DNA of 62,163 nucleotides from a virus (Duplodnaviria; Caudoviricetes). Of this stretch, positions 1 to 62,163 are shown in pieces; positions within the stretch are counted from its first letter, which is position 1; every line of letters begins with the position of its first letter. The translations under genes were made by a program, and so were the position numbers. Below the pieces are notes generated by a model. The model was given only the letters and a program-made list of their open reading frames with translations, was not told where the DNA came from and searched no databases. Where the stretch lies: the IMG/VR virus record IMGVR_UViG_3300013126_004346, positions 1 to 62,163 of that record; one strand, given 5' to 3'.

Positions 1-396
1 TAAAACAAAGTTATCTCCATAACTGAAAGGAGCAAACTTACCAATACCATAATAACCAATAGCAGAATTGCTTTCACGCTTTGTAGATTCGCCGTAATAG
101 CAATAAAGATTTTTAATATCATCAGCAGAAAGGCCATTACCAAAATCTCTGATAGTTAAAGTAGGGTCTAGCTTGCTAGGAAGTTTTACTTCGATAGGAC
201 GCTTGCTACCAGCTTCGATATTAGCGTCTTGTGCATTACAAGCGATCTCACGCAAAACTGCGAGAGGCTTGTTGGAATACAACTGATTGCGAAGAATGTT
301 AAAGATATAAGGAAGTCCAGATTGCTTGATTCCAAAACTTACAGAATCAAAACTATCAGACTCTACGACTTTGATTGGCTTTTCGATTAATTTCAT
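1..396 (-). CDS. rIIA-like protein, N-terminal GHKL ATPase domain (runs off the window edge; absent from the ORF track)
   Basis: Manual translation from ATG 396: MKLIEKPIKVVESDSF...LYSNKPLAVLREIACNAQDA...IRDFGNGLS...YGESTKRESNSAIGYYGIGKFAPFSY, which carries the GHKL motifs typical of phage rIIA. Confidence 0.8.
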   Translation of the reverse strand, partial: MKLIEKPIKVVESDSFDSVSFGIKQSGLPYIFNILRNQLYSNKPLAVLREIACNAQDANIEAGSKRPIEVKLPSKLDPTLTIRDFGNGLSADDIKNLYCYYGESTKRESNSAIGYYGIGKFAPFSYGDNFVL

Positions 397-402
397 ATAT
401 TG

Positions 403-431
403 AATTTAAATTGATTTTAAATCTGTGTCAA
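403..431 (-). promoter_or_regulatory. sigma70-type promoter for the rIIA-like gene
   Basis: TTGACA-17 bp-TAAATT, ending 6 nt before the ATG. Confidence 0.55.
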
Positions 432-439
432 ATTTTATT

Positions 440-1555
440 TTATTCGTAGCTATCTCTGTCAATAGCAATCACATAAGGAAATCTTGGCACATCGTCTGGC
501 GTATAATTGAAAAATTTTATTGTGGCTTTCTTACCTACTAATTTATTTTTGTCTTTGAGCAGTTGAGCGAGGTAAGTAAAATCACCTTTGATATTACTTT
601 TAAACGCTCTGCCATTTTTATTTTCAAACACCATATATCCCGCAGTCCCTTTTCTATTACCTTCGCCTTCAACGACTTGTTTAATCTTAAATTCTTCATC
701 CATAAACTCTTTTCTTTTAAGAAGATGTTTGCTACGCTTATTCTCGTAGGTTCGATCTAATCTAACCATTTGACCCTCATAACCATTTTCCATATACATT
801 TCGTATGCTTGAGTTAATTCTTTCTCATTGTTTACTTTTAAAGTAGTAACAACAACAATACTAATGTATTTTCTTTTGGTAAGAGCATCAGAAAATAATT
901 CATACCTTCTATAAAAAGAATCGCTTTGATCTAGTATTCCAATTCTAGGTGCATCATATACCCAATACTCAATATGGTCTGCACTTTCTTCTAATTCTTC
1001 GTCAGTAGGTTTTGATCTTTTAACAAGCGAACAAATTTTATTAAAATCATTTGCAAACTTATCACAATATAATTCGCCATCTAAAATAGCGTTTGGATAA
1101 TCTTTAAAAAACTTTTCTAGATTTTCTCTAATATGAGGAGCAGAGATAATAGCTTTACCATTTCTGCTAAACATACCATCTTTTGTTACAATACATCTAA
1201 TACCATCTAATTTAGGTTGAGAGAAAACAGGATAATTAATATCGTGATCTTCATACTTGTGAGCAAGCATAGGCTCAAAGTATTGAGTTTTATTAATGTC
1301 TTTTACATTTTCAAAGTAACCAGACTCTAGCTTTTGTTTTCTCTTTGCTTCTGCTTCTTTGATTGCCTGTTCTTCTGCGGTGGTAGCATTTGCTCTACCA
1401 GCATTTTTTACTTTGCAATCCGTCCATTCATTTGTAATTTTATTATCGCTATCTGTATGTCCAGAAATTGTGCGATATTGATTACCTTTAACTTCAATAG
1501 TCCACTCTTGAATTTTTCCAGTTTTTGTCTTTTTATAAATTGTAGGCAACTTCAT
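440..1555 (-). CDS. lig: ATP-dependent DNA ligase
   Basis: PMLA, QPKLDGIRC (adenylated Lys), LDGELY, EGQMVR, LLKRK and C-terminal PRFP motifs. Confidence 0.93.
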   Translation of the reverse strand: MKLPTIYKKTKTGKIQEWTIEVKGNQYRTISGHTDSDNKITNEWTDCKVKNAGRANATTAEEQAIKEAEAKRKQKLESGYFENVKDINKTQYFEPMLAHKYEDHDINYPVFSQPKLDGIRCIVTKDGMFSRNGKAIISAPHIRENLEKFFKDYPNAILDGELYCDKFANDFNKICSLVKRSKPTDEELEESADHIEYWVYDAPRIGILDQSDSFYRRYELFSDALTKRKYISIVVVTTLKVNNEKELTQAYEMYMENGYEGQMVRLDRTYENKRSKHLLKRKEFMDEEFKIKQVVEGEGNRKGTAGYMVFENKNGRAFKSNIKGDFTYLAQLLKDKNKLVGKKATIKFFNYTPDDVPRFPYVIAIDRDSYE

Positions 1556-1561
1556 AATTTC

Positions 1562-1590
1562 AGTCTATACTGAATTATCCAAGCTGTCAA
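1562..1590 (-). promoter_or_regulatory. sigma70-type promoter for the ligase
   Basis: TTGACA-17 bp-TAGACT, ending 6 nt before the ATG. Confidence 0.65.
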
Positions 1591-1790
1591 ATTTTGTTTT
1601 TTTTTGATTTAGAAGGAGTTGCGACTTTCAATAAACTCCAAGTGCCATCTTTATTATCGTGCCAATCAATCGTATCACCAGTTTTCCAGCCAACCTTTTT
1701 TAAAAGAGAGTTAGGCAACTCAACATATAAATAGCCATTTTCTTCTTTTATTTCAAGAATATGAGGAGTTTTAGGTTTAGATTTTTTCAT
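1587..1790 (-). CDS. AbrB/MazE/SpoVT-like small DNA-binding protein
   Basis: LYVELPNSLLKKVGWKTGDTIDW swapped-hairpin pattern. Confidence 0.65.
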   Translation of the reverse strand: MKKSKPKTPHILEIKEENGYLYVELPNSLLKKVGWKTGDTIDWHDNKDGTWSLLKVATPSKSKKNKI

Positions 1791-1876
1791 TCTATATAAC
1801 CTTGGGGTTCAATATCTTTAAATAAATCTTTTAAGTGTTTTAAATCTTCTGGTGGTGGGTCAAATAGATTATTCAT
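1787..1876 (-). CDS. small hypothetical protein (29 aa, MNNLFDPPPEDLKHLKDLFKDIEPQGYIE)
   Basis: Fills the gap exactly, with ATGA overlaps to both neighbours; below the ORF-track cutoff. Confidence 0.5.
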   Translation of the reverse strand: MNNLFDPPPEDLKHLKDLFKDIEPQGYIE

Positions 1877-2526
1877 CTAGGAGTTAAGAAAGTGATAACT
1901 TTTCTAATCACAGGAAATCTAATCCACTCAATGAATCTTGTCGCAAAATAAAGTTTTCTACTAGCATACCATCCAAACCTATCAAGAGGCTGAACATAAT
2001 AATTGTAATAAAATTTATAAACTGGACATTTCATTTTATTTTTATGGGTTTCTGTTTCTTTATCCCATATAATTTGCTGTTCGATTCTATCTTTAGATGA
2101 ATATTTAGAATAATCTTTAACAATAGTTAATTCTTTAATTACTCCATTAACTACAACGCATCGCCAATCTGGATAAAAGTCAGTTCCATCAATAGTGTCT
2201 CCATAAACAACACACCCAAAAATAAAAGTGCCAGTATAATCTTCTCTCCAAACTTGCTCTTTTTTATCTTGAACAAATCGTCTATCTAAAATAAAAGCAA
2301 ATCGGTTTCCTTTATTTTTAGCCTTTTCTTCGGCTGTAAGTTCTTCGTAATGACCTTCTATTTTTTCTTCAAACAATTTATTATCACGAAGAATAAAAGT
2401 ATTTAAATAGTTTTCTTCTAGTTCTTTTGTTTGATATTCTTCATCACGCCAATTACGATTAAGCGTTTGTAGGGTAGCGTCCAGAGGAAGCTCCTGTTCT
2501 ACTTTAACATAATTAAATAAGCCCAT
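1873..2526 (-). CDS. hypothetical phage protein
   Basis: 217-aa ORF, MGLFNYV...YQTK pattern, in a tightly packed operon. Confidence 0.7.
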   Translation of the reverse strand: MGLFNYVKVEQELPLDATLQTLNRNWRDEEYQTKELEENYLNTFILRDNKLFEEKIEGHYEELTAEEKAKNKGNRFAFILDRRFVQDKKEQVWREDYTGTFIFGCVVYGDTIDGTDFYPDWRCVVVNGVIKELTIVKDYSKYSSKDRIEQQIIWDKETETHKNKMKCPVYKFYYNYYVQPLDRFGWYASRKLYFATRFIEWIRFPVIRKVITFLTPR

Positions 2527-2536
2527 ATACTATATA

Positions 2537-2800
2537 TTAGTCTAAATTAGCCTCTTTGTCAAATACAAATTTTTGGCATCCTTGATGCTCAAAAGTTAAT
2601 AATCCATATCTGTGACTATTCTTATTAGAGCATACTCCCCAATCGTTTCCTAACTCTCCTTTTAATTGTAAATAATATTTGCATCCCATAGAACAATCTG
2701 GATAATTTAATTCTGGATTTGACCACCTTTCTACCTCGCCAAAAGGTTTATAATCTTCTGGTAATTTTTTAACCATATTTAATAATTCATTATGATTCAT
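2537..2800 (-). CDS. DUF3027-like Cys-rich protein
   Basis: DCSMGCKYY...DWGVCSN...LTFEHQGC. Confidence 0.6.
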   Translation of the reverse strand: MNHNELLNMVKKLPEDYKPFGEVERWSNPELNYPDCSMGCKYYLQLKGELGNDWGVCSNKNSHRYGLLTFEHQGCQKFVFDKEANLD

Positions 2801-3693
2801 AGTTTAGTAAAAGATTGTTCTTTCATTTTTAATTCAAAATCTACATCTACATTATGTCCGTATGTGTCGGGCAAACGAGTGGCGTAATCAGCGTGTTTGC
2901 GTGGGTTTTTATGTCCAACAATACTTTCTGAATAGTGAAATAATGGAATATGATTGCCCCAAGTAATTCTTGCAAGATGAAATGCTTGTTCCTCTGATAG
3001 ATTATCTGGATGACATTTGTGATGAAGATAATCAAAGGTAATAGGAATATTAGATACAGAATGAAAATACTTCATAAGTTTCTTGACTGACCAACAAGTA
3101 TCTTTGTCATCGTTCTCAATAACTAATCTAGACTTTACATCATCTGATAGTCGGTCAAAGTTGCTCATAAACTTTTTGACAATAGCATTTAGATCGCCCT
3201 TTGCATTATGTATGTGCATATTCATCGGTGCGTCATAGTTAAGAGGACAACCAATTTGCGTCATAAACCAACCATAGTGATTTAATTCTTTGATTGTTTT
3301 ATCTACTGCATTGTCATTATCACTAGCAAGAACATTAAATTCACTAGGATGACAAGATATGCGAACATTAGTAGATTGAATTAGTTTCTTGATACTATTG
3401 AATGATGCAATTATTCGAGTATAGTCTGGTAAATATTCGAGTTTAACATTTGCTTTATCATAAGTAATAAGAGGAAATAAATCTGATGAAAGTCTGTATG
3501 TATGATTGCGGTCAGCACAATATTTAATATAATGATATGTTGTAAGCATATTATTAAGTATGCGTGAAGAAAGAGTAGCTAACGCTTCTTTTCTATCCAT
3601 CGCAGAGAAGCGGGCATAAGTCATTGTATTGAACTTAATAGGTTCTTCTTTCTCCGCTAGAGATAATACGATACAGCAAACACCTTTACGCAT
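2797..3693 (-). CDS. uvsE: UV-damage endonuclease (UvdE/UvsE)
   Basis: YRLSSDLFP, RISCHP, RLVIENDD, FDYLHH, HYSE, HADY and ELKMKE motifs. Confidence 0.92.
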   Translation of the reverse strand: MRKGVCCIVLSLAEKEEPIKFNTMTYARFSAMDRKEALATLSSRILNNMLTTYHYIKYCADRNHTYRLSSDLFPLITYDKANVKLEYLPDYTRIIASFNSIKKLIQSTNVRISCHPSEFNVLASDNDNAVDKTIKELNHYGWFMTQIGCPLNYDAPMNMHIHNAKGDLNAIVKKFMSNFDRLSDDVKSRLVIENDDKDTCWSVKKLMKYFHSVSNIPITFDYLHHKCHPDNLSEEQAFHLARITWGNHIPLFHYSESIVGHKNPRKHADYATRLPDTYGHNVDVDFELKMKEQSFTKL

Positions 3694-3702
3694 TATTAAA
3701 TA

Positions 3703-4104
3703 TTATACTGGATTGTCAAATTTGTCAAGCGATGGTTCAAAATATCCCGCAGAATTAATTTTTGTGGCTCCGTGAAATTTATATTTGATCGTAAAATCAT
3801 TTGGATGAATTAAAGAAAGAAATTTTCTATTATTATCATCTTCGTAAAGATAGTATTCTTGTCCAATAATACATTCAATTCTACATTCAAAAGTATCAAC
3901 AAAATTATTCCAATCGTGGAGTTTTACTAAACTATCATATTCTGTTTTAAGTTCTTCTAAACGAGTTTTAATTTTTTTGTTTAAATTTAAATGTCTAACT
4001 TCTTGTAGCTTATTTAAATCTGCAAGTTCAATTTTTGGTGCAGAATATTCCGCTATATATGAAGAACTTGCTCGATCCTCTAACACTCTTTTAAAGTCTG
4101 TCAT
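3703..4104 (-). CDS. DUF2452-like protein
   Basis: APKIELADL...IIGQEYYLY...FLSLIHP pattern. Confidence 0.55.
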   Translation of the reverse strand: MTDFKRVLEDRASSSYIAEYSAPKIELADLNKLQEVRHLNLNKKIKTRLEELKTEYDSLVKLHDWNNFVDTFECRIECIIGQEYYLYEDDNNRKFLSLIHPNDFTIKYKFHGATKINSAGYFEPSLDKFDNPV

Positions 4105-4325
4105 TTGTAAATATATGTTGATGAGGTATTACGCTTTTTTAATTCTTTTTTAATCAATGATTTTTGAGTTTCTTCTTTCCAAGAAATGCTATCAAAGTTT
4201 TCTTTAAACCTATCAGAAAAACAATTTCTAGGAGAATCCCCTTTTCCTGCACCAAAAAAGGGATTATTTGGCGTTTTTTCGTTCACAAATTTAACTTTTA
4301 TTATTTGGCGTTTTTTTGTTCGCAA
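4101..4325 (-). CDS. small phage protein (GKGDSPR motif); start uncertain
   Basis: GAGKGDSPRNCFSDRFKENFDSISW resembles a common small phage protein; the 5' end lies inside a repeat. Confidence 0.55.
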   Translation of the reverse strand: MRTKKRQIIKVKFVNEKTPNNPFFGAGKGDSPRNCFSDRFKENFDSISWKEETQKSLIKKELKKRNTSSTYIYK

Positions 4326-4401
4326 ATTTATACTTGCGTTTATTTGAAATTTTTTGATTCCTATTTCTAGTTTTATTTGGCATTTCTTCGTTCACAAATT
4401 T
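4264..4401. repeat. three imperfect 29-bp direct repeats
   Basis: TTATTTGGCGTTTTTTCGTTCACAAATTT (4264), TTATTTGGCGTTTTTTTGTTCGCAAATTT (4301), TTATTTGGCATTTCTTCGTTCACAAATTT (4373). Confidence 0.8.
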
Positions 4402-4548
4402 CCATATTTTCCCTTTGGTATCTAAGTCGCAACTCCAAAGCATAAGAGTTCTATATAATGAATAGCCGTAACCTTGACCATAAAGCATTATCGTTCTACT
4501 AATAATATCACCAATAAAGTAGAATAAATAAGATAAAACGATCTTCAT
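4291..4548 (-). CDS. hypothetical protein
   Basis: 85-aa ORF with ATG start and a hydrophobic N-terminus. Confidence 0.55.
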   Translation of the reverse strand: MKIVLSYLFYFIGDIISRTIMLYGQGYGYSLYRTLMLWSCDLDTKGKIWKFVNEEMPNKTRNRNQKISNKRKYKFANKKTPNNKS

Positions 4549-4579
4549 AGATATATTATAATATTTATTAAATTAAATA

Positions 4580-4804
4580 TCAATCAAATTTTTTAGTTTG
4601 TTCTGGTATAAAATTAATTAGTGCTTCGCTGCCATATATTTGGTAGCTAAAAATTTTATATTGCTTTCTCTCTAATAATTTCCTTAATTCATTTAAATAT
4701 TCACTTTTTGCATATACCACAATCGTTTCTCCATCATCTAAATCAATTCCGTATTCATCCGTAAATTCAGAGCATATTGCTAATGCTTCGCTTTTATTGC
4801 TCAC
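4580..4804 (-). CDS. hypothetical protein
   Basis: 74-aa ORF; GTG start 8 nt after a GTGTAA motif. Confidence 0.65.
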   Translation of the reverse strand: MSNKSEALAICSEFTDEYGIDLDDGETIVVYAKSEYLNELRKLLERKQYKIFSYQIYGSEALINFIPEQTKKFD

Positions 4805-4817
4805 ATATATTTTTACA

Positions 4818-5432
4818 CTATTTTAGCCAAACTGAAGTAGGATTAAAAGCTTCTGTATCTAAATAACTCCAAACCTTCCAGTCTTTTCTGCCTTTTGAGC
4901 ATTCAATTATGTTCCACAATAATGCGTGAAGATCATCTATTTTCCAAACGTCATCTAATAATTTTTTGCCCATGAATCTAGATTGATGAGCTACGTGATC
5001 TGCATAGCTATATGCAAAAGCTGAAAATGGTGGAAGTATACAGCCCATAGACGAAAGCACTCCTTGTATTCTTGAAGAAATTTCTTTACCTCCAACAGAA
5101 TGCATTGTAACTATCGCGGCGGCGGGCTTCCCTAATAAATGTTTTTTTCCTTCAATTTCGGTCATTTTTTCAAAAAGTTGTTGCATAGGAGATCCCCAAG
5201 AATCCCAATATGTTCCTGTGCAAAAAATTAACGCATCGCTATCTTTAATAAGATGTCTAACTTTAGGCCAATAAAAATCTTTATGGAGATGAAGGATTTT
5301 TATTTTTATATTAGAGTCAATAGAGTAGATCTTTTTCTTTATTTTTTTTATTAGTGATCCAGTATTGCCATTCTTTCCGCCGATAGATCCGTTAATAATT
5401 GTAATTATTATTTTCTTTTCTAGAGATTTCAT
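4818..5432 (-). CDS. NADPH-dependent FMN reductase / flavodoxin-fold protein
   Basis: IINGSIGGKNGNT, DALIFCTGTYW, GKPAAAIVT..SVGG. Confidence 0.8.
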   Translation of the reverse strand: MKSLEKKIIITIINGSIGGKNGNTGSLIKKIKKKIYSIDSNIKIKILHLHKDFYWPKVRHLIKDSDALIFCTGTYWDSWGSPMQQLFEKMTEIEGKKHLLGKPAAAIVTMHSVGGKEISSRIQGVLSSMGCILPPFSAFAYSYADHVAHQSRFMGKKLLDDVWKIDDLHALLWNIIECSKGRKDWKVWSYLDTEAFNPTSVWLK

Positions 5433-5682
5433 TTACATGATCCTTTATTATATTATACAATCTTTGTTCTTCTGGATTTGCTTCTCTCTCTATTTGATTA
5501 AAATTATAAAATATATATTCTTTTAGTTGATGATGTTTAAATCTATGAACGCCTTTTGATTCATCTCCTAGTTTATATACATATCTAAAAGGTAAACTTT
5601 CGTTTTTTATTTTATACAAATTTCCATATTTGAGAAATTTTTGTTCGCTTTTATCTAAATAATTTAATATTTTTTTTAACAT
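5392..5682 (-). CDS. hypothetical protein
   Basis: 96-aa ORF coupled to its neighbours. Confidence 0.6.
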   Translation of the reverse strand: MLKKILNYLDKSEQKFLKYGNLYKIKNESLPFRYVYKLGDESKGVHRFKHHQLKEYIFYNFNQIEREANPEEQRLYNIIKDHVNEISRKENNNYNY

Positions 5683-5885
5683 TAAATTATTCCAAAAACT
5701 TTTAATAAAACCATAGAAGAAATAATAGCACTTAATAAACTGCTACAAGTTCTAATAATTTCTAATTTATGATTATGATGATCAACCCATATTTCGAAAG
5801 GGTCTCTTAATTTTCCTTTTGCTAAAAGTTTTCTTTTTTGTTTTTTTGATAATTTTAAATTAGATATATCTTTAATTGTAATCAT
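5682..5885 (-). CDS. small membrane-anchored protein
   Basis: Basic N-terminus, hydrophobic C-terminal helix, overlapping stop/start codons. Confidence 0.6.
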   Translation of the reverse strand: MITIKDISNLKLSKKQKRKLLAKGKLRDPFEIWVDHHNHKLEIIRTCSSLLSAIISSMVLLKVFGII

Positions 5886-6964
5886 TGTTTTAATGTATTT
5901 AAAATATTATTTGCAAAATTTTCGCTACTAAATTTATCTTGTAGCTTTAACCCTTCTTCATTTAACTTGTTATTTTTCACTTTTTCTATAGCCTTTTCAC
6001 AAGCAAAAATAAATTCCTCTTCATCAAAATCAAAGATATTTCCTTGATTAAATGGTGCGCCTCTTTGAAAGAACATATTATCATATACTTCTATTTTTCC
6101 AGAAGGTTTTACCAATGTAGAATTTTTTTCGTCTGCCCATTCTTTATAAGCGTGAGCATTTAGTATTACTCCATGCTTTCCTAAAGCAATAGATTGAAAT
6201 TCGGGTAAGCCCCAACCTTCTCCACCGCTCATACCGATTATAATGTCTGCACTATTTAAATAGTCATTATACAAATTATTTTTTGGTAGCATTCCTAAAA
6301 ATTGAATATTAAAATAATTTTGACCCATTAAAATTGATTTTACCAACGTTTCATTATCTTCTGGTTTTATAAATGGATTGTATATAGCGCATTGAAGAAA
6401 ATAATCTTTATTGTTTCCAAATTTTTTTATCCAAGCTCTTATAATTTTTTGATGATGCTTTCTTTTTTCTAGTTTGCCGACAAGATTAAAAGTTATCCTT
6501 CCGTCAGTAAAATATTTTTTATCTAATCTTTTAAAATTGTATTTATCGAAAGCCAATGGTATATGCTCTACGTTAGAGCAGCCCATTTGTTTAAATAACT
6601 CGCAGGAGTATTTTGAAGAAAATATAACTTTTTTCTGATTGTTAACTATATTAACTTCTTCTGGTGTCGGACTATCTAATTCATAAAACGAAAATAGCGT
6701 AGTCTCGTTCGAGAAGCTTTCTAATGATCCATTTAAATGCCAGAGCTTAAAACATGGATCTTTTCTCTTAATTTTCTTAAGATAAGAAACACTAGCCTGT
6801 TTTATCCAATTAAAAAATTCTTGATCATCGTTTTGTTGGGAGAGATCAATGTTGTTTCCAATTGGAATTATGTTTAAGTCAATTTTTTTTTTAAATAATT
6901 CTCTTAGCAATAAGACTGAGGTTTGGCCGAAGCTTACCCCATTAATTGGGATATTTAAATTCAT
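5882..6964 (-). CDS. GT-B (GT4-like) glycosyltransferase
   Basis: VGKLEKRKH and SGGEGWGLPEFQSIALGK (GT4 donor-binding motif variant). Confidence 0.85.
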   Translation of the reverse strand: MNLNIPINGVSFGQTSVLLLRELFKKKIDLNIIPIGNNIDLSQQNDDQEFFNWIKQASVSYLKKIKRKDPCFKLWHLNGSLESFSNETTLFSFYELDSPTPEEVNIVNNQKKVIFSSKYSCELFKQMGCSNVEHIPLAFDKYNFKRLDKKYFTDGRITFNLVGKLEKRKHHQKIIRAWIKKFGNNKDYFLQCAIYNPFIKPEDNETLVKSILMGQNYFNIQFLGMLPKNNLYNDYLNSADIIIGMSGGEGWGLPEFQSIALGKHGVILNAHAYKEWADEKNSTLVKPSGKIEVYDNMFFQRGAPFNQGNIFDFDEEEFIFACEKAIEKVKNNKLNEEGLKLQDKFSSENFANNILNTLKQ

Positions 6965-7284
6965 AGAATTTCTTCTACTTCTTCATCAACTTCTTGCTTT
7001 ACGGGCTTTTTGTTTTGTGTAGCTACAACCTTTTTAACGGTAGGTTGTTCGGCGTTATTTTGTTTTTCCGCAAGAGGGGCAGAAACGTAGATCCTGTAGT
7101 CTGGAGCCTTGTCGTTATTATTTTTATTTTTATTAGAAAAAACGACAATCTTTAGTTCTCTCTCGATCCCTAATTCGTCTACTTTAACGTATCCAGAAAG
7201 ATACTTTTGATTTTTCCCTTCGCGCTTCCATAGTGCGCCTACATCTCTTTTTGCCCAATCTGATTTTACATTAGTTTCACTCAT
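6961..7284 (-). CDS. DUF736-like protein, putative ssDNA-binding
   Basis: VGALWKRE..KYLSG...KAPDYRIY with an acidic C-terminal tail. Confidence 0.55.
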   Translation of the reverse strand: MSETNVKSDWAKRDVGALWKREGKNQKYLSGYVKVDELGIERELKIVVFSNKNKNNNDKAPDYRIYVSAPLAEKQNNAEQPTVKKVVATQNKKPVKQEVDEEVEEIL

Positions 7285-7319
7285 ATTTTTCTCCTTGTTT
7301 AGATATAATACAATGTATA

Positions 7320-7934
7320 TTATATTTTGTCAAATGAATTTTGACTATTCATTTTAATATTAATTAGTTTTAAAGCTTTATTATGTATATTTATAACTGT
7401 TTGGGTGCTGAGTTTTAATCTTTTACCAATATTATGCCAAGATAAAGTTTTATTGCTTTTATTAAAATATCTAAGTTTAAATATTTTTATCATTCTTTTG
7501 TCTTTCATTTGAGATAATATTTCAAAAATAAAATCAGCCTTGTCTTTATCTAAAATTGATAGATCTTCTCTGGCTTGAATTTGTTTTTTTTCTAAAATAT
7601 TTTTTATATTTTCATCATTCATAGATATTGCTTGCTGTGTTTTATTTATTAAATTTAAACAATGATATCTCATTTGATTGCCTAGCCAAGTAGAAAATTT
7701 AACATTTTTATCTGGATCAAAATTTAATGCTGATTTATATATTATATATGTTTTATCTTCGCTTATATCTTGAAGATCGAATCCAGAATTTAATAAAACA
7801 TTTTGGTATCTTTTTATCATCTGATGACAGATTCCGCTATGCCTTAATTCTAGCTCTTTAAGTGCATCACTTGAATTATTATTTTTTACTTGATAAACTA
7901 ATTCTATATCATTACAATTATGGCAGTCTTGCAT
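7320..7934 (-). CDS. phage RNA polymerase sigma factor (sigma70 family, regions 2 and 4)
   Basis: KSALNFDPDKNVKFSTW (region 2) and LSWHNIGKRLKLSTQTVINIHNKAL (region 4 HTH). Confidence 0.85.
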   Translation of the reverse strand: MQDCHNCNDIELVYQVKNNNSSDALKELELRHSGICHQMIKRYQNVLLNSGFDLQDISEDKTYIIYKSALNFDPDKNVKFSTWLGNQMRYHCLNLINKTQQAISMNDENIKNILEKKQIQAREDLSILDKDKADFIFEILSQMKDKRMIKIFKLRYFNKSNKTLSWHNIGKRLKLSTQTVINIHNKALKLINIKMNSQNSFDKI

Positions 7935-8496
7935 TTGCGGATATTTCCTTAAATTTTTTTTCGTATTTTTTATATAAAATATCTTTATTCGGTTCAGGTT
8001 TCCAGTTTATCTTAAAATCTGCTTGCTTTCTTATTTTAACGATATTTTCTTTTTCTTCTTTATTTGCTGGCTTATTATTTTTTAACGTAATCGAAACTAA
8101 TAAACCATTATTTTTTTTCTTTAACCAAAAAAGTTCGTCTTCTTCATATTCAAAATATCTTATATCTGTTACGACTGGTATAGTTTGGGTAGATATGCAT
8201 TCATCTATTTCGTATTGAATTTTATTTGTCCAATATTTACCCTTTGTAAACTCTCTTTTTAATTTACCATAAACAACCATAAGAGGTCTAACAAATTCTT
8301 TGTCTTTACCGTTTATGTTTAAAATATCTACAGAAAAGTTTTGAGATACAAAATCTTTTAAGTCTTTTTTTAAATTATCTGCTAATGCAATTCTTTTCGT
8401 TTTTATATTATTTTTAAGGCAATATCTATTGAATAATTCAAAAAATGTATCTTTTCCAGATCTAGCAAATCCTGTTACTCCTATTGGCTTAATCAT
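7918..8496 (-). CDS. deoxynucleoside monophosphate kinase
   Basis: P-loop GFARSGKDT, ALADNLK, VVTDIRY. Confidence 0.8.
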   Translation of the reverse strand: MIKPIGVTGFARSGKDTFFELFNRYCLKNNIKTKRIALADNLKKDLKDFVSQNFSVDILNINGKDKEFVRPLMVVYGKLKREFTKGKYWTNKIQYEIDECISTQTIPVVTDIRYFEYEEDELFWLKKKNNGLLVSITLKNNKPANKEEKENIVKIRKQADFKINWKPEPNKDILYKKYEKKFKEISANARLP

Positions 8497-8537
8497 TTTT
8501 TAGACAATTATATTAGTTTATATTATCATAAAATATA

Positions 8538-8900
8538 ATGAATGTCAATGAGTTTCTGAATTTATTGACCGTTTCCTCTTTGCCAGCATTTATTCTTATA
8601 ATTTGGTTTAAAACTCATGCGTTCGTGGAATATTTAAATTTATTTAAATTAAATAAACTTTTTAAAATAAATGAATATTTAGAATATAAAAAACAAAATA
8701 TGTTGATTGAATATTCAGATTTTATACTGCTTAAATATAATAGTTTTTTTACAAGGTTGATTACATGTCCATTTTGCTTGAATTTCTGGCTTTCTTTAAT
8801 AGTCTCTATATTCTTTGGAAATTTTAGCTTTATATATATATCATCTATATATATTATTAGTCTTATGATATATTTTACAATGTGTAAATTATCAATATGA
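8538..8900 (+). CDS. DUF1360-like membrane protein
   Basis: LITCPFCLNFW flanked by transmembrane helices. Confidence 0.6.
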   Translation: MNVNEFLNLLTVSSLPAFILIIWFKTHAFVEYLNLFKLNKLFKINEYLEYKKQNMLIEYSDFILLKYNSFFTRLITCPFCLNFWLSLIVSIFFGNFSFIYISSIYIISLMIYFTMCKLSI

Positions 8901-9193
8901 ATAAAGTAATTATCGCTGTTGAATCCTCGCAAAATTTTTACGAATTAATTAATCTGCAATTAGTAGATTTTAAAAATAAAAATAATATTTTAGAAAATTT
9001 TTATGTACATTTTCATTCGGCAATTCATGGGTGTGCGTGCAAAAAGAACTACCATCTTGAAGAAGCCAATAGAATCTATGAGCAAGGTCTTGCAACTCTT
9101 GACCCCTCTTTAAAAGAAGAAATGAAAAATATTTTAAATGCTAGTCAAATTTTATTTTTTAAAGATAAAAAAATACTTCTTTTCCAATTTTAG
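8897..9193 (+). CDS. hypothetical protein
   Basis: 98-aa ORF with ATGA overlap and GCAC motif. Confidence 0.65.
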   Translation: MNKVIIAVESSQNFYELINLQLVDFKNKNNILENFYVHFHSAIHGCACKKNYHLEEANRIYEQGLATLDPSLKEEMKNILNASQILFFKDKKILLFQF

Positions 9194-9232
9194 CTTGCAA
9201 TAAATCTATATTTATTTTAGTATTGTACTACT

Positions 9233-9697
9233 ATGAAATTAGTATTATTACAATTATACTTATTTTTTATATCTTTTGGTTATTCTCAAAATGAATTACT
9301 AAATAAAGCTAATTCTGGAGATCACGCTTCTGCAACAATGGTAGGAATATATTATAAAAATGGAGAAAATGGATTTGAAAAAAATACATCCGAGGCAAAG
9401 AAATATTTTAAAATTGCAGACGATAATGGTAGAAAAGAAGGAAATTTTGTCGGAGCATTTATGCTTGGTGTTTTAGAATATCAAAATAATCCAGAAAAAT
9501 CTTTTGAAATTTGGGCTAAAATGAGGCATGATAATGAAATTCATAAAGCTAAATTTAAAAAAGAAATCAAGCATTCAGAGATAATAAAAAATCAAAAAGA
9601 GATTTTATCTGAATTAAAAAACATAAAAAAACAAAATTCTAATTTACGAAGAAGAATCGCTGACGATTTAGAAGATGGAATAGCTAGTCAAGAATAA
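9233..9697 (+). CDS. exported Sel1-like repeat protein
   Basis: Signal-peptide-like N-terminus; ANSGDHASATMVGIYYKNG...EAKKYFKIA. Confidence 0.6.
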   Translation: MKLVLLQLYLFFISFGYSQNELLNKANSGDHASATMVGIYYKNGENGFEKNTSEAKKYFKIADDNGRKEGNFVGAFMLGVLEYQNNPEKSFEIWAKMRHDNEIHKAKFKKEIKHSEIIKNQKEILSELKNIKKQNSNLRRRIADDLEDGIASQE

Positions 9698-10806
9698 TGA
9701 ATATTGCATTTAAAGAAGCTTTGGGATACGACGATATCGCATTGCTACCTAATTTTTCAGATATTTCTTCAAGAAAAGAAGTTTGTACGATAACTAAAAT
9801 ATCTAAAAACAAATACATTGATTTGCCTATTATTCTATCTCCTATGGATACAATATCATCGGTAAAATCTTGCATTAAAATAAATAAATTAGGCGGCGCT
9901 GGTGTTTTGCATAGATTTATGTCCTGTGAAGAGCAAGCCGCAAAAGCTAAAAAGATCAGAGAAGAAAGTAATTTTTGTGTTACGGCTATAGGATTAAAAG
10001 ATGCCTTTGAAAGAATAAAAATTACTAATTCATATACAGACATCTATTTTTTAGACACGGCTAATGGTTTAGCTAAAAATGTTGAAGATTTTTTATGTTG
10101 GTATAAAACGTCTTCTTTTATACAAGATATAATTGTTGGAAATACATTAACAAAGGAAAGCGTTTACAGACTTGCTAATTTAAAAGCTGATGGATTTAGA
10201 CATTTAATTGGGCCTGGAAGTATGTGCCTAACTCAAATTAAAACTGGTATTGGTTGTCCAAGTGTTACTGGTTTGTCATATGCTTGGAAAGCGGTAAGAA
10301 ATTTTCAATTGGCTAATTTAGATTATTTTAGACAAGAAAATCCGAAAGAAGAAAACAGGCCGAGTATTCTCGCTGATGGAGGAATTAGATATCCTAGAGA
10401 TTTAGTTAAAGCCATAGTAAGCGGGGCTGATGCTGTTGTCTGTGGTAGGATTTTCGCAGGGCTTGCAGATGTTATAGATGAAGAAAATATAATAGAAAAA
10501 GATGGCAAAAGATATGGTAAATATAGAGGCATGGCTAGTCAAGATGTAGTAGAAGATTACGAGCTTTATGATGGAACGAAAAAGAATTTGTTTGTAGAAG
10601 GCGATAAAACTCTTGTGCCATTAATTGAAGATCTAACAATTGAAGATGTTGTTTATGATTTTGTAAATGGTTTAAGAAGTTCCATGAGTTATTTAAATTT
10701 TAAATCTATTGAAGAAATGCGAGGATCTCTTTGGACAGGCAAAACAAAAGCTATTCGAGTTTCTCCAAATAATGCATATGAGAGTTTCGCCCATGGAAAA
10801 ATTTGA
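9697..10806 (+). CDS. IMP dehydrogenase / GMP reductase family enzyme without CBS domains
   Basis: SPMDT, GVLHRF, IGPGSMC (catalytic Cys), ILADGGIR, YRGMAS, GLRSSMSY. Confidence 0.9.
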   Translation: MNIAFKEALGYDDIALLPNFSDISSRKEVCTITKISKNKYIDLPIILSPMDTISSVKSCIKINKLGGAGVLHRFMSCEEQAAKAKKIREESNFCVTAIGLKDAFERIKITNSYTDIYFLDTANGLAKNVEDFLCWYKTSSFIQDIIVGNTLTKESVYRLANLKADGFRHLIGPGSMCLTQIKTGIGCPSVTGLSYAWKAVRNFQLANLDYFRQENPKEENRPSILADGGIRYPRDLVKAIVSGADAVVCGRIFAGLADVIDEENIIEKDGKRYGKYRGMASQDVVEDYELYDGTKKNLFVEGDKTLVPLIEDLTIEDVVYDFVNGLRSSMSYLNFKSIEEMRGSLWTGKTKAIRVSPNNAYESFAHGKI

Positions 10807-11458
10807 ATATTTAATTATATCTGATATCCATTTAGGCGATAAAGACTGTCGGGCTGAAGAACTATTAAAAGTTCTTAAAAATAAACAAAGTAAAAATATT
10901 ATAATTGCTGGAGACTTATTTGATCATCATAATCTTTCGAGATTAAAAAAAGACCATTGGAGAGTTTTATCAAAATTAAGAAAATTATCTAAAAGAAAAA
11001 AAATTATATATTTGATTGGTAATCATTGTTTTTTGAAAGCAGAATTCATGAGTATACTTTTGGGATTTGATTGTAGAGACGAATTAATTTTAGATGTTAA
11101 TGGAAAAAAGATTTTAGTGGTACATGGAGATATTTTCGATATTTATTTTACTAAATTTAAAATATTAACTAATTTTATTATTAAATGCTATTACTTGGTA
11201 AGACATTATACTCCATATGCAGATGATTTTTTTAGATTATTTAAAGCTAGAAAAGGTGGTTTTATAGAAAGAAGCTCTAGAGTCAAAGAAAATGCTTTAA
11301 AATATTTAAAAATGAAAAATTATGATGTAATAATCTGTGGTCATACTCATTTTCCAGAATATGATAAAGACTATATAAATAGTGGTAGCTTTTGCGAAAA
11401 AGAGTCTGCTTTTGTAACAATTGATCAAAAAGGCAAAATAAAATTAGAAAAAATATGA
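10793..11458 (+). CDS. LpxH-like metallophosphoesterase (UDP-2,3-diacylglucosamine diphosphatase family)
   Basis: SDIHLG, GDLFD, GNH, HGD, GHTH, NSGS; the likely start is ATG 10793 rather than the track TTG. Confidence 0.8.
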   Translation: MEKFEYLIISDIHLGDKDCRAEELLKVLKNKQSKNIIIAGDLFDHHNLSRLKKDHWRVLSKLRKLSKRKKIIYLIGNHCFLKAEFMSILLGFDCRDELILDVNGKKILVVHGDIFDIYFTKFKILTNFIIKCYYLVRHYTPYADDFFRLFKARKGGFIERSSRVKENALKYLKMKNYDVIICGHTHFPEYDKDYINSGSFCEKESAFVTIDQKGKIKLEKI

Positions 11459-11865
11459 GAATATCTTTTGAAGATATGGCTATTGAAATAGCCAAGATAA
11501 GTTCTTTGAGATCCGAAGATCAACATAAAAAAGTTGGTTGTTCAATAATAAATCAAGAAGGCAGACTTCTCTCAATAGGATATAATGGTCTTCAGGCTAA
11601 ACAAAATATTAATGATTCTTTTTGGAATGATAGAGAACAAAGAAGAGCTTATGTAATTCATGCAGAAACAAATGCTCTTTCTTGTATAACTAGATATGAT
11701 AAACCATATCTGCTTGCCTCAACTCTTTTGCCATGTTCTTGCTGTGCAATGAATATTGTCTCATATGGAATAAAAAAAGTTATATATTTAGAAGATTACG
11801 ACAGAGACCAAAAATCAATAGATATCTTTAAATTTTATAATATTGAGCTTAAAAAAATAAATTGA
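11455..11865 (+). CDS. dCMP deaminase
   Basis: KVGC, GYNG, HAE and PCSCC zinc motifs. Confidence 0.9.
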   Translation: MRISFEDMAIEIAKISSLRSEDQHKKVGCSIINQEGRLLSIGYNGLQAKQNINDSFWNDREQRRAYVIHAETNALSCITRYDKPYLLASTLLPCSCCAMNIVSYGIKKVIYLEDYDRDQKSIDIFKFYNIELKKIN

Positions 11866-11899
11866 TTTATTTACAAATATAATATATACTTATAAAACA

Positions 11900-12103
11900 A
11901 TGAATAAAGCTAAAGCAAATGTCCTAAAAAGAATGATTGGTAAAAGAGTAGTTGTTATTAAAGACCATGTAAAAAATGAATATGCACATGGTAGAGTATT
12001 AGATTGTTCTGGAGAAGACACGTTGAAGGTGGAAATCTTTGAAGATAAAGTTTACAACATAAATATCTTTGATATAAGATCACCATGTCCAGATTATCCA
12101 TGA
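11900..12103 (+). CDS. hypothetical protein
   Basis: 67-aa ORF downstream of an AT-rich promoter-like region. Confidence 0.6.
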   Translation: MNKAKANVLKRMIGKRVVVIKDHVKNEYAHGRVLDCSGEDTLKVEIFEDKVYNINIFDIRSPCPDYP

Positions 12104-12327
12104 GTGAAGATTTACCAGAAAATATAAATTTAAACCATATAACGCCTTATATTAAGGCTTATGATAGAGCGCCAATACACAGGCTTGCACCAAAAATGCA
12201 AAGAAATGATTTATGTAAGGTTTCTGGTAAAAAATTTAAAAATTGCTGTGGACAAGGAAATCAAATTAATTATTGCAAAGTAATGTTAGAAAGTTTTTTT
12301 GAAAAAGATATAAAAAATGGAAGTTGA
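12100..12327 (+). CDS. SEC-C motif protein
   Basis: RNDLCKVSGKKFKNCCG; ATGA overlap at 12100. Confidence 0.65.
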   Translation: MSEDLPENINLNHITPYIKAYDRAPIHRLAPKMQRNDLCKVSGKKFKNCCGQGNQINYCKVMLESFFEKDIKNGS

Positions 12328-13321
12328 GTTTGTTGATGTAATTTTTGGGCTTTGTTGGGGTGATGAAGGCAAGGGTAAAATTAGTAATGCTATATCAAAA
12401 GATTATGATGCTGTTTGTCGTTGGAATGGAGGATCAAACGCTGGACATACGGTTTATATAAATGAAAAGAAGCACAAAACTCATATTGTCCCTTGCGGAA
12501 TATTTTCTTCTAAAAAAAGTATTATTGGTCCGAACTGTGTAATTAGCGTAGATGGTTTTTATAAAGAGATAGAATATTTAAAAAATGAAGGATTTGATAC
12601 ATCTTTAATAAAGATTAGCCCAAAAGCTCATATTGTAACTCAATCTCATATAGATTATGATTTGAAATTTTTAAAAGAAAAACTCGGAACAACTGGACAA
12701 GGAATTGCTCCAGCCTATGCAGACAAAATGCTAAGAATAGGAAAGCTTGCTAAAGATTTTATAGATAAAAAATATATATGGGATGGTGAATTATATGGTA
12801 AAATATTGTGTGAAGGTGCTCAAAGTTTTTGGCTTGACATAAACTATGGAGATTATCCATACGTTACAAGTAGTGAGACTTTACCGTATTCTGCTTGCTC
12901 GCTAGGATTTTCTCCAAAAAAAATAAGAGATATAATTGGTGTGGCGAAAATTTATGATACAAAAAGCGGTAAAGATCCATTATTTCCAGAAACTTTATGG
13001 GACGATCCTATTTTAAATAAAATTATAGAGCTTGGAAAAGAGTTTGGCTCAACAACTGGAAGAAAAAGAATTGTTAATTGGTTGCGACTAAATAATCTAA
13101 TAACTGCAATAAAATTATCTGGAGCCAATAAAGTAATAATAAATAAATGTGATATTCTACAAGAAATAAATGAATATAAAATATTATTAGATGATGAATA
13201 TGGGCCGAATTTTATAAAATTTATAGACTTTGAATCAATGAAATCATATATTACTAATGAACTAAAGAAAATAAAAGATTTTTCTGAGGTTATTTTTTCT
13301 GGTAATAAAAATGGAATTTAA
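12317..13321 (+). CDS. purA: adenylosuccinate synthetase (compact form)
   Basis: WGDEGKGK, GGSNAGHT, GTTGQGI, EGAQ, YPYVTSS, TTGRKR, NKCD. Confidence 0.92.
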   Translation: MEVEFVDVIFGLCWGDEGKGKISNAISKDYDAVCRWNGGSNAGHTVYINEKKHKTHIVPCGIFSSKKSIIGPNCVISVDGFYKEIEYLKNEGFDTSLIKISPKAHIVTQSHIDYDLKFLKEKLGTTGQGIAPAYADKMLRIGKLAKDFIDKKYIWDGELYGKILCEGAQSFWLDINYGDYPYVTSSETLPYSACSLGFSPKKIRDIIGVAKIYDTKSGKDPLFPETLWDDPILNKIIELGKEFGSTTGRKRIVNWLRLNNLITAIKLSGANKVIINKCDILQEINEYKILLDDEYGPNFIKFIDFESMKSYITNELKKIKDFSEVIFSGNKNGI

Positions 13322-13529
13322 ATTAATAAAATCTAAACCTCATTATAAAAAGTATATAAATAAGTTTAAAGATACTCATTTATCTCAAGCAATATTTAAA
13401 GATAATAATGATTCTCCAAATGAATATCCCTGCCTATGCTATACTTATGTAAGTAATGATATTAATGGTATTGGGTATAAAAGTGTTTTTGTGTATAAAA
13501 AAGATTTTAATTTATTTTCTAATGTTTAA
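13311..13529 (+). CDS. hypothetical protein
   Basis: 72-aa ORF overlapping the purA stop. Confidence 0.55.
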   Translation: MEFKLIKSKPHYKKYINKFKDTHLSQAIFKDNNDSPNEYPCLCYTYVSNDINGIGYKSVFVYKKDFNLFSNV

Positions 13530-13889
13530 AATAAAATCTATAGTTTCTTTTTTAGTAAAATCATTCTTCATAACATTTATGCAGTAACATACAAATTCAA
13601 CATTGCCTTGAATATATCCTTTATTTGGATCTATCCTATCTAAACTCAATTTAGTGGGACTTTTCTTTATGTCTTCATCTTGAGAACTTCTCGGAATTTC
13701 CATTTTTATATTTGTATATGGACATAAACCGTTCTGATTATCGTAAATCTTTTTGAGGTATTCTAAAGTCAGATCAGTTTGCTCTCCTCTTTCTCTACTA
13801 CGAGACCTTGCTTTATTTAAAGAGTATTTGAATGGACTATATTTGTCCAATCTACATTTATAATTTTTTTTTGATTTTATTTTATGCAC
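13512..13889 (-). CDS. HNH/His-Me-finger endonuclease-like protein (putative free-standing homing endonuclease)
   Basis: QNGLCPYT...LSLDRIDPNKGYIQGNVEFVC..INVMK. Confidence 0.7.
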   Translation of the reverse strand: MHKIKSKKNYKCRLDKYSPFKYSLNKARSRSRERGEQTDLTLEYLKKIYDNQNGLCPYTNIKMEIPRSSQDEDIKKSPTKLSLDRIDPNKGYIQGNVEFVCYCINVMKNDFTKKETIDFILNIRK

Positions 13890-13910
13890 AAATTAATTTA
13901 TTAAATTTCT

Positions 13911-14298
13911 TGGACCCGAAAGGAGTTGAACCTTTGTCTTTTAGAGAACTTAAATTAAAATACTACAGGTTTATTTCTTTTTATTTTTTGCCTTTTATAG
14001 ATAAAGAACAAACATAATTGGCGATTTTATTTTTAATACTAAATATTAATAGAATAAAAAAACTATTAGTATAAAGACATCTAAATACGCAATATTCCAG
14101 TAGATGTGTCGTGGATATCACGCTGTAGAACTTAGGCTACAGAAACGGTCTCCTCAGCTAGAGAGACTCTAGCAGAGATATGACCTTTGTATTTAGCTGT
14201 TTTGGCAGTTAATACTTTTAAGGCTTTTTAAAGAGACCCACCTAAACCTCTACCTGCATTTTAATCTCGATTCCTAAAATCGAAACCAGTACGGGCCC
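13911..14298 (-). ncRNA. ssrA: tmRNA
   Basis: 5' GGGCCCGUACUGGUUUCGA; 3' T-arm AAAGG-UUCAACU-CCUUU then CGGGUCC-A; acceptor stem has the G3:U Ala identity pair; UAACU-GCC resume context; tag ORF 14206-14132 AKTAKYKGHISARVSLAEETVSVA-stop; CCA not encoded. Confidence 0.94.
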
Positions 14299-14300
14299 AA

Positions 14301-14327
14301 TGTTAAAGAACTATATTTATATTACAA
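14301..14327 (-). promoter_or_regulatory. TGTAA-type promoter plus boxA-like element upstream of the tmRNA
   Basis: TTGTAA-N9-AGTTCTTTAACA-TT-GGGCCC; GTTCTTTAACA closely matches the rrn boxA consensus GCTCTTTAACA. Confidence 0.6.
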
Positions 14328-14333
14328 TAGATT

Positions 14334-14362
14334 TTGACTTTTATCAATAAATATTATATAAT
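14334..14362 (+). promoter_or_regulatory. sigma70-type promoter
   Basis: TTGACT-17 bp-TATAAT, 7 nt before ATG 14370. Confidence 0.7.
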
Positions 14363-14369
14363 AATATAT

Positions 14370-14525
14370 ATGGAAAAAATTTTGAATTTATTAAATCAAA
14401 TTATAGAAAAGCACGAATGGGAAGATTCTAGAAATCCTGATAGGAAACCTGGAGATACTTGGGATTTGTATCATTTAAAATTATTAAAAAAAATGTTAGA
14501 GGAATATAGTAATGCCAAAAATTAA
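14370..14525 (+). CDS. small hypothetical protein
   Basis: ATG directly after the promoter; MEKILNLL...WDLYHLKLLK. Confidence 0.6.
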   Translation: MEKILNLLNQIIEKHEWEDSRNPDRKPGDTWDLYHLKLLKKMLEEYSNAKN

Positions 14526-14679
14526 AAGAAACAAATATTACGCAATTTACTCGAAAAATGATAATTTCTTGCACGGAGTTTTTCCTTTAAATAAAGAAGG
14601 ATTAAAAAAAGCTAAAAATTATATATCTGAAATTTCTAGTAAGAAAAAACGAAATCCATATTATATAGAAGAAAAATAA
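14512..14679 (+). CDS. small basic hypothetical protein (55 aa, MPKIKRNKYYAIYSK...)
   Basis: Manual translation; overlaps the upstream stop and fills the gap. Confidence 0.55.
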   Translation: MPKIKRNKYYAIYSKNDNFLHGVFPLNKEGLKKAKNYISEISSKKKRNPYYIEEK

Positions 14680-14721
14680 TTTATTTAACATAAACTAATT
14701 CTCAGATGTAATTATAAATAG

Positions 14722-15357
14722 ATGAGTTTTTTAAATGCAAATATCCCTCCAATTGAATGTTATGTAAGAGGAAATTATTTAAGAAATCAAGAAGATAGTC
14801 ACGATAAATATTTTCAAGTTTTAATATTTGGAGTAACATCGTTACCTTCTCAAGTCCCACTTTTTAATTTTATCATGGAAGATGGTGGAATTTGGTGGCA
14901 TGCACCAATTAGTGCGTTTTGCTCAAAAGAAGGTGTTCCAGAGCAAGATATTCATGAACTAGAATTATGGGATAGTTTTAGTTATCATATAGCAGTAACT
15001 AAATTTTCTATATTTCAAAATAAGAAATTAAAATTTTTATCTAGAAATGGGAAAGAGCATTTTGGAACATATTTATTTACGCTTGATTGGGCGCATAGTG
15101 ATTATAATGAACTTAATTTTGGGTTCAGTGAAAATCCTGGACAACATAAGTGTGGACATGTACTACAATTAGATAATGGTAATTTTGCTATACAACCAAA
15201 TAATAGATTAAGATTATATGATCCAAATTTTGTTACAAAACAAGGACAAAATCTTATTGAACGTAAAGTAAATAGTCATATTTATAGTGTTGAAAATTGT
15301 CCTAAATGGGTAAGCGAAGATTCTGATAATTACGAATATAAAATAAATCAAATTTAA
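14722..15357 (+). CDS. conserved hypothetical phage protein
   Basis: YLFTLDW...QHKCGHVLQLDNGNFAIQPNNR, a pattern recalled from aquatic phages. Confidence 0.75.
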   Translation: MSFLNANIPPIECYVRGNYLRNQEDSHDKYFQVLIFGVTSLPSQVPLFNFIMEDGGIWWHAPISAFCSKEGVPEQDIHELELWDSFSYHIAVTKFSIFQNKKLKFLSRNGKEHFGTYLFTLDWAHSDYNELNFGFSENPGQHKCGHVLQLDNGNFAIQPNNRLRLYDPNFVTKQGQNLIERKVNSHIYSVENCPKWVSEDSDNYEYKINQI

Positions 15358-15391
15358 TTAGTAGATTATATATAAATTGATATAATATTAT

Positions 15392-15736
15392 ATGCCAGAA
15401 TATATTTATCAACATCCTAATACAGAAAAAATTATAACTATCATGCAAAGCGTTCATGATAATCATGAATATATAGATGAAAATGGTTTAAAATGGAATA
15501 GAATATTTACTTCTCCACAATTAAATACTCAAGGAAAATTATCAGCTGAATCTAATCAAAAAGATTTTGCAGAATATACCAAAAATCATAAGGGTACGAT
15601 TGGAGATTTATGGGATAGAAGTGCTGAGCTTTCAGAAAAAAGAACTAAAATATATGGAAAAGATCCTATTAAAGATAAATATTTTAAAGATTGGAGTAAA
15701 AAAAGAAAAGGCAAAAAGCATCCATTAGATAATTAA
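15392..15736 (+). CDS. hypothetical protein (FmdB-like N-terminus without the Cys residues)
   Basis: MPEYIYQHP...WNRIFTSP; 114 aa. Confidence 0.65.
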   Translation: MPEYIYQHPNTEKIITIMQSVHDNHEYIDENGLKWNRIFTSPQLNTQGKLSAESNQKDFAEYTKNHKGTIGDLWDRSAELSEKRTKIYGKDPIKDKYFKDWSKKRKGKKHPLDN

Positions 15737-16410
15737 TTTCCTTTCCATTCTTGATACTGTTTAACAGTTTCACTTCTTAAGTCTTTTTCTTCAGCATATT
15801 TACCATCTATTACACCCTCTTCACCTTCACAACATTCATGGCTTACTTTCATTTTTTGCTTATAGTAAGTAAAATCTAATTGTTTATTCCAAGAAAATGT
15901 CCCCTCTCCATGTAGTTCACCACCATTCAACATAAGTCCATCATGAGAAGGAGAAACAGAATCGGGAATGCCGATAACCTTTCCTCGACCTACAAAAGTA
16001 CCTGCTTTTTCAGGGCCATATAATACATTTGGGCCAAGTACTTTATCTCTAGTACCATTTATAGTTGCTGGATTCCAATATTGACATTTACATTCACTAT
16101 TTAAACTTTCCCCTTTTACATAAACAATTTTTTGAGAGATAGCAGCATATTTTTTTCTTTGAAATTCGGGTTTGCTATAATCAAACTTGATCTGGCTGCA
16201 AGGACAAGACCCCATAACAATCTCTGTGTGTGATTTAAATACAAAACCGAGGCCGTGGGCGGCAGGATTATATTTTCCATCAAAGGTATTACTATACAAT
16301 ACAGTGCCACGAAAACTACAACCTATTGCGTCTTTTCCATCCCAAATTCTAGAGGCATCATATTCATATTCTGTCTTAATAAAGTTTGATTCACAATCAC
16401 AGCATGCCAT
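15733..16410 (-). CDS. Cys-rich hypothetical protein, possibly virion-associated
   Basis: 225 aa; MACCDC, CPC, CKC, ECC; co-oriented with the 557-aa gene. Confidence 0.65.
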   Translation of the reverse strand: MACCDCESNFIKTEYEYDASRIWDGKDAIGCSFRGTVLYSNTFDGKYNPAAHGLGFVFKSHTEIVMGSCPCSQIKFDYSKPEFQRKKYAAISQKIVYVKGESLNSECKCQYWNPATINGTRDKVLGPNVLYGPEKAGTFVGRGKVIGIPDSVSPSHDGLMLNGGELHGEGTFSWNKQLDFTYYKQKMKVSHECCEGEEGVIDGKYAEEKDLRSETVKQYQEWKGN

Positions 16411-16426
16411 ATATTTTATTTACTCC

Positions 16427-18100
16427 TTATTTTTTAAATTTAGAAACTCTTTTTAGAGCTCTATTTAGATTTTGTTCAATAGCTATTCCAGACAAATAAT
16501 TTATTGAAAGTTTTTTAATTTTTTGATTTATATTATATCTTGCGTTTTTTTGGCTTTCAATTAGAGAAGTATATAAATTTTCACCGTATCCTCTTCCAAT
16601 TACATTAAATTCATTATTTTCTATACTTACATATTGCTTAAGCCCACTTGAGCCATAATATAGACGACCAGATTCATTAAATCCTTGATAAGATAAGTAT
16701 TTAGTTATCATCCTGTCTTTAGAATCATTCGTTCCAAATCCTGTATATAAAAGATATAGAGGGAAATACATTCCAACATCTTTATTGTATTCTGTAGTTA
16801 TAAATTCTATTGTAAATAAAGTTTCTTTAGGAATAATACCATCCCATGTTCCAGTATTAAAATTTTTACTTCCTGTATATATATCTTTATAAAATCTATA
16901 GAACAGAGTATCTTTAATTGGAGTTAATTGACGAAGATGTTGATCGGAATTTATAGCGAAATAATTATAATAACCAGAAATACCAAAACAATCTACAGGA
17001 TTAACAAGACCCGACTCAAGATTATCAATAGTAAGGCCTGATGCATGAAAACCAGTTTGGTTAGTGCATCCAGTCTTAAATATACTCTCTATAAATTGAC
17101 TTGTGTGTTCTCCAGAAAAACGACTTCTTATTCCAGTTGAGGGAAATACTTCGCCAGTAAAATACTGTGATCCTAGAAATAGAGAATTTATTATAATTCC
17201 AGAAGGAAATCTTTTATAACTAATGTTTGAGTATAAACCTGTTTGTTTTACAGGAACATAAACTAAACAATTAGCTTTTCCAGTAGATAAACCATGAGGA
17301 GAAATATAACATATTTTAGAACTAACTCCTGTTCCAGTTGATATCGTTATTATGCCATTTAAATTTTTAAACCCTTCTAAATGTAAATGAGAAGCAGCTA
17401 ATTTTAAAGGTATTGGATATTTATTAAAAGACCAAGTATCTACAGTATTTGGATAAGTTAGATAAAAATTTGAATAAGATGGATTTCCACTTACAATACC
17501 ATTTGTGTTTCCAGTCGTCCATTTTCTAAATGCAAAAGACTGTTTAAAAGCTGCGCCACTAATAAAATTAGAATTTCCAACGTAAACAGTATTATTTTTT
17601 CTATAGTTTTTAGTTGAGTCGTATGTAAAACTTTGTCCAGTTAATATGCTAGAATTTGAAAAAGAAGTACTAAAAGCATGTCTAGCGTATACTATTTCAT
17701 CATCTGCACCAAGTATATAATCATCACTATTTTTAATCGGATTATAATTTTTAATTGAATTGAGATAATCATTTGCTTCATAATTTGCTAAAGAATTTTC
17801 TAAATAAAAGTAACCAAGTTGGCCATATGCTGGAAGTTTTAAATTAAATTCTGAATAATTTTCAGAAATATTTATTGGAATTTCATACATTTGATAAGTC
17901 TCATATGAACTCTGAGATTTTATTAAATCTTTTATAACTAAAACTGGTTTTGGAAGTCTTAAGGTCCCTTTATTTATAATATCTATAGTTGCTTTTTGTA
18001 ATTTTTTATGAGTAATTTTATCTGAATCTACAAATTGTGTATCTTCAGAAGCTTGAATAAAAGCCCCTAGACCCAATTTAATTAATTGCTTCTTAGTCAT
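16427..18100 (-). CDS. putative virion structural (tail/baseplate) protein
   Basis: 557 aa, rich in TG/SG and beta-strand-like sequence, like the protein at 61377. Confidence 0.55.
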   Translation of the reverse strand: MTKKQLIKLGLGAFIQASEDTQFVDSDKITHKKLQKATIDIINKGTLRLPKPVLVIKDLIKSQSSYETYQMYEIPINISENYSEFNLKLPAYGQLGYFYLENSLANYEANDYLNSIKNYNPIKNSDDYILGADDEIVYARHAFSTSFSNSSILTGQSFTYDSTKNYRKNNTVYVGNSNFISGAAFKQSFAFRKWTTGNTNGIVSGNPSYSNFYLTYPNTVDTWSFNKYPIPLKLAASHLHLEGFKNLNGIITISTGTGVSSKICYISPHGLSTGKANCLVYVPVKQTGLYSNISYKRFPSGIIINSLFLGSQYFTGEVFPSTGIRSRFSGEHTSQFIESIFKTGCTNQTGFHASGLTIDNLESGLVNPVDCFGISGYYNYFAINSDQHLRQLTPIKDTLFYRFYKDIYTGSKNFNTGTWDGIIPKETLFTIEFITTEYNKDVGMYFPLYLLYTGFGTNDSKDRMITKYLSYQGFNESGRLYYGSSGLKQYVSIENNEFNVIGRGYGENLYTSLIESQKNARYNINQKIKKLSINYLSGIAIEQNLNRALKRVSKFKK

Positions 18101-18171
18101 TATGCTTAGCCTGGCTTACAAAACTGCGCACTCCACTTTTTCTGTGTGTACCGACGCGTTTCGTATTCAAG

Positions 18172-18405
18172 CATTTTGTTTATGCTAAATTGTTTATATT
18201 TAGCTTCTCTATATCACTATAAAGATCAGACTATATCTTCTTGCTTTTGCAAGTTCGGGCGCTCGTGGGCAATATTATTGTTGGGACTCAATCGCCTAGT
18301 CGTTACACCTTACAACCTATCTTTCCCAGTTGTCTTGGCTCGGTATAATCTCAAAGAGACTTCCACCGAATTCACCCAAAATGGCCATTTAAATTATAAA
18401 GAACT
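18172..18405 (-). ncRNA. group I intron/ribozyme catalytic core (P3-P9 plus omega-G) with no identifiable host gene
   Basis: P3 UUUGGGUG (18380-73) pairs with CGCCCGAA (18261-54); P element AAUUCGGUGGAA; Q element AUACCGAGCCAAG; R element GUGUAACGACUA; S element AAGAUAUAGUCU; P8 CUUGC-AAAA-GCAAG; P9 hairpins; ends AUAAACAAAAUG at 18172. Confidence 0.85.
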
Positions 18406-18419
18406 ACAAGTAGTTACAA
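18398..18419 (-). promoter_or_regulatory. TGTAA-type promoter plus boxA-like element upstream of the ribozyme
   Basis: TTGTAA-N8-AGTTCTTT, the same layout as upstream of the tmRNA. Confidence 0.55.
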
Positions 18420-18463
18420 CTATAGCACCCAAAAGAGAAAAGAATAGTGTATATATAATATAT

Positions 18464-19036
18464 ATGCCAAATTTAAAACCATTTAGAGATTATAGCGAAC
18501 ATTTTGTATTAAATATATTTTCTTGTAATACAGTTGCAACGAAAGGCACTCTTGTTAAACCAGTGAGAAGTTGGAAAGATAATGGTGGCACAGATTCTTC
18601 AACTGCAGGACCATTAAATCTAACATCTACTTCAGTTGGTCAAAAATTTAATTCAACACTAAATAATTTTTTTGATATTAACGCTTCCGTCACTATAACA
18701 GTAAACTATAATGATACGCCAAAACCAATTGGTATACTTTTGAAAGATGTAAAAGAAGAAGACGAAAATGGAAATCTTCTAGTATATAATCCACGAAAAG
18801 TTGCAGAGATGGATGTAGCAGTAAAAGATTATCAGGCAGTACCAATATTAACTAAAGGACTTATACTTGTAAATGATATCGATATTTCTCGTGGAGGAGG
18901 GGATCCAGATCTTGGAGACGCAGCTTATGCTGGAGACAATGGAAAAATTGCAACAAACGGAACGATTTTAATTGGTACATTTTTAAGCCCAAAAGATGAA
19001 AATGGATATTGCTTAGTTAACTTGAATATGGGCTAA
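18464..19036 (+). CDS. putative capsid-associated (decoration/cement-like) protein
   Basis: Likely start ATG 18464 (MPNLKPFRDYSEH), 11 nt after GTGTAT; PIGILLKDV...VPILTKG...GTFLSPKDENGY; the track extension to 18146 is antisense to the ribozyme. Confidence 0.55.
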   Translation: MPNLKPFRDYSEHFVLNIFSCNTVATKGTLVKPVRSWKDNGGTDSSTAGPLNLTSTSVGQKFNSTLNNFFDINASVTITVNYNDTPKPIGILLKDVKEEDENGNLLVYNPRKVAEMDVAVKDYQAVPILTKGLILVNDIDISRGGGDPDLGDAAYAGDNGKIATNGTILIGTFLSPKDENGYCLVNLNMG

Positions 19037-19091
19037 ATTAAAAATTAATATCTAATTACCAAACTGGTAGAAAATTTTATATATGCTTAAT

Positions 19092-19607
19092 TTAAAACCA
19101 AACTTCATTATGTATTATTCTTAATACTTTAATCCAATCTTTAAGATGATCTGATATTTCTTCTTTATTTGAATTTATAAAACCATTTTTAGCAATCCAA
19201 TAATAGATATTCTCTGATGGATAAGATCTTCTTGTTTTTTCTAAGCTTTTATAAAAAAAACCTAAAAATACAAGAACAGATTTTGCCGTCTCCTCATTAT
19301 GTTCAAGATTAAAAGTATATTTATTTTGTAATGGATATTCTATAAGATCATAGAATTTATTTCCTACTGTTTCTGAAATATATTCTTTTTCTTCAAATGA
19401 ATATTTTAAATCTTTGCTGTATTTAATAATTGTAAGCTCTGCGAAAACTGGAAAACTAATATCTACAATCCCATCTATATGATCTTCGGATACTTTATTT
19501 AAAATTTCTGGCAAACAATCTGGATCTTGTAGAAGTAGAAAAGTTTTTTCTTCTGATAATTTTAATTTTTTAGCAAAGAAATCTATATCCCTATCAGAAA
19601 GAGTCAC
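19092..19607 (-). CDS. hypothetical protein
   Basis: 171 aa; GTG start 8 nt after CTGTAA. Confidence 0.7.
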   Translation of the reverse strand: MTLSDRDIDFFAKKLKLSEEKTFLLLQDPDCLPEILNKVSEDHIDGIVDISFPVFAELTIIKYSKDLKYSFEEKEYISETVGNKFYDLIEYPLQNKYTFNLEHNEETAKSVLVFLGFFYKSLEKTRRSYPSENIYYWIAKNGFINSNKEEISDHLKDWIKVLRIIHNEVWF

Positions 19608-19628
19608 ATTAACTATTACAGTTAATTT

Positions 19629-19961
19629 TTATTTTTTATTCATTAAATATTGCTGTATAGTTTCAAAATTACGATCAAGTTTCGCTTCTATTCTATCGAA
19701 ATAAGATTCAAAAGATTCTTTAGTTACATAAGTAGTACTAACTTTGAGGGCTAAATCTGCTATTTCTTGTTGATGTTTCCTGCCCTCTTCTTCAACTTCT
19801 TTTCTTAAAGCTATAAAATCCGTAAAGGTTTTATCATTTATATTTTTTATTAGGTCTTCCTGTCTGTCAAATAATGAAAATACTCTAGTAAATAACCATC
19901 CACCTAAAAAGGTTAATGCTCCTAGGACTATATTAAATAAAGAATTTAAATCAAAATGCAT
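19629..19961 (-). CDS. single-TM coiled-coil protein (holin-like, tentative)
   Basis: N-terminal TM helix, then YVTKESF...RIEAKLD; ATG 8 nt after GTGTAA. Confidence 0.55.
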   Translation of the reverse strand: MHFDLNSLFNIVLGALTFLGGWLFTRVFSLFDRQEDLIKNINDKTFTDFIALRKEVEEEGRKHQQEIADLALKVSTTYVTKESFESYFDRIEAKLDRNFETIQQYLMNKK

Positions 19962-20001
19962 ACATATATTTACACTTATAGATTGGTATTTTTAATTAAA
20001 A

Positions 20002-20202
20002 TTATGGTAAAGTAGCATGACCATCATTTGGTATTTTAGCCAGTTCTATAGCCGCATAATGAGGCGGTAAAAGCCTTCTGTAATGCTCTAGAACATGCTG
20101 ATAATATTTGCATTCAATTTGTCCAGCTAATCTATGGAGTATAGATTCGCATTCTTTAATATTAAGTTGATTGACTTTTTTCTTTTTTTTATTTTCTGTC
20201 AC
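20002..20202 (-). CDS. hypothetical protein
   Basis: 66 aa; GTG 8 nt after GTGTAT. Confidence 0.6.
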   Translation of the reverse strand: MTENKKKKKVNQLNIKECESILHRLAGQIECKYYQHVLEHYRRLLPPHYAAIELAKIPNDGHATLP

Positions 20203-20228
20203 ACCATATAATACACTATTAGATCGTA

Positions 20229-21293
20229 TTATAACTTCATTTCGCTAAAATCATCGTCAGATATATCGGTTTTTCTTGCGCCAATTTTATATGTTGAAAT
20301 TTCTGTTTCTTGTGGCGCTACTTGAACTTTACTACTATCTAAATAACTATCTAGCCAACCAGCGATTGGGTTGTCTTTTTGATTAAAAATTTTCTTATAT
20401 CCTAATGATCGTAAACGAGCATCACAAAGCCATTTTGAATATCCAGCTAGAACTTCAGCATTTAGTCCTAATAGGGATCCTTTACTAAAAAGATATTCTG
20501 CCCATTCAATCTCATTCTTAGCGGCTTGTTCATAAAATGCATAAACTTTATCTTCGCTCTTTTTAACAATAGAAGTAAAGCCTTCTTTATCTTCTTCTCT
20601 AAGAATCTTTATGAGATTTTGAGTAGTTGCAAAATGCAGCGCTTCATCTCTTTGAATAAATTTAATAATCTTAGCGTTACCTTCCATCTTTCCACGATAT
20701 CCAAAATAAAAAGAGCAAGCAAAACTTACATAAAACACAAGACCTTCCATTACGTTGACTGAAAGAATACAATCAAAAATCTTTTGTTTTAGATCTTTTT
20801 TATCATCATTTCCAAGAATTTTATCAAAATTATTTCTGATCAGTTCTGCGCGAGATACAATTTCCTTATCTTCCATAATACTATCAAAAAATTTACTAGC
20901 ATCTGGATGCACGTTATTAAGTAAGTAAGAGTAAGAATAACTATGTATACCCTCAAATCTTTGCCAAGTATTCATGCAAATTTCAAGTTCTGGATTACTC
21001 ACATAATCTTTAAGAGAATGAATGCTTCGAGAAAGCATGCTATCACCTAATGTTTGAAATTTTAAATTAGTATCAAATACAAATCTTTCTTGGCCAGCAA
21101 GATCTTTGTAATCGCCGCGATCTTTATTGAGAGCAATTTCATGTGGCCACCAAAAAAATTCTTCTTGTTTTTTAAAGAGTTCAAAAAAAATAGGATATTT
21201 AAATCGATCATATCTTTGAAGATTTAAATCTTCTCCAAAAAATAATGATTGTTTTGTATGATCTACATTTTTTAAATTTAAAACGCTTTTCAT
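20229..21293 (-). CDS. nrdB: class Ia ribonucleotide reductase beta subunit
   Basis: FFWWPHEI, GDS, EGIHSYSY (radical Tyr), MEGLVFYVSF, RDEALH, VAPQETEI. Confidence 0.96.
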   Translation of the reverse strand: MKSVLNLKNVDHTKQSLFFGEDLNLQRYDRFKYPIFFELFKKQEEFFWWPHEIALNKDRGDYKDLAGQERFVFDTNLKFQTLGDSMLSRSIHSLKDYVSNPELEICMNTWQRFEGIHSYSYSYLLNNVHPDASKFFDSIMEDKEIVSRAELIRNNFDKILGNDDKKDLKQKIFDCILSVNVMEGLVFYVSFACSFYFGYRGKMEGNAKIIKFIQRDEALHFATTQNLIKILREEDKEGFTSIVKKSEDKVYAFYEQAAKNEIEWAEYLFSKGSLLGLNAEVLAGYSKWLCDARLRSLGYKKIFNQKDNPIAGWLDSYLDSSKVQVAPQETEISTYKIGARKTDISDDDFSEMKL

Positions 21294-21901
21294 AAATTAG
21301 TGAATTTTTGTTCTTGCAGATCAAATTTTAGTTGATTATCTTTTACACTAATTAAATTTAATTGATTTTTATATTCTTTATTAATCCATACATCATCAAC
21401 ATGGACTTCACTCAAATTAGCATTTCTATCTGTATAAAGTAACTCATATGCTAGTTCATAACCATTTGAATTTAATATAGATCTAGAAATATCTTTCGTT
21501 TTGTCTTGTCTATATGCATCTACTTCAAAAGTCATAACTTTAAACTTTAAATTATTAGTAGTAAAGTATTCTAGCATTTCTAAAGTAACTTCTGGTGGAT
21601 CTAAATCTAAAGAAAGATAATCAATAACATCAACATTATTAGATTTTAATAAAAACTTATAATTTAATAATCTAGCATCTGCGACATAATAAGCCGTCTT
21701 TGGTCTTTGCGACCATCCTTGTGTCCAAGCAGGATGCATTTCGACTCCTATGCCTTTCCAATTTCTATATTTTTCAAAAAAATAAGTATTATTCCAAGTT
21801 TTATATTCTTGTGCTCCTAGGTCAACGAAAAAACCATTTTCTTGTTGATTTAAGATAATATCTACTATTCTATCTTGACCAATTTGAGATACATATTCCA
21901 T
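21290..21901 (-). CDS. FkbM-family methyltransferase
   Basis: SQIGQD, GFFVDLGA, NNTYFFE..WKGIGVE, IDYLSLD; ATG at 21901. Confidence 0.82.
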   Translation of the reverse strand: MEYVSQIGQDRIVDIILNQQENGFFVDLGAQEYKTWNNTYFFEKYRNWKGIGVEMHPAWTQGWSQRPKTAYYVADARLLNYKFLLKSNNVDVIDYLSLDLDPPEVTLEMLEYFTTNNLKFKVMTFEVDAYRQDKTKDISRSILNSNGYELAYELLYTDRNANLSEVHVDDVWINKEYKNQLNLISVKDNQLKFDLQEQKFTNL

Positions 21902-21908
21902 ATATTTA

Positions 21909-24170
21909 TTATAGCTTACATGCACCAGAAGAGCAATCTTTATTTTCTGTTTGATGCATTAGCTGCTCCTTATCGCCATCATCTGTATTATTATAATATA
22001 AACTTATTAATCCAAGTGAATAAGCATACATTATTTCTTTCATAACTTTTGCATCTGGCAAAATATGATTTTCATAATGACTATAATTATAGTATACATT
22101 AGTTGATATAGCCATGTCAATATATTTTTGTATAATTGCATTAATTTTTAATAATCCAAAATTATCTTTAAAATCATATGCTAATTCATAATTATTTTCA
22201 TATTTGCCAATTCCAGGCACAAGAACAGGCAGCTTGCCCATTTTACTCATTTTGTATGTTATTAAACTTCTTATAGGTTCAACCCCATTAGTAGAAGATT
22301 GAATTACCGAACTACTTTCGCATGGCATACAGGCAGATAGAGTAGAATGTCTTAATCCAAATTCTTTAATATCTTTTCTTAATTTTTCCCAATCAAGTGA
22401 TAATTTGCGCTTGCATATTTCATCAACTTTATCTTTATATGTATCAATTGGTAATATACCTTTAGCGTATTTTGTTCTATCAAATTTATCGCACTTACCT
22501 TTTTCTTTAGCCAATTCTAAACTAGATTTTAATAAATAATATTGAAAATATTCCATCCACTCATCTAGTTCTGGTAATGTTTTATCAGAATTATATTTTA
22601 ATTCATTTTTAGCAAGATAGGCGGCGAGATTAGTTATACCAACTCCAAGACTACGACGTTTTTTTGCAAAATTTTCAGCAGCAATATTAAAATAATCTTG
22701 AAGTTCGATGATTTCATCAAGAAATCTTACGATAAGATCGCAGGTCTTTTCAAGATCTTGCCAATTTTTAATTTCTAACATATTAACTGCCGAAAGTATA
22801 CACATACCAATTTCACCTTCTTTATCATGATAATCGTTTAATGGAATAGTTGGATGAATAACTTCTGTGCAAAGATTACTCATTGTCACTTTATCAAGCC
22901 ATGCCCCATGATTATTCGCGTGATCAACATTTAGTATATATATTCTACCCGTTTCAACTCTTTCTTTAATTATAAGTGAGAATAATTTTCTAGCAGATAC
23001 TTTCTTTTTAATTTTTAATTTTTTAGATTCGCATTCTTTATATACTTTATCAAAGTTTTTTGTCCCCCATGCTTCATATAATTCTGGAACTTCTGCATTA
23101 TTAAATAAAGTTATGTCTTCATCTTTAAGAACTCTATCATAGAACAATTTACTCATGCCAACTGTATAATCAAGTTTACGAACACGATTATCATCTGTGC
23201 CAGCATTATTTTTTAATACAACAATGTCTTCTATTTCATAGTGCCACCATTGAATATTACAAGTAGCGCTTCCTCCCCTTAAACCATTTTGTTGCCAAGC
23301 TTTGACGCTACTCTCATAAATTTTCAAAAAAGGAATTAAACCTGTGTGCACAACTTCACCATTTTTAATAGGAGATCCAAGTGCTCGGATTTTACTAACA
23401 TCTATTCCAATTCCACATCTATTTGCGGTAGCCATACTAACAGCAGTAGCACTTGCAGTAATACTCTCTTTTGTATCATCTACTCCAATAAGACAACAAC
23501 TTGCATAATTTCTACTAGAAGTTCTTACTCCTGCCATTACTGGTGTTGGTAGATTAATCTTATGTTTACTAATAGCATCATAGAATTTACGAACATAATT
23601 TAATCTTGTTCCAGCTGGATAATTTATAAAAGCATAAGCAGCTATTAATATGTAAGCAAATTGAGGTGTTTCGTATATGATACCATTAGTTCTATTTTTA
23701 ATTAAATATTTATCACATAATTGTTTTATTCCAGCGTAAGTAAATATATAATCTCTATCATGATCTATAAATTCTCCAATTTTATTTAGTTCATCTTCGG
23801 TGTATTTTTCTAAAAGAATAGGATCATAAGTTTCATTTTTTATGCCATTTTGTATAAATTCGATAAGCCTTGGAGCATGTTTTCCTTTCCAAACTTCTTT
23901 TCTTAATTGATAATTTAAAAGTCTTCCAGCTACAAATTGATAATTTGGTTTTTGAATAGAGATTAAATTAGCCGCGCTTTCGATTAAAAGTTTATGTATT
24001 TCTTTTGTAGTTATTCCATCGTTAATATTTATTTTGGCATTTATTTCGATATCAGTTAAACTAACATTGCTATAACCATCAATCGCCCAGTTAATAACTT
24101 TATGGATTTTATCTAAATCAAATTTTTCAGACGAACCATTTCTTTTTTTTACATAAAAATTTTTAGTCAT
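21909..24170 (-). CDS. nrdA: class Ia ribonucleotide reductase alpha subunit with ATP cone
   Basis: VKKRNG ATP cone, PTPVMAG, ASCCL, SNLCTE, MPCESSS, C-terminal CSSGACKL. Confidence 0.97.
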   Translation of the reverse strand: MTKNFYVKKRNGSSEKFDLDKIHKVINWAIDGYSNVSLTDIEINAKININDGITTKEIHKLLIESAANLISIQKPNYQFVAGRLLNYQLRKEVWKGKHAPRLIEFIQNGIKNETYDPILLEKYTEDELNKIGEFIDHDRDYIFTYAGIKQLCDKYLIKNRTNGIIYETPQFAYILIAAYAFINYPAGTRLNYVRKFYDAISKHKINLPTPVMAGVRTSSRNYASCCLIGVDDTKESITASATAVSMATANRCGIGIDVSKIRALGSPIKNGEVVHTGLIPFLKIYESSVKAWQQNGLRGGSATCNIQWWHYEIEDIVVLKNNAGTDDNRVRKLDYTVGMSKLFYDRVLKDEDITLFNNAEVPELYEAWGTKNFDKVYKECESKKLKIKKKVSARKLFSLIIKERVETGRIYILNVDHANNHGAWLDKVTMSNLCTEVIHPTIPLNDYHDKEGEIGMCILSAVNMLEIKNWQDLEKTCDLIVRFLDEIIELQDYFNIAAENFAKKRRSLGVGITNLAAYLAKNELKYNSDKTLPELDEWMEYFQYYLLKSSLELAKEKGKCDKFDRTKYAKGILPIDTYKDKVDEICKRKLSLDWEKLRKDIKEFGLRHSTLSACMPCESSSVIQSSTNGVEPIRSLITYKMSKMGKLPVLVPGIGKYENNYELAYDFKDNFGLLKINAIIQKYIDMAISTNVYYNYSHYENHILPDAKVMKEIMYAYSLGLISLYYNNTDDGDKEQLMHQTENKDCSSGACKL

Positions 24171-24279
24171 AATCAAGCAACGTAATGTATCTTACATTAT
24201 TTTTACGAAAGAAAAAAGTAAAAAGAATTATTTTATTAACAAAAAGGAAAAAAGCTATATGAAGTGTATTAAAAAATTA

Positions 24280-24560
24280 CTTCCCAATGAGTTCTCCAAA
24301 GCGGAGCTTTCCCTGTTTTTTAGGGTTATCAAAGCCTATTAGTCAAACTTCCCAATCGAGTCTATAAAGCCTTTCGGCCCCTAGCACTTATCAGACACCG
24401 GTAGAACTGTCATTTGCGCGCTAGCCCTTACACCTACACACCCACTAAATATAGTGGTTTTCTGGGTCGCAAGCTCCGTTAGCGTTGCCCACGTATCGAC
24501 TAATAAGACTTATCGTTTTTCGGAGTACGACAAACCTTATCCGCTAATTGGGCGGTATGT
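24280..24560 (-). ncRNA. unassigned structured RNA of about 280 nt in the nrdA upstream region
   Basis: GC-rich non-coding island; 14-bp hairpin 24540-24503 with G-U pairs; GCC-GAAA-GGC; CCACUA/UAGUGG; long-range complementarities; own promoter. Confidence 0.7.
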
Positions 24561-24566
24561 TAGTAT

Positions 24567-24595
24567 ATAGTAATATTTTTCTATTTAAATGTCAA
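24567..24595 (-). promoter_or_regulatory. sigma70-type promoter for the structured RNA
   Basis: TTGACA-17 bp-TACTAT; predicted start near 24560. Confidence 0.65.
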
Positions 24596-24602
24596 ATAAA
24601 AA

Positions 24603-24626
24603 GTGTAATAATAATAAAATAAGGAG
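24603..24626 (+). promoter_or_regulatory. GTGTAA promoter motif plus Shine-Dalgarno site
   Basis: GTGTAA at 24603 and AAGGAG before ATG 24632. Confidence 0.55.
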
Positions 24627-24631
24627 CTTTC

Positions 24632-24922
24632 ATGCAAGAAAAATTCAATATTACAAAAAATGATATTAAAAATGGCGAAAAAACAATACCATCTAATTGC
24701 GCTATAGCCAAAGCAATAAAAAGAGAAATGAAAACAAAAAATATAAAACTAGGAAATGTTTCTGTACTTCCAGACGATGTTTCTTTTTCTATATTTAATG
24801 AAAATACAAAAAGATTTAAAACATATAATGCTCGCATGCCTTTATATGGTAAAGAATTTATAAAAGCTTTTGACTCTGGTTTAAGAGTTAAACCATTCGA
24901 ATTAGAATTAAATTTTAAATAA
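24632..24922 (+). CDS. hypothetical protein
   Basis: 96 aa; SD site; ITKNDIKNG...CAIAKAI. Confidence 0.7.
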   Translation: MQEKFNITKNDIKNGEKTIPSNCAIAKAIKREMKTKNIKLGNVSVLPDDVSFSIFNENTKRFKTYNARMPLYGKEFIKAFDSGLRVKPFELELNFK

Positions 24923-24931
24923 TAAAAATTT

Positions 24932-25741
24932 ATGAAGCGTCAAATTGAAATTGATATTACTGAAGGTGCATCAAAAAAAGGTAAAGCTCCTTTAAACAAA
25001 CCCTTTAGGCTACCAAAAGGAAATAAAAAGAAATTTGGCGTTTATGTAAAAAATCAAAAAGGCAACATCATAATGGTTAAATTTGGTGACCCAAATATGT
25101 CTATTAAAAGAGATAATCCAGCCAGAAGGAAAGCGTATAGATCAAGACATGGTTGCGATAATCCAGGTCCTAAATGGAAAGCAAATTATTGGAGTTGTAA
25201 AATGTGGAGCGCTAAACCAGTAAGTAAAATAACTGGATCTTGCGGAAAACCAAATTGTGGTTCTGTTCAAAATTTAGAAGATGAAGTTACGCTTGAAGTT
25301 GATGTTCAAGCTAAAGGAAAGGGTCTTTGGTACAATATTCAACAAAAAAAGAAAAGAATGGGCAAAAATTATCGTCCAGCACAAGAAGGATCTAAAGATA
25401 GACCAAGTCAAGAGGCTCTTAAAAAAGCTCAAGGATCTGATTACGAAAATGAAACTTATGAATGGGATGGCGAAACAGAATTTGACCAAAATGAACTTTT
25501 AAAAATGGACGCTTCATTAGCTCAAGTTGAAGAAGTAGAAGATGTTGAAGATGAACTAGAAGATTATGAAGAAGAAGAAAACTGCAGTAATTGTGAAAAT
25601 GAAGAATATAAAAAAATGACGGTTACAGAAGGGCAAAAACTTAACGAATTTTTAAAACAATGTATTCCTACAAAGCAGGGCGACGATAAGAATAAGTTTA
25701 AATCTTGCTTACAGGACTATAAAAATAAAAATAAAAAATAA
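24932..25741 (+). CDS. multi-module basic/acidic phage protein
   Basis: VKFGDPNMSIKRDNPARRKAYRSRHGC...ANYWSC module, GLWYNIQQKKKR module, acidic linker. Confidence 0.75.
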   Translation: MKRQIEIDITEGASKKGKAPLNKPFRLPKGNKKKFGVYVKNQKGNIIMVKFGDPNMSIKRDNPARRKAYRSRHGCDNPGPKWKANYWSCKMWSAKPVSKITGSCGKPNCGSVQNLEDEVTLEVDVQAKGKGLWYNIQQKKKRMGKNYRPAQEGSKDRPSQEALKKAQGSDYENETYEWDGETEFDQNELLKMDASLAQVEEVEDVEDELEDYEEEENCSNCENEEYKKMTVTEGQKLNEFLKQCIPTKQGDDKNKFKSCLQDYKNKNKK

Positions 25742-25779
25742 ATTGAACATAATCTCTATAGTGTAATCTATAGCAGATA

Positions 25780-26313
25780 GTGAATAAGCTTAAAAATTTA
25801 TTCAGTTGGTTTGGATGGAAAAGTAAACTAACATTAGTACTTTTAATAAATGGGGCGATAGCTTATTATTCATTAAATATAGGATTTAATTTAGCAAAAA
25901 ATCATAGTATATCCAAACTTCCAAACTCTTGCTTTGTTGATTCTGTTGCGTTTGCTTCTAATGCTAATTATATACTATCTCAAGAAAATACATGGGCTCA
26001 AATCTTTGCTTTTCAATTTCATTATACAGACGAATTAGATAACATAAAAGTCATTTTTGATAAAACCTTAATAGAGTATGTGGTATCTATACCAAAACAC
26101 AGAGGGCATGCAATATGTGTTTTTGAGCACAAGGGAATGCTTTGGGTTTATGATAGTAACTATGGCACAATGCCAGTTGGAGTTGCTGGTAATAGAGCAG
26201 AGTATCAAATTAGAGTAACCAAATGGATAGAAGAAAAATATAAAGCTATAGTTTTTAATAGTATTTTAATAGACGATGACGCAGAGAGAACTAAAGCATG
26301 GATAAAAGAATAA
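25780..26313 (+). CDS. membrane-anchored protein with a putative papain/transglutaminase-like triad
   Basis: N-terminal TM; NSCF (Cys), GHAICVF (His), WVYD (Asp). Confidence 0.55.
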   Translation: MNKLKNLFSWFGWKSKLTLVLLINGAIAYYSLNIGFNLAKNHSISKLPNSCFVDSVAFASNANYILSQENTWAQIFAFQFHYTDELDNIKVIFDKTLIEYVVSIPKHRGHAICVFEHKGMLWVYDSNYGTMPVGVAGNRAEYQIRVTKWIEEKYKAIVFNSILIDDDAERTKAWIKE

Positions 26314-26483
26314 CTAAATTAATTAGAGATGTTAAATTAATAGCACCATCTTGTAATAATACTGAACAATTTATAGCTGAATTTTGGAAATATCATAAAA
26401 GAAAAAATAAGAAAAGAAACATTCTCTGGTTCTCGGTCTTGGCTGTAATCTTCTTCATATGTTGGATCTTATCAAAAAATTAA
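26298..26483 (+). CDS. small membrane protein
   Basis: C-terminal TM helix. Confidence 0.55.
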   Translation: MDKRITKLIRDVKLIAPSCNNTEQFIAEFWKYHKRKNKKRNILWFSVLAVIFFICWILSKN

Positions 26484-26734
26484 AGGATTGGTGGAATAAA
26501 CTTGAACATTACGAGAAGTTCTTTTTTATTGTTTTTATTCCAGCTATTTTGTTTACAATTTACGGAATCAGCGATCTTTACATTAATCATTTTGATCTTC
26601 TTTCTAAAGATCACCATATGGGATTTTTTCTTAGGTTCTTTTTTCCGATCTCTTTAGCTCTTTTAGTTACCAGCTTAGAGCGCAGAAGAAGAAATAAGCT
26701 AGTTAAAAATATTAAAGATTATTTAGATAAATAA
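26459..26734 (+). CDS. two-TM membrane protein
   Basis: Two hydrophobic helices and a basic tail. Confidence 0.6.
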   Translation: MLDLIKKLKDWWNKLEHYEKFFFIVFIPAILFTIYGISDLYINHFDLLSKDHHMGFFLRFFFPISLALLVTSLERRRRNKLVKNIKDYLDK

Positions 26735-26809
26735 TTATTTAATCCTAGCCTCTAAATAGAATATATATATTAACACAGCGGCACAAATTAATATACTAGC
26801 AGTAGTCAT
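26735..26809 (-). CDS. 24-aa hydrophobic micropeptide (MTTASILICAAVLIYIFYLEARIK)
   Basis: ATG exactly 8 nt after GTGTAA (26823-26818); stop abuts the convergent gene. Confidence 0.5.
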   Translation of the reverse strand: MTTASILICAAVLIYIFYLEARIK

Positions 26810-26852
26810 ATTTTGAATTACACCATATAAGAAACCTGTGTAATATAAATAT

Positions 26853-27137
26853 ATGCCAATACCCCAAAGAAAAGACAACGAAAAACAAGGTGATTATATG
26901 GGCCGCTGTATGGAATTCATGAAAGATGAAAAATATCCACAAAAACAAAAAGTCGCAATTTGTTTAAATACTTTTCGTGGACCACAAAAGAAAGCTAAAG
27001 CGGATATTGAGCTAGATATAAATAATCCTGATTTAGAAGTAAAAAATAATTCTAATAAACAAGAAATTCTTGAGGTTGATATTTCTGAAACAGAAGCCTA
27101 TCAAAAAGCATATAAAAGCAAAACAAGAAACATATAA
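26853..27137 (+). CDS. conserved small phage protein
   Basis: MPIPQRKDNEKQGDYMGRCM...QKVAICL; GTGTAA 9 nt upstream. Confidence 0.7.
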   Translation: MPIPQRKDNEKQGDYMGRCMEFMKDEKYPQKQKVAICLNTFRGPQKKAKADIELDINNPDLEVKNNSNKQEILEVDISETEAYQKAYKSKTRNI

Positions 27138-27138
27138 T

Positions 27139-27324
27139 TTAAGATAATTTATTTTTCTGTCTTTTTTCTTCTAAAAATCTTATTATTTTATAATAATCGC
27201 CTTCTTCAATTAAATAGTTTTCTCCAGCGGTTTCAGATCTTTGTAAGATCTCATGAATAAATTCTTCATGAATAATATTGTAATTTTTAAACCAATTATA
27301 ACCTTTGGGATAAAAAGTTTTCAT
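27139..27324 (-). CDS. hypothetical protein
   Basis: 61 aa, abutting its neighbour. Confidence 0.55.
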   Translation of the reverse strand: MKTFYPKGYNWFKNYNIIHEEFIHEILQRSETAGENYLIEEGDYYKIIRFLEEKRQKNKLS

Positions 27325-27516
27325 TTAGGATAAATTATATTTTTTTAAATTTAAATTCGATATTATTTTTTTATGCATAGATAGCCTATTTGTTAACGCC
27401 AGAATGTCTGCTTGATTTGGGGGTATGGTATTTTGCAATTCTTTTATTTTATTTTCGATACCCTCTATTGTTTTTTCTGTTTTAAATATAGAATTATTTA
27501 TTTCTTCTAAATCCAT
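27325..27516 (-). CDS. small coiled-coil protein
   Basis: 63 aa, downstream of TTGACA-17-TATAAT. Confidence 0.6.
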   Translation of the reverse strand: MDLEEINNSIFKTEKTIEGIENKIKELQNTIPPNQADILALTNRLSMHKKIISNLNLKKYNLS

Positions 27517-27523
27517 ATGCTAT

Positions 27524-27590
27524 ATTATATATAATTATTATTAATTTGTCAATTTTAATACTTGATATAATTTTAAATTGATATTATAAT
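27524..27590. promoter_or_regulatory. back-to-back sigma70-type promoters; the rightward one heads the glycan island
   Basis: Minus: TTGACA (27552-47)-17-TATAAT (27529-24). Plus: TTGATA (27562)-17-TATAAT (27585). Confidence 0.7.
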
Positions 27591-27598
27591 ATAGAATT

Positions 27599-28153
27599 AT
27601 GGAAGGCAATAAATATTATGTTGGTCCTGATAAAGAAGCGCAAGAAAGATATGAACTTACTAAAAAATATGAAGCCAATAGTTTAAAACCAGGCTTTAAA
27701 CCTCCATTTGTAAACTTACCAATTACAACAATCAAAGAAAATTATAAAGAAAACGTATTATTAGATGATAAAAATATTAATAACATCAAATATATTGGTT
27801 TAAAATCAGGTGGGTCACTCGGCTGTCATTGGCACAAAGAAAACTTTCATTTTGTTATTTTAATGAAAGGTATATTAAATTATTATGAAAAGCCTTTAGA
27901 AAATACAAAAGGAGTTTTTTTGGATAGAATAAAGATTGGTCAAATGTTTTATATACCACCTATGGTAGAGCATGACATATTTGCTGAAGAAAATGATTCT
28001 CAGTTTTATATTTTTAGCCATAAATCTCTAGAAAAAGAAAAAATCGATACATTCAAATCATCTTATGATATTAAGAATTTTCCTTTAATATCTAGAGAAA
28101 GTACACCTAGCGAAATACAATATATAAAAAGATTTTCATATGAACGTAATTAA
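27599..28153 (+). CDS. cupin-domain protein (sugar epimerase/isomerase-like)
   Basis: GCHWHKE...G and IPPMVEH cupin motifs. Confidence 0.75.
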   Translation: MEGNKYYVGPDKEAQERYELTKKYEANSLKPGFKPPFVNLPITTIKENYKENVLLDDKNINNIKYIGLKSGGSLGCHWHKENFHFVILMKGILNYYEKPLENTKGVFLDRIKIGQMFYIPPMVEHDIFAEENDSQFYIFSHKSLEKEKIDTFKSSYDIKNFPLISRESTPSEIQYIKRFSYERN

Positions 28154-29048
28154 TATTGGCGGACACGGAATAGGAGATTGCATTTTATCTCTACAGATTG
28201 CCCATCTTTTAAATAAAAGACATATACCCACCACCAATCTAATTTCTTCAAGAAACGAAGTATATAAACCATTATGGTATGCATTTGGAAACGTATTAGA
28301 AATTAATAGAATTGATGAAAAATATTCAGATGATAATGCATTATTAAATGAACCAGAATATATAAAAGAATTAAAAATAAAATACGAATCAGATATATTA
28401 ACGTACAATGTACCAGATCTTTTATTTAAAAATCAATTTGCATTTAATTATGAAGAATATGGACTAAATCCTCAGATAATAAAAAAAACAAGACTACTTA
28501 CAAATCATTTTCTTAAAAAAGAAAACATAATTTATTGCGGACTTTCCACGACTACTCCTAATTACTTATATAGAGATATACCGACTTTACTTAAATCATT
28601 AGCCGAACATCTTCCAAATTATACTATATACTTTCCTAAATTATCTAAATGGGACAAAGAGATAGATTATAATTGTAATTTTGATATAAACTATCCATCG
28701 AATGTTTTAATTGAGGAAGATCCAGATTTTCATAAATCATTAGATATTTTATTCAAAAGCAAATATGGAATTTTTACTTGTAATGGCCCAAGCCATATAG
28801 CGTATCATCTCGGAATACCAAGACTCATTCTTGATCCACAATTTAATAAAATTCCATGGATGGCTAGATGGAAAGAAGATTATGAAGAATGCATAAATAT
28901 AGAAACACATTTTAATGACATAAGTAAAATTGTATATAACAACATCAATCATCCAGAAACAACATTAATAGATAGAAAAATTCTGCTACATTTACTAAAA
29001 AATGGATATAATTCTTGGAAAGAAATTTTCCTGCTAAAAGAAAAATGA
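28140..29048 (+). CDS. GT9-like (heptosyltransferase-fold) glycosyltransferase
   Basis: HGIGDCI and TCNGPSHIAYHLGIP. Confidence 0.7.
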   Translation: MNVINIGGHGIGDCILSLQIAHLLNKRHIPTTNLISSRNEVYKPLWYAFGNVLEINRIDEKYSDDNALLNEPEYIKELKIKYESDILTYNVPDLLFKNQFAFNYEEYGLNPQIIKKTRLLTNHFLKKENIIYCGLSTTTPNYLYRDIPTLLKSLAEHLPNYTIYFPKLSKWDKEIDYNCNFDINYPSNVLIEEDPDFHKSLDILFKSKYGIFTCNGPSHIAYHLGIPRLILDPQFNKIPWMARWKEDYEECINIETHFNDISKIVYNNINHPETTLIDRKILLHLLKNGYNSWKEIFLLKEK

Positions 29049-29995
29049 ATAAAATTTTAATTATTGGAGGTTGTGGATATGCTGGTAGTGCACTTTTTAA
29101 TTTTTTAAAAGATAAAAATTACGAAGTTACATCAGTAGATCTAGAGCTTTTTGGAAATCCAGGTATATCAAATTTAAAAGAAAATTATAAAAACTTAACA
29201 AAAGAATATTTATCGAATTTTACAGATGTTATTTTATTTGCCGGACATTCTAGCGTAAAGATGTGCGAAACTAATATGATGGGAGCATTTAAAAATAATG
29301 TTCAATATTTTTTAGAACTTACGGAGAAAATATCTATAAATCAAAAATTTATTTATGCTAGTAGTTCTAGCGTTTATGGAAACGTTAACAGAAATATAGT
29401 TACAGAGGAATGTGAAGAATATGTAGCTGGAAGTTTTTATGATTTATCTAAAGCTGAAATAGATCATTATATGAAAATTTCAGACAAAATAAATTACTAT
29501 GGTTTAAGATTTGGAACAATTAATGGATATGCTCCAAACATTAGGAACGACGTAATGATAAACGCTATGGCTTTTTCCGCAATTAAAAATAAAGAAATTA
29601 AAGTATTTAATCCAATGATAAGAAGACCAATTTTGTATATAAAAGATTTATGCAGAGCAGTGGAAACGATTATATTGAATGGAAATTTTCAAACCAGAGG
29701 AATTTACAACTTAGCTTCTTTTAATTCGACACCAGATATAATTGGTAGAAAAACGGCAGAAGTTTTTGAAAATATAAAATTAAGTATATTCGAGAGGAAT
29801 CCAACACCCGAAGAATCTATTAATAAAAAATTAGTTTCCAAAGCTTATGATTTTGCAATATCTTCAGATAAATTTATTTCAACATTTGATTTTATTTTTG
29901 AAGGGACAATAAAAGACATCGCCTTAGAATTAAAAGAAAAAGAGGCAGAAATTATTATCTCAAACAATAGAAATAAAGAGAATATTTTAATATGA
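29045..29995 (+). CDS. NAD-dependent epimerase/dehydratase
   Basis: GGCGYAG, ASSSSVYG, YDLSK, LRFGT. Confidence 0.9.
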   Translation: MNKILIIGGCGYAGSALFNFLKDKNYEVTSVDLELFGNPGISNLKENYKNLTKEYLSNFTDVILFAGHSSVKMCETNMMGAFKNNVQYFLELTEKISINQKFIYASSSSVYGNVNRNIVTEECEEYVAGSFYDLSKAEIDHYMKISDKINYYGLRFGTINGYAPNIRNDVMINAMAFSAIKNKEIKVFNPMIRRPILYIKDLCRAVETIILNGNFQTRGIYNLASFNSTPDIIGRKTAEVFENIKLSIFERNPTPEESINKKLVSKAYDFAISSDKFISTFDFIFEGTIKDIALELKEKEAEIIISNNRNKENILI

Positions 29996-30771
29996 GAATA
30001 GGAATTACCACAATTGGATATGAATCAAAAGATCTATTGAATAGATGTTTTGTGGCTTGGAATGAAATTAAAAAAAATAAAAGCTTAATACCTAATTTAG
30101 AAGATCTAAGAATATGCTTTGCTCATGGATGCTTTGAGGAAACTTACAAATTAGGATTTCCGATATATTCAGTAGACAATACGCACGAGATTGCCAAAAA
30201 AATGAAAGAGGAAGAAATAATTGATGATTTAATTATATATGATACTCCTCAAAAAGAATATGTCATGTGGACAAACAATTTATTAAAACTAAAAGAATCA
30301 AATATAGATTTACTTATAATGGTTAATATAGACGAAATATGGACCGTCGAAGAAGTGCAAAAATTAATTAATTATATAAACAATAATGACCTTGTTGATT
30401 ATTTTAAAATTAATTTTAAAAATTATTGTATAGATTATGAAACTTGGGTAGATGATTTTATTGTGCCGAGGGCTTGGTTCGTTAATAAGAATAAAGGTTT
30501 AAAAAGATTTTATCAAGACGAATTAGTGGAATATGAAGATGGGACGAAAGACATAAACAGAGCGAATTTAATTGTCCCTAAAAATTTAATTTTTCCAAAA
30601 CACTATAGTTGGGTAGGAACAAAAGAATATTTAAAAAGAAAATTAGATTTTCAACAATTAAGATTTGGAATTTGCTCTTATTCTTGGGATGAAAATAATG
30701 ATAAACTCCAATTGAACCAAGATTTTTATACTAGGTTCAACGTACCAAAACCAATTTTAAATAAGGACTAA
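29992..30771 (+). CDS. GT-A fold glycosyltransferase-like protein
   Basis: MVNIDEIW (DxD-like), KHYSW. Confidence 0.6.
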   Translation: MRIGITTIGYESKDLLNRCFVAWNEIKKNKSLIPNLEDLRICFAHGCFEETYKLGFPIYSVDNTHEIAKKMKEEEIIDDLIIYDTPQKEYVMWTNNLLKLKESNIDLLIMVNIDEIWTVEEVQKLINYINNNDLVDYFKINFKNYCIDYETWVDDFIVPRAWFVNKNKGLKRFYQDELVEYEDGTKDINRANLIVPKNLIFPKHYSWVGTKEYLKRKLDFQQLRFGICSYSWDENNDKLQLNQDFYTRFNVPKPILNKD

Positions 30772-30774
30772 TAT

Positions 30775-32013
30775 ATGAAAGATGTAATACAAATAACTCA
30801 ATGTAGGCTTTGTAAAAGCTCAGAAATTAAAACAATACTTCCTTTTGGAGAGGTTGCCCTTGCCAACTCATATCCAGAAAATCAAAATGAAAGCGAAGAT
30901 TTATTTCCACTAACTTTAATGAAGTGCGCAGAATGTGGACATATTCAGTTAAAAGAAACGATAAACCCTGATAGATTATTTTTAAATTATCTTTATTCAA
31001 GCTCAGATTCGCCAGCTTTGGTGAAACATTTTAATGAATATGCAAATGATATAAAAAATAGATTTAACTCCGAAAAAAAAGTAACAATTCTAGACATAGG
31101 ATCAAATGATGGAATCCTTTTAAAGGAATTTGAAAATATTGAATTTGGAAATTTAATTGGAATTGATCCTGCAAAAAATATTTCTGAAAGAGCTAAATCA
31201 ATAAAAAATGCCACGATCATAACTGATTTTTTTAATTTAGAAAGTTCTGAAAAAATTAAGTCTAAATTTGGACCAATAAATATTATTTGCGCTAATAATG
31301 TATTTGCTCACGTAGACAAACTAGAAAGCATGATTGAAGGAATAGCAAACTGCATAGATCAAGATGGTGTATTTGTTTTTGAAAACGCTTATTTATTAGA
31401 TACAATTAAAGGATTATATTTTGATCAAGCTTATCATGAGCATTTACAATACTACGGCATAATCCCGCTGGTAAAATTTTTAAGAAAATACGGATTAGAA
31501 ATTTTTGATATAAAAAGGGTTAACACGCAAGGCGGATCATTTAGAATTTTTACCAAAAAAATAAACAGCCAAAAGCATCAAATTACAAAAAATGTTCAAG
31601 ATTTTATCGAAAAAGAAAACGAGTTTGGCCTATACGAAGATCAAACATATATTGATTTTTCTGAAAAATTGAGCAAACTAAAATTTGATTTACAATCATT
31701 AATAAAAAAAATAATTAATGAAAATAAAACAATATGCTGCTACGGATGTCCAGCAAAATTTGCGTTATTCTCTAAATTCTTTGAATTAGAAAATGACATA
31801 ATAAAATATGTAGTAGATGATTCTTCTTTAAAACAAGGAAGATTTTCTCCAGGAAAAAAAATTCCTATAGTAAGCAAAAAACATTTTTACGACAATCCAA
31901 CGGACTATTGCATTATTTCCGTATGGAATATGGCCGAATCAATTATAAAAAATAATGAACAATATAAAGGTAAATTTATAATACCCATGCCAACCTTGAA
32001 AGTAATAGAATGA
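30775..32013 (+). CDS. NDP-sugar C-methyltransferase (zinc ribbon + SAM + C-terminal domain)
   Basis: CRLC...CAECGHIQL, DIGSNDG, NVFAH, YHEHLQY, YGCPAK. Confidence 0.9.
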   Translation: MKDVIQITQCRLCKSSEIKTILPFGEVALANSYPENQNESEDLFPLTLMKCAECGHIQLKETINPDRLFLNYLYSSSDSPALVKHFNEYANDIKNRFNSEKKVTILDIGSNDGILLKEFENIEFGNLIGIDPAKNISERAKSIKNATIITDFFNLESSEKIKSKFGPINIICANNVFAHVDKLESMIEGIANCIDQDGVFVFENAYLLDTIKGLYFDQAYHEHLQYYGIIPLVKFLRKYGLEIFDIKRVNTQGGSFRIFTKKINSQKHQITKNVQDFIEKENEFGLYEDQTYIDFSEKLSKLKFDLQSLIKKIINENKTICCYGCPAKFALFSKFFELENDIIKYVVDDSSLKQGRFSPGKKIPIVSKKHFYDNPTDYCIISVWNMAESIIKNNEQYKGKFIIPMPTLKVIE

Positions 32014-32879
32014 AAATCTTTGACGCATTTTGTTTTAATAATGAACTTGACCTATTAGAATTAAGATTAAATATTCTTAATGATATTGTTGATTATTTTG
32101 TAATAGTTGAAAGCGAAAGCAATTTTTATGGTCAAGAAAAACTATGTTATTTTATTGAAAACAAAGATCGATTCGATAAATTTAAAGAAAAAATTATTAG
32201 TATAAAATTACCTAAATATAACTTTGGAAATCCATTAATAAATGATGCATTTCAAAAAAATATGTCTTTTAAAAGCGTAGCTCATTTAATGACCGATGAG
32301 GATATATTCATGTATTCGGATGCAGACGAAATACCAAATCCGAAAGCTATTGAAGAAAACAAAACAAATTTATTTAAACCAATAAGATTTAAACAAAATT
32401 TTCATAATTATTATATCAATGTTTTAGTTAAAAAACCGATTGTTTGGCACGGCACAATAATGGCTACTAAAAGATCTTTAGAGCAAATATATTTAAAATA
32501 TTATAATCCAAATAATGAATATCAACTTTTAGCAAATTTAAATTATGGAATTTTTAGTCTAAGGCTTGATGGAGACAAAGATCAGTGGAATTTAGTTAGA
32601 GTTGTAGAAAATGGCGGATGGCACTATACCTATTTAGTTCCAAGAGAAAATCCAACCGAATTTATTTTAAATAAATTAAAAAATCATAGCCATGTAGAAT
32701 TATCAAATGATAATACAGCCAACGTAAATAATGTAGAAAACGCTCTAAAAAACCTTTCTAGCATAAATGCGACAACCATGCCTTGGGGACTAGAAAAAAT
32801 AGACTTAAACGAAACAAATACTCATCAATTCTTGTTAAATAATATTGACAAATATAGATATTTATTATACAATTCATAA
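32010..32879 (+). CDS. GT17-like glycosyltransferase
   Basis: FNNELDLLELRL..L.D.VDYFVIVES, SDADEIP, GGWHY. Confidence 0.85.
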   Translation: MKIFDAFCFNNELDLLELRLNILNDIVDYFVIVESESNFYGQEKLCYFIENKDRFDKFKEKIISIKLPKYNFGNPLINDAFQKNMSFKSVAHLMTDEDIFMYSDADEIPNPKAIEENKTNLFKPIRFKQNFHNYYINVLVKKPIVWHGTIMATKRSLEQIYLKYYNPNNEYQLLANLNYGIFSLRLDGDKDQWNLVRVVENGGWHYTYLVPRENPTEFILNKLKNHSHVELSNDNTANVNNVENALKNLSSINATTMPWGLEKIDLNETNTHQFLLNNIDKYRYLLYNS

Positions 32880-32888
32880 TTGTATATA

Positions 32889-33803
32889 ATGAATATAGCT
32901 TTTTATATTATAACATATAATCGACCAAATATTTTAGCTCAATCAATTAGAACGGCTATTAATAATACCTCTGTAAAACCTAATGAAATTTGGATAATAG
33001 ACGATGGATCTACTCCAGATCTAAAAAGCGCACTCTTAAATTATAGCATAGAAAATTCAAGTAAAATACCAGTTAATTTATTAATTCATGGAGTTAATCT
33101 TGGTATAGGATATTCCTTTGAAAGAGTTTATAGTCTTATAAATCAAAATGAAGATTTAGATATTGCATGCATAATAGAATCAGACTATATATGGAGAAAA
33201 GATTGGTTAAAAGATGTTTTAGATATTTTCGAAAGTCAACAAAATTGCATAGCAATTGCTGGTGCGGATCATCCAGATATGCACGACAGATCTAAGACCC
33301 ATAGAATTTTTCCAGAAATAATGAAAGATTTTTTTGGAGAAGATTTAAAGTCTAGAGAATATTTATATAAACCATTTTTTATAGACACAAATTCCGGTAA
33401 GATAGAAGTTCAAGGAGTTAGTAATTCTTGTGGGTGTTCAATTTTAAATTGGAAAAGATTAAAACGCGCAATAAATTATTTGGAGACAAATGGTAAAGTT
33501 CCGATTAATGATTTTTGGAAAAGAATGGATAAAGGATTTCATAAAAATGTCCCAAACAATACGAGAAAACAAGCTTCGGACGGATGGATGAGCACAACGA
33601 TTTCAAAGTATGGAGAAATGTACTTGGAATCTATAGGAATAGATATTACAAAAAATTTTCCATTCCTAAGCATTTGTGATTATAGCATATCTGAACATAT
33701 TTGCGGAGGAGGAGTTAATGGCTATGTGGCTCCAGAAGGAGCTACATTTATTCGTTCTCCGAAATGGAATAATCAATATTTAGATAAAAACCCAAGGAAT
33801 TAA
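32889..33803 (+). CDS. GT2-family glycosyltransferase
   Basis: ITYNRP, IIDDGS, IESDY. Confidence 0.8.
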   Translation: MNIAFYIITYNRPNILAQSIRTAINNTSVKPNEIWIIDDGSTPDLKSALLNYSIENSSKIPVNLLIHGVNLGIGYSFERVYSLINQNEDLDIACIIESDYIWRKDWLKDVLDIFESQQNCIAIAGADHPDMHDRSKTHRIFPEIMKDFFGEDLKSREYLYKPFFIDTNSGKIEVQGVSNSCGCSILNWKRLKRAINYLETNGKVPINDFWKRMDKGFHKNVPNNTRKQASDGWMSTTISKYGEMYLESIGIDITKNFPFLSICDYSISEHICGGGVNGYVAPEGATFIRSPKWNNQYLDKNPRN

Positions 33804-33806
33804 TAT

Positions 33807-35198
33807 ATGAAAACACAAAAAATAATTATTACTGGTGGCCTAGGATATATTGGTACGGAATTATGTAAATTATATTCAGGTGAAACAAGATTTAAAAATA
33901 TTATAGTGACAGATAACAGATTTATATCTGAAAGAGTAAGACAATTAAGAGATTGGGGTTTTAATTTTATTCAAGGAAATATTTTAGATGAAAAATTTAC
34001 AGAAAGCTTGATTAAAGACGCAGACATCGTTTATCATTTAGCTGGAGTAACAGATGTAGCATATGTAAAAACTGAAGAAACTCCAGAAAAAGATGAACAA
34101 ATAAAAAAAACGGCAATAGAGGGAACCAGTAATATTTTAAAATTTTTATCTAATGACGCAAAGATAGTTTTTCCTTCAACACATGTTGTTTTTGAAGGCT
34201 ATGAAAAAACAATGTTTGATCTTAAGGAGGAAGCAGAAACTAAACCCGTTTTGACTTATGCTAAATGCAAAGTAAAAAATGAAGAGGATATTAAAAATTC
34301 AAATAAAAATTATATTATTTTAAGGCTTGGTTCAGTTTACGGTTATTCTACAGATACTATGCGAATAAATATTATGCCTAATTTATTTTCAAAAATGGCA
34401 TCACAAAATCAATCAATTAAATTATTTTCTGGAGGAGTTCAAAGAAAAAGTTTGGTTTCCGTTTTAGACGTTGCCAGATGTTTTAAATTTATGGGCGAAG
34501 CATTTATAAAAAATGAAATCTTTCACTTAAGCAACGAAAATGCTACAGTAAAAGAAGTAGCGGAAATTTGCAAAAAATATAGCCCAAAGTTGAGCATAAT
34601 TGAAACAAATGATCCAATTCCAAATTTTGGATATACATTATGCAATAAAAAACTTTTATCTACAGGATTTAAGTTTTTATATAATTTAGAAAATTCTATT
34701 AAAGAAATGATTGAAAATTGGTCGCCAAGAAATATTAACTCTAATTTAGAATTTATAATTCGTGGGGAAAAAGAATTTATAGATGAAAGAGGAAAAATAA
34801 GTAATTATGAACTTACGGAACCAATTAATTTAATTGGATATATTGAATCTAAAGCAGAAACAATAAGAGCAAATCATTATCATCCAATACAAGAGCAAAA
34901 ATGTTTGTTAATAAAAGGAAAGTATATAAGCGTGACAAAAGATTTATCTTATAAAAATGGAGAAATAGAGATTAGAGTTATAAAACCAGGAGATATAGCG
35001 GTTATAAAACCAAACGTTGCCCACGCGATGGTCTTTACTGAAGATTCAATTTTTCTAAATTTAGTTCGAGGAGAAAGAGAACACGAAAATTATGGAGTAA
35101 CCCACACAATTCCATATTTATTGGTAAATGAATCATTTAAAGAATATCTATTAAATGATAGAATCGAGAATAATAAGATTCAATCTTGGATAAAATGA
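33807..35198 (+). CDS. NAD-dependent epimerase/reductase fused to a C-terminal cupin
   Basis: TGGLGYIG, YAKCK, LRLGSVYG, then DERG..RANHYH..QKC...AHAM. Confidence 0.88.
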   Translation: MKTQKIIITGGLGYIGTELCKLYSGETRFKNIIVTDNRFISERVRQLRDWGFNFIQGNILDEKFTESLIKDADIVYHLAGVTDVAYVKTEETPEKDEQIKKTAIEGTSNILKFLSNDAKIVFPSTHVVFEGYEKTMFDLKEEAETKPVLTYAKCKVKNEEDIKNSNKNYIILRLGSVYGYSTDTMRINIMPNLFSKMASQNQSIKLFSGGVQRKSLVSVLDVARCFKFMGEAFIKNEIFHLSNENATVKEVAEICKKYSPKLSIIETNDPIPNFGYTLCNKKLLSTGFKFLYNLENSIKEMIENWSPRNINSNLEFIIRGEKEFIDERGKISNYELTEPINLIGYIESKAETIRANHYHPIQEQKCLLIKGKYISVTKDLSYKNGEIEIRVIKPGDIAVIKPNVAHAMVFTEDSIFLNLVRGEREHENYGVTHTIPYLLVNESFKEYLLNDRIENNKIQSWIK

Positions 35199-36466
35199 AT
35201 ATTAAATATAGACAAACATGTAGAATTTGCGGAAACCCAAACTTAACAGAAATAATCGATTTGGGATATCAACACCTTCAAGGCTCTTTTCTAAAGCAGG
35301 GCAAAGGACAAACATCTTTGAGAAAGATACCCAATAAAATTGTAAGATGTGATGTTTCTAAAAAAGAAAACGCTTGTGGTTTAGTTCAAACCGCACACAC
35401 AATACCTCCAAAAATAATGTATTCAAATTATTGGTACGAATCTAATATCAGCCAGACAATGAGAGATCATTTAAAAAATATTACTGAAAAAGCATTAAAG
35501 ATTATACCTAATCCTAAAAAAGTTTTAGATATAGCGATGAACGACGGAACTCTTCTATTAAATTATAAAGAAGGAATTGAATTATATGGAGTAGATCCTT
35601 CGGATATAACAACTAAAGTCAAACAGAAATATACAAATATTAAAATTTATAATGATTTATTTCCTTGCGCAGAAATGGAAAAGGATAAATTAGAAAAAAG
35701 TTTTGATATAATTACTTCAATTGCTTGCTTCTACGATTTAGACGATCCTTTGGATTTTTGTTTAAACGTAAATAAGTTTCTTTCAGATGATGGAATTTGG
35801 ATTTTCGAAATGGCATATTTACCATTTATAATAGACAATCTATGTTATGACACATTTTGCAGCGAACACTTAGAGCATTATCATTTAGCGCCAGTTGAAT
35901 ACTTATTAGATAAAGCTGGATTAAGATTAATATATGCTGAACTAAACGACATAAACGGAGGAAGCATATGCTGTTATGCTGTTAAAAAATCTAATTTTAA
36001 ATATGACTCCGAAGATAAAACTAAAGCATTGATGAATTTAAGATTTAAGGAATTTGACTTAGCTTTAGACGAATCAAAAATCTACGAAGATTTTAAAAAT
36101 AGAATAGTAGCGCAAAAATATGAACTTGTTAAATTTTTTAATGAAGAAGTAATCAAGAATAAAAAAACGGTTCATTTGTATGGAGCATCAACAAAAGTAA
36201 ACACTTTACTAGGATATTGTTTTGGCGATGATATATTAAAATATATTCAATATGCAGCAGAAAGAAGCGAAGAAAAATTCGGATCTAAAACATTAAGTGG
36301 CATAGAAATAATATCTGAAAAAGAAAGCAGAAAACTTGAACCCGACTATTATTTAGTTGGGCCATGGCACTTTAAAAGAGAAATATTGAATAGAGAAAAA
36401 GAGGCTTTGGTACAAGGTATAAAGTTTATTTTTCCTTTACCAAAATTTGAAGTAATAGGCCAATAA
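35195..36466 (+). CDS. second NDP-sugar C-methyltransferase
   Basis: CRICG, DIAMNDG, SIACFYD, EHLEHY, YGASTK, PWHF. Confidence 0.88.
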   Translation: MNIKYRQTCRICGNPNLTEIIDLGYQHLQGSFLKQGKGQTSLRKIPNKIVRCDVSKKENACGLVQTAHTIPPKIMYSNYWYESNISQTMRDHLKNITEKALKIIPNPKKVLDIAMNDGTLLLNYKEGIELYGVDPSDITTKVKQKYTNIKIYNDLFPCAEMEKDKLEKSFDIITSIACFYDLDDPLDFCLNVNKFLSDDGIWIFEMAYLPFIIDNLCYDTFCSEHLEHYHLAPVEYLLDKAGLRLIYAELNDINGGSICCYAVKKSNFKYDSEDKTKALMNLRFKEFDLALDESKIYEDFKNRIVAQKYELVKFFNEEVIKNKKTVHLYGASTKVNTLLGYCFGDDILKYIQYAAERSEEKFGSKTLSGIEIISEKESRKLEPDYYLVGPWHFKREILNREKEALVQGIKFIFPLPKFEVIGQ

Positions 36467-36470
36467 AACA

Positions 36471-37118
36471 ATGGCAATTTCGCAACAAGATTTATTTGTA
36501 AATTTACTGCTTCCAAATAAAAATGGATTTTTTTTAGATATTGGCGCAGGAGATGGAGAATCTCAACCTTGTCAAACTAATACCGCTTGGCTAGAAGAAT
36601 TAGGGTGGAAAGGCATATTATTAGAATATGAAAAAAAATATTGTGATCATGCAAAAAAATTTAGAAAAAATTCTATAGTTGTTCAAGGTGACGCATATGC
36701 TATAGATTATAGAAATATGTTTAGATCTTTTAATGCGCCAACAGCGATAGATTATCTTTCAGTTGATATTGATCCATGGTATTCACAAATTGCAAATGTA
36801 CAAATACTGAGTTTTCTTCCTTGGAGAGAATACGATTTTAAAATTATAACAATAGAACATGATTTATATAATACGGAAGTAGGAAAATTTCAAAAACCAG
36901 CTTTAGCAAATTTTTTTAAAAATGAAATTTTAAAAGATTATAAGATAATTGCGGAAGACGTTGGACTAGTATATGATGGAAAAAAATATCTAGAAGATTG
37001 GTTTATAAATATAAAATATATTAAAGAGTTTAATATTAAAAATATAGAAAACTTATATTATTTAAAAGAAAATCCAAATAATATTATTATGGATCTATGT
37101 AAAAAACAAATAAAATGA
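36471..37118 (+). CDS. FkbM-family methyltransferase
   Basis: SQQD, GFFLDIGAGDG, TNT..LE..GWKGILLE, IDYLSVD. Confidence 0.82.
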   Translation: MAISQQDLFVNLLLPNKNGFFLDIGAGDGESQPCQTNTAWLEELGWKGILLEYEKKYCDHAKKFRKNSIVVQGDAYAIDYRNMFRSFNAPTAIDYLSVDIDPWYSQIANVQILSFLPWREYDFKIITIEHDLYNTEVGKFQKPALANFFKNEILKDYKIIAEDVGLVYDGKKYLEDWFINIKYIKEFNIKNIENLYYLKENPNNIIMDLCKKQIK

Positions 37119-38104
37119 AAATAGCTTATTTAGATTTAAATGAAGATGATCTTATAGAGGATTATTCGTTAACTCCAAATAAATATGGAGGAGGAAGGAT
37201 TATAGCGGCAAGTCTTTTGGATAAATTAAAAGATTTTTTTATATACTCTAATATTAAATCGTTTGACAATATAGACGATAATAAAAAAAATCAATGCTTT
37301 AGTCTAGATTTAAATTCTAGAAGAGCAATTAAATCTGGACTACCTTTAAAAAATTATATAAAAAATGCAGATGAATATGATATATTTTTTCATCATCATG
37401 CTGATGTTTTCTTAAATTTAGAAAACTGCAAAAGTCAAAAACAGGCTGTATGGCCTGTTGGCTGGGCAGAAACGGTGCATTCAAAAACAAAAAACATTTT
37501 ATTGTTTGATCCAGAAGTTCAGGCTACGAAATATTCAGAATTTGCAAAAATATATAAAATAGTAATTGGACCTAGATTTGAAAAATTTCAAGAATACAAA
37601 AAAGAAGATTTTATTTTTCAATGCTCAAGGCACTGTAACGAATATCAATCAATTCAGTTAGCTCAATTATGTAATAAACATAATATTAAAATATATTTTG
37701 CTGGCCCAATAGTCCCAGGATACGAATTATTAAATTTTATAGACAATAAAAATAGTTTTTATTTAGGCTCAATATCTCAAGAGATAAAAATTGCTTTTAT
37801 GAAAAAAAGCAAATTCAACGCTCAATTGCAAACTTATCCGATATCGGCTACTTTAACTGGAAAAGAGTGCTCCAGCTATGGAGTTTCAATTATGGCTTCA
37901 GAAATCGGAGGGTGGAAAAATTATATAAAACATGGAATAAATGGATTTTTTATAAGAAATGAAAATGATTTTTTCAACGCATGGGAAAATAGAGATAAGA
38001 TAAAACAAAAAGATTGTTACGAACTTGGATTAGAACATTCCGAAGAAAATATGATTGCTTTAGTGATTCAATCTTTGACAAACATTTTAAATAATGAAAA
38101 TTAA
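37115..38104 (+). CDS. GT4-like glycosyltransferase
   Basis: YGGG N-terminus, ECSSYGVSIMAS..GG...IKHGINGF. Confidence 0.75.
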   Translation: MKIAYLDLNEDDLIEDYSLTPNKYGGGRIIAASLLDKLKDFFIYSNIKSFDNIDDNKKNQCFSLDLNSRRAIKSGLPLKNYIKNADEYDIFFHHHADVFLNLENCKSQKQAVWPVGWAETVHSKTKNILLFDPEVQATKYSEFAKIYKIVIGPRFEKFQEYKKEDFIFQCSRHCNEYQSIQLAQLCNKHNIKIYFAGPIVPGYELLNFIDNKNSFYLGSISQEIKIAFMKKSKFNAQLQTYPISATLTGKECSSYGVSIMASEIGGWKNYIKHGINGFFIRNENDFFNAWENRDKIKQKDCYELGLEHSEENMIALVIQSLTNILNNEN

Positions 38105-39122
38105 TTTTTATGATGATGATAATAGATCTTTAACGGATCCAAACTATTTTAAAAAAATGAATAGTTTTGGAGTGGTAGCTTTTAATATGAATAAAGCCTT
38201 AAAGCAAATCGGATTCTACGGAGAACTAGACGAGGCAGATTGGGTTGGAAAATGCGGTTCATTAGACCCATTTTTTCAATATAAAGATAAAAAAAGTTTT
38301 TATATAAATGTTTGGGAGACAAATAATACAATCCCACATTATTTATTAGATAACGCAAGAAATAAAATAATTTTTGGACTATCAGAAAAAATAACAAATA
38401 TCTGGAAAAAGTATGGATTTAAATCAGAAACAATTTATGCAGGATGCGACACCGAATATTGGCAACAATCAAAGGAAAAGAATAAAAATCAATTTATATT
38501 TTGTCACGTTAATCATTCTACAGTAAGAAGCGCTTTAGAATTAACAGTACAAGCCTTTATTAAGGCTTTTAAATCTAATGAGAATGTCAAATTAATAATT
38601 AAAGATCATCCAGAAAATAAAATTTTTCATGATTATATAAAAAGCTTTAATTGTAAAAACATCGAGTACATTTTTGAATTTTGGGAAGCGGATAAAATTA
38701 AAGATCTATATAGCGAAAGTCATGTAACATTAAATGTTTTAAGGTCGGCCAGCTTTGGAATGCCGCTTCTCGAATCTTCTGCATGTAATAGTCTATGTTT
38801 AACTGGAAATGTCAGTCCAACTAATGAAATAGTAAATTCTAGTTTTGCGGCAATGATAGAATCAAACGGCGAAATACCCGTATATCCATATATTGAAGAA
38901 GCCGAAGTTAGATTCGGATTAAAAAATTATTACGGCAGATTTTCTTATCCAGAAATACCTTATTTTTGGAATTTTGATGTGGATATTTATTCTCAAAAAA
39001 TGTTAGAGATTTATAATAATTGGTCTTTGTATGAAAAATTAGATAAAAGAACTCCAGTTGTAAAAAATTGGAAATGGGAAAATTCAGCTAAAAAGCTAGT
39101 TTCAGTATTGCAAAATTATTAA
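38094..39122 (+). CDS. GT4-like glycosyltransferase
   Basis: VWET, RSASFGMPLLESSAC, WKWENSA. Confidence 0.82.
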   Translation: MKINFYDDDNRSLTDPNYFKKMNSFGVVAFNMNKALKQIGFYGELDEADWVGKCGSLDPFFQYKDKKSFYINVWETNNTIPHYLLDNARNKIIFGLSEKITNIWKKYGFKSETIYAGCDTEYWQQSKEKNKNQFIFCHVNHSTVRSALELTVQAFIKAFKSNENVKLIIKDHPENKIFHDYIKSFNCKNIEYIFEFWEADKIKDLYSESHVTLNVLRSASFGMPLLESSACNSLCLTGNVSPTNEIVNSSFAAMIESNGEIPVYPYIEEAEVRFGLKNYYGRFSYPEIPYFWNFDVDIYSQKMLEIYNNWSLYEKLDKRTPVVKNWKWENSAKKLVSVLQNY

Positions 39123-39131
39123 AATAAATTT

Positions 39132-40178
39132 ATGATACATTTATTTGAAGCAGACCCAAGATTTTATAACGATCCGACTTTCGAGGAGAATCATGGTTCT
39201 TTTTCAGTTATAAACTACGGCATAAATAATGCTCTAAAAAAAATTAATTTATATTCAGATATTGATTCAGCGGAATATGTTGGAATACCAACGAGTTTAG
39301 ATTTTAATTTTAATTATAAAAATAAAAAAATCTTTTATATTACAGTTTGGGAAACAATTAATAAATTAACAAATTATCATATAAATCATTTATCAAATAA
39401 AAATACTTATCTATTTGGCATGAGCGATCAAATAACTAATCTTTATTTAAAAGAAAACATAAGATGTAAAACTCTTCATTGTGGTTGCGATTCAGATTTT
39501 TGGCATCAAACAAAACCTAAAAATGAAATATTTACTTTTTTACATATAAATAGCAGCAACGTTAGATCTGGTTTAGATCTTACATTACAAGCATTTCATA
39601 TGGCATTTCAAAATAACCAAAATGTTCAACTTATTATTAAAGATACAAACGCAAATGTCGATACTCTAAAACAAAGAATTAACGAGTTTGTTCAAAAAGG
39701 AACAAATATTAAATATATTTCAGAAAGAATGGGAAAATCTCAAATAAGAGATTTATACTCTAGCTCTCATGTAGGATTAAATTTATTAAGAATGACATCT
39801 TGGGGTTTTCCGCTTCACGAAATGTCAGCATGTAATTGTTTGTCATTAACAGGAGATTTTGAACCAACGAATATATTAATAAATAAAGACTATGGAGTTT
39901 TATTAAAACCAAGCCGAGAAGTAGAAATTATAAATAAATTATCAGAACTTGTAAATTATTGGGGCCTATTAAATTGTTATTCAGGATTTAATTATTCCGA
40001 AAGTCCAAGATTTTATGATTTTAATATAGAAGAATATGCTAATTTAATAAAAAATATTTATGAAAATTGGAATTTTTATAGTAAAATTGATACAAGAAAT
40101 CCCATAATAGATAAATGGAAATGGGAATATACAGCTAAAAATTTAATTCTAGGGTTAAAAGAATATGATAACATTTAA
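39132..40178 (+). CDS. GT4-like glycosyltransferase (tandem paralog of the upstream gene)
   Basis: VWET, RMTSWGFPLHEMSAC, WKWEYTA. Confidence 0.82.
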   Translation: MIHLFEADPRFYNDPTFEENHGSFSVINYGINNALKKINLYSDIDSAEYVGIPTSLDFNFNYKNKKIFYITVWETINKLTNYHINHLSNKNTYLFGMSDQITNLYLKENIRCKTLHCGCDSDFWHQTKPKNEIFTFLHINSSNVRSGLDLTLQAFHMAFQNNQNVQLIIKDTNANVDTLKQRINEFVQKGTNIKYISERMGKSQIRDLYSSSHVGLNLLRMTSWGFPLHEMSACNCLSLTGDFEPTNILINKDYGVLLKPSREVEIINKLSELVNYWGLLNCYSGFNYSESPRFYDFNIEEYANLIKNIYENWNFYSKIDTRNPIIDKWKWEYTAKNLILGLKEYDNI

Positions 40179-40863
40179 TTTTAAACATCCAATTCATTCA
40201 GATTACTCTAATGAGTTAAAAAATTTTTATAATATATTTTCAAAATATGTAAAATCGAACGATTGGGCGATTGATATTGGCGCCGGAGTAGGTGACACTA
40301 CGTTAGTTTTGGGCGAATTAGTAGGTGAAGGAGGTAAAGTCATTTGTCTTGAACCATCAATAACCTATGATTTACTTATAAAAAATATACAAATTAATAA
40401 AGATTTTATTAAAAGAATACAACCCTACAAAATTGGTGCGTATAATAGATATTGTATAAAGAAAATTGTTACAAGTCCGCAAAGAGATAATGGGGGTATT
40501 GTAGACGATTTATTTTCTTCGGAAGGAAGAAATAATAGATCAAATGGATATGATATTGATGTAGTAAATATGAATAATTTTTTATTTGAAAGATATTCAG
40601 AGGAAGAGAGATCAAGGATAAAATTCATAAAAATAGATACCGAAGGACTAGATTTTTTAATATTAAATAATTTAAGGCCGTTTATAAATAAATATAAACC
40701 AATAATATTTATTGAATGGTGGAATAATGAGTTGCTATCTGACGTTATATTTGATATAATTAATCAAATAAATTATAATTCAATTAGGGATGACAATTTT
40801 CAAAAAACAGGACCAGAAGAATTTCCTCAAAGGGCTCAAAATTTAATTTTAATACCACAATGA
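40165..40863 (+). CDS. FkbM-family methyltransferase
   Basis: IDIGAGVGD, LEP, FIKIDTEGLD, PIIFIE. Confidence 0.88.
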   Translation: MITFNFKHPIHSDYSNELKNFYNIFSKYVKSNDWAIDIGAGVGDTTLVLGELVGEGGKVICLEPSITYDLLIKNIQINKDFIKRIQPYKIGAYNRYCIKKIVTSPQRDNGGIVDDLFSSEGRNNRSNGYDIDVVNMNNFLFERYSEEERSRIKFIKIDTEGLDFLILNNLRPFINKYKPIIFIEWWNNELLSDVIFDIINQINYNSIRDDNFQKTGPEEFPQRAQNLILIPQ

Positions 40864-42023
40864 ACTGGCCTCTAAATATAAATAATTTTACATTTCTTGA
40901 TAGATTAAAAATATGTCAATTTATATTAAATCCTAAAAATAGATGGACACAGGATACTCAAGTAAAAAAGATAGAAAAAGCTATGGCAAATTTTGTAAAT
41001 TCTAAATACTCAGTTTTTGTTTCTAATGGATCAACAGCAAATACAATATTAAGTCAATATATTAAAGACTCGACAAATAAAAATGTAATAGTTTTCCCCT
41101 CGACAACATGGCAAACCTCATGCTCTCCATGGATAAGAGAAGGATTTATGCCACATTTTATAGACATTTCTTTAGAAGATTTTTCAATTAATAAAAAAGA
41201 ATTATTAAAATTTGTAGAAAAAAATCATAAAAAAATAGCTTGTATTTTTCCAACTTCCTTAATTGGATTTTGTCCAGATATAGATTTTTATTTAGAATTA
41301 GAAAATAAATATAATATAAAAGTCATGTTTGATAATTGCGAAAATACTTTAGGAGATTTTAGGGGAAAAAATATTTCTTCATATTTTACTTCTACTACTT
41401 CGTCATATTTTGGGCACCAAATTCAATCCATAGAAGGAGGATTTATTTTTACTAATTCATTAAAAGAATATGAATATTTTCTAATGCAAAGAAACCACGG
41501 TATGACTAGAAGTTTAAAAGCTTATGGATTAAACCCTGCGAACTACATAAATAAGAACGTGGATGAATTATTTGATTTTTATAGTTTAGGAAGTAATTTT
41601 AGAAATACAGATTTAAATGCTTTTATTGGATTATTAGATATTAACAGAATAAATACATATAAAGAAAGAAGGATTAATTTATATAAATTATATAAATCAT
41701 TATTAGACAAAAATAAATTCTATTTACCGCCAGAAAGAGAACATTGTCAAGATGTGGCTTTTTGTCTACCGATTATTGTTAAAAATCAAAATAAGTTTTT
41801 ATATGAAAAAGCTTTTAATTTATGTAAAGAAAAAGGAATAGAGTATAGACCAATTATTTCTGGTTTTCTTGGATATCAAACATGCTATAAAAAATTTATG
41901 AAAAATCATAATAAATATAGAAATTCAATATATTTACATAACTATGGTTTTTATGTAGGTTTATATTCTAGCCTTCAAGAAAAGTGTATAATAGATTTTG
42001 CAAATAAATTAAACAAACTATAA
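40860..42023 (+). CDS. DegT/DnrJ-family PLP enzyme, ColD-like 3-dehydratase
   Basis: VSNGSTAN, DNCE, SSYFGHQIQSIEGG (His in place of the catalytic Lys), RNHG, YRPII. Confidence 0.82.
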   Translation: MNWPLNINNFTFLDRLKICQFILNPKNRWTQDTQVKKIEKAMANFVNSKYSVFVSNGSTANTILSQYIKDSTNKNVIVFPSTTWQTSCSPWIREGFMPHFIDISLEDFSINKKELLKFVEKNHKKIACIFPTSLIGFCPDIDFYLELENKYNIKVMFDNCENTLGDFRGKNISSYFTSTTSSYFGHQIQSIEGGFIFTNSLKEYEYFLMQRNHGMTRSLKAYGLNPANYINKNVDELFDFYSLGSNFRNTDLNAFIGLLDINRINTYKERRINLYKLYKSLLDKNKFYLPPEREHCQDVAFCLPIIVKNQNKFLYEKAFNLCKEKGIEYRPIISGFLGYQTCYKKFMKNHNKYRNSIYLHNYGFYVGLYSSLQEKCIIDFANKLNKL

Positions 42024-42025
42024 AA

Positions 42026-42832
42026 ATGAATAATATTTATTGGGGTTGGTTAGGAGGATTAGGTGGTCCCGATTGCGGAATTGGAGATTTTATTTCTCAA
42101 TTACCAGGCATAGATTATTATTCTTTAGATTTAGAATCACAATTATATTTTGAAATTGCAAATGCAAAATTTGAATGTCTTGTACCAAAAAGAAAAAATA
42201 TTTTTATAGTTAAAGATAAACTTCAGCATCCAAATACCATTATTCCTAATCATACGAATTGGAATAATCATTGTACAGCAGTATGGCTACCTCAAATAGA
42301 AAAGTTTAAAGGAAATTGGTCTCAAAAAAAAGAAAATTTTGCATATCCATATTTACCGATAGACTTAAATTTAAGAAATCATTTGTTATTTAAATTAAAT
42401 CTAAACGATAAAAAATTTATAACCTTGAATAAGATTGCTTATCATGCTCAAAGAAATTGGAATGAAGAAGGTTGGAATTATTTAATAAAATTATTACATA
42501 ATTTAAATTATTCTATAGTTAATATAGGATTAAAAAATTCCCTAAAAAATTCTATACAATATACTTTAAATGAAAATGTAATAGATATTGAAGATTTTAA
42601 TTTAGATTTGAATGAAATTGGCCATGTAATGTCTGCATCTGAAGCGTGTATTTCTGTAAATTCCGGACTCTTTCATTTAGCAACGACTTTTCAAACCAAA
42701 CATGTTATAGTAATTTCTAACATGAATTTACCGGACTGTCCATTTTGGATGTACCCAAACACCAAAGAACTAAATATGGAAGATCCAATAGAATCTATTG
42801 GAAATAATATATTAGATATATTATCTAAATAA
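42026..42832 (+). CDS. GT9-like glycosyltransferase
   Basis: GIGDF, QRNW, ISVNSGLFHLA. Confidence 0.75.
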   Translation: MNNIYWGWLGGLGGPDCGIGDFISQLPGIDYYSLDLESQLYFEIANAKFECLVPKRKNIFIVKDKLQHPNTIIPNHTNWNNHCTAVWLPQIEKFKGNWSQKKENFAYPYLPIDLNLRNHLLFKLNLNDKKFITLNKIAYHAQRNWNEEGWNYLIKLLHNLNYSIVNIGLKNSLKNSIQYTLNENVIDIEDFNLDLNEIGHVMSASEACISVNSGLFHLATTFQTKHVIVISNMNLPDCPFWMYPNTKELNMEDPIESIGNNILDILSK

Positions 42833-42871
42833 ATTTTAGAATTTTTATAAAAAATATTTATAATTAATTTA

Positions 42872-43222
42872 ATGGATAGAGTAAATAAAATTAGTGAACT
42901 CTTACTGGAAGAAATTTCTGAAAGATTTGATAAAGAGCCTTTGGATATTAAAGATTTAGAATTTAGCGAAACTTTTGCAGAAATTTTAGATAGATTTATA
43001 GTTTTGCATATTAGAATGTGGAAATTAGAAGACGCCGCAGGGCAAACGGCAACGGATTCTGAATTAGCAGATATTAAAAGAAAGGTAGATTACTGCTTCA
43101 AAGACAGAAGGCCCAAACTAATAAAAGCTATAAATAGTTTTTTAGATATTTATATAAGCAAAAATCATACTAAAATATTTTCTGAAGAAAATGTTAAATT
43201 GTATCAAGGATTTAAAAATTAA
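42872..43222 (+). CDS. DUF4254-like helical protein
   Basis: AEILDRFIVLHIRMWKLED...R..LIKAIN. Confidence 0.55.
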   Translation: MDRVNKISELLLEEISERFDKEPLDIKDLEFSETFAEILDRFIVLHIRMWKLEDAAGQTATDSELADIKRKVDYCFKDRRPKLIKAINSFLDIYISKNHTKIFSEENVKLYQGFKN

Positions 43223-44274
43223 TGAAAAAAATAATTATAACTGGCGTAACAGGACAAGACGGATCTTATATGGTAGATTTTTTATTAAAGAATACAGATT
43301 ATATGATTTATGGAGTTAGGCGCAGATCTTCAAATCCAAATTTAATAAATGTAAAACATAATATAGAAAATCCAAGATTTAAATTTATTACCGCAGATCT
43401 TTCAGATAGTAATTCTATAGATGAAATAGTAAAAGAAATAAAGCCAGATTATTTTATTAATTTCGCAGCCCAATCGTTTGTTGGAAGCAGCTGGCAAATT
43501 CCTCTTCAAACATTTGATGCCACGGCATTAGGAGTTTTAAGATGTTTAGAAGCTATAAGAAAATATGCTCCAAAGTGTAGATTTTATTCTGCTGGTTCTA
43601 GTGAAGAAATGGGAGATGTTTTATATAGTCCGCAAAATCTTGAACATCCTATTAGGCCAAGAAGTCCCTATGGTGCGGCAAAAGCGGCGGCAAGACACAT
43701 AACAAAAGTTTATAGGGAATCTTATAATCTTTTTGCAATTCATTCGATACTTTATAATCATGAAAGCGAAAGGAGAGGCGAGGAATTCGTAACAAGAAAA
43801 ATTACAAGAAATGTAGCAAGAATAAAATCTGCTATAGATCATAATTTAAAATTTGAACCTCTTGAACTAGGAAATTTAGACGCAAAAAGAGATTGGAGTC
43901 ATGCAGAAGATTTTGTAGAGGGAATATGGTTAATGTTAAATCAAGACAAACCTAAAGAATATATTTTATCTTCTGGAGAAACCCACACAGTAAGAGAATT
44001 CGTAGAAAAAGCTTTTGCAAAAGCTGGAATTAATGGCAAATGGGTACATGTTGATGACGGAGACGCAGGTGAAATTTTTTGCATAGAAAATAGAAATGGC
44101 ATATATGATATATTAATGAAAATAAATCCTAAATTTTATAGACCCGCAGAAGTAGATTTATTACTAGGTGACGCAACAGAGGCTAAAAAAGATTTAGGCT
44201 GGTTACCAAAAGTTTCATTTGACAAATTAATTGAAAGAATGGTAATATCAGATATTGAAAATTACAAACCATAA
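43222..44274 (+). CDS. gmd: GDP-mannose 4,6-dehydratase
   Basis: TGVTGQDGSY, AAQSFV, PRSPYGAAK, NHES.RRG..FVTRKI, RDWSHA, RPAEVD. Confidence 0.96.
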   Translation: MKKIIITGVTGQDGSYMVDFLLKNTDYMIYGVRRRSSNPNLINVKHNIENPRFKFITADLSDSNSIDEIVKEIKPDYFINFAAQSFVGSSWQIPLQTFDATALGVLRCLEAIRKYAPKCRFYSAGSSEEMGDVLYSPQNLEHPIRPRSPYGAAKAAARHITKVYRESYNLFAIHSILYNHESERRGEEFVTRKITRNVARIKSAIDHNLKFEPLELGNLDAKRDWSHAEDFVEGIWLMLNQDKPKEYILSSGETHTVREFVEKAFAKAGINGKWVHVDDGDAGEIFCIENRNGIYDILMKINPKFYRPAEVDLLLGDATEAKKDLGWLPKVSFDKLIERMVISDIENYKP

Positions 44275-44593
44275 ATTATGTCAATTTATAGTTAAAAAAT
44301 TTATTACCAAAAATATTGATTGGCCAAGAGAAATAAAAATAGCTCAAAAATTAATCAAGATTTATCCAGAATATATATTTTGGAATAGTTTAAAATTTAT
44401 TACATTACCAAGCTTAGCTTGGTTTTTAACGAAGGATGGTGAAAATTTTCTAGCTATAGAAAAGAAAAAAGAGCAATTAGATATAAAAAGAATTAAATTT
44501 AAATTAAATAAAATCAAAGTTTTTGAGGATAAAAAAGTTTGCCAAAAACCAAAAAACGTGCTAGAATTTATAAGATATGGGAAGAAAACCTAA
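44255..44593 (+). CDS. hypothetical protein
   Basis: 112 aa; TTG start just after TTGACA (44219)-18-TAATAT. Confidence 0.6.
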   Translation: MKITNHKLCQFIVKKFITKNIDWPREIKIAQKLIKIYPEYIFWNSLKFITLPSLAWFLTKDGENFLAIEKKKEQLDIKRIKFKLNKIKVFEDKKVCQKPKNVLEFIRYGKKT

Positions 44594-45722
44594 AGAAGAA
44601 GTTCAACAACAATCTGTTGGTCCTAGCGCATCAGATAGACTTCTTTCCTTTTTAAAGGAAAATAAAGAAGATCATTATAATTTTGAAGATGAAGTTTATT
44701 ATAAAGTATCAACCGGAAGCCTTAATCTAGATATCGCGACAGGCGGTGGCCTATCTCCTGGACTACATAGGTTCATCGGAATGAATGAAGGTGGTAAAAC
44801 TTCTGAAGCACTTGAGGTCGCGAAAAATTTTCTTAAAACAATTAATGGTTCAAGGGCCTTACTTTTTAAAGCCGAAGGAAGATTAAGCAAAGAAATTAAA
44901 GATCGGTCAGGATTAAAATTTGTTACAAACCCATCTGAATGGGTAGATGGAACGTGCTTTGTTTTTGAATGCAATATATTTGAAACAGTTTCAGAATTAA
45001 TGAAAGATCTAATTCAATCTAATGATGAAAATAAAAAGTACATTTTTATTCTTGATTCGGTTGATGGTCTTATTACGAAAGGGGATAAAGAAAAAACTTT
45101 AAGTGAAGCGACTAAGGTAGCGGGTGGAGCAGTCATATCTTCAATGCTTATGAAAAAAATTTCGCTTGCATTATCAAAGCGTGGACATATAGCAATATTT
45201 ATTAGTCAAGTTCGTTCTGATATTAAACTTGATCCATATGCCGCAAATAAAGATGTAAGACAAACTACAGCTACTGGCGGGAATGCATTATTACATTTTG
45301 CTAATTGGATTCTTGAATTTGAACCTCGTTATAATAAAGATCTTATTCTTGAAAAACCAAATGAAAAATATGACGCGGTAAAGAATAAAATCATTGGACA
45401 TAATGTAAAAATTGGCATTAAAAAATCAACAAATGAATCTACAAATTCTAAAGTTCAATATCCAATTAAATATGGTAGAAAAGAAGGTTCATCGGTTTGG
45501 AAAGAATATGAAGTAATTGATCAAATTTTATCTTGGGAATTTGCAAGCGCTAAAGGAGCATGGGTTACGTTCTCTGATGAAATTATTGAAGAACTTAAAA
45601 AATCCAACATTGAACTTAAAAAACAACATCAAGGTATTGACAACTTAAGATCCTATTTAGAAGAAAATAAAACAATAACTGATTATTTTTACGACAAATT
45701 TATTAAGACTCTTGCATCATGA
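44577..45722 (+). CDS. RecA/UvsX-like recombinase
   Basis: STGSLNLDIATGGG, GMNEGGKT, ILDSV, FISQVR, TGGNAL, GAW. Confidence 0.88.
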   Translation: MGRKPKEEVQQQSVGPSASDRLLSFLKENKEDHYNFEDEVYYKVSTGSLNLDIATGGGLSPGLHRFIGMNEGGKTSEALEVAKNFLKTINGSRALLFKAEGRLSKEIKDRSGLKFVTNPSEWVDGTCFVFECNIFETVSELMKDLIQSNDENKKYIFILDSVDGLITKGDKEKTLSEATKVAGGAVISSMLMKKISLALSKRGHIAIFISQVRSDIKLDPYAANKDVRQTTATGGNALLHFANWILEFEPRYNKDLILEKPNEKYDAVKNKIIGHNVKIGIKKSTNESTNSKVQYPIKYGRKEGSSVWKEYEVIDQILSWEFASAKGAWVTFSDEIIEELKKSNIELKKQHQGIDNLRSYLEENKTITDYFYDKFIKTLAS

Positions 45723-46138
45723 GGTTATTAAATATTAACGGTAAACTCGTTAATAAAAACATAAGAAAGTGTTTAGTTAATTGGGAAGGAAAAAGTAGAA
45801 GTAAACTACAATTTAAATTCAAACAATTTTTTTATCCATATTGGAAAAATCATATAGTTTACGAGGAGTTTCCAGTATACGGAACAATGCTTAAAGTCGA
45901 TTTTTTAAATGCAACAAAACGGATAGCAGTCGAGATACAAGGCAATCAACACGAATCCTTTAATGAATTTTTTCATGAAAGCTCAAGGCTTAAATATCTT
46001 CAAAGCATAAAAAGAGATGTTCAAAAAGAAAAATGGCTAGAAATGAATGATTTTAAATTCTTAGAATTGTATGAAAGTGACCTCAAAAACTTAACACCAC
46101 AATATATAGAAGAAAAGTGCGGAATATTGATCATTTAA
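45719..46138 (+). CDS. PD-(D/E)xK endonuclease (DUF559/Vsr-like)
   Basis: EEFPV..VDF....IAVEIQGNQH...RD..K. Confidence 0.75.
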   Translation: MRLLNINGKLVNKNIRKCLVNWEGKSRSKLQFKFKQFFYPYWKNHIVYEEFPVYGTMLKVDFLNATKRIAVEIQGNQHESFNEFFHESSRLKYLQSIKRDVQKEKWLEMNDFKFLELYESDLKNLTPQYIEEKCGILII

Positions 46139-46150
46139 GTGTAAAAGCTT

Positions 46151-46453
46151 GTGGTGACGAATAAAAAAAAGTTTAATTTTCCTAATAATCTTCTTAAACA
46201 ATTAGATGAATGTAGTTTTGGTGGATATATTTTATTTAATTTTAACTCAAAAGGAGACCCGCAGGTTTTTACAAAATTTGACAATCAAATGAATGCTATG
46301 GCATTATTATATTATGTTGGATCTTGGATTAGCACGGTAGATCAAATTAATATGGATGCAACAGCTGATGCGATTTTAAGGCAAGATGATAGAAATAATG
46401 GCGACAATTTAGATGATTTAGATGGTGATGATCAAGACGAAAAAAACACATAA
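46151..46453 (+). CDS. hypothetical protein with an acidic tail
   Basis: GTG start(s) after GTGTAA at 46139. Confidence 0.7.
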   Translation: MVTNKKKFNFPNNLLKQLDECSFGGYILFNFNSKGDPQVFTKFDNQMNAMALLYYVGSWISTVDQINMDATADAILRQDDRNNGDNLDDLDGDDQDEKNT

Positions 46454-46462
46454 ATAGCAAAC

Positions 46463-46491
46463 TTGACTTTAATTTTAAAAATTGGTAAGAT
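46463..46491 (+). promoter_or_regulatory. sigma70-type promoter for the replication operon
   Basis: TTGACT-17 bp-TAAGAT with an extended -10 TG. Confidence 0.65.
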
Positions 46492-46501
46492 ATAATATAT
46501 A

Positions 46502-47986
46502 ATGATATATTCCTTACAGGTAGAAAGACACGTTTTAAGTGGACTTTTGAAATACCAAGATTTATTTTCTGATGTAGATGTATTCTTAAACGAAAATGAT
46601 TTCTTTCATGAAGTACATTCTGTAATATATGCAGTTTATAAAAATACAAAATATAAAGGGGAAAAAGTAGATAAAGTTCTTTTGGCAGAAAAAATTAAAA
46701 ATTTAGGAATATCTTTTAAAGATGAAATTAATATATATGATTATATAGATAATCTTTCGTTTTCTCAAATCACAGAACAAGCCACAATGGACGCCTGTAA
46801 AGAATTAATAAAATTAAGAATAAGAAGAGAAATTAGTGAAACCGCAGATAAACTAAAAACTTATGTAAATAAAAGTCCAGAAGAAGATATAGATAGAATT
46901 ATCTCACAAGCAGATGTGATTTACAATCAAAAAATATCGTCATATGTATCAAATGACGAACCAATAAATTTATTTAAAGATGTAGAAGATGTTATAGAAG
47001 AACTTGGAAATTCTCCAAAAGAAGACGTAGGATTAATAACTCCATATCCAGAATTTAATAGATTGTATGGTGGTTTAAAAAATGGAAATATTTATGCAAT
47101 AGTTAGTAGACCTGGACAAGGAAAATCGACTTGGATTAATGACATATGTTTTAATATAGGAATATCTGCTAAAAATAAAACTAAAACATTAATTTTAGAT
47201 ACAGAAATGCAAACCTTTGATATTCAATTAAGAATGGTTTCTTCATTATCTGATGTACCAATGTGGTATCTTGAAACCGGCAATTGGAGAAAGAATGAAG
47301 AGATGACTAGAAAAGTTAGGGCTGCTTGGGCATTAGTAAAAAATTATGAATATTATCATTATCATGTCGGGTCTAAAAATATTGACCAGATATGTTCTAT
47401 TATTAGAAGATGGTATATGTCAAAAGTCGGTAGAGGTAATCAAGCTTTAATTGCGTATGATTATGTAAAATTAACTGGAGAAAAGGTAGGCCAAAACTGG
47501 GCAGAGCATCAAGCTATTGGAGATAAAATTGATAAACTAAAAAGAATTTCGGAAGAAATAAAATGTCCCATAATTACAGCCATGCAACTGAATAGATCTG
47601 GCGAAAACTTTAATAGAAATGCATCTAATGTTACAGATGATAGTTCAGCCATAGCCTTGTCAGACAGGCTCCAATGGTTTGCTTCATTTGTAGCGATTTT
47701 TAGAAGAAAAACCTTAGACGAATTAGCTTTAGATGGTCAAGAGTTTGGAACTCATAAACTTATACCAACAAAAACTCGATTTCAAGGAAGAGAAGCGGCT
47801 GGGCATCAAGATTTGGTAAGAAGATTAGATGCTGCCGGTAAAGAAGTTTGGGCGCAAAATTATTTAAATTATAATGTTCATAATTTTAAGATAGAGGAAA
47901 GAGGTTCTTTACATACAATAGCAGAAAGACAAAGAGAAAGATATCAACTTGACGATAGAAATAGCAATGATGGCGAGATTTTATGA
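46502..47986 (+). CDS. dnaB: replicative DNA helicase
   Basis: SRPGQGKS, DTEM, YDYVKL, AMQLNR, KTR. Confidence 0.92.
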   Translation: MIYSLQVERHVLSGLLKYQDLFSDVDVFLNENDFFHEVHSVIYAVYKNTKYKGEKVDKVLLAEKIKNLGISFKDEINIYDYIDNLSFSQITEQATMDACKELIKLRIRREISETADKLKTYVNKSPEEDIDRIISQADVIYNQKISSYVSNDEPINLFKDVEDVIEELGNSPKEDVGLITPYPEFNRLYGGLKNGNIYAIVSRPGQGKSTWINDICFNIGISAKNKTKTLILDTEMQTFDIQLRMVSSLSDVPMWYLETGNWRKNEEMTRKVRAAWALVKNYEYYHYHVGSKNIDQICSIIRRWYMSKVGRGNQALIAYDYVKLTGEKVGQNWAEHQAIGDKIDKLKRISEEIKCPIITAMQLNRSGENFNRNASNVTDDSSAIALSDRLQWFASFVAIFRRKTLDELALDGQEFGTHKLIPTKTRFQGREAAGHQDLVRRLDAAGKEVWAQNYLNYNVHNFKIEERGSLHTIAERQRERYQLDDRNSNDGEIL

Positions 47987-48642
47987 GCGTAAAACTTATA
48001 TCAATCACTAGTCCGGATATAAATGAAATAAAAAATGCGGAGGATTTAATTGCTTTTTGTGCTCGCGTTAGCAATCCAAATAACCAAATTAATATAGAAA
48101 CTGCGCCAAAGTTATTAAAATTTTTAATAAAACATAAACATTGGTCACCGTTCGAAATGGTTGATATGACTTTAGAATTAAAAACCAGCAGAGCGATTGC
48201 CGCGCAAATTTTAAGACATAGATCATTTTCTTTTCAAGAATTTAGCCAAAGATATAGCGCGGCAAATGATTATGAAGATATAGAATTAAGACTACAAGGA
48301 GACAAAAATAGACAAGTTGGAGAACAGCTATTGCCAATAAATACAAAAGCCTATGATCAAATATCGAACTTATTAGCAGAATCAATCTCTTTATCTCATC
48401 ATTGTTACGAGACGATGATTGAAAATGGTATCGCTAAAGAAGTCGCTAGAATGGTGCTTCCATTAACAACTCAAACCACAATGTATATGAAAGGCTCTTT
48501 GAGAAGTTGGATTCATTATATAGACCTAAGAACAGAAAAAAATACGCAAAAAGAACACAGGATTTTAGCTGAACAATGTAAAAATATTTTTATAAAAAAA
48601 TTTCCAATAATATCTGAGGCATTAGAATGGAAGAAAATATAA
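47983..48642 (+). CDS. thyX: FAD-dependent thymidylate synthase
   Basis: HKHWSPFE, RHRSFSFQEFSQRY, EVARMVLP. Confidence 0.96.
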   Translation: MSVKLISITSPDINEIKNAEDLIAFCARVSNPNNQINIETAPKLLKFLIKHKHWSPFEMVDMTLELKTSRAIAAQILRHRSFSFQEFSQRYSAANDYEDIELRLQGDKNRQVGEQLLPINTKAYDQISNLLAESISLSHHCYETMIENGIAKEVARMVLPLTTQTTMYMKGSLRSWIHYIDLRTEKNTQKEHRILAEQCKNIFIKKFPIISEALEWKKI

Positions 48643-49535
48643 ATAACGTATATCAAATATTAACAAATATTGGCTACTCTTTAAAAGATTATGGTCGAGA
48701 GTATAGGACCAAGCCAATCTACAGAGACAGCGATAATGATACTGTATTAAGAATATATAAAGACTCTGGATTTTGGGTGGACTTCAAAGAAAATACTAGC
48801 GGAGATTTACCAAGCTTAATTAAATTAAGTCTTAAACTAAATTCTCATGAAGAAGCAAAAAAATGGTTAAAGGAAAAAAATTTTGCGCCAGTTAATATTA
48901 TTAAAGACAAACCCAAAATAAAAGATAAAAAAATATTCGACAAAGAAGTGCTTACCAAATTAAATCCCGACCATATTTATTGGATAAACCGAGGAATAGA
49001 AGCAGAAGTAATAAAAGAATTCCAAGGCGGAGTAGCTTCTGGTGGTAAAATGAAAAATAGGTATGTCTTTCCAATATTTAATTTAAATAAAGATTTAATT
49101 GGATTTTCTGGAAGAGATATAACCAATCAAAGCAAAATAAAATGGAAACATCTAGGAGACAAAAGCTCTTGGAGTTATCCAAGCCATTTAAATTTAGATA
49201 TTTTAAATGAAAAAAAAGAGATATTTTTAATTGAAAGCATAGGAGATTGTTTGTCTTTATGGCAAAATGATATTAAAAACACGATAGTAACATTTGGTTT
49301 AGAAATAAGCATTTCTGTATTAAATTTACTTCTAAGGATAGATCCGAATAAAATTTATATTGCATTTAATAATGATTCAGAAAAAAATAATGCCGGTAAT
49401 TTTGCAGCAGAAAAAGCAAAAAATAAACTTTTAAGATATTTTGATCGTAATCAAATCGATATAAAATTACCAATTAAAAAAGATTTTGGAGAAATGACGA
49501 AAGAGGAAATTTCAGAATGGAAAACGAAAATTTAA
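48627..49535 (+). CDS. dnaG: DnaG-type primase (TOPRIM)
   Basis: RYVFPI..GFSGR, LIESIGD, FNND, KDFGE. Confidence 0.82.
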   Translation: MEENINNVYQILTNIGYSLKDYGREYRTKPIYRDSDNDTVLRIYKDSGFWVDFKENTSGDLPSLIKLSLKLNSHEEAKKWLKEKNFAPVNIIKDKPKIKDKKIFDKEVLTKLNPDHIYWINRGIEAEVIKEFQGGVASGGKMKNRYVFPIFNLNKDLIGFSGRDITNQSKIKWKHLGDKSSWSYPSHLNLDILNEKKEIFLIESIGDCLSLWQNDIKNTIVTFGLEISISVLNLLLRIDPNKIYIAFNNDSEKNNAGNFAAEKAKNKLLRYFDRNQIDIKLPIKKDFGEMTKEEISEWKTKI

Positions 49536-50491
49536 AAATATTATCTGCTTCTAGAATAAAAACTCTTGAAACCTGTTCTTGGGTTTATTGGAATAATTAT
49601 CATACTAAAGTCCCACAATCTCAAAATGATGGAGCCTTAAGAGGAACGATTTGTCATACAATATTTGAGCTACTTTTAAGTCCTAAACATAAAAATCATT
49701 TTGATAAGATTATAAAGAAAAATTCTATTAAAGGGAGCAAACCCGTAACTAGACTAGTAAAGCGATTAAAGGCAAAAGTGGGACTAAATGAATCTAATTT
49801 TGAATTACTTGATCAAATGATTTTAGTTGGTTTAAAAAATGATTTTTTTGGAGAGGGCGGTAAAATAGTTAAACCAGAATATTCATTTGAAATTAAAAAT
49901 GATCAGCCCAAATATCATATCAAAGGCTTTATAGATAAACCAATTAAAAAGAAAAAAGAAATGCATATCATTGATTATAAAAGTTCTAAATATAAATTTA
50001 GAGGAGATGATCTTGAAGCAAATTTTCAAGCAATGATGTATAGTTTAGCTAGCAAAAAACTTTGGCCTAAATTAAAACCAATTGTTAAATTTTTATTTTT
50101 AAGATTTCCTAAACAACCAATACAGGAGCTATCTTTTACTGAAGAACAAATTAATGGATTCGAATACTATTTGGAACATATTAATGATTATATTAATAAT
50201 TTCAATGAAGATTCTGCAAAAGCAAATTTTGCTGCCGATAATGAAAAAAATAAATGGATGTGTCAAATCGGGGGATGGAAATGTCCTTATAAAGACCCTT
50301 TCGAATATTACGTAAAATTAAATAAAAATAATGAAATAATTGAAACAAGTTTACAAAATAATTTTAAAGACCTAAGTGGATTTACAGTAGAAAAAAGAAA
50401 ATATCAAGGATGCCCCAAATGGAATACTAATAGTAAACGAAAAGATGAATTTTTAGAAAAAACAAATAAAACAGATGATTTTTTAGATTGA
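49517..50491 (+). CDS. Cas4/RecB-like PD-(D/E)xK exonuclease
   Basis: LSASRI..C, GTICH, GFIDK, IIDYKSS, Q..MY, three C-terminal Cys. Confidence 0.82.
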   Translation: MENENLKILSASRIKTLETCSWVYWNNYHTKVPQSQNDGALRGTICHTIFELLLSPKHKNHFDKIIKKNSIKGSKPVTRLVKRLKAKVGLNESNFELLDQMILVGLKNDFFGEGGKIVKPEYSFEIKNDQPKYHIKGFIDKPIKKKKEMHIIDYKSSKYKFRGDDLEANFQAMMYSLASKKLWPKLKPIVKFLFLRFPKQPIQELSFTEEQINGFEYYLEHINDYINNFNEDSAKANFAADNEKNKWMCQIGGWKCPYKDPFEYYVKLNKNNEIIETSLQNNFKDLSGFTVEKRKYQGCPKWNTNSKRKDEFLEKTNKTDDFLD

Positions 50492-50522
50492 TGATATTAA
50501 GTATTTATAGTAAAATCTTAAC

Positions 50523-51287
50523 ATGAATATATTACCTATATTTAAATCTCATTACAGTATAGGCAGATCAATTTTGACTTTGGAGGACGAGGAGTATTCT
50601 GAGAAATATCCAGATTCAATAATTCAAATTGCAAAAGATAATAATTTCAAAACATTATATCTTGTAGAAGATAATATGACGTCCTTTTTACAAGCTTATA
50701 CAAATACTAAAAAATATAATATAAATTTAAGGTATGGATTAAGATTAACTATAACAGATAATATTTTAGAAAAAAAAGAAGATAATAAAAACAAAAACTC
50801 TAAAGTAATAATATTTTTTAAAAATGATAAAGGATACAGAAAGCTTATAAAATTATTTAGCATCGCCGCAAAAGAGGGTTTTTACTACGAACCAAGAATT
50901 GATTATAAAACTCTAAAGGAAAATTGGTCTGACGAAGATCTTTTGTTATGCATTCCTTTTTATGATTCTTTTATATTTAACAATCTTTTAAGAGGATATC
51001 TATGTATGCCTGAAATAGAATTTACCAAGCCTATTTTCTTTTTAGAAGAAAATGAAATGCCTTTTGATAAACTTTTAAGAAATAAAGTAATAGAATATAC
51101 AGAAAAAAATAAATGCGATACAATCGAAGTAAAAAGTATATATTATAAATTAAGAAAAGATTTTAAATCATATCTGACTTTTAGATGTATTAATTCTAGA
51201 ACAACTTTAAATAAACCTGAATTAGAACACATGACTAGTACGGAATTTTGTTTTGAAAATTGGTTGGAGAAAACTAAACATGGATGA
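50523..51287 (+). CDS. stand-alone PHP domain of DNA polymerase III alpha
   Basis: KSHYSIGRS, YGLRL, KNDKGYRKLIKL.S, YYEPRID. Confidence 0.82.
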   Translation: MNILPIFKSHYSIGRSILTLEDEEYSEKYPDSIIQIAKDNNFKTLYLVEDNMTSFLQAYTNTKKYNINLRYGLRLTITDNILEKKEDNKNKNSKVIIFFKNDKGYRKLIKLFSIAAKEGFYYEPRIDYKTLKENWSDEDLLLCIPFYDSFIFNNLLRGYLCMPEIEFTKPIFFLEENEMPFDKLLRNKVIEYTEKNKCDTIEVKSIYYKLRKDFKSYLTFRCINSRTTLNKPELEHMTSTEFCFENWLEKTKHG

Positions 51288-51918
51288 GCATTTATTAAGA
51301 TATAATAAAAATAAAACATTTGTTTTAATCGATTTTGAAACATTCAATCTTTGTTTGAACTTTTGTCATAACTTGCCTTGGCAAGTAGGCATGATTAAAG
51401 CAAAAGGAGATTTTAAAGTAGATAATAAAAATTTTTATATTAATTGGGATACTGATTTAAAAATTAGTCAAGATGCAGCAAGAATCACGAGATATGATCA
51501 CAAGAAAGTAGAAAAACAAGGTTTAGATGTAAAAGATGCGTTTCCAACAATAAAGGATTGGTTAGATCATGCAGATTATATTATCGGGCATAATGTTTTA
51601 GGATTTGATGTTTATTTAATTAAAGAACTTTATAAATCCATGAATTGTCATTGGGATCATCTTTTAAATAAAATAATTGATACAAATTGTATTGCAAGAG
51701 GAATAAAATATAATATTCCATACAAGAAAGAAGAAAATCTTTTAGAATATCAATATAAAATATATCATACCAAAAGAAAAGACGTAAAAAGTTCTTTAAC
51801 AGTTTTAGGAAAAGAAAATGGTATAGAGCACGACTACGAAAGGCTTCATGACGCTTTAAATGATCTTGACTTGAATTTAAAAATATGGAATAAATTAAAA
51901 TGGCAGGTAAATATTTAA
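51280..51918 (+). CDS. DEDDh 3'-5' exonuclease (DnaQ-like)
   Basis: IDFET, GHNVLGFD, HDALND; ATG at 51280. Confidence 0.88.
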   Translation: MDEHLLRYNKNKTFVLIDFETFNLCLNFCHNLPWQVGMIKAKGDFKVDNKNFYINWDTDLKISQDAARITRYDHKKVEKQGLDVKDAFPTIKDWLDHADYIIGHNVLGFDVYLIKELYKSMNCHWDHLLNKIIDTNCIARGIKYNIPYKKEENLLEYQYKIYHTKRKDVKSSLTVLGKENGIEHDYERLHDALNDLDLNLKIWNKLKWQVNI

Positions 51919-51919
51919 T

Positions 51920-52120
51920 ATGGCTTCATTAGATGACATTTATGATATTGTTGAAAAAATGGATAAATCTAATATAGAATATCTATTGATAACTATTCAA
52001 AAAGGTAAAAAGAATGGTAAGGCGGATGTGTTCTATAATTTAAATGATAAAAATTCTTTTAAGGTATTAGCCCAAGGGTTAAAAGCTTTTCAAGATCAAA
52101 TAGATAAAGAAAATGATTGA
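51920..52120 (+). CDS. hypothetical protein
   Basis: 66 aa between the exonuclease and polymerase genes. Confidence 0.65.
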   Translation: MASLDDIYDIVEKMDKSNIEYLLITIQKGKKNGKADVFYNLNDKNSFKVLAQGLKAFQDQIDKEND

Positions 52121-54674
52121 TTTAAAAAATTTCGATAAAAATTTTGCCAATATAGATCTTCCTCTTCATGGAGTAAGATTGCCAGAATTTGAAATATCTA
52201 ATCACTACAAACATAAACTTGAAATTAGTGAAGATTCATCAAATTATGACTTCCTAAGAGCACTAGCTTTAAAAAAATTCAAAGAATTAAATGTAAAGAA
52301 GAATTCGGACGAATATAAGAAATATATAGATAGAGCAAAACATGAGCTAGAAACTATTAAAGAATTAGAGTTTGTTGACTATATTTTATTAGTTTGGCAT
52401 GTTATTAATTATTGTAAAGAAAATAATATACCAGTAGGGCTAGGTAGAGGTTCAGCCGCTGGATCCTTAATCTTATATTTAATCGGAGTTACGAATATAG
52501 ACCCAGTAAAATATGACCTTTATTTTGAAAGATTTATATCCAAGATTCGCGCTAAAAAGCAGGTTGTTGATGGAATAACCTATTTAGATGGTAGTTTGAT
52601 GTGTGACGTTGATTTGGATATTTGTTATTATAATAGACATAAAGTACTTCAATATCTAGAAGATAAGTTTAAGGGCAAAACGAGTAAAATTTTAACTTTA
52701 AATACTTTAAGTGGTAAATTATTAATAAAAGAATGTGGAAAAATAATTGGAGAAAAAACAGATCAAGAAATGACCGAAATCTCATCTTTAATACCTAAGA
52801 TATTTGGTCAAGTGAAAGATATTGAAGAAGCTTACGCAGAGGTCTCAAAATTTAAAGAATGGTGTGATCAAAATAAAGAAATATATGAAATAGCTTTAAA
52901 ATTAAGAAATTTAATTAAAAATAAAGGAGTTCATCCTTCTGGTGTATTACTTTCTCATAGCGAATTAGAATCTGCATGTCCAACCGAATTTTCTAGTGAT
53001 AAAGAGCCAGTTTCAAGTTTTGATATGAATTGGGCAAGTTTATTTAATATTAAATTAGATATTTTAGGACTTAGAAGCGTTTCGGTAGTGGATGATGTTT
53101 GTAAGAACATTAATATAAAATTACAAGATATAAATTTGAACGATGAATCTATTTATAGAAATTTACAAGATTTAAGAAGTCCTCACGGCCTGTTCCAAAT
53201 TGAAGCGGAAACTAATTTCAGAGTTTGCCAAAAAGTTAAACCAAAAAATTTAGAAGAGTTAAGTGGCGTATTAGCTTTGGCTAGACCTGGCGCACTTCAA
53301 TTTGTAGAAAAATATGCAAAACATACTAACACAGACGAATATGAAACCATCCATCCATTTTTTGATGATATTCTTAAACATACTGGCGGCGTTGCGCTTT
53401 ATCAAGAGCAATTGATGCAAATGGCGCATAAAATTGGATTTACTTTAGATGAAGCAGAAATCTTAAGAAGAATTGTAGGTAAGAAAAAAACTGACGAAAT
53501 TAAAGCTTGGCAGAAAAAAATTGAATTAAAAATAAAACAAAATAAACTACCAAAAGAAGTTGGAGATATTCTATGGAAAATTTTGGAAGATTCTGCAAAT
53601 TATTCTTTTAATAAATCCCACTCAATAGCTTATGCGGCTTTGGCAGCTATTACAATTTATTTAAAATTCAACTACCCACAACAATTCTTTTTATCTTTAC
53701 TAAAGATGACTAGACATGAGCCAGATCCTATTGGCGAAATTTCTAAAATACAACAAGAGATGGCTGCATTTGGAATTAAGCTTTTAAAACCTCATATTAT
53801 TAAATCCGAAATGGACTTTTCGATCGAAGGAAATGATATTAGATTTGGCTTGCTTTCAGTAAAAGGCATTTCTGATAAATCAATAGAAAAATTAAATAGT
53901 TTCAGAAATAAATACTCTAATAAATTTGAAATATTTCAAGCCGCAGAAGAAGCAGATCTTAACATAGGAGTTCTATCTTCTCTTATTCAAGCTGGAGCTT
54001 TAACAGGATTTAAGCAATCAAGATCAAAAGTTGTTTTAGAGGCACAGCTTTGGAACATATTAAAAATGAATGAAAAGAAATATTGCATAGCTTTTGCTGA
54101 TAAGTTTGATTATGATCTAATTAAAATTATAAAACACCTAAATACCTTTACTGACGAAAAAGGCAAAGTTATTATAAAAAGCGCTAGATTAGAGACTATT
54201 AAAAAGAAATATGAACCATACTTAAAAATATATAATCAAAATAGCAAAAGCGAAGGATTTGCAAACTGGTATTACGAAAAAAGACTTTTAGGATATTCAT
54301 ATGAAAAATCTTTAAAAGAAATATTTAAAGAAAAAAGAGAAAACTTAATGTCTGTAAGTGAGATATTAGACTCGCCAATTAATTCAAAAGTTGCATTAGT
54401 AGGAGAAGTATATGAAGTATATTCTGGAGTTTCTAAAAATGAAAAAAAGACTAGATTTCTTAAACTTAAAGTATCAGACGAAACAGCAATGATTAATGTA
54501 CTACTATTTAATGATTATATTGATAATAATAGAACTTTAAATAATAAGAACTATGAAGAAAATAATATAGTTATAGTAAAAGGAACAAAAAAAGATGATT
54601 GCATATTTGCAGACATAGCGGCTATTCAAGATAATCAGATATTTATGAAATTAAGCGAAGTAAAAAATATTTGA
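52113..54674 (+). CDS. dnaE: DNA polymerase III alpha catalytic subunit lacking the PHP domain
   Basis: GRGSAAGSL, FERF, DVDLD, HPSG, KLDILGL, RPG, YQEQ, FNKSH, C-terminal OB fold. Confidence 0.94.
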   Translation: MIDLKNFDKNFANIDLPLHGVRLPEFEISNHYKHKLEISEDSSNYDFLRALALKKFKELNVKKNSDEYKKYIDRAKHELETIKELEFVDYILLVWHVINYCKENNIPVGLGRGSAAGSLILYLIGVTNIDPVKYDLYFERFISKIRAKKQVVDGITYLDGSLMCDVDLDICYYNRHKVLQYLEDKFKGKTSKILTLNTLSGKLLIKECGKIIGEKTDQEMTEISSLIPKIFGQVKDIEEAYAEVSKFKEWCDQNKEIYEIALKLRNLIKNKGVHPSGVLLSHSELESACPTEFSSDKEPVSSFDMNWASLFNIKLDILGLRSVSVVDDVCKNINIKLQDINLNDESIYRNLQDLRSPHGLFQIEAETNFRVCQKVKPKNLEELSGVLALARPGALQFVEKYAKHTNTDEYETIHPFFDDILKHTGGVALYQEQLMQMAHKIGFTLDEAEILRRIVGKKKTDEIKAWQKKIELKIKQNKLPKEVGDILWKILEDSANYSFNKSHSIAYAALAAITIYLKFNYPQQFFLSLLKMTRHEPDPIGEISKIQQEMAAFGIKLLKPHIIKSEMDFSIEGNDIRFGLLSVKGISDKSIEKLNSFRNKYSNKFEIFQAAEEADLNIGVLSSLIQAGALTGFKQSRSKVVLEAQLWNILKMNEKKYCIAFADKFDYDLIKIIKHLNTFTDEKGKVIIKSARLETIKKKYEPYLKIYNQNSKSEGFANWYYEKRLLGYSYEKSLKEIFKEKRENLMSVSEILDSPINSKVALVGEVYEVYSGVSKNEKKTRFLKLKVSDETAMINVLLFNDYIDNNRTLNNKNYEENNIVIVKGTKKDDCIFADIAAIQDNQIFMKLSEVKNI

Positions 54675-54699
54675 CATAACATTAAATATATAATAATAT
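54671..54699 (+). promoter_or_regulatory. sigma70-type promoter
   Basis: TTGACA-17 bp-TAATAT before ATG 54709. Confidence 0.65.
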
Positions 54700-54708
54700 T
54701 CAATATAT

Positions 54709-55248
54709 ATGATATCATTTTATAAACCTAATAGTAAAAATACTGGAACAGCTTGTAGTTTTTCAGTTAATCCTAAAGACGAATCAATTTGGAGTTCTTT
54801 AATTAAACAAAGCTCTTGGAATGAATCTAAGAAAATAGGATCTTTTTCTGAAAATCAAAATAATCCAAGTAAAAGTGTTAAAATTAAATTTTCTTTAACA
54901 GAAGCAGCCGGTATTTTAGATGCTTTAGAAAGGAATTCTGAATTCTCTGCATATCATACATCAGACAAACAAGTAACAAGAATTAAACTAGCGCCTTATA
55001 TCAAAGACGCGAAACAAGTAGGATATTCATATATGGTATCTAAAGAAGATAAACAGAATAGCGAAAATAAACAAGCATACCTTATAGGTTTTTATTTTAA
55101 TGAAGCAAGGCTTTTGAAAGAATTTTTAAGTTATGCATTAACTTCTGTATTTGATTCTCAAAGAGTAGAAATGATTAAAAAATTAAAAAATTCAAATAAA
55201 GAGAATAAAAATGTAGCTACAGAAACCGAAGATGCAGATCTTTGGTAG
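54709..55248 (+). CDS. putative ssDNA-binding protein (PC4/Whirly-like, tentative)
   Basis: Duplicated strand-helix pattern (IKFSLTEA / FYFNEA), acidic tail EDADLW, next to dnaE. Confidence 0.45.
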   Translation: MISFYKPNSKNTGTACSFSVNPKDESIWSSLIKQSSWNESKKIGSFSENQNNPSKSVKIKFSLTEAAGILDALERNSEFSAYHTSDKQVTRIKLAPYIKDAKQVGYSYMVSKEDKQNSENKQAYLIGFYFNEARLLKEFLSYALTSVFDSQRVEMIKKLKNSNKENKNVATETEDADLW

Positions 55249-55250
55249 TA

Positions 55251-57170
55251 ATGAAAAAGAAAAAGATTTTATATCAATCTGACTTTAGTTTAGCTAAAAC
55301 TGGATTTGGTAGATCTTGTAGAGCTATACTTGCGTATTTACATAAAACTGGTAAATATGAAGTCGTAAATTATGCTTGTGGATTACAATATTCTCATCCA
55401 GAACTTAAAAAAACTCCTTGGAAATCAATTGGGTCTTTACCAGATAATCCTCAAGAAATAGAACAATTAAACAAAGATCCACATTTAGGCAGACTAGCAG
55501 GATACGGAGGTTACTATCTTGATAAAGTTATATCTGAAGAAAAACCAGATGTCTATATTGCTGTCCAAGATATTTGGGGGATAGATTTTGCTATACCAAA
55601 AAAATGGTTTAATAAAACAAATTCAGTTTTATGGACCACATTAGATTCACTTCCAATATTACCTTCAGCGGTAGAAGCTGCAAAAAAAGTAAAAAATTAT
55701 TGGATATGGAGTGATTTTGCCACTAAAGCATTAAATGATATGGGGTATTCAAATGTAAAAACCGTTCATGGTCCACTTGAAACTAAAAATTTTTACCGTT
55801 TAGAAGAATCCGAAAGACAAAATCTTAGAAAAAAATTTAGAATTCCATTAGATGCATTTATAATAGGATTTGTATTTAGAAACCAACTTAGGAAAAGCGT
55901 TCCAAATTTATTAGAAGGATATGCTCTTTGGAAAAGATCTAATCCAAGTATTAAAAATACTTTTTTACTTTTGCATACCCATTGGAGCGAAGGTTGGAAT
56001 ATTTATAAATTAGCCGAAGAATATAATATTCCTAAAAATGAAATTCTAACTACTTATGTATGCAAAAAATGTTTAAATTATGAAGTCAAGCCTTTTCAAG
56101 GTCAAGACTTAGATTGTCCAATATGCGGAGAAAAAAAGGGGCAGATTACAACTAACGTAGGATTGGGGGTTACAGAAGATCAATTAAATGAAGTATATAA
56201 TCTTATGGATGTATACTGTCATCCTTTTACAAGCGGTGGTCAAGAGATACCCATACAAGAAGCAAAGTTAACGGAACTAATTACATTAGTTACTAATTAT
56301 TCTTGTGGAGAAGAAATGTGTAAAGAAGAAGCTGCCAGTTTTCCATTGGAATGGAGTGAATACAGAGAGCATGGAACAGAATTTATTAAAGCATCCACAA
56401 AACCCAACTCAATAGCCAAACAACTTAATAAAGTATATAATATGACTCCATTTAAGAGAAGAGAAATGGGGAAGAAAGCTAGAGAATGGACGATAGAAAA
56501 TTTTTCGGTTGAAACGATTGGAAAATTTATTGAAGATTTTATAGATAATTCACCAGAAATAAATTATGATTTTGATTTAAACAAAGAAGATCAAAAAGAT
56601 CCATATATTCAAATAGAAAATATAAAAGAAGATTCGGCGTGGATTTCTCAATTATATCATAAAATTTTAAAATTAGCAGAAATAGACGAAAATGATGATG
56701 GACATAAACATTGGATGGAACAACTTAGAAAGGGAGCGAAAAGAGAAGATGTAGAAAGATATTTTAGAGAAGTAGCTTTAAAAGAAAATGAAAAAAATAA
56801 ACAACAGTCATTTGAAGATATTTTAGATAAGGATGACGAAGGCAAAAGAATATTATATGTTATGCCTGAGAGCGCTGGAGATGTTTTTATGGTGACTTCT
56901 TTATTCGAAAGTTTAAAAGAAACTTATCCAGAATACAATTTATATGTTGCTACAAAAAATCAATTTTTCCCTATATTAGAAGGAAACCCTTATATTCATA
57001 AAGTAATTTCTTATATTCCTCAAATGGATCAACTTTTATGGTTAGAAGGATTTGGTAATCATAAAGGATATTTTGATATAGCTTTTATTCCATTTGTAAA
57101 TACTCAAAGAATATTAACTTATATACATAATGGAAAAGATAGAATTGCTTTTAATTTGGAGAAAAAATGA
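55251..57170 (+). CDS. GT4-like glycosyltransferase with a zinc-ribbon insert and a C-terminal GT9-like N-domain
   Basis: KTGFGR, RNQLRK, CKKC..CPIC, SGGQEIPIQEA, ESAGDV...NPYI. Confidence 0.82.
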   Translation: MKKKKILYQSDFSLAKTGFGRSCRAILAYLHKTGKYEVVNYACGLQYSHPELKKTPWKSIGSLPDNPQEIEQLNKDPHLGRLAGYGGYYLDKVISEEKPDVYIAVQDIWGIDFAIPKKWFNKTNSVLWTTLDSLPILPSAVEAAKKVKNYWIWSDFATKALNDMGYSNVKTVHGPLETKNFYRLEESERQNLRKKFRIPLDAFIIGFVFRNQLRKSVPNLLEGYALWKRSNPSIKNTFLLLHTHWSEGWNIYKLAEEYNIPKNEILTTYVCKKCLNYEVKPFQGQDLDCPICGEKKGQITTNVGLGVTEDQLNEVYNLMDVYCHPFTSGGQEIPIQEAKLTELITLVTNYSCGEEMCKEEAASFPLEWSEYREHGTEFIKASTKPNSIAKQLNKVYNMTPFKRREMGKKAREWTIENFSVETIGKFIEDFIDNSPEINYDFDLNKEDQKDPYIQIENIKEDSAWISQLYHKILKLAEIDENDDGHKHWMEQLRKGAKREDVERYFREVALKENEKNKQQSFEDILDKDDEGKRILYVMPESAGDVFMVTSLFESLKETYPEYNLYVATKNQFFPILEGNPYIHKVISYIPQMDQLLWLEGFGNHKGYFDIAFIPFVNTQRILTYIHNGKDRIAFNLEKK

Positions 57171-58315
57171 AATTAATAGAAACATACGCTGCAAATTCTG
57201 GACTTCAAATATCTAAACCATTTATATATGAAAAATATTTTCCACTACTTATAGAAAAATTTATAACAATTCATAAAGAAGTAAAATATCCTTCTAGACA
57301 ATATTTATATTGGCAAGAAGTAGTTGATATATTAGAACCAATACTATCAAAACAAAATATACAAATAGCTCAAATTGGAACAAACGAAGACAAACCTTTA
57401 AATGGCGTTTTCTCCTTATTAGGAAATACGACATTTAATCAACTTGCTTTCGTAATGAAAAACTCTTTGTTGCATGTAGGAGTAGATAGTTTTCCTGTTC
57501 ATTTAGCATCATTTTACGATAAGAATATAGTTTCTATATATTCAAATACAAATTCTAACAATATGGGTCCATATTGGGGAGATAAAAAAAAGCATATTCT
57601 AATTGAGGCGGATAGAAAAGGCAATAAGCCAACATATAGTTTTGATGAACATCCTAAAACCATTAATACAATAAAGCCAGAAGCCATATCTAAAGCAGTT
57701 CTAAATCTTTTAAATATAAAAAATGAAAAATTACCAAAAAGCATATATTTTGGAGAAAATTATCAAAATAAAACTTTAGAAATTATACCAGACCAACCAA
57801 TTGATCCAAATCAAATTCCAATTCCAAATATTATTGTAAGGATGGATTATCATTTTAATGAGGAAATTTTAGCTTTTTGGCTTCAGCATAAACAATGCAT
57901 TATTCTTACAAATAAGCCAATAAATATTGATCTACTTAATAATTTTAAAAATAATATATTACAAGTTATTTATATAATAGAAAAAGATAATGATTTTAAA
58001 TTTGTTAAAAGCTTGAAGAATAAAGGAATTCAATTTGGTATGATATCCTATATGGAAGCAGAAGAATTAAATGAATATAAAATAGATTACATGGATTATG
58101 GACTTATTATAGAAAGGAAGAAACAAACTAAAAACTCTGTAGATATTAAAAATATTAATAATCTTTATTATAAATCAAGCAAAATTTTATTATCAGGAAA
58201 AGGACAATTTATATCTAAATATCAATGGACAAATCAAATCGATAATAATAAAGTGGTTGATGACTCTTCATTTTGGGAAGATTTAGATACATATTATTTA
58301 TTTAAACTTGACTAA
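57167..58315 (+). CDS. GT9-like glycosyltransferase
   Basis: RQYLYW, AQIG, LHVGVDSFPVHLAS. Confidence 0.8.
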   Translation: MKLIETYAANSGLQISKPFIYEKYFPLLIEKFITIHKEVKYPSRQYLYWQEVVDILEPILSKQNIQIAQIGTNEDKPLNGVFSLLGNTTFNQLAFVMKNSLLHVGVDSFPVHLASFYDKNIVSIYSNTNSNNMGPYWGDKKKHILIEADRKGNKPTYSFDEHPKTINTIKPEAISKAVLNLLNIKNEKLPKSIYFGENYQNKTLEIIPDQPIDPNQIPIPNIIVRMDYHFNEEILAFWLQHKQCIILTNKPINIDLLNNFKNNILQVIYIIEKDNDFKFVKSLKNKGIQFGMISYMEAEELNEYKIDYMDYGLIIERKKQTKNSVDIKNINNLYYKSSKILLSGKGQFISKYQWTNQIDNNKVVDDSSFWEDLDTYYLFKLD

Positions 58316-58336
58316 AATTTAAATATGATTTATCAT
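58308..58336 (+). promoter_or_regulatory. sigma70-type promoter
   Basis: TTGACT-17 bp-TATCAT before ATG 58345. Confidence 0.6.
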
Positions 58337-58344
58337 TATAATTA

Positions 58345-59121
58345 ATGAGCGAAACAGAATCTACGGTAATATCTCCAAATATTTCATTTTTTACTAGTGA
58401 AAAAGATGAAGCTCCTTGCTTAAATTGTCCACCTAAAAATATTAAAAGAAATTCATACGGTCTTCTTGAAGACGAAAGCATTAAATATATCTTCAACGAA
58501 GATGGATCAATAAATTGGCGAGCTATGGTAAAATCGCAATATCTAGTACCAAATCGCCAAAGAACTCAAGAAACTGATATATCAAAATTAGAAGATAAAG
58601 ATCTTTTGATTTTATTAGGAGGAATTAAAGAATTAGCTCAAATAAGAGGATATACAGATGTAAGTTATAATGTAGTTTCGGCAACCGACTCTTATTTTGC
58701 TACTAGTTGTAAAATAACATGGACTCCTAATTATGAAACCCAAGGTCAAAAAGTAACTTTTGAAGCTTTAGCAGATGCCTCTATACAGAATACCAAAAGT
58801 TTTGCAAGATTCTTTTTAGCTGCAATTGCAGAAAATAGAGCTTTTGTTAGATGTGTAAGAAATTTTTTAAAAATTAATATTGTATCTCAAGAAGAACTAG
58901 GGGACGCTAAATTAATAGATGAATCTCCTTCTCAGGAAAATCCAACATCTCCACACGCTCTCTTAGATAAGATAATGAAAGAAAAAAATATATCATTTGA
59001 TAATCTAAAATCAAAACTTATAAAAGAAAAATTTGAAAATGCCGAAGCCGTGAAGAGCGTTCTAGATATACCAAAATCAAAAATATTTGAGCTAATAGAA
59101 AGAATTAAAAAAATAAATTAA
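58345..59121 (+). CDS. putative ssDNA-annealing protein (Rad52/ERF-like)
   Basis: LGGIKELAQIRG...ALADAS...AIAENRAFVRCVRNFLKI...EEL. Confidence 0.5.
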   Translation: MSETESTVISPNISFFTSEKDEAPCLNCPPKNIKRNSYGLLEDESIKYIFNEDGSINWRAMVKSQYLVPNRQRTQETDISKLEDKDLLILLGGIKELAQIRGYTDVSYNVVSATDSYFATSCKITWTPNYETQGQKVTFEALADASIQNTKSFARFFLAAIAENRAFVRCVRNFLKINIVSQEELGDAKLIDESPSQENPTSPHALLDKIMKEKNISFDNLKSKLIKEKFENAEAVKSVLDIPKSKIFELIERIKKIN

Positions 59122-60665
59122 ATAGTTTTTTTTCTATTACTATTAGGAATATCTTTTTCTTGGAAATAGACTTCTGCAGCGCCTCCTGGAGAAATAATTT
59201 CTTTTTTACTTGCATCCCTTCCGGCCCAATCTAAAACTGGAGGAATTTTTAAAGTTGCTGGAAATTTAATATCAAATTGAGAATTATCTACCGCGCCCCA
59301 TGGCGCAGCAAATGCGACAAATGTATTTTGAACAAATTCTATTGTCGGAGGCCTGAATGTATCTTCTTTAAATTGTACTGGATACATAGAAAATCCATAT
59401 TCTATATCTTTTTGAAAAGAAGGTTGATCTATTTCTTTTTGTTTTTCATTTTGCTCTAACGAAGCCAACTCTTCTTTCCATGGTATTAATAGTTCTCCTA
59501 CTGGTATTCCATCTCCATAATTAGAAGCTCCTTGTCCAACTGGCAAAAATAATTTGTCTAAAACTCCAGCTGTATAAACATATACAAATGGATAATATAC
59601 GGTATTTGTATGTCTTTTTTTTATATATTTATTAAAAATACCATTTTCTTTTCCTTTATAATCTTCTCGATCAAGAGTTGTTTTTTTCTTTTTTTTATCA
59701 TAAATAAAATTTGGTCTAAAGAAATAAGCGCTACAATCAATAAATATTCCTCTACCATAACCTTGAATATTTTTTTCTAAATTTTCTAAAAATTCTTTCT
59801 GATTCTCTCCTTGTTTATTTTTTATTTTTTTATCTATAGATTTTCTTGTAGCGAACCCCACATTTTCTTCTTCCAATTGTTTCTTGGCTTTTTTATAATA
59901 TGCCTCTACGGTTTTTTCTTTTATTTCTTTTTGTTTATTTAAATTAAAACTTAACGAAGAATTATTTGTTCTTGATGAAGCTAAAGAAAGCATATTTGTA
60001 ATTAAAGGGCCACCGGCCATTAAATGATTTGAATGAGTAAATTCTGCATTGCCAAAATCAGTATTAAGCTTATTATATTCTATTTGATTTACATAATTAG
60101 TAAATTTTAATGATCCTACTGTTATTTTATTTGCGGCTTTATCTTTTTCATCGATATCAAATTCAGGAGTTAAGACTCTTTGACCTAAAATTATAGAATT
60201 TTTGTTTTTATTTAAATAGCCTTTCTTTTTTATTCTAAAATTTCTAACATATCTTTGAGCATATTGAATTACATTTTTTCTAGCGGGAATACCTATCCGT
60301 TCAGCGGCAATGCCTAAAGCAATTCTAGACACAGGTATTTTAAATTTGTCTAAATCTTCTTCTTGTATAGGTTCTACTTTTAATTGAAATTCTCCTTGTG
60401 GATTAGGAGTTAAAGGAAATGGAGATTTTTTGTATCCAATGAATTGAAGTTTTAATTGAGATATTCCCCAAAATAACCTAGTAAAAGATATAACATCGTA
60501 TGGTATAAAATCAAATTTAAATATTCCAGCGCCCCTTCCATTTGCAATTTGCCAATATTTATATCCTAGTGGACTATTCGCATAAAGATCACCATTTATT
60601 GGTATGTTTCCAAATCTTATTGATCTATTAGAAGATCTTTGTAAAATTTTTGGATAATTTTTCAT
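59118..60665 (-). CDS. hypothetical protein, probably virion-associated
   Basis: 515 aa, coupled operon with the downstream-window genes. Confidence 0.65.
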   Translation of the reverse strand: MKNYPKILQRSSNRSIRFGNIPINGDLYANSPLGYKYWQIANGRGAGIFKFDFIPYDVISFTRLFWGISQLKLQFIGYKKSPFPLTPNPQGEFQLKVEPIQEEDLDKFKIPVSRIALGIAAERIGIPARKNVIQYAQRYVRNFRIKKKGYLNKNKNSIILGQRVLTPEFDIDEKDKAANKITVGSLKFTNYVNQIEYNKLNTDFGNAEFTHSNHLMAGGPLITNMLSLASSRTNNSSLSFNLNKQKEIKEKTVEAYYKKAKKQLEEENVGFATRKSIDKKIKNKQGENQKEFLENLEKNIQGYGRGIFIDCSAYFFRPNFIYDKKKKKTTLDREDYKGKENGIFNKYIKKRHTNTVYYPFVYVYTAGVLDKLFLPVGQGASNYGDGIPVGELLIPWKEELASLEQNEKQKEIDQPSFQKDIEYGFSMYPVQFKEDTFRPPTIEFVQNTFVAFAAPWGAVDNSQFDIKFPATLKIPPVLDWAGRDASKKEIISPGGAAEVYFQEKDIPNSNRKKTI

Positions 60666-61375
60666 TTTTTATCATCTTCTTTTAATTTAAAATCTGGTGG
60701 AAAATATAAATATGTTCCACCAAAAAATGGAATACCATAAGTTATTGGATATCCATCATAATTAAATAATTGTAAAATAATATTGTCTTTTACAATTTGC
60801 ACTAAAGTCTGATTTATATTTTGTCCCCCAATTGTAAAATTAGCGCTTTTACCTTTTAAATTAATATTAGGAGAAAAATAAGCCAATGGTATATATGCGT
60901 ATTTTTGTCTTCTTGGTAAAGTACTATCTTTTATAGAACCGTCATTATCATATTCAAGTTTTGGTTCAAAACCAATTAATTCTGGAAAATCTCTCCAAGC
61001 TGGTTCTGTAGATTTTGGATTACTTTTTGCAGATTCTGGACCTACTTTTATTTCTGCATTTTTTACAGTCAAATTTGTTTCAATTTCTAATTCAATATAG
61101 ACTATAGAATTTGGGCCCGCTTCAATTTCTTCTCCTAATTTTTTTATTATATGTCTATCAGTATTTTTTTCTTCAGCTTTTATCAAGCTTTCTGTTTCTT
61201 TATCTAAATATTCTTGAGCTATCATTATATCTTTCATATTAAAAGATTTATATATAACAGAATCTTTATTTACTACTATTAGCGTTTTGCCTTTGTCATC
61301 TAATTTAATTTCAACATCAAATGGTGTTGCTATTGTTACTGGAGAACCTACGCTGACAGATTTTCTTATAGACAT
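60662..61375 (-). CDS. hypothetical protein, probably virion-associated
   Basis: 237 aa; ATGA overlap. Confidence 0.65.
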   Translation of the reverse strand: MSIRKSVSVGSPVTIATPFDVEIKLDDKGKTLIVVNKDSVIYKSFNMKDIMIAQEYLDKETESLIKAEEKNTDRHIIKKLGEEIEAGPNSIVYIELEIETNLTVKNAEIKVGPESAKSNPKSTEPAWRDFPELIGFEPKLEYDNDGSIKDSTLPRRQKYAYIPLAYFSPNINLKGKSANFTIGGQNINQTLVQIVKDNIILQLFNYDGYPITYGIPFFGGTYLYFPPDFKLKEDDKK

Positions 61376-61376
61376 A

Positions 61377-62163
61377 TTAATTTACTCCAAATCTATCTCC
61401 GGTAGGAGGAATTATTGGGGTGTTTAATTCTGTATTACCGGTTAGTATTATATTATAACTAAATCCAGATAAACCACTATTTAAATTTATATTTAATAAT
61501 GCTAGATCTGTACTTTGAAAATCTGGTTGATTTGTATAACTTACTGCAAATCTTTTTATATTAACTAAATTAGTTGAAAATCCAGTATAATTTGTAAAAA
61601 TACCGCTTTCATTAAAATATCCTGTATTTTTAATATTAGTAAAAGATAAATCATTTAATTCATATAAATCCCATAAACCAGTAAATGGTCGATATCCTAA
61701 TAATCCAGTTATTTCTTTTTCTATTGTCCCAGTTATTAATTTTTCAAAATATCCAGTTATAAACATTCCAGTAGTTAAATTTCCTGTAAAAATAACTCCT
61801 GATAATGGAGTTATTTGGACATTAAAGTTTTGTCCACCGGTAAAAAATTCATTTTCTAAAAATGGTGCATTTCTTGAGCCTTGAGAAATTATTCTAAAAT
61901 TATTTCCTAACTCTCCAGAAATTAACGATTCTAGCATTAAACGTTCTTTTAAATTTATATAATTAACATATCCTGCATTCCCTAGTCCATCTATAGTCGC
62001 TCCATAAGCACCAGCAAATAACGCATCTCCATTGTTATTTAAAGATACTGCAGCGCCAAAGCTCTCTCCACCTATAGGATTATATTTTGTATCGTCTCCT
62101 GTAAAAATTAATATTTGAGACCAACTATTTCCACCTCCAGTGAAGATGTAAACTGCTCCTGCA
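61377..62163 (-). CDS. FG-GAP repeat (beta-propeller) virion/tail protein, 5' part outside the window
   Basis: The frame stays open upstream of the track start to the window edge: AGAVYIFTGGGNSWSQ...FGAAVSLNNNGDALFAGAYG...AGYV, followed by TG-rich sequence. Confidence 0.75.
   Translation of the reverse strand, partial: AGAVYIFTGGGNSWSQILIFTGDDTKYNPIGGESFGAAVSLNNNGDALFAGAYGATIDGLGNAGYVNYINLKERLMLESLISGELGNNFRIISQGSRNAPFLENEFFTGGQNFNVQITPLSGVIFTGNLTTGMFITGYFEKLITGTIEKEITGLLGYRPFTGLWDLYELNDLSFTNIKNTGYFNESGIFTNYTGFSTNLVNIKRFAVSYTNQPDFQSTDLALLNINLNSGLSGFSYNIILTGNTELNTPIIPPTGDRFGVN

Follow-up and report, generated by a model that had tools for sequence, protein, structure and literature searches.

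A candidate circularly permuted group I ribozyme immediately upstream of an intact phage gene

The window, by which we mean the whole 62,163-nucleotide stretch of viral DNA analyzed here, carries a group I ribozyme on its minus strand between two intact divergent genes, neither of which is interrupted. Together with its guide strand, the full element spans positions 18172 to 18387 (minus strand). Downstream of it lies a complete open reading frame (ORF) of 557 amino acids (16427 to 18100, minus strand), the start of which aligns from the first residues with 12 homologues; the initial annotation of the locus had likewise described two intact flanking genes and nothing interrupted. On the other side, mentioned for context only, is a gene for a 190-amino-acid protein (18464 to 19036, plus strand), whose likeliest start is the ATG at 18464, with a TATAAT located 4 nt 5′ of it. 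Its product has a weak match to the Pfam family Phage_cement (E = 2e-5; 25.1 bits, not reaching the cutoff of 27). The 5′ flank of the ribozyme is the antisense of this neighboring gene.

Two short sequences precede the ribozyme. A TTGTAA hexamer (18414 to 18419, minus strand), conserved at this place in relatives mostly as GTGTAA, is probably part of a promoter or transcript start region. It is followed by the leader motif TAGTTCTTT (18398 to 18406, minus strand), which is near-invariant in a 27-row alignment; this TAGTTCTTTAA(C)A / TAGTTCTTT motif looks boxA-like. The same pair stands in front of the tmRNA gene (13908 to 14298), at 14305 to 14327 on the minus strand (TTGTAA at 14327 to 14322 and TAGTTCTTT at 14313 to 14305), with a spacing that differs by one base, and the hexamer is also found 5′ of the tmRNA in relatives L003 and L005. 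Nowhere else in the window do both halves of the motif lie on the strand of an adjoining RNA gene; a third regular-expression match, at 2807 on the plus strand, lies inside other sequence. Both untranslated structured RNAs of the window are preceded by the shared leader motif. An upstream signal belonging to the ribozyme itself, with a layout repeated before the tmRNA, had been proposed initially, and its conservation in relatives and its presence at both places agree with that proposal. As a separate observation, a perfect TATAAT lies at 18398 to 18393, 7 nt before G18386; by eye, relatives have no conserved −10 element there.

The group I core (18172 to 18380, minus strand) comprises P3, P4, P5, P6/P6a, P7, an inserted hairpin between P7 and P3′, P3′ itself, P8, P7′, P9, one further hairpin, and the conserved AUAAACAAAAUG leading to the terminal G18172, at which AACAAAAUG ends. 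Blocks of the P/Q/R/S type start at 18372 (AAUUCGGUGGAA), 18346 (AUACCGAGCCAAG), 18308 (GUGUAACGACUA), and 18239 (AAGAUAUAGUCU). The Rfam model Intron_gpI (RF00028) matches 18207 to 18425 (minus strand) with 58.4 bits (gathering cutoff, 50; E = 3.8e-14), a result obtained both in a local scan and in a search of the phage's own genome; a whole-window scan at the gathering cutoff listed the tmRNA alone and missed the ribozyme. Type B relatives score 69.6 to 83 bits with the same model. A full core on this strand had been read from the letters initially, and each of the sequence statements made about it was found in place, as was the covariance model match above the cutoff. In an alignment of 27 copies, 98.9% of 1,530 cells are paired, compared with 36 to 42% in slid controls and with 0 of 500 shuffles as high, and compensatory changes occur in 35 of 57 pairs. 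P7 (GACUA/UAGUC), which makes up the guanosine-binding site, shows no variation among the 27 copies. Because of this pairing, these compensatory changes, and the existence of 29 distinct copies in phage and metagenome contigs, the core is, by the measure of comparative sequence analysis, intact and under selection and not a remnant; the decaying remnant lacking covariation, which had been named initially as a possible objection, does not describe it.

The yield of the searches for relatives varied. An alignment-based query returned eight loci and a single-protein query none, and an Rfam E-value scan of eight relatives flagged one (L010), while the RNA was present in all eight by sequence and by our own model. 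A search of phage GenBank records gave a single 46-nt core match, the ordinary intron of Pseudoalteromonas phage J2-1 (L001), and a scan of genome contigs gave one match, on a 12-kb contig of a metagenome-assembled genome. Canonical, IA-like phage group I introns (L052, L120, L071, and L001 of J2-1) resemble the ribozyme in their P3-to-P9 core, the hairpin inserted after P7, the second hairpin after P9, a guide located directly before P3 with no P2, and a 3′ end of the form ...AACA-N-UG. Unlike it, they lie inside coding genes, where a 5′ exon and a closed P1 hairpin precede the core; in L052, L120, and L071, a 9-bp P1 hairpin is followed by UAAAAU and then by P3. In the element described here, the substrate strand instead lies 3′ of the terminal G, and the element neither interrupts a gene nor carries one for a homing endonuclease.

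The 5′ end of the element contains UGGCC (18383 to 18387, minus strand), 2 nt before P3, which is complementary to GGCUA (18107 to 18111, minus strand) downstream. This pairing had been noticed in the initial annotation, and we find that it covaries: 49 of the 50 cells in 10 haplotypes are paired, whereas shuffling gave a mean of 35.9 and reached the observed value in 0 of 20,000 trials. Across 25 copies, the middle pair is C-G in nine, U-A in seven, A-U in seven, and G-C in two; the +1 pair is A-U in 17, U-A in six, and mismatched in two; and a U·G wobble is present in all 25. The count covers 25 of the 29 copies, since L150 has no exact partner (an imperfect P1 with four of five pairs, paired by eye), L169 is truncated by a contig end, and L185 and L219 have no assigned guide strand; L219, a distant member, has a 20-bp closing helix without a U·G wobble. 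Because the wobble is invariant and UGGCC sits where the guide lies in canonical relatives without P2, we read this helix as P1, with UGGCC as the internal guide strand (the 3′ strand of P1, with G18386 as the wobble G) and GGCU|A as the substrate strand, with the predicted scissile bond between U18108 and A18107.

This assignment departs from the initial one, in which the pairing rebuilt a broken P2 and P1 was received in trans. Trans-splicing, with P2 restored by the pairing of the 5′ and 3′ parts and P1 formed with a 5′ exon from another RNA, would account for a pairing that is present and covarying and for the lack of an upstream exon. We nevertheless consider it extremely improbable: an invariant U·G wobble one pair from the helix end characterizes P1 rather than P2; the canonical relatives of the subgroup lack P2 and have their guide at this very place; and no second guide-like strand is free for a substrate in trans. 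With a covarying cis partner in every analyzable copy, a trans-supplied P1 is unnecessary.

We also considered whether P1 could form on the 5′ side, as in an ordinary cis-splicing 5′ untranslated region (UTR) intron that is transcribed from further upstream and uses a hairpin around 18425 to 18400. The Rfam model, which aligned end to end from position 1 to 253, includes a P1-like hairpin in the window, and a group I ribozyme in a 5′ UTR is known from Clostridioides difficile, according to passages of PMC3984707. The Rfam-aligned hairpin is rejected as P1, since in nine aligned relatives 66.7% of its cells are paired, no more than after shuffling (mean, 66.8%; equalled or exceeded in 343 of 500 shuffles); its bases belong to the sequence-conserved motif also seen before the tmRNA, and upstream of that motif lies the antisense of the neighboring gene. 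Within 100 nt 5′ of the guide, a 5-bp partner occurs in only 2 of 25 copies. An upstream P1 thus seems scarcely credible, and the lack of a 5′ exon reported initially is upheld. Of the features that characterize RF00028 members, the ribozyme has a core scoring above the cutoff, P7, a P1 with a U·G wobble (whose substrate strand lies downstream), and a terminal G; an interrupted gene with two joined exons was not found, as no part of the downstream protein is missing from residue 1 onward and no upstream P1 was recovered.

At the place resembling a 3′ splice site, each of the 27 listed copies has UG, as do the canonical relatives. Between G18172 at this place and U18108, which resembles a 5′ splice site, lies a 64-nt hairpin segment (18108 to 18171, minus strand), the predicted circularized “exon”. 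The segment is 59 to 71 nt long in 17 copies and 109 to 192 nt in eight, with the substrate strand located 55 to 67 nt and 105 to 188 nt, respectively, 3′ of the terminal G. In most copies, its predicted fold is a long hairpin that brings the two ends close to each other and places the terminal G beside the P1 site. We found no Rfam families in the long hairpin domains. The predicted 3′ splice site (G18172) precedes the predicted 5′ splice site (U18108) on one transcript, and as far as the sequence can define it, the order of parts is a natural permuted intron-exon arrangement. A circularly permuted intron that splices back on its downstream exon was one of two branches put forward initially, and it is this branch that fits the topology of the parts.

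Based on these observations, we think it reasonably probable that the element is a domesticated, circularly permuted group I ribozyme, with its permutation point in the P1 loop, that cleaves its mRNA and then probably forms a circle. The transcript would start near the shared leader motif and contain, in order, the UGGCC guide, the full core to G18172, the 64-nt hairpin, GGCU|A, seven nucleotides, and the AUG of the complete gene. Judging from covariation, guide and downstream substrate strand would form P1, in which the U18108·G18386 wobble marks the reactive bond. In the first step, free guanosine or GTP would attack between U18108 and A18107, leaving an mRNA that has gained one G and keeps a leader of 7 nt (AAGCAUA, at 18098 to 18107 on the minus strand together with the AUG). 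In the second step, which is less certain, the new 3′-OH of U18108 would attack after G18172, closing the 64-nt hairpin into a circle and freeing the ribozyme. The net effect would be to strip a long structured untranslated RNA from the mRNA, with translation possible only after the ribozyme has acted.

A simpler reaction would be a single guanosine-dependent cis cleavage at U18108|A18107, with no second step and no circle and with the terminal G and its flank serving for folding only. All of the P1 and start codon evidence applies equally to such a ribozyme. The P10 signal, which is weak (mean anchored length of 2.0 bp versus 1.2 bp in cross-comparisons; at least 4 bp in only 4 of 25 copies), leans the same way, as does the hairpin sequence, which is not conserved among short-type copies; a circle, if formed, may therefore be a by-product. 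Against it stand the UG at the homologous 3′ splice site in every listed copy and the hairpin that puts G18172 next to the P1 site: if the terminal G were unused, there would be no obvious reason for a conserved UG and this hairpin geometry. For this reason, we regard cleavage without a second step as unlikely and favor the two-step reaction. By eye and without a count, the P10 of the canonical relatives looks equally weak.

The flank of the terminal G may also contact the leader left after cleavage. The AAGCAU of the leader can pair with AUGCUU around G18172, and across copies the mean duplex energy of this helix is −3.66, versus −2.59 in cross-pairs, a difference reached by 7 of 5,000 permutations, uncorrected for relatedness; this is only a hint of such a helix. 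RNAalifold pairs the leader GUU with the AAC before the terminal G, which is uninformative because both sides are invariant.

Four lake or freshwater metatranscriptome runs contain contigs from relatives (about 90% alike) that span roughly 18186 to 18384 (and not the window's hairpin or leader), with no junctions listed. Contigs of relatives from lake metatranscriptomes continue past the terminal G, indicating that unprocessed RNA, or contaminating DNA, exists, whereas contig ends at the terminal G or near the guide are not evidence, since assemblies branch where a conserved core meets a variable flank. One metatranscriptome contig has adapter-like letters directly after position 18386, as if an RNA began at the wobble G. 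Such a start is hard to reconcile with the two-step model, in which U18387 is transcribed and paired and the leader motif stays in the RNA. The contigs that read through the terminal G would suit a leader that is structured but noncatalytic, or what is left of a decaying intron, retained for its fold, for stability, or to bind a protein. We judge this very unlikely, because decay would not preserve all core helices with compensatory changes, an invariant P7, and an invariant U·G wobble, and it would not spread the element to paralogues within genomes.

The ribozyme is tied to the start of its downstream gene. The predicted cleavage site lies 2 to 39 nt before the AUG in the 25 copies (median, 7). 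Of the 25 downstream proteins, 23 belong to a single family, and up to three copies occur per contig, each before a paralogue. The initial description of a ribozyme with no host gene therefore calls for qualification: no gene is interrupted, yet the element accompanies the start of the downstream gene. A perfect TATAAT lies within 22 nt of the start in 10 of 50 phage ORFs versus 1.4 expected (P of about 1e-6), and a Shine-Dalgarno-like motif is present in only 11 of 49. Short leaders appear normal for many genes of this phage, and the predicted 7-nt leader would resemble them. More tentatively, the element could serve freshwater phages as an expression device, in which a GTP-dependent reaction strips a leader of about 300 nt, adds a 5′ guanosine (possibly a triphosphate, a ribozyme-made “cap”), and circularizes a hairpin, so that translation is licensed by folding and by the GTP level.

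To our knowledge, group I ribozymes occur in nature almost only as introns. Among the few domesticated forms are the lariat-capping ribozyme (GIR1), whose 5′ and 3′ ends also pair, and the c-di-GMP-controlled ribozyme. GIR1 is derived from a group I ribozyme, stands before an ORF, and shapes the mRNA 5′ end (PMC8637638, in part); the present element resembles it in these respects. Besides Intron_gpI and a chance small RNA match, a local scan at E ≤ 10 returned no Rfam family, GIR1 included. We rejected identity with GIR1 on this lack of a family match and on the P1 with U·G, ordinary P7, and terminal G present here, from which ordinary transesterification, not branching, is expected. The c-di-GMP-controlled allosteric group I ribozyme in a C. 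difficile 5′ UTR is likewise one whose processing decides whether a start codon is usable, but in the sections of PMC3984707 that cover it, the order is canonical, an aptamer lies upstream, and linear exons are spliced, whereas the parts are permuted here. We found no riboswitch or aptamer family in 17900 to 18700 (E ≤ 10) or in six relatives (E ≤ 0.1).

Permuted arrangements offer closer parallels. Engineered permuted intron-exon (PIE) constructs, as outlined in part of the literature on them, carry in order the 3′ intron part, the 3′ splice site, the exon, the 5′ splice site, and the remainder, with the chemistry and circular exon product predicted here. The phage element differs in being natural, in having its break in the P1 loop, so that the 5′ end holds the undivided core, and in having an mRNA as its “5′ half”. 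Bacteria also have circularly permuted group II introns. Like our element, these are naturally occurring permuted versions of a self-splicing ribozyme and are conserved at sites where no gene is interrupted; they have a back-splicing topology and yield RNA circles (PMC8637638, in part). They belong to another ribozyme class with another chemistry, and in the portion of that paper concerned, they never precisely abut an ORF, whereas only a few nucleotides separate the end of the element here from a start codon. Natural back-splicing with permuted exon order is also described for the giant group I intron ND5-717 of mushroom-coral mitochondria, in extracts of PMC6545197 and PMC8637638; that intron is organellar, very large, and restores a coding sequence (PMC6545197, likewise in part), whereas ours is compact, standalone, and located before a complete gene.

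A literature search, with incomplete coverage and excluding supplementary files, found no such element described in phages or bacteria. If the two-step model is true, the ribozyme would be to group I what the permuted introns described not long ago are to group II. It would also be nature's own equivalent of the PIE method used for therapeutic circular RNA and a new phage route to translatable mRNA. The model is directly testable with one short transcript.

The downstream protein itself gives few clues to its role. The 557-amino-acid protein and eight paralogues have no Pfam or PHROG match, and an Atlas search with it returned nothing usable. A first AlphaFold model had a pLDDT of 38.7 and a second a pLDDT of 78.9; fold searches of the PDB and BFVD with the second gave nothing at E ≤ 0.001, and the top structure rows, which were not significant, were pore-forming toxins and phage tail proteins. 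One long relative of the protein carries a Laminin_G_3 domain.

The phage contig, 62 kb long and about 40% complete by the estimate of its IMG/VR record, codes for a ribonucleotide reductase, a DnaB-like helicase, a DNA polymerase and a tmRNA. A 334-amino-acid protein (12317-13321, plus strand) matches PHROG 1211, named 2-aminooxy adenylosuccinate synthetase (E = 3.8e-65), which we take to be a PurZ-like family tied to phage genomes with modified adenine. On the minus strand at 18172-18387, upstream of a gene for a 557-amino-acid protein (16427-18100, minus strand), lies an RNA element whose core belongs to the group I family. Between 18420 and 18095 on the minus strand we found each block described in the initial annotation, and the covariance-model search it called for, run as a local scan of the region, placed Intron_gpI (Rfam) on 18207-18425 (minus strand) at 58.4 bits (E = 3.8e-14), above the cut-off of 50 bits. 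This match was also recovered in a search of the phage's own genome; the whole-window Rfam gathering scan did not pick up the ribozyme. The element does sit between two intact divergent genes, as had been claimed: the plus-strand neighbor starts most plausibly at the ATG at 18464, and the 557-amino-acid open reading frame is full at its N terminus. Its alignment with 12 homologues (496 to 563 amino acids) begins at the first residues, so no coding exon is missing upstream.

We sought relatives of the 557-amino-acid protein by an alignment-based search, and in 8/8 of the viral loci obtained the same RNA lies immediately 5' of the homologous gene. A covariance model made from 9 copies, run on loci fetched by core and leader patterns, gave scores in two tiers, at most 138 bits versus 197 to 283 bits. 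The lower tier consists of ordinary introns within coding genes, such as an intron of phage J2-1 that adjoins an HNH gene. We defined the family as 34 hits (29 distinct sequences), namely the top tier plus four lower scorers having the common leader motif. In an alignment of 27 copies, 98.9% of 1,530 cells are paired, 35 of 57 pairs show compensatory changes and P7 is invariant; none of 500 shuffles matched this pairing, and slid controls were 36 to 42% paired. These figures speak against a decaying intron remnant, an alternative raised at the outset, and judged by its sequence the element is conserved. Many unrelated phage contigs, among them L015, L116, L031 and L071, hold several ordinary introns of this group I subgroup within a few kilobases; L015 gave as many as 7 model hits.

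The pairing of UGGCC (18387-18383) with GGCUA (18111-18107) recurs, just 5' of the start codon, in every analyzable copy. Among 25 copies the U.G wobble (U18108.G18386) is present in all; the middle pair is C-G in 9, U-A in 7, A-U in 7 and G-C in 2, and the pair past the wobble is A-U in 17, U-A in 6 and mismatched in 2. When the copies are reduced to their 10 distinct haplotypes, 49 of the 50 cells are paired (shuffle mean, 35.9), and 0 of 20,000 shuffles did as well. This count omits four copies: L169 is cut by a contig end, L185 and L219 have no assigned guide strand, and in L150 four of five positions pair by eye on the printed sequence. The initial annotation had read this long-range helix as a rebuilt P2; the pairing is real and covaries, but we read it as P1, in which a U.G wobble marks the reactive site, since here such a wobble never varies and lies one pair inside the helix terminus. 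Three canonical relatives (L052, L120 and L071) have a closed 9-bp P1 hairpin, then UAAAAU, then P3, with no P2; the guide strand of the permuted family, 2 to 4 nt 5' of P3, therefore fits P1. The earlier view that there is no upstream P1 held: within 100 nt upstream, only 2 of 25 copies contain a 5-bp candidate partner for the guide, and an upstream hairpin aligned by Rfam as P1 is 66.7% paired versus 66.8% in shuffled columns.

Other pairings were seen around these strands. In L219 (2035-2291, minus strand, plus about 42 nt downstream), the whole 5' leader, including the common leader motif, forms a 20-bp helix with a downstream segment (-27.5 kcal/mol) that lacks the U.G wobble; this distant member may have a different closing design. 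By eye, UAGUU in the leader motif (18402-18406) is a second potential partner of GGCUA (18107-18111), through two wobbles, and in L150 the equivalent GGAGCUA pairs with UAGUUCU. Such pairing, which is not conserved among haplotypes, could represent an alternative, inactive fold.

All 27 listed copies retain AACA-N-UG, the 3' splice-site end of canonical relatives; in the window it ends at G18172. Between this terminal G and the P1 substrate lie 59 to 71 nt in 17 copies (64 nt in the window, 18171-18108) and 109 to 192 nt in 8, folding as a long irregular hairpin with both sites at its base. The order of parts is thus guide, core, terminal G, hairpin and reactive U, so that, as far as sequence can tell, the element is a circularly permuted group I ribozyme whose break falls in the loop of P1; circular permutation was one of the two candidate readings first offered. 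Because it interrupts nothing and its parts are permuted, it falls outside the definition of an intron. Hairpin sequence is variable among short-type copies, and long-type subgroups (L130, L260 and L135; also L016 and L139) have conserved blocks there, which match no Rfam family and could be extra ribozyme domains or the functional part of a putative circle.

By known group I chemistry, guanosine or GTP would attack between U18108 and A18107; the freed mRNA would gain a G and have AAGCAUA as its leader 5' of the AUG. The conserved terminal G and the geometry suggest a second step, in which the 3'-OH of U18108 would attack after G18172, circularizing the 64-nt hairpin and releasing the ribozyme. 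The P10 signal is weak; AUGCUU, which flanks G18172, may pair with AAGCAU of the leader, a helix that has modest support. PMC3984707 describes in general terms what the guide sequence, P1 and P10 do in group I ribozymes. Engineered permuted intron-exon constructs have the same arrangement, and the phage element is predicted to work alike. Conceptually close natural systems are the lariat-capping ribozyme, permuted group II introns (PMC8637638), the C. difficile 5' UTR ribozyme (PMC3984707) and a coral mitochondrial intron that undergoes back-splicing (PMC6545197; passage in PMC8637638). A search of part of the literature found no account of a permuted group I ribozyme occurring naturally in phages or bacteria.

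Upstream of the ribozyme, relatives carry TTGTAA or GTGTAA followed by TAGTTCTTT. As the initial annotation had noticed, the window has this layout before both the ribozyme and the tmRNA (motif at 14305-14327; tmRNA at 13908-14298, minus strand, 106.7 bits, tag peptide predicted by ARAGORN), and it precedes the tmRNA also in two related loci, L003 and L005. In these two, a promoter-like TTGnnA-N17-TATAAT lies just 5' of the motif, which is probably at or near the transcript start; one subgroup has a hairpin between its two halves. The motif appears boxA-like, and as such would presumably guard a long untranslated RNA against termination.

Six metatranscriptome runs from lakes or fresh water contain small parts of this region. 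Contigs of relatives from four runs cover the core, three continuing past the terminal G, and no joint was reported in these data; coming from relatives, they do not bear on the ribozyme model. One relative's contig (run X2) has adapter-like letters exactly after 18386, the wobble G of the guide, which hints at an RNA 5' end there, for which the permuted-ribozyme model has no explanation. The window has a perfect TATAAT at 18398-18393, 7 nt upstream of G18386.

The predicted cut lies 2 to 39 nt (median, 7) 5' of the AUG in 25 copies. Only 11 of 49 window open reading frames have a Shine-Dalgarno-like motif, and in 10 of 50 (1.4 expected in a 22-nt span) a perfect TATAAT stands 2 to 14 nt before the start codon. 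These sites suggest many very short leaders, and mRNAs that are leaderless or nearly so seem to be in wide use in this phage; predicted cleavage would give the 557-amino-acid gene a similar leader. The family of this protein is small (73 clusters among 1.84 billion representatives) and matches nothing in Pfam or PHROG; a structure model of fair confidence (pLDDT 78.9) gave no significant fold match. Downstream proteins match one family profile in 23 of 25 cases; L198 and L224, the most divergent two of the ribozymes, lie before other open reading frames. One contig holds three copies (L010 twice and L139) and another two (L054 and L096), each before a paralogue.

What the first reader, a model, noticed from the sequence alone, without database searches (positions are those of the whole stretch)
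24240..24595. Unassigned RNA of about 280 nt with mutually exclusive folds upstream of nrdA
Seen in sequence: a GC-rich, non-coding island with a TTGACA-17-TACTAT promoter. Fold A is a 14-bp hairpin AUAAGGUUUGUCGU/ACGAUAAGUCUUAU (24540-24503) whose loop CUCCG can form a pseudoknot with CGGAG (24478-74). Fold B pairs AAGUCUUAUUAGUCGA (24511-496) with UUGACUAAUAGGCUU (24346-332), and CGGAGCUU with AAGCUCCG (24309-302). The 5' CCCAAU has two possible partners, because AUUGGGAAGU occurs twice (24356 and 24288). There are also GCC-GAAA-GGC and CCACUA/UAGUGG hairpins, and a GAAGU/ACUUC hairpin plus U-tract at the 3' end. G-U pairs favour the minus strand. Inference: a co-transcriptional switch, such as a riboswitch or attenuator for nrdAB, a novel ncRNA, or a primer RNA.
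Basis: partly seen in the sequence, partly recalled or inferred. Interest (0 to 1): 0.8.

Follow-up and report, generated by a model that had tools for sequence, protein, structure and literature searches.

The report
New structured RNA gene in lake phages
The GC-rich island upstream of nrdA is a separate gene for a roughly 290-nucleotide, doubly pseudoknotted RNA of unknown function that is conserved in a group of lake phages, where it usually sits beside the phage's tmRNA gene, so it is not a switch controlling nrdA.

Summary
Window 24275-24560 (minus strand) is a non-coding island of 44-51% GC in a genome of about 25% GC, with a TTGACA-17-TACTAT promoter.

It matches none of 4227 Rfam families, even at E<=10.

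Homologues occur in 47 of 80 related nrdA loci, in further IMG/VR contigs and in lake metagenomes.

Covariation supports one architecture of eleven nested helices and two pseudoknots. On type-A sequences 97.0% of cells pair, against 31-48% when partners are slid. On all types 97.6% pair, and 48 of 53 pairs show compensatory changes.

The Fold-A pseudoknot and the CCCAAU partners are not supported.

The nrdA link is incidental. In 22 loci the RNA lies downstream of nrdAB on the opposite strand. There it is a divergent neighbour of a one-piece tmRNA gene, mostly about 300 nt away.

A 13-nt purine-rich motif occurs twice, and both copies change together between subtypes. Function is unknown. My best guess is a trans-acting scaffold or decoy RNA. 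No expression data exist.

The parts
24567..24595 (-). Sigma-70-type promoter, TTGACA-17-TACTAT. The predicted start is the A of ACAUA at 24560.
   Evidence: 10 of 12 matches. TTGAC lies upstream of 52 of 55 distinct family members, and at least 45 of 55 also have TAnnnT at a 16-18 spacing. My regex mislocated the start in several of the remaining 10, including the window itself. Alignments.
24275..24560 (-). The conserved RNA, 286 nt, subtype A.
   Evidence: Full-length match to covariance model R1, 313.9 bits. No Rfam match. Alignments A2 and A4.
24541..24555 (-). P1 hairpin, CCGC/GCGG. Its loop CCAAUUA is not conserved.
   Evidence: (4 of 4 pairs with compensatory change over all subtypes).
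24512..24531 (-). P2 hairpin, GUCGU/ACGAU.
   Evidence: 100% paired, 3 of 5 pairs with compensatory change; 5 of 5.
24497..24511 (-). P3 5' strand, AAGUCU..UUAGUCG. A long-range helix that closes the core domain.
   Evidence: helices 3 and 4: 96-100% paired, 7 of 13 pairs compensatory; 13 of 13.
24332..24345 (-). P3 3' strand, UGACUAA.AGGCUU.
24463..24491 (-). P4 (UGGG/CCCA) enclosing P5 (CGC/GCG). The P5 loop carries the 5' strand of pseudoknot A.
   Evidence: P4 variants are UGGG/CCCA, CAGG/CCUG, AUGG/CCAU and AUAG/CUAU. P5 variants are CGC/GCG, CGUC/GACG, UGUC/GACA and UGC/GCA (alignments).
24471..24478 (-). Pseudoknot A 5' strand, CGGAGCUU.
   Evidence: all 20 distinct variant combinations form 6-10 contiguous pairs with the distal strand. 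helix 7: 3 pairs compensatory.
24302..24309 (-). Pseudoknot A 3' strand, AAGCUCCG, directly after GGGAAAG.
   Evidence: 0 of 300 permutations.
24442..24457 (-). P6 hairpin, CCACUA/UAGUGG. It is expanded by about 25 nt in subtypes C and D.
   Evidence: helix 8: 4 of 6 pairs compensatory. It looks like an NrdR box (recalled consensus), but it covaries as RNA.
24433..24437 (-). Pseudoknot B 5' strand, GUAGG.
   Evidence: GUAGG/CCUAC, GUAGCU/AGCUAC, GUGGAU/AUCCAC, GUGGCU/AGCCAC, GUAGUU/AACUAC. Three of the 18 combinations are imperfect.
24381..24424 (-). P8 (CUAGCGC/GUGCUAG) enclosing P9 (GACA/UGUC). The P9 loop holds the 3' strand of pseudoknot B (UCUAC, 24401-24405), followed by an invariant A-C-C.
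   Evidence: helices 10, 11; helices 8, 10.
24368..24379 (-). P10 hairpin, GGCC-GAAA-GGCU. It has variable length and a GNRA loop in many members.
24347..24362 (-). Motif M1, GACUCGAUUGGGAAGU. Single-stranded and purine-rich.
   Evidence: Both copies change together between subtypes.
24311..24325 (-). P11 hairpin, CCCU/AGGG.
   Evidence: helix 13: 85% paired. helix 12: 92.7% paired, 3 of 4 compensatory.
24279..24296 (-). Motif M2, GAGAACUCAUUGGGAAGU. The second copy of the motif and the last conserved element.
24177..24274 (-). AT-rich spacer with nrdA's own proximal region ((G)TACAC, TTGTTAATAA, ATGTAAGATA). It is also present in loci that lack the RNA here.
   Evidence: (L003, L004, L008, L014, L017, L033, L046, L061 compared).
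21909..24176 (-). nrdA, class Ia ribonucleotide reductase large subunit. A neighbour, not a target.
13908..14298 (-). One-piece tmRNA gene of the phage. In most relatives it is the divergent neighbour of this RNA; here it lies 10 kb away.

Best explanation
This is an independent gene for a stable, highly structured non-coding RNA. The RNA is 286 nt here and 283-323 nt in relatives, and it belongs to a family not in Rfam.

Shown:
- It has its own sigma-70-type promoter.
- It adopts one conserved fold of eleven nested helices and two pseudoknots. A long-range helix, P3, closes the core.
- It occurs in a clade of AT-rich T4-like lake phages.
- It occupies either of two genomic places and is usually the divergent neighbour of the phage's tmRNA gene.

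Inferred:
- The host RNA polymerase transcribes it early in infection.
- It acts in trans rather than on nrdA.
- It is most likely a scaffold or decoy. Its rigid pseudoknotted core would present two identical single-stranded purine-rich motifs (M1, M2) as equivalent binding sites for a partner, which could be a protein dimer or two copies of a protein or nucleic acid.
- The concerted change of both motifs between subtypes, in phages whose NrdA proteins are about 90% identical, suggests co-evolution with that partner.

I put about 0.85 on the gene-and-fold part and about 0.3-0.35 on the two-site scaffold mechanism. The confidence given for this field, 0.55, is for the statement as a whole.
For: No known family: Rfam gathering and E<=10 searches of the window region, and of four relatives of other subtypes, give nothing here. 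They do find tmRNA elsewhere.

Homologues: blastn finds the island in 19 of 80 nrdA loci. nhmmer profiles reveal subtypes B, C and D. A covariance model built from subtype A alone finds full-length matches (model 1-292) in 47 of 80 loci plus the window, with E from 1e-13 to 1e-109.

Structure:
- 97.0% of 1573 cells paired against 31-48% when slid; 24 of 67 pairs compensatory; 0 of 500 shuffles reach the observed score.
- 97.6% paired and 48 of 53 pairs compensatory. That alignment is fitted to the model.
- cognate strands pair better than non-cognate strands for all 12 helices, 0 of 300 permutations each.
- pseudoknot A pairs in 20 of 20 variant combinations.

Independence from nrdA:
- 22 copies lie downstream of nrdAB on the opposite strand, convergent with a protein gene.
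- 19 of 23 such loci have tmRNA on the other strand, and in 17 it starts 289-309 nt from the RNA's 5' end.
- The same pairing is seen in whole records G001, G002 and G005 and in metagenome contigs.
- There is one copy per record in the window, G004 and G006.

Co-occurrence with tmRNA: a 217-kb complete relative has neither the RNA nor tmRNA.

Promoter.

Motifs change in concert:
- Subtype A: CUCAAUUGGGAAGU and CUCAUUGGGAAGU.
- Subtype B: CUCAAGGGAAAAAGU and CUCAGGGAAAAAGU.
- Subtypes C and D: (G/U)UCAAAAGAAAAGU and AU(C/U)AAAGAAAAGU.
Against: - There is no evidence of transcription, RNA ends or abundance.
- No intrinsic terminator is called or conserved after M2. In subtypes A-C, read-through into nrdA, 100-130 nt downstream, remains possible.
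- The single-sequence folding energy is unremarkable (z about -1.1).
- No partner for M1 and M2 was identified.
- No complement occurs in the RNA itself.
- In the 62-kb window, matches to the motif or its complement are at chance level (6 matches against 5.1 expected).
- No complement was evident in the phage tmRNA sequences, which I inspected only by eye.
- The motifs fit neither a GGA-type nor an A-R-N-type protein-binding pattern in all subtypes (by eye, against recalled consensus patterns).
- No protein gene travels with the RNA. The divergent neighbour in the window and the small ORF beside it in subtype D are unrelated.
- Many invariant unpaired nucleotides in the junctions would fit a ribozyme or ligand-binding core as well as a scaffold.
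Confidence: 0.55

Rival explanations
1. A cis-acting riboswitch or attenuator with mutually exclusive folds that controls nrdAB.
For: In 25 of the 47 loci with a full-length copy, and in the window, the RNA lies on the same strand upstream of nrdA. In 24 of them it is about 100-130 nt away. No terminator is called between the two. Within subtype A the lower Fold-A stem stays wobble-compatible while overlapping P3.
Against: - 22 of 47 copies are not upstream of any same-strand gene.
- The nrdA-proximal region is the same with or without the RNA.
- In L019 the RNA is 1.25 kb from nrdA.
- The alternative pseudoknot has no compensatory change and 25% unpaired cells.
- Subtype D has no overlap between P2 and P3.
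- No Rfam riboswitch matches.
Confidence: 0.05
2. A ribozyme, either self-processing or acting on another RNA such as the neighbouring tmRNA precursor.
For: - Its size, the two pseudoknots and the many invariant unpaired junction nucleotides (CAA between P4 and P5, AAAAC after P4, A-C-C after pseudoknot B, AUAAGUG, GGGAAAG) are typical of catalytic or ligand-binding cores.
- It is tightly linked to tmRNA and co-occurs with it.
- It lacks a terminator, so the 3' end may be made by processing.
Against: It matches no ribozyme family in Rfam, including the RNase P models, at E<=10. No activity or cleavage site can be inferred from sequence. The order of the RNase-P-like short motifs does not fit RNase P or a circular permutation of it (by eye, against recalled consensus).
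Confidence: 0.12
3. A trans-acting base-pairing regulator in which M1 and M2 are two identical seed sequences for host or phage RNA targets.
For: Two exposed identical motifs evolve in concert. The RNA has an early-type promoter.
Against: In the 62-kb window, matches to the motif or its complement are at chance level. No complement was seen in the tmRNA (by eye). A 290-nt conserved tertiary core is unusual for a seed-type sRNA. Host genomes could not be searched.
Confidence: 0.12
4. A primer RNA or origin transcript. A structured transcript whose purine-rich segments form a persistent RNA-DNA hybrid next to an AT-rich unwinding region.
For: - The M motifs are purine-rich and are followed by very AT-rich DNA.
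- The cumulative GC skew has its local minimum at 24450-24550.
- The cassette is found at two genomic places, each time with its own promoter.
Against: The skew minimum coincides with a switch of gene orientation, which explains it. G-U-tolerant covariation in twelve helices argues for a folded free RNA. In subtype D the DNA downstream is coding sequence of a convergent gene. Nothing else marks an origin.
Confidence: 0.05
5. A very divergent member of a known housekeeping RNA class (RNase P RNA, permuted tmRNA, 6S or SRP RNA) that Rfam models miss.
For: It sits in the phage's stable-RNA region next to tmRNA. It has short resemblances to RNase P junction and P4 sequences (recalled, not tested).
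Against: There is no Rfam or ARAGORN hit at the locus even at E<=10. The helix topology determined here matches none of these classes. The related cultured phages that carry permuted tmRNA have no such RNA.
Confidence: 0.03

Closest known systems
GOLLD and ROOL RNAs (large ornate ncRNAs of unknown function, often in prophages next to tRNA genes; from recall and the abstract of PMC12286853 in the listing)
   Same: It is phage-borne and strongly structured, its function is unknown, and it lies beside other stable-RNA genes (here tmRNA). Its peripheral hairpins vary around a conserved core.
   Different: There is no sequence or structure match to the Rfam models. It is much smaller, about 290-320 nt. 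No self-complementary loops suggest homo-oligomer cages. It has two identical purine-rich single-stranded motifs.
tmRNA (RF00023)
   Same: It is a phage-encoded, pseudoknot-containing stable RNA with a similar sigma-70-type promoter. The two genes are divergent neighbours, mostly about 300 nt apart, and co-occur.
   Different: It has no tRNA-like domain and no tag reading frame called by ARAGORN, and it does not match the Rfam tmRNA or permuted tmRNA models.
Riboswitch or attenuator leaders of ribonucleotide reductase genes (cobalamin and 2'-dG riboswitches; NrdR boxes; recalled)
   Same: In subtypes A-C it lies upstream of nrdA on the same strand. One hairpin resembles an NrdR box.
   Different: Its position is not conserved. 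It has no expression platform and no Rfam match. The 'NrdR box' covaries as an RNA helix (helix 8).
Small stable RNAs encoded in the tRNA region of phage T4
   Same: They are stable RNAs of unknown function encoded in the stable-RNA region of a T4-like phage.
   Different: No homology was tested or is expected. This RNA is larger and pseudoknotted.
Candidate structured RNAs from IMG/VR (Fremin et al. 2023, PMC10690425; passages read)
   Same: They come from the same data source, and parts of this RNA may be among their 8495 candidates.
   Different: Their candidates are 29-151 nt, mean 67. The full 286-323 nt RNA with its long-range helix and pseudoknots is not described in the text I read.

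Membership tests
Any Rfam 15 family | A covariance-model match at the gathering score, or at least a suggestive sub-threshold match. | tested here: not met
   only two spurious hits, E 4.3 and 7.8, in the AT-rich flanks; four loci of subtypes B, C, D1 and D2 gave only tmRNA.
Riboswitch / cis-regulatory leader | Lies in the 5' leader of the regulated gene in all members. | tested here: not met
   22 of the 47 loci with a full-length copy have it on the opposite strand downstream of nrdAB, convergent with a protein gene.
Riboswitch / cis-regulatory leader | An expression platform: conserved alternative pairing with a terminator or a start-site sequestering helix. | tested here: not met
   No terminator is called on the RNA strand. 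The 3' hairpin is not conserved. The alternative pairings lack covariation.
Riboswitch / cis-regulatory leader | Binds a small-molecule ligand. | not testable with these tools
   Needs in-line probing, SHAPE or ITC.
Independent ncRNA gene | Its own promoter is conserved with the RNA wherever it lies. | tested here: met
   for the window. TTGAC upstream in 52 of 55 distinct members, and at least 45 of 55 with a spaced -10 element. Seen at both genomic places.
Independent ncRNA gene | A discrete transcript with defined ends. | not testable with these tools
   Needs RNA-seq or Term-seq of infected cells or of lake samples.
Structured RNA (general) | Compensatory base changes that keep the helices, above controls. 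| tested here: met
RNase P RNA | A match to the RF00010/RF00011 models, and a P4 helix formed by a 5' CR-I strand and a 3' CR-V strand around the specificity and catalytic domains. | tested here: not met
   No Rfam hit at E<=10. In this RNA the loop strand of the long-range pseudoknot comes first and the GGGAAAG-preceded strand comes last, and the helices in between do not correspond (structure; RNase P layout recalled).
tmRNA, including permuted two-piece forms | A tRNA-like acceptor/T-arm and a tag reading frame. | tested here: not met
   ARAGORN and Rfam find the phage's tmRNA elsewhere but nothing at this locus.
Group I intron | Interrupts a gene; P3-P7 pseudoknot topology with a P4-P6 domain; Rfam RF00028 match. 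| tested here: not met
   It is intergenic and has its own promoter. There is no Rfam hit. The strand order P3-P4-P5-P4'-P6 is similar, but the rest (a pseudoknot into the P9 loop, P3 closing after P10 and M1) differs (intron layout recalled).
Guide/scaffold RNAs of mobile nucleases or reverse transcriptases (omega RNA, bridge RNA, retron or DRT ncRNA) | An adjacent gene for the partner enzyme. | tested here: not met
   The neighbours have no Pfam family and only PHROGs of unknown function. The neighbours at the two places are unrelated.

The most novel reading that the evidence does not exclude
This is a previously unrecognised class of phage RNA that works together with the phage's own tmRNA. 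It might be an RNA cofactor, a processing ribozyme, or a decoy that redirects the host's ribosome-rescue machinery during infection. In that reading the two co-evolving purine motifs are the contact sites. The conserved divergent RNA-tmRNA gene pair would then be a two-RNA functional module.
Probability: 0.15. Interest if true: 0.9.

Novelty: categorically new. Interest (0 to 1): 0.72.

Why it matters
Large RNAs with intricate tertiary folds are rare. Almost every class found so far has turned out to be a ribozyme, a riboswitch or the core of an RNP machine.

This family combines several useful features:
- Two pseudoknots backed by abundant covariation.
- Several sharply distinct subtypes.
- A conserved partnership with tmRNA genes.
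- A duplicated motif that evolves in concert.
- Presence in phages recovered from many lake-water and freshwater metagenomes.

It is small enough for chemical probing and cryo-EM or crystallography. Its subtype swaps among phages with near-identical core genes hint at an arms-race function such as host takeover or counter-defence. The result also corrects the tempting annotation 'nrdA riboswitch'.

Tried and rejected
- NrdR box: the palindrome CCACUAUAUUUAGUGG resembles the recalled NrdR-box consensus. I rejected this because the arms covary as an RNA helix.
- Known RNA classes: Rfam at gathering and at E<=10 gave nothing. I considered RNase P, permuted RNase P, permuted tmRNA, group I intron, cobalamin riboswitch, omega RNA, bridge RNA and retron RNA by topology or neighbours and rejected them (see Membership tests).
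- A cellular copy: one genome-contig scan with a subtype-A motif gave 29 loci, none of which matched the profile beyond the seed. This tested only one subtype-A motif, so host copies of other subtypes are not excluded.
- blastn against 50,697 phage records gave no match.
- Cultured relatives: Pelagibacter phages Mosig and HTVC008M (NrdA about 52% identical) have no full-length R1 match. The only weak partial hits are E 0.01 and 0.68. They carry permuted tmRNA with protein-coding DNA beside it.
- The genome search with the RNA model reported no match in G001, G002 and G005, although direct cmsearch finds full-length copies there. I therefore discard all its negative answers. The absence in G003 rests on direct cmsearch.
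- Pattern scans: 3 of the 29 stretches were chance matches. Among the hits to the two 15-19-nt motifs, nhmmer matched only contigs already represented among the loci held, and the rest did not match.
- Expression: no RNA holder was listed by the look-up of sequencing runs. The holders with half or more of the sampled words are lake-water or freshwater DNA metagenomes, one of which may be the source.
- Partner of M1/M2: I looked for complements in the window (chance level), in the RNA itself and in the phage tmRNAs (by eye). None was found. Pairing of the P1 loop with M1 was rejected. J1/2 GGUUU with J4/6 AAACC showed no cognate specificity (112 of 300).
- A co-migrating protein: none. The neighbours are unrelated and have no family. 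SmpB is not found in the 62-kb window, which is 40% of the genome.
- Small-ORF readings of the M1 region are not conserved between subtypes (by eye).
- Literature: no mention of this RNA in searches, or in the passages read from PMC7029224, PMC10690425 and bioRxiv 10.64898/2026.09.15.751765.
Full report
**The window and the locus.** The window is an IMG/VR virus record of 62 kb, estimated 40% complete. It is AT-rich, and its NrdA is 50-52% identical to those of T4-like Pelagibacter and Synechococcus myophages. Between nrdA (minus strand, start 24176 or 24170) and a divergent plus-strand ORF (24632-24922) lies a 455-nt intergenic region. Its centre reaches 44-51% GC, against 19-30% around it. 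A TTGACA-17-TACTAT promoter points along the minus strand. The single-sequence folding energy is not exceptional (z -1.10 and -1.03 for the two strands). No Rfam family matches, at gathering score or at E<=10. The only RNA gene called in the window is a one-piece tmRNA at 13908-14298 on the minus strand.

**Relatives.** A search with NrdA brought 80 loci from IMG/VR whose NrdA is 78-96% identical.
- blastn found the island upstream of nrdA in 19 of them, at 72-98% identity.
- The alignment showed conserved blocks separated by covarying arms and a conserved -35 hexamer.
- nhmmer then revealed more distant versions at the same place: subtype B in L060, and subtype C in L011, L015, L037, L044 and L063.
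- With a subtype-C profile, nhmmer found a large further group (subtypes D1 and D2) 2-2.8 kb downstream of nrdA-nrdB on the opposite strand.
- The window itself has only one copy.
- A covariance model built from subtype A alone (R1, 292 positions) finds full-length matches in 47 of the 80 loci plus the window. These are 19 of subtype A, 1 of B and 5 of C upstream of nrdA, and 22 of D downstream. There is also one copy cut by a locus end (L054) and one doubtful 82-nt hit (L065).

**Structure.** I derived the helices by hand from the subtypes and tested them in three ways.
1. On the MAFFT alignment of 28 subtype-A sequences (24 distinct), a structure of 13 helices including two pseudoknots has 97.0% of 1573 cells paired. 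Sliding the partners by 1-3 columns gives 31-48%. 24 of 67 pairs have changes on both sides, and 0 of 500 shuffles reach the observed covariation score.
2. On the model-guided alignment of 50 matches (46 distinct) from all subtypes, the 53 nested pairs are 97.6% paired and 48 of them show compensatory changes. That alignment is fitted to the structure and leans towards it.
3. Free of exact column alignment (strands taken as broad column ranges of A2), I compared the duplex energy of each sequence's own two strands with strands taken from other sequences. For all 12 helices the cognate pairs are better, with 0 of 300 permutations each.

Pseudoknot A joins the P5 loop to the segment after P11. 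All 20 distinct variant combinations form 6-10 contiguous pairs, for example CGGAGCUU/AAGCUCCG, CAAAGCUU/AAGCUUUG, GAAGACUU/AAGUCUUC and AAGGGCU/AGCCCUU. Pseudoknot B joins a segment before P8 to the P9 loop. It changes from GUAGG/CCUAC to GUAGCU/AGCUAC, GUGGAU/AUCCAC, GUGGCU/AGCCAC and GUAGUU/AACUAC, with three imperfect combinations out of 18.

The long-range 'Fold B' pairings are real; they are P3 and pseudoknot A. So is the top of the 'Fold A' hairpin, which is P2. All three belong to the same structure. Three other claims fail:
- The lower five pairs of Fold A overlap P3. They are kept only by wobble in part of subtype A (one pair fails in 5 of 24 sequences), and subtype D has no counterpart, because P2 and P3 simply abut there.
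- The Fold-A pseudoknot CUCCG:CGGAG is 75% paired with no compensatory change. It fails exactly where CGGAG changes together with its true partner.
- The CCCAAU loop is not conserved and shows no cognate preference for the repeated motif.
I therefore see no evidence for a switch.

**Genomic context.** The RNA is not tied to nrdA.
- In subtype D it runs towards the 3' end of a convergent protein gene.
- Its promoter side faces a one-piece tmRNA gene on the other strand. Of 23 such loci, 19 contain the tmRNA. In 17 of these it starts 289-309 nt from the RNA's 5' end.
- Three of the four loci without a tmRNA hit end too early to show it.
- Whole records confirm the pair in G001, G002 and G005, and so do metagenome contigs.
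- A small ORF of about 70-78 aa with no family lies between the two genes.
- A complete 217-kb relative (G003) has neither the RNA nor tmRNA.
- The cultured marine phages Mosig and HTVC008M carry permuted tmRNA and lack the RNA.
- Loci without the RNA upstream of nrdA keep the same nrdA-proximal sequence. In them the two TACAC-containing motifs that flank the RNA cassette in subtypes A-C lie close together. The promoter-plus-RNA unit therefore behaves as a cassette that has moved.
- No protein gene moves with it.

**The repeated motif.** A purine-rich single-stranded motif occurs twice: M1 before the 3' strand of P3, and M2 at the 3' end. Both copies have the same sequence within a subtype and differ between subtypes:
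- AUUGGGAAGU in subtype A.
- GGGAAAAAGU in subtype B.
- AAAGAAAAGU in subtypes C and D.
NrdA is about 90% identical across all these phages, and the first 168 nt of the tmRNA are 97.6% identical between the window and a D1 phage. So the RNA's subtype and position vary among otherwise close relatives. I found no complementary sequence in the RNA itself. In the window, matches to the motif or its complement are at chance level. I saw none in the tmRNAs (by eye).

**Interpretation.** The following are shown:
- A new family of structured RNA genes.
- One conserved double-pseudoknot fold.
- Its own sigma-70-type promoter.
- One copy in each record where this was checked.
- Linkage and co-occurrence with tmRNA.
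- Independence from nrdA.

The following are inferred: early transcription by host polymerase, action in trans, and a scaffold or decoy role in which M1 and M2 are two equivalent binding sites for a co-evolving partner.

Their odds are given in the Rival explanations section.

No expression data could be obtained, and no RNA run holds the sequence (see Tried and rejected).

**Novelty.** Nothing comparable was found in Rfam 15. Five literature searches found nothing. The passages I read from the pelagimyophage survey report a negative riboswitch scan. I rate the RNA as a family with no known relatives. What it does remains open.

Noticed in passing
window 13908-14298 (-): The phage encodes a complete one-piece tmRNA (106.7 bits) with a long predicted tag, AKTAKYKGHISARVSLAEETVSVA. 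Relatives have AKTAKYKGHISARVSLVEMTASVA (L311). No SmpB gene was found in the 62-kb window.
   Followed up: partly
L299 13968-14306 (Mosig) and L309 8621-8962 (HTVC008M): The cultured Pelagibacter myophages carry permuted (two-piece type) tmRNA genes, whereas this lake clade carries a standard one-piece tmRNA. This hints that the lake clade's host may not be an alphaproteobacterium (inference only).
   Followed up: no
window 21290-21925 (-): A 211-aa ORF with no Pfam or PHROG family sits between nrdA and nrdB. In L014, nrdB follows nrdA directly (5253/5257). This is the position where T4 carries a mobile endonuclease gene (recalled). It may be an inserted mobile gene.
   Followed up: partly
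window 24177-24274 and 24596-24612; L004, L008 around 2900-2960: Two TACAC-containing motifs (ATTACAC... and (G)TACAC) flank the RNA cassette in subtypes A-C and lie 10-20 nt apart in loci without it. All loci share TTGTTaATAA ... GATGTAATATAG before the nrdA start, which is probably nrdA's own promoter or operator region.
   Followed up: partly
L311 19279-19515 (+) and the equivalent place in other subtype-D loci: A small ORF (69-78 aa, no family) lies between the RNA promoter and the tmRNA gene. It is unrelated to the 96-aa ORF that is the RNA's divergent neighbour in the window.
   Followed up: partly
subtypes C and D, P6 region (e.g. L014 about 7660-7700, minus strand): P6 carries an insertion of about 25 nt with a conserved internal sequence (UGUAC...AUGGCU in D, UGUUU...AGCUUG in C) that subtype A lacks. 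It may be an extra tertiary-contact module.
   Followed up: no
G001, G002, G005 (against 71, 79): the genome search with an RNA model returned 'no match' for three records that contain full-length copies (E 1e-18 to 1e-21 by direct cmsearch). Its first-look filter loses this RNA, so its negatives should not be used.
   Followed up: yes
L285 12743-13965; L311 2413-5523; L316 5560-12596: Related phage records carry small tRNA clusters (3 in G001, 3 in G002, 12 or more in G003). None was found in the 62-kb window.
   Followed up: no
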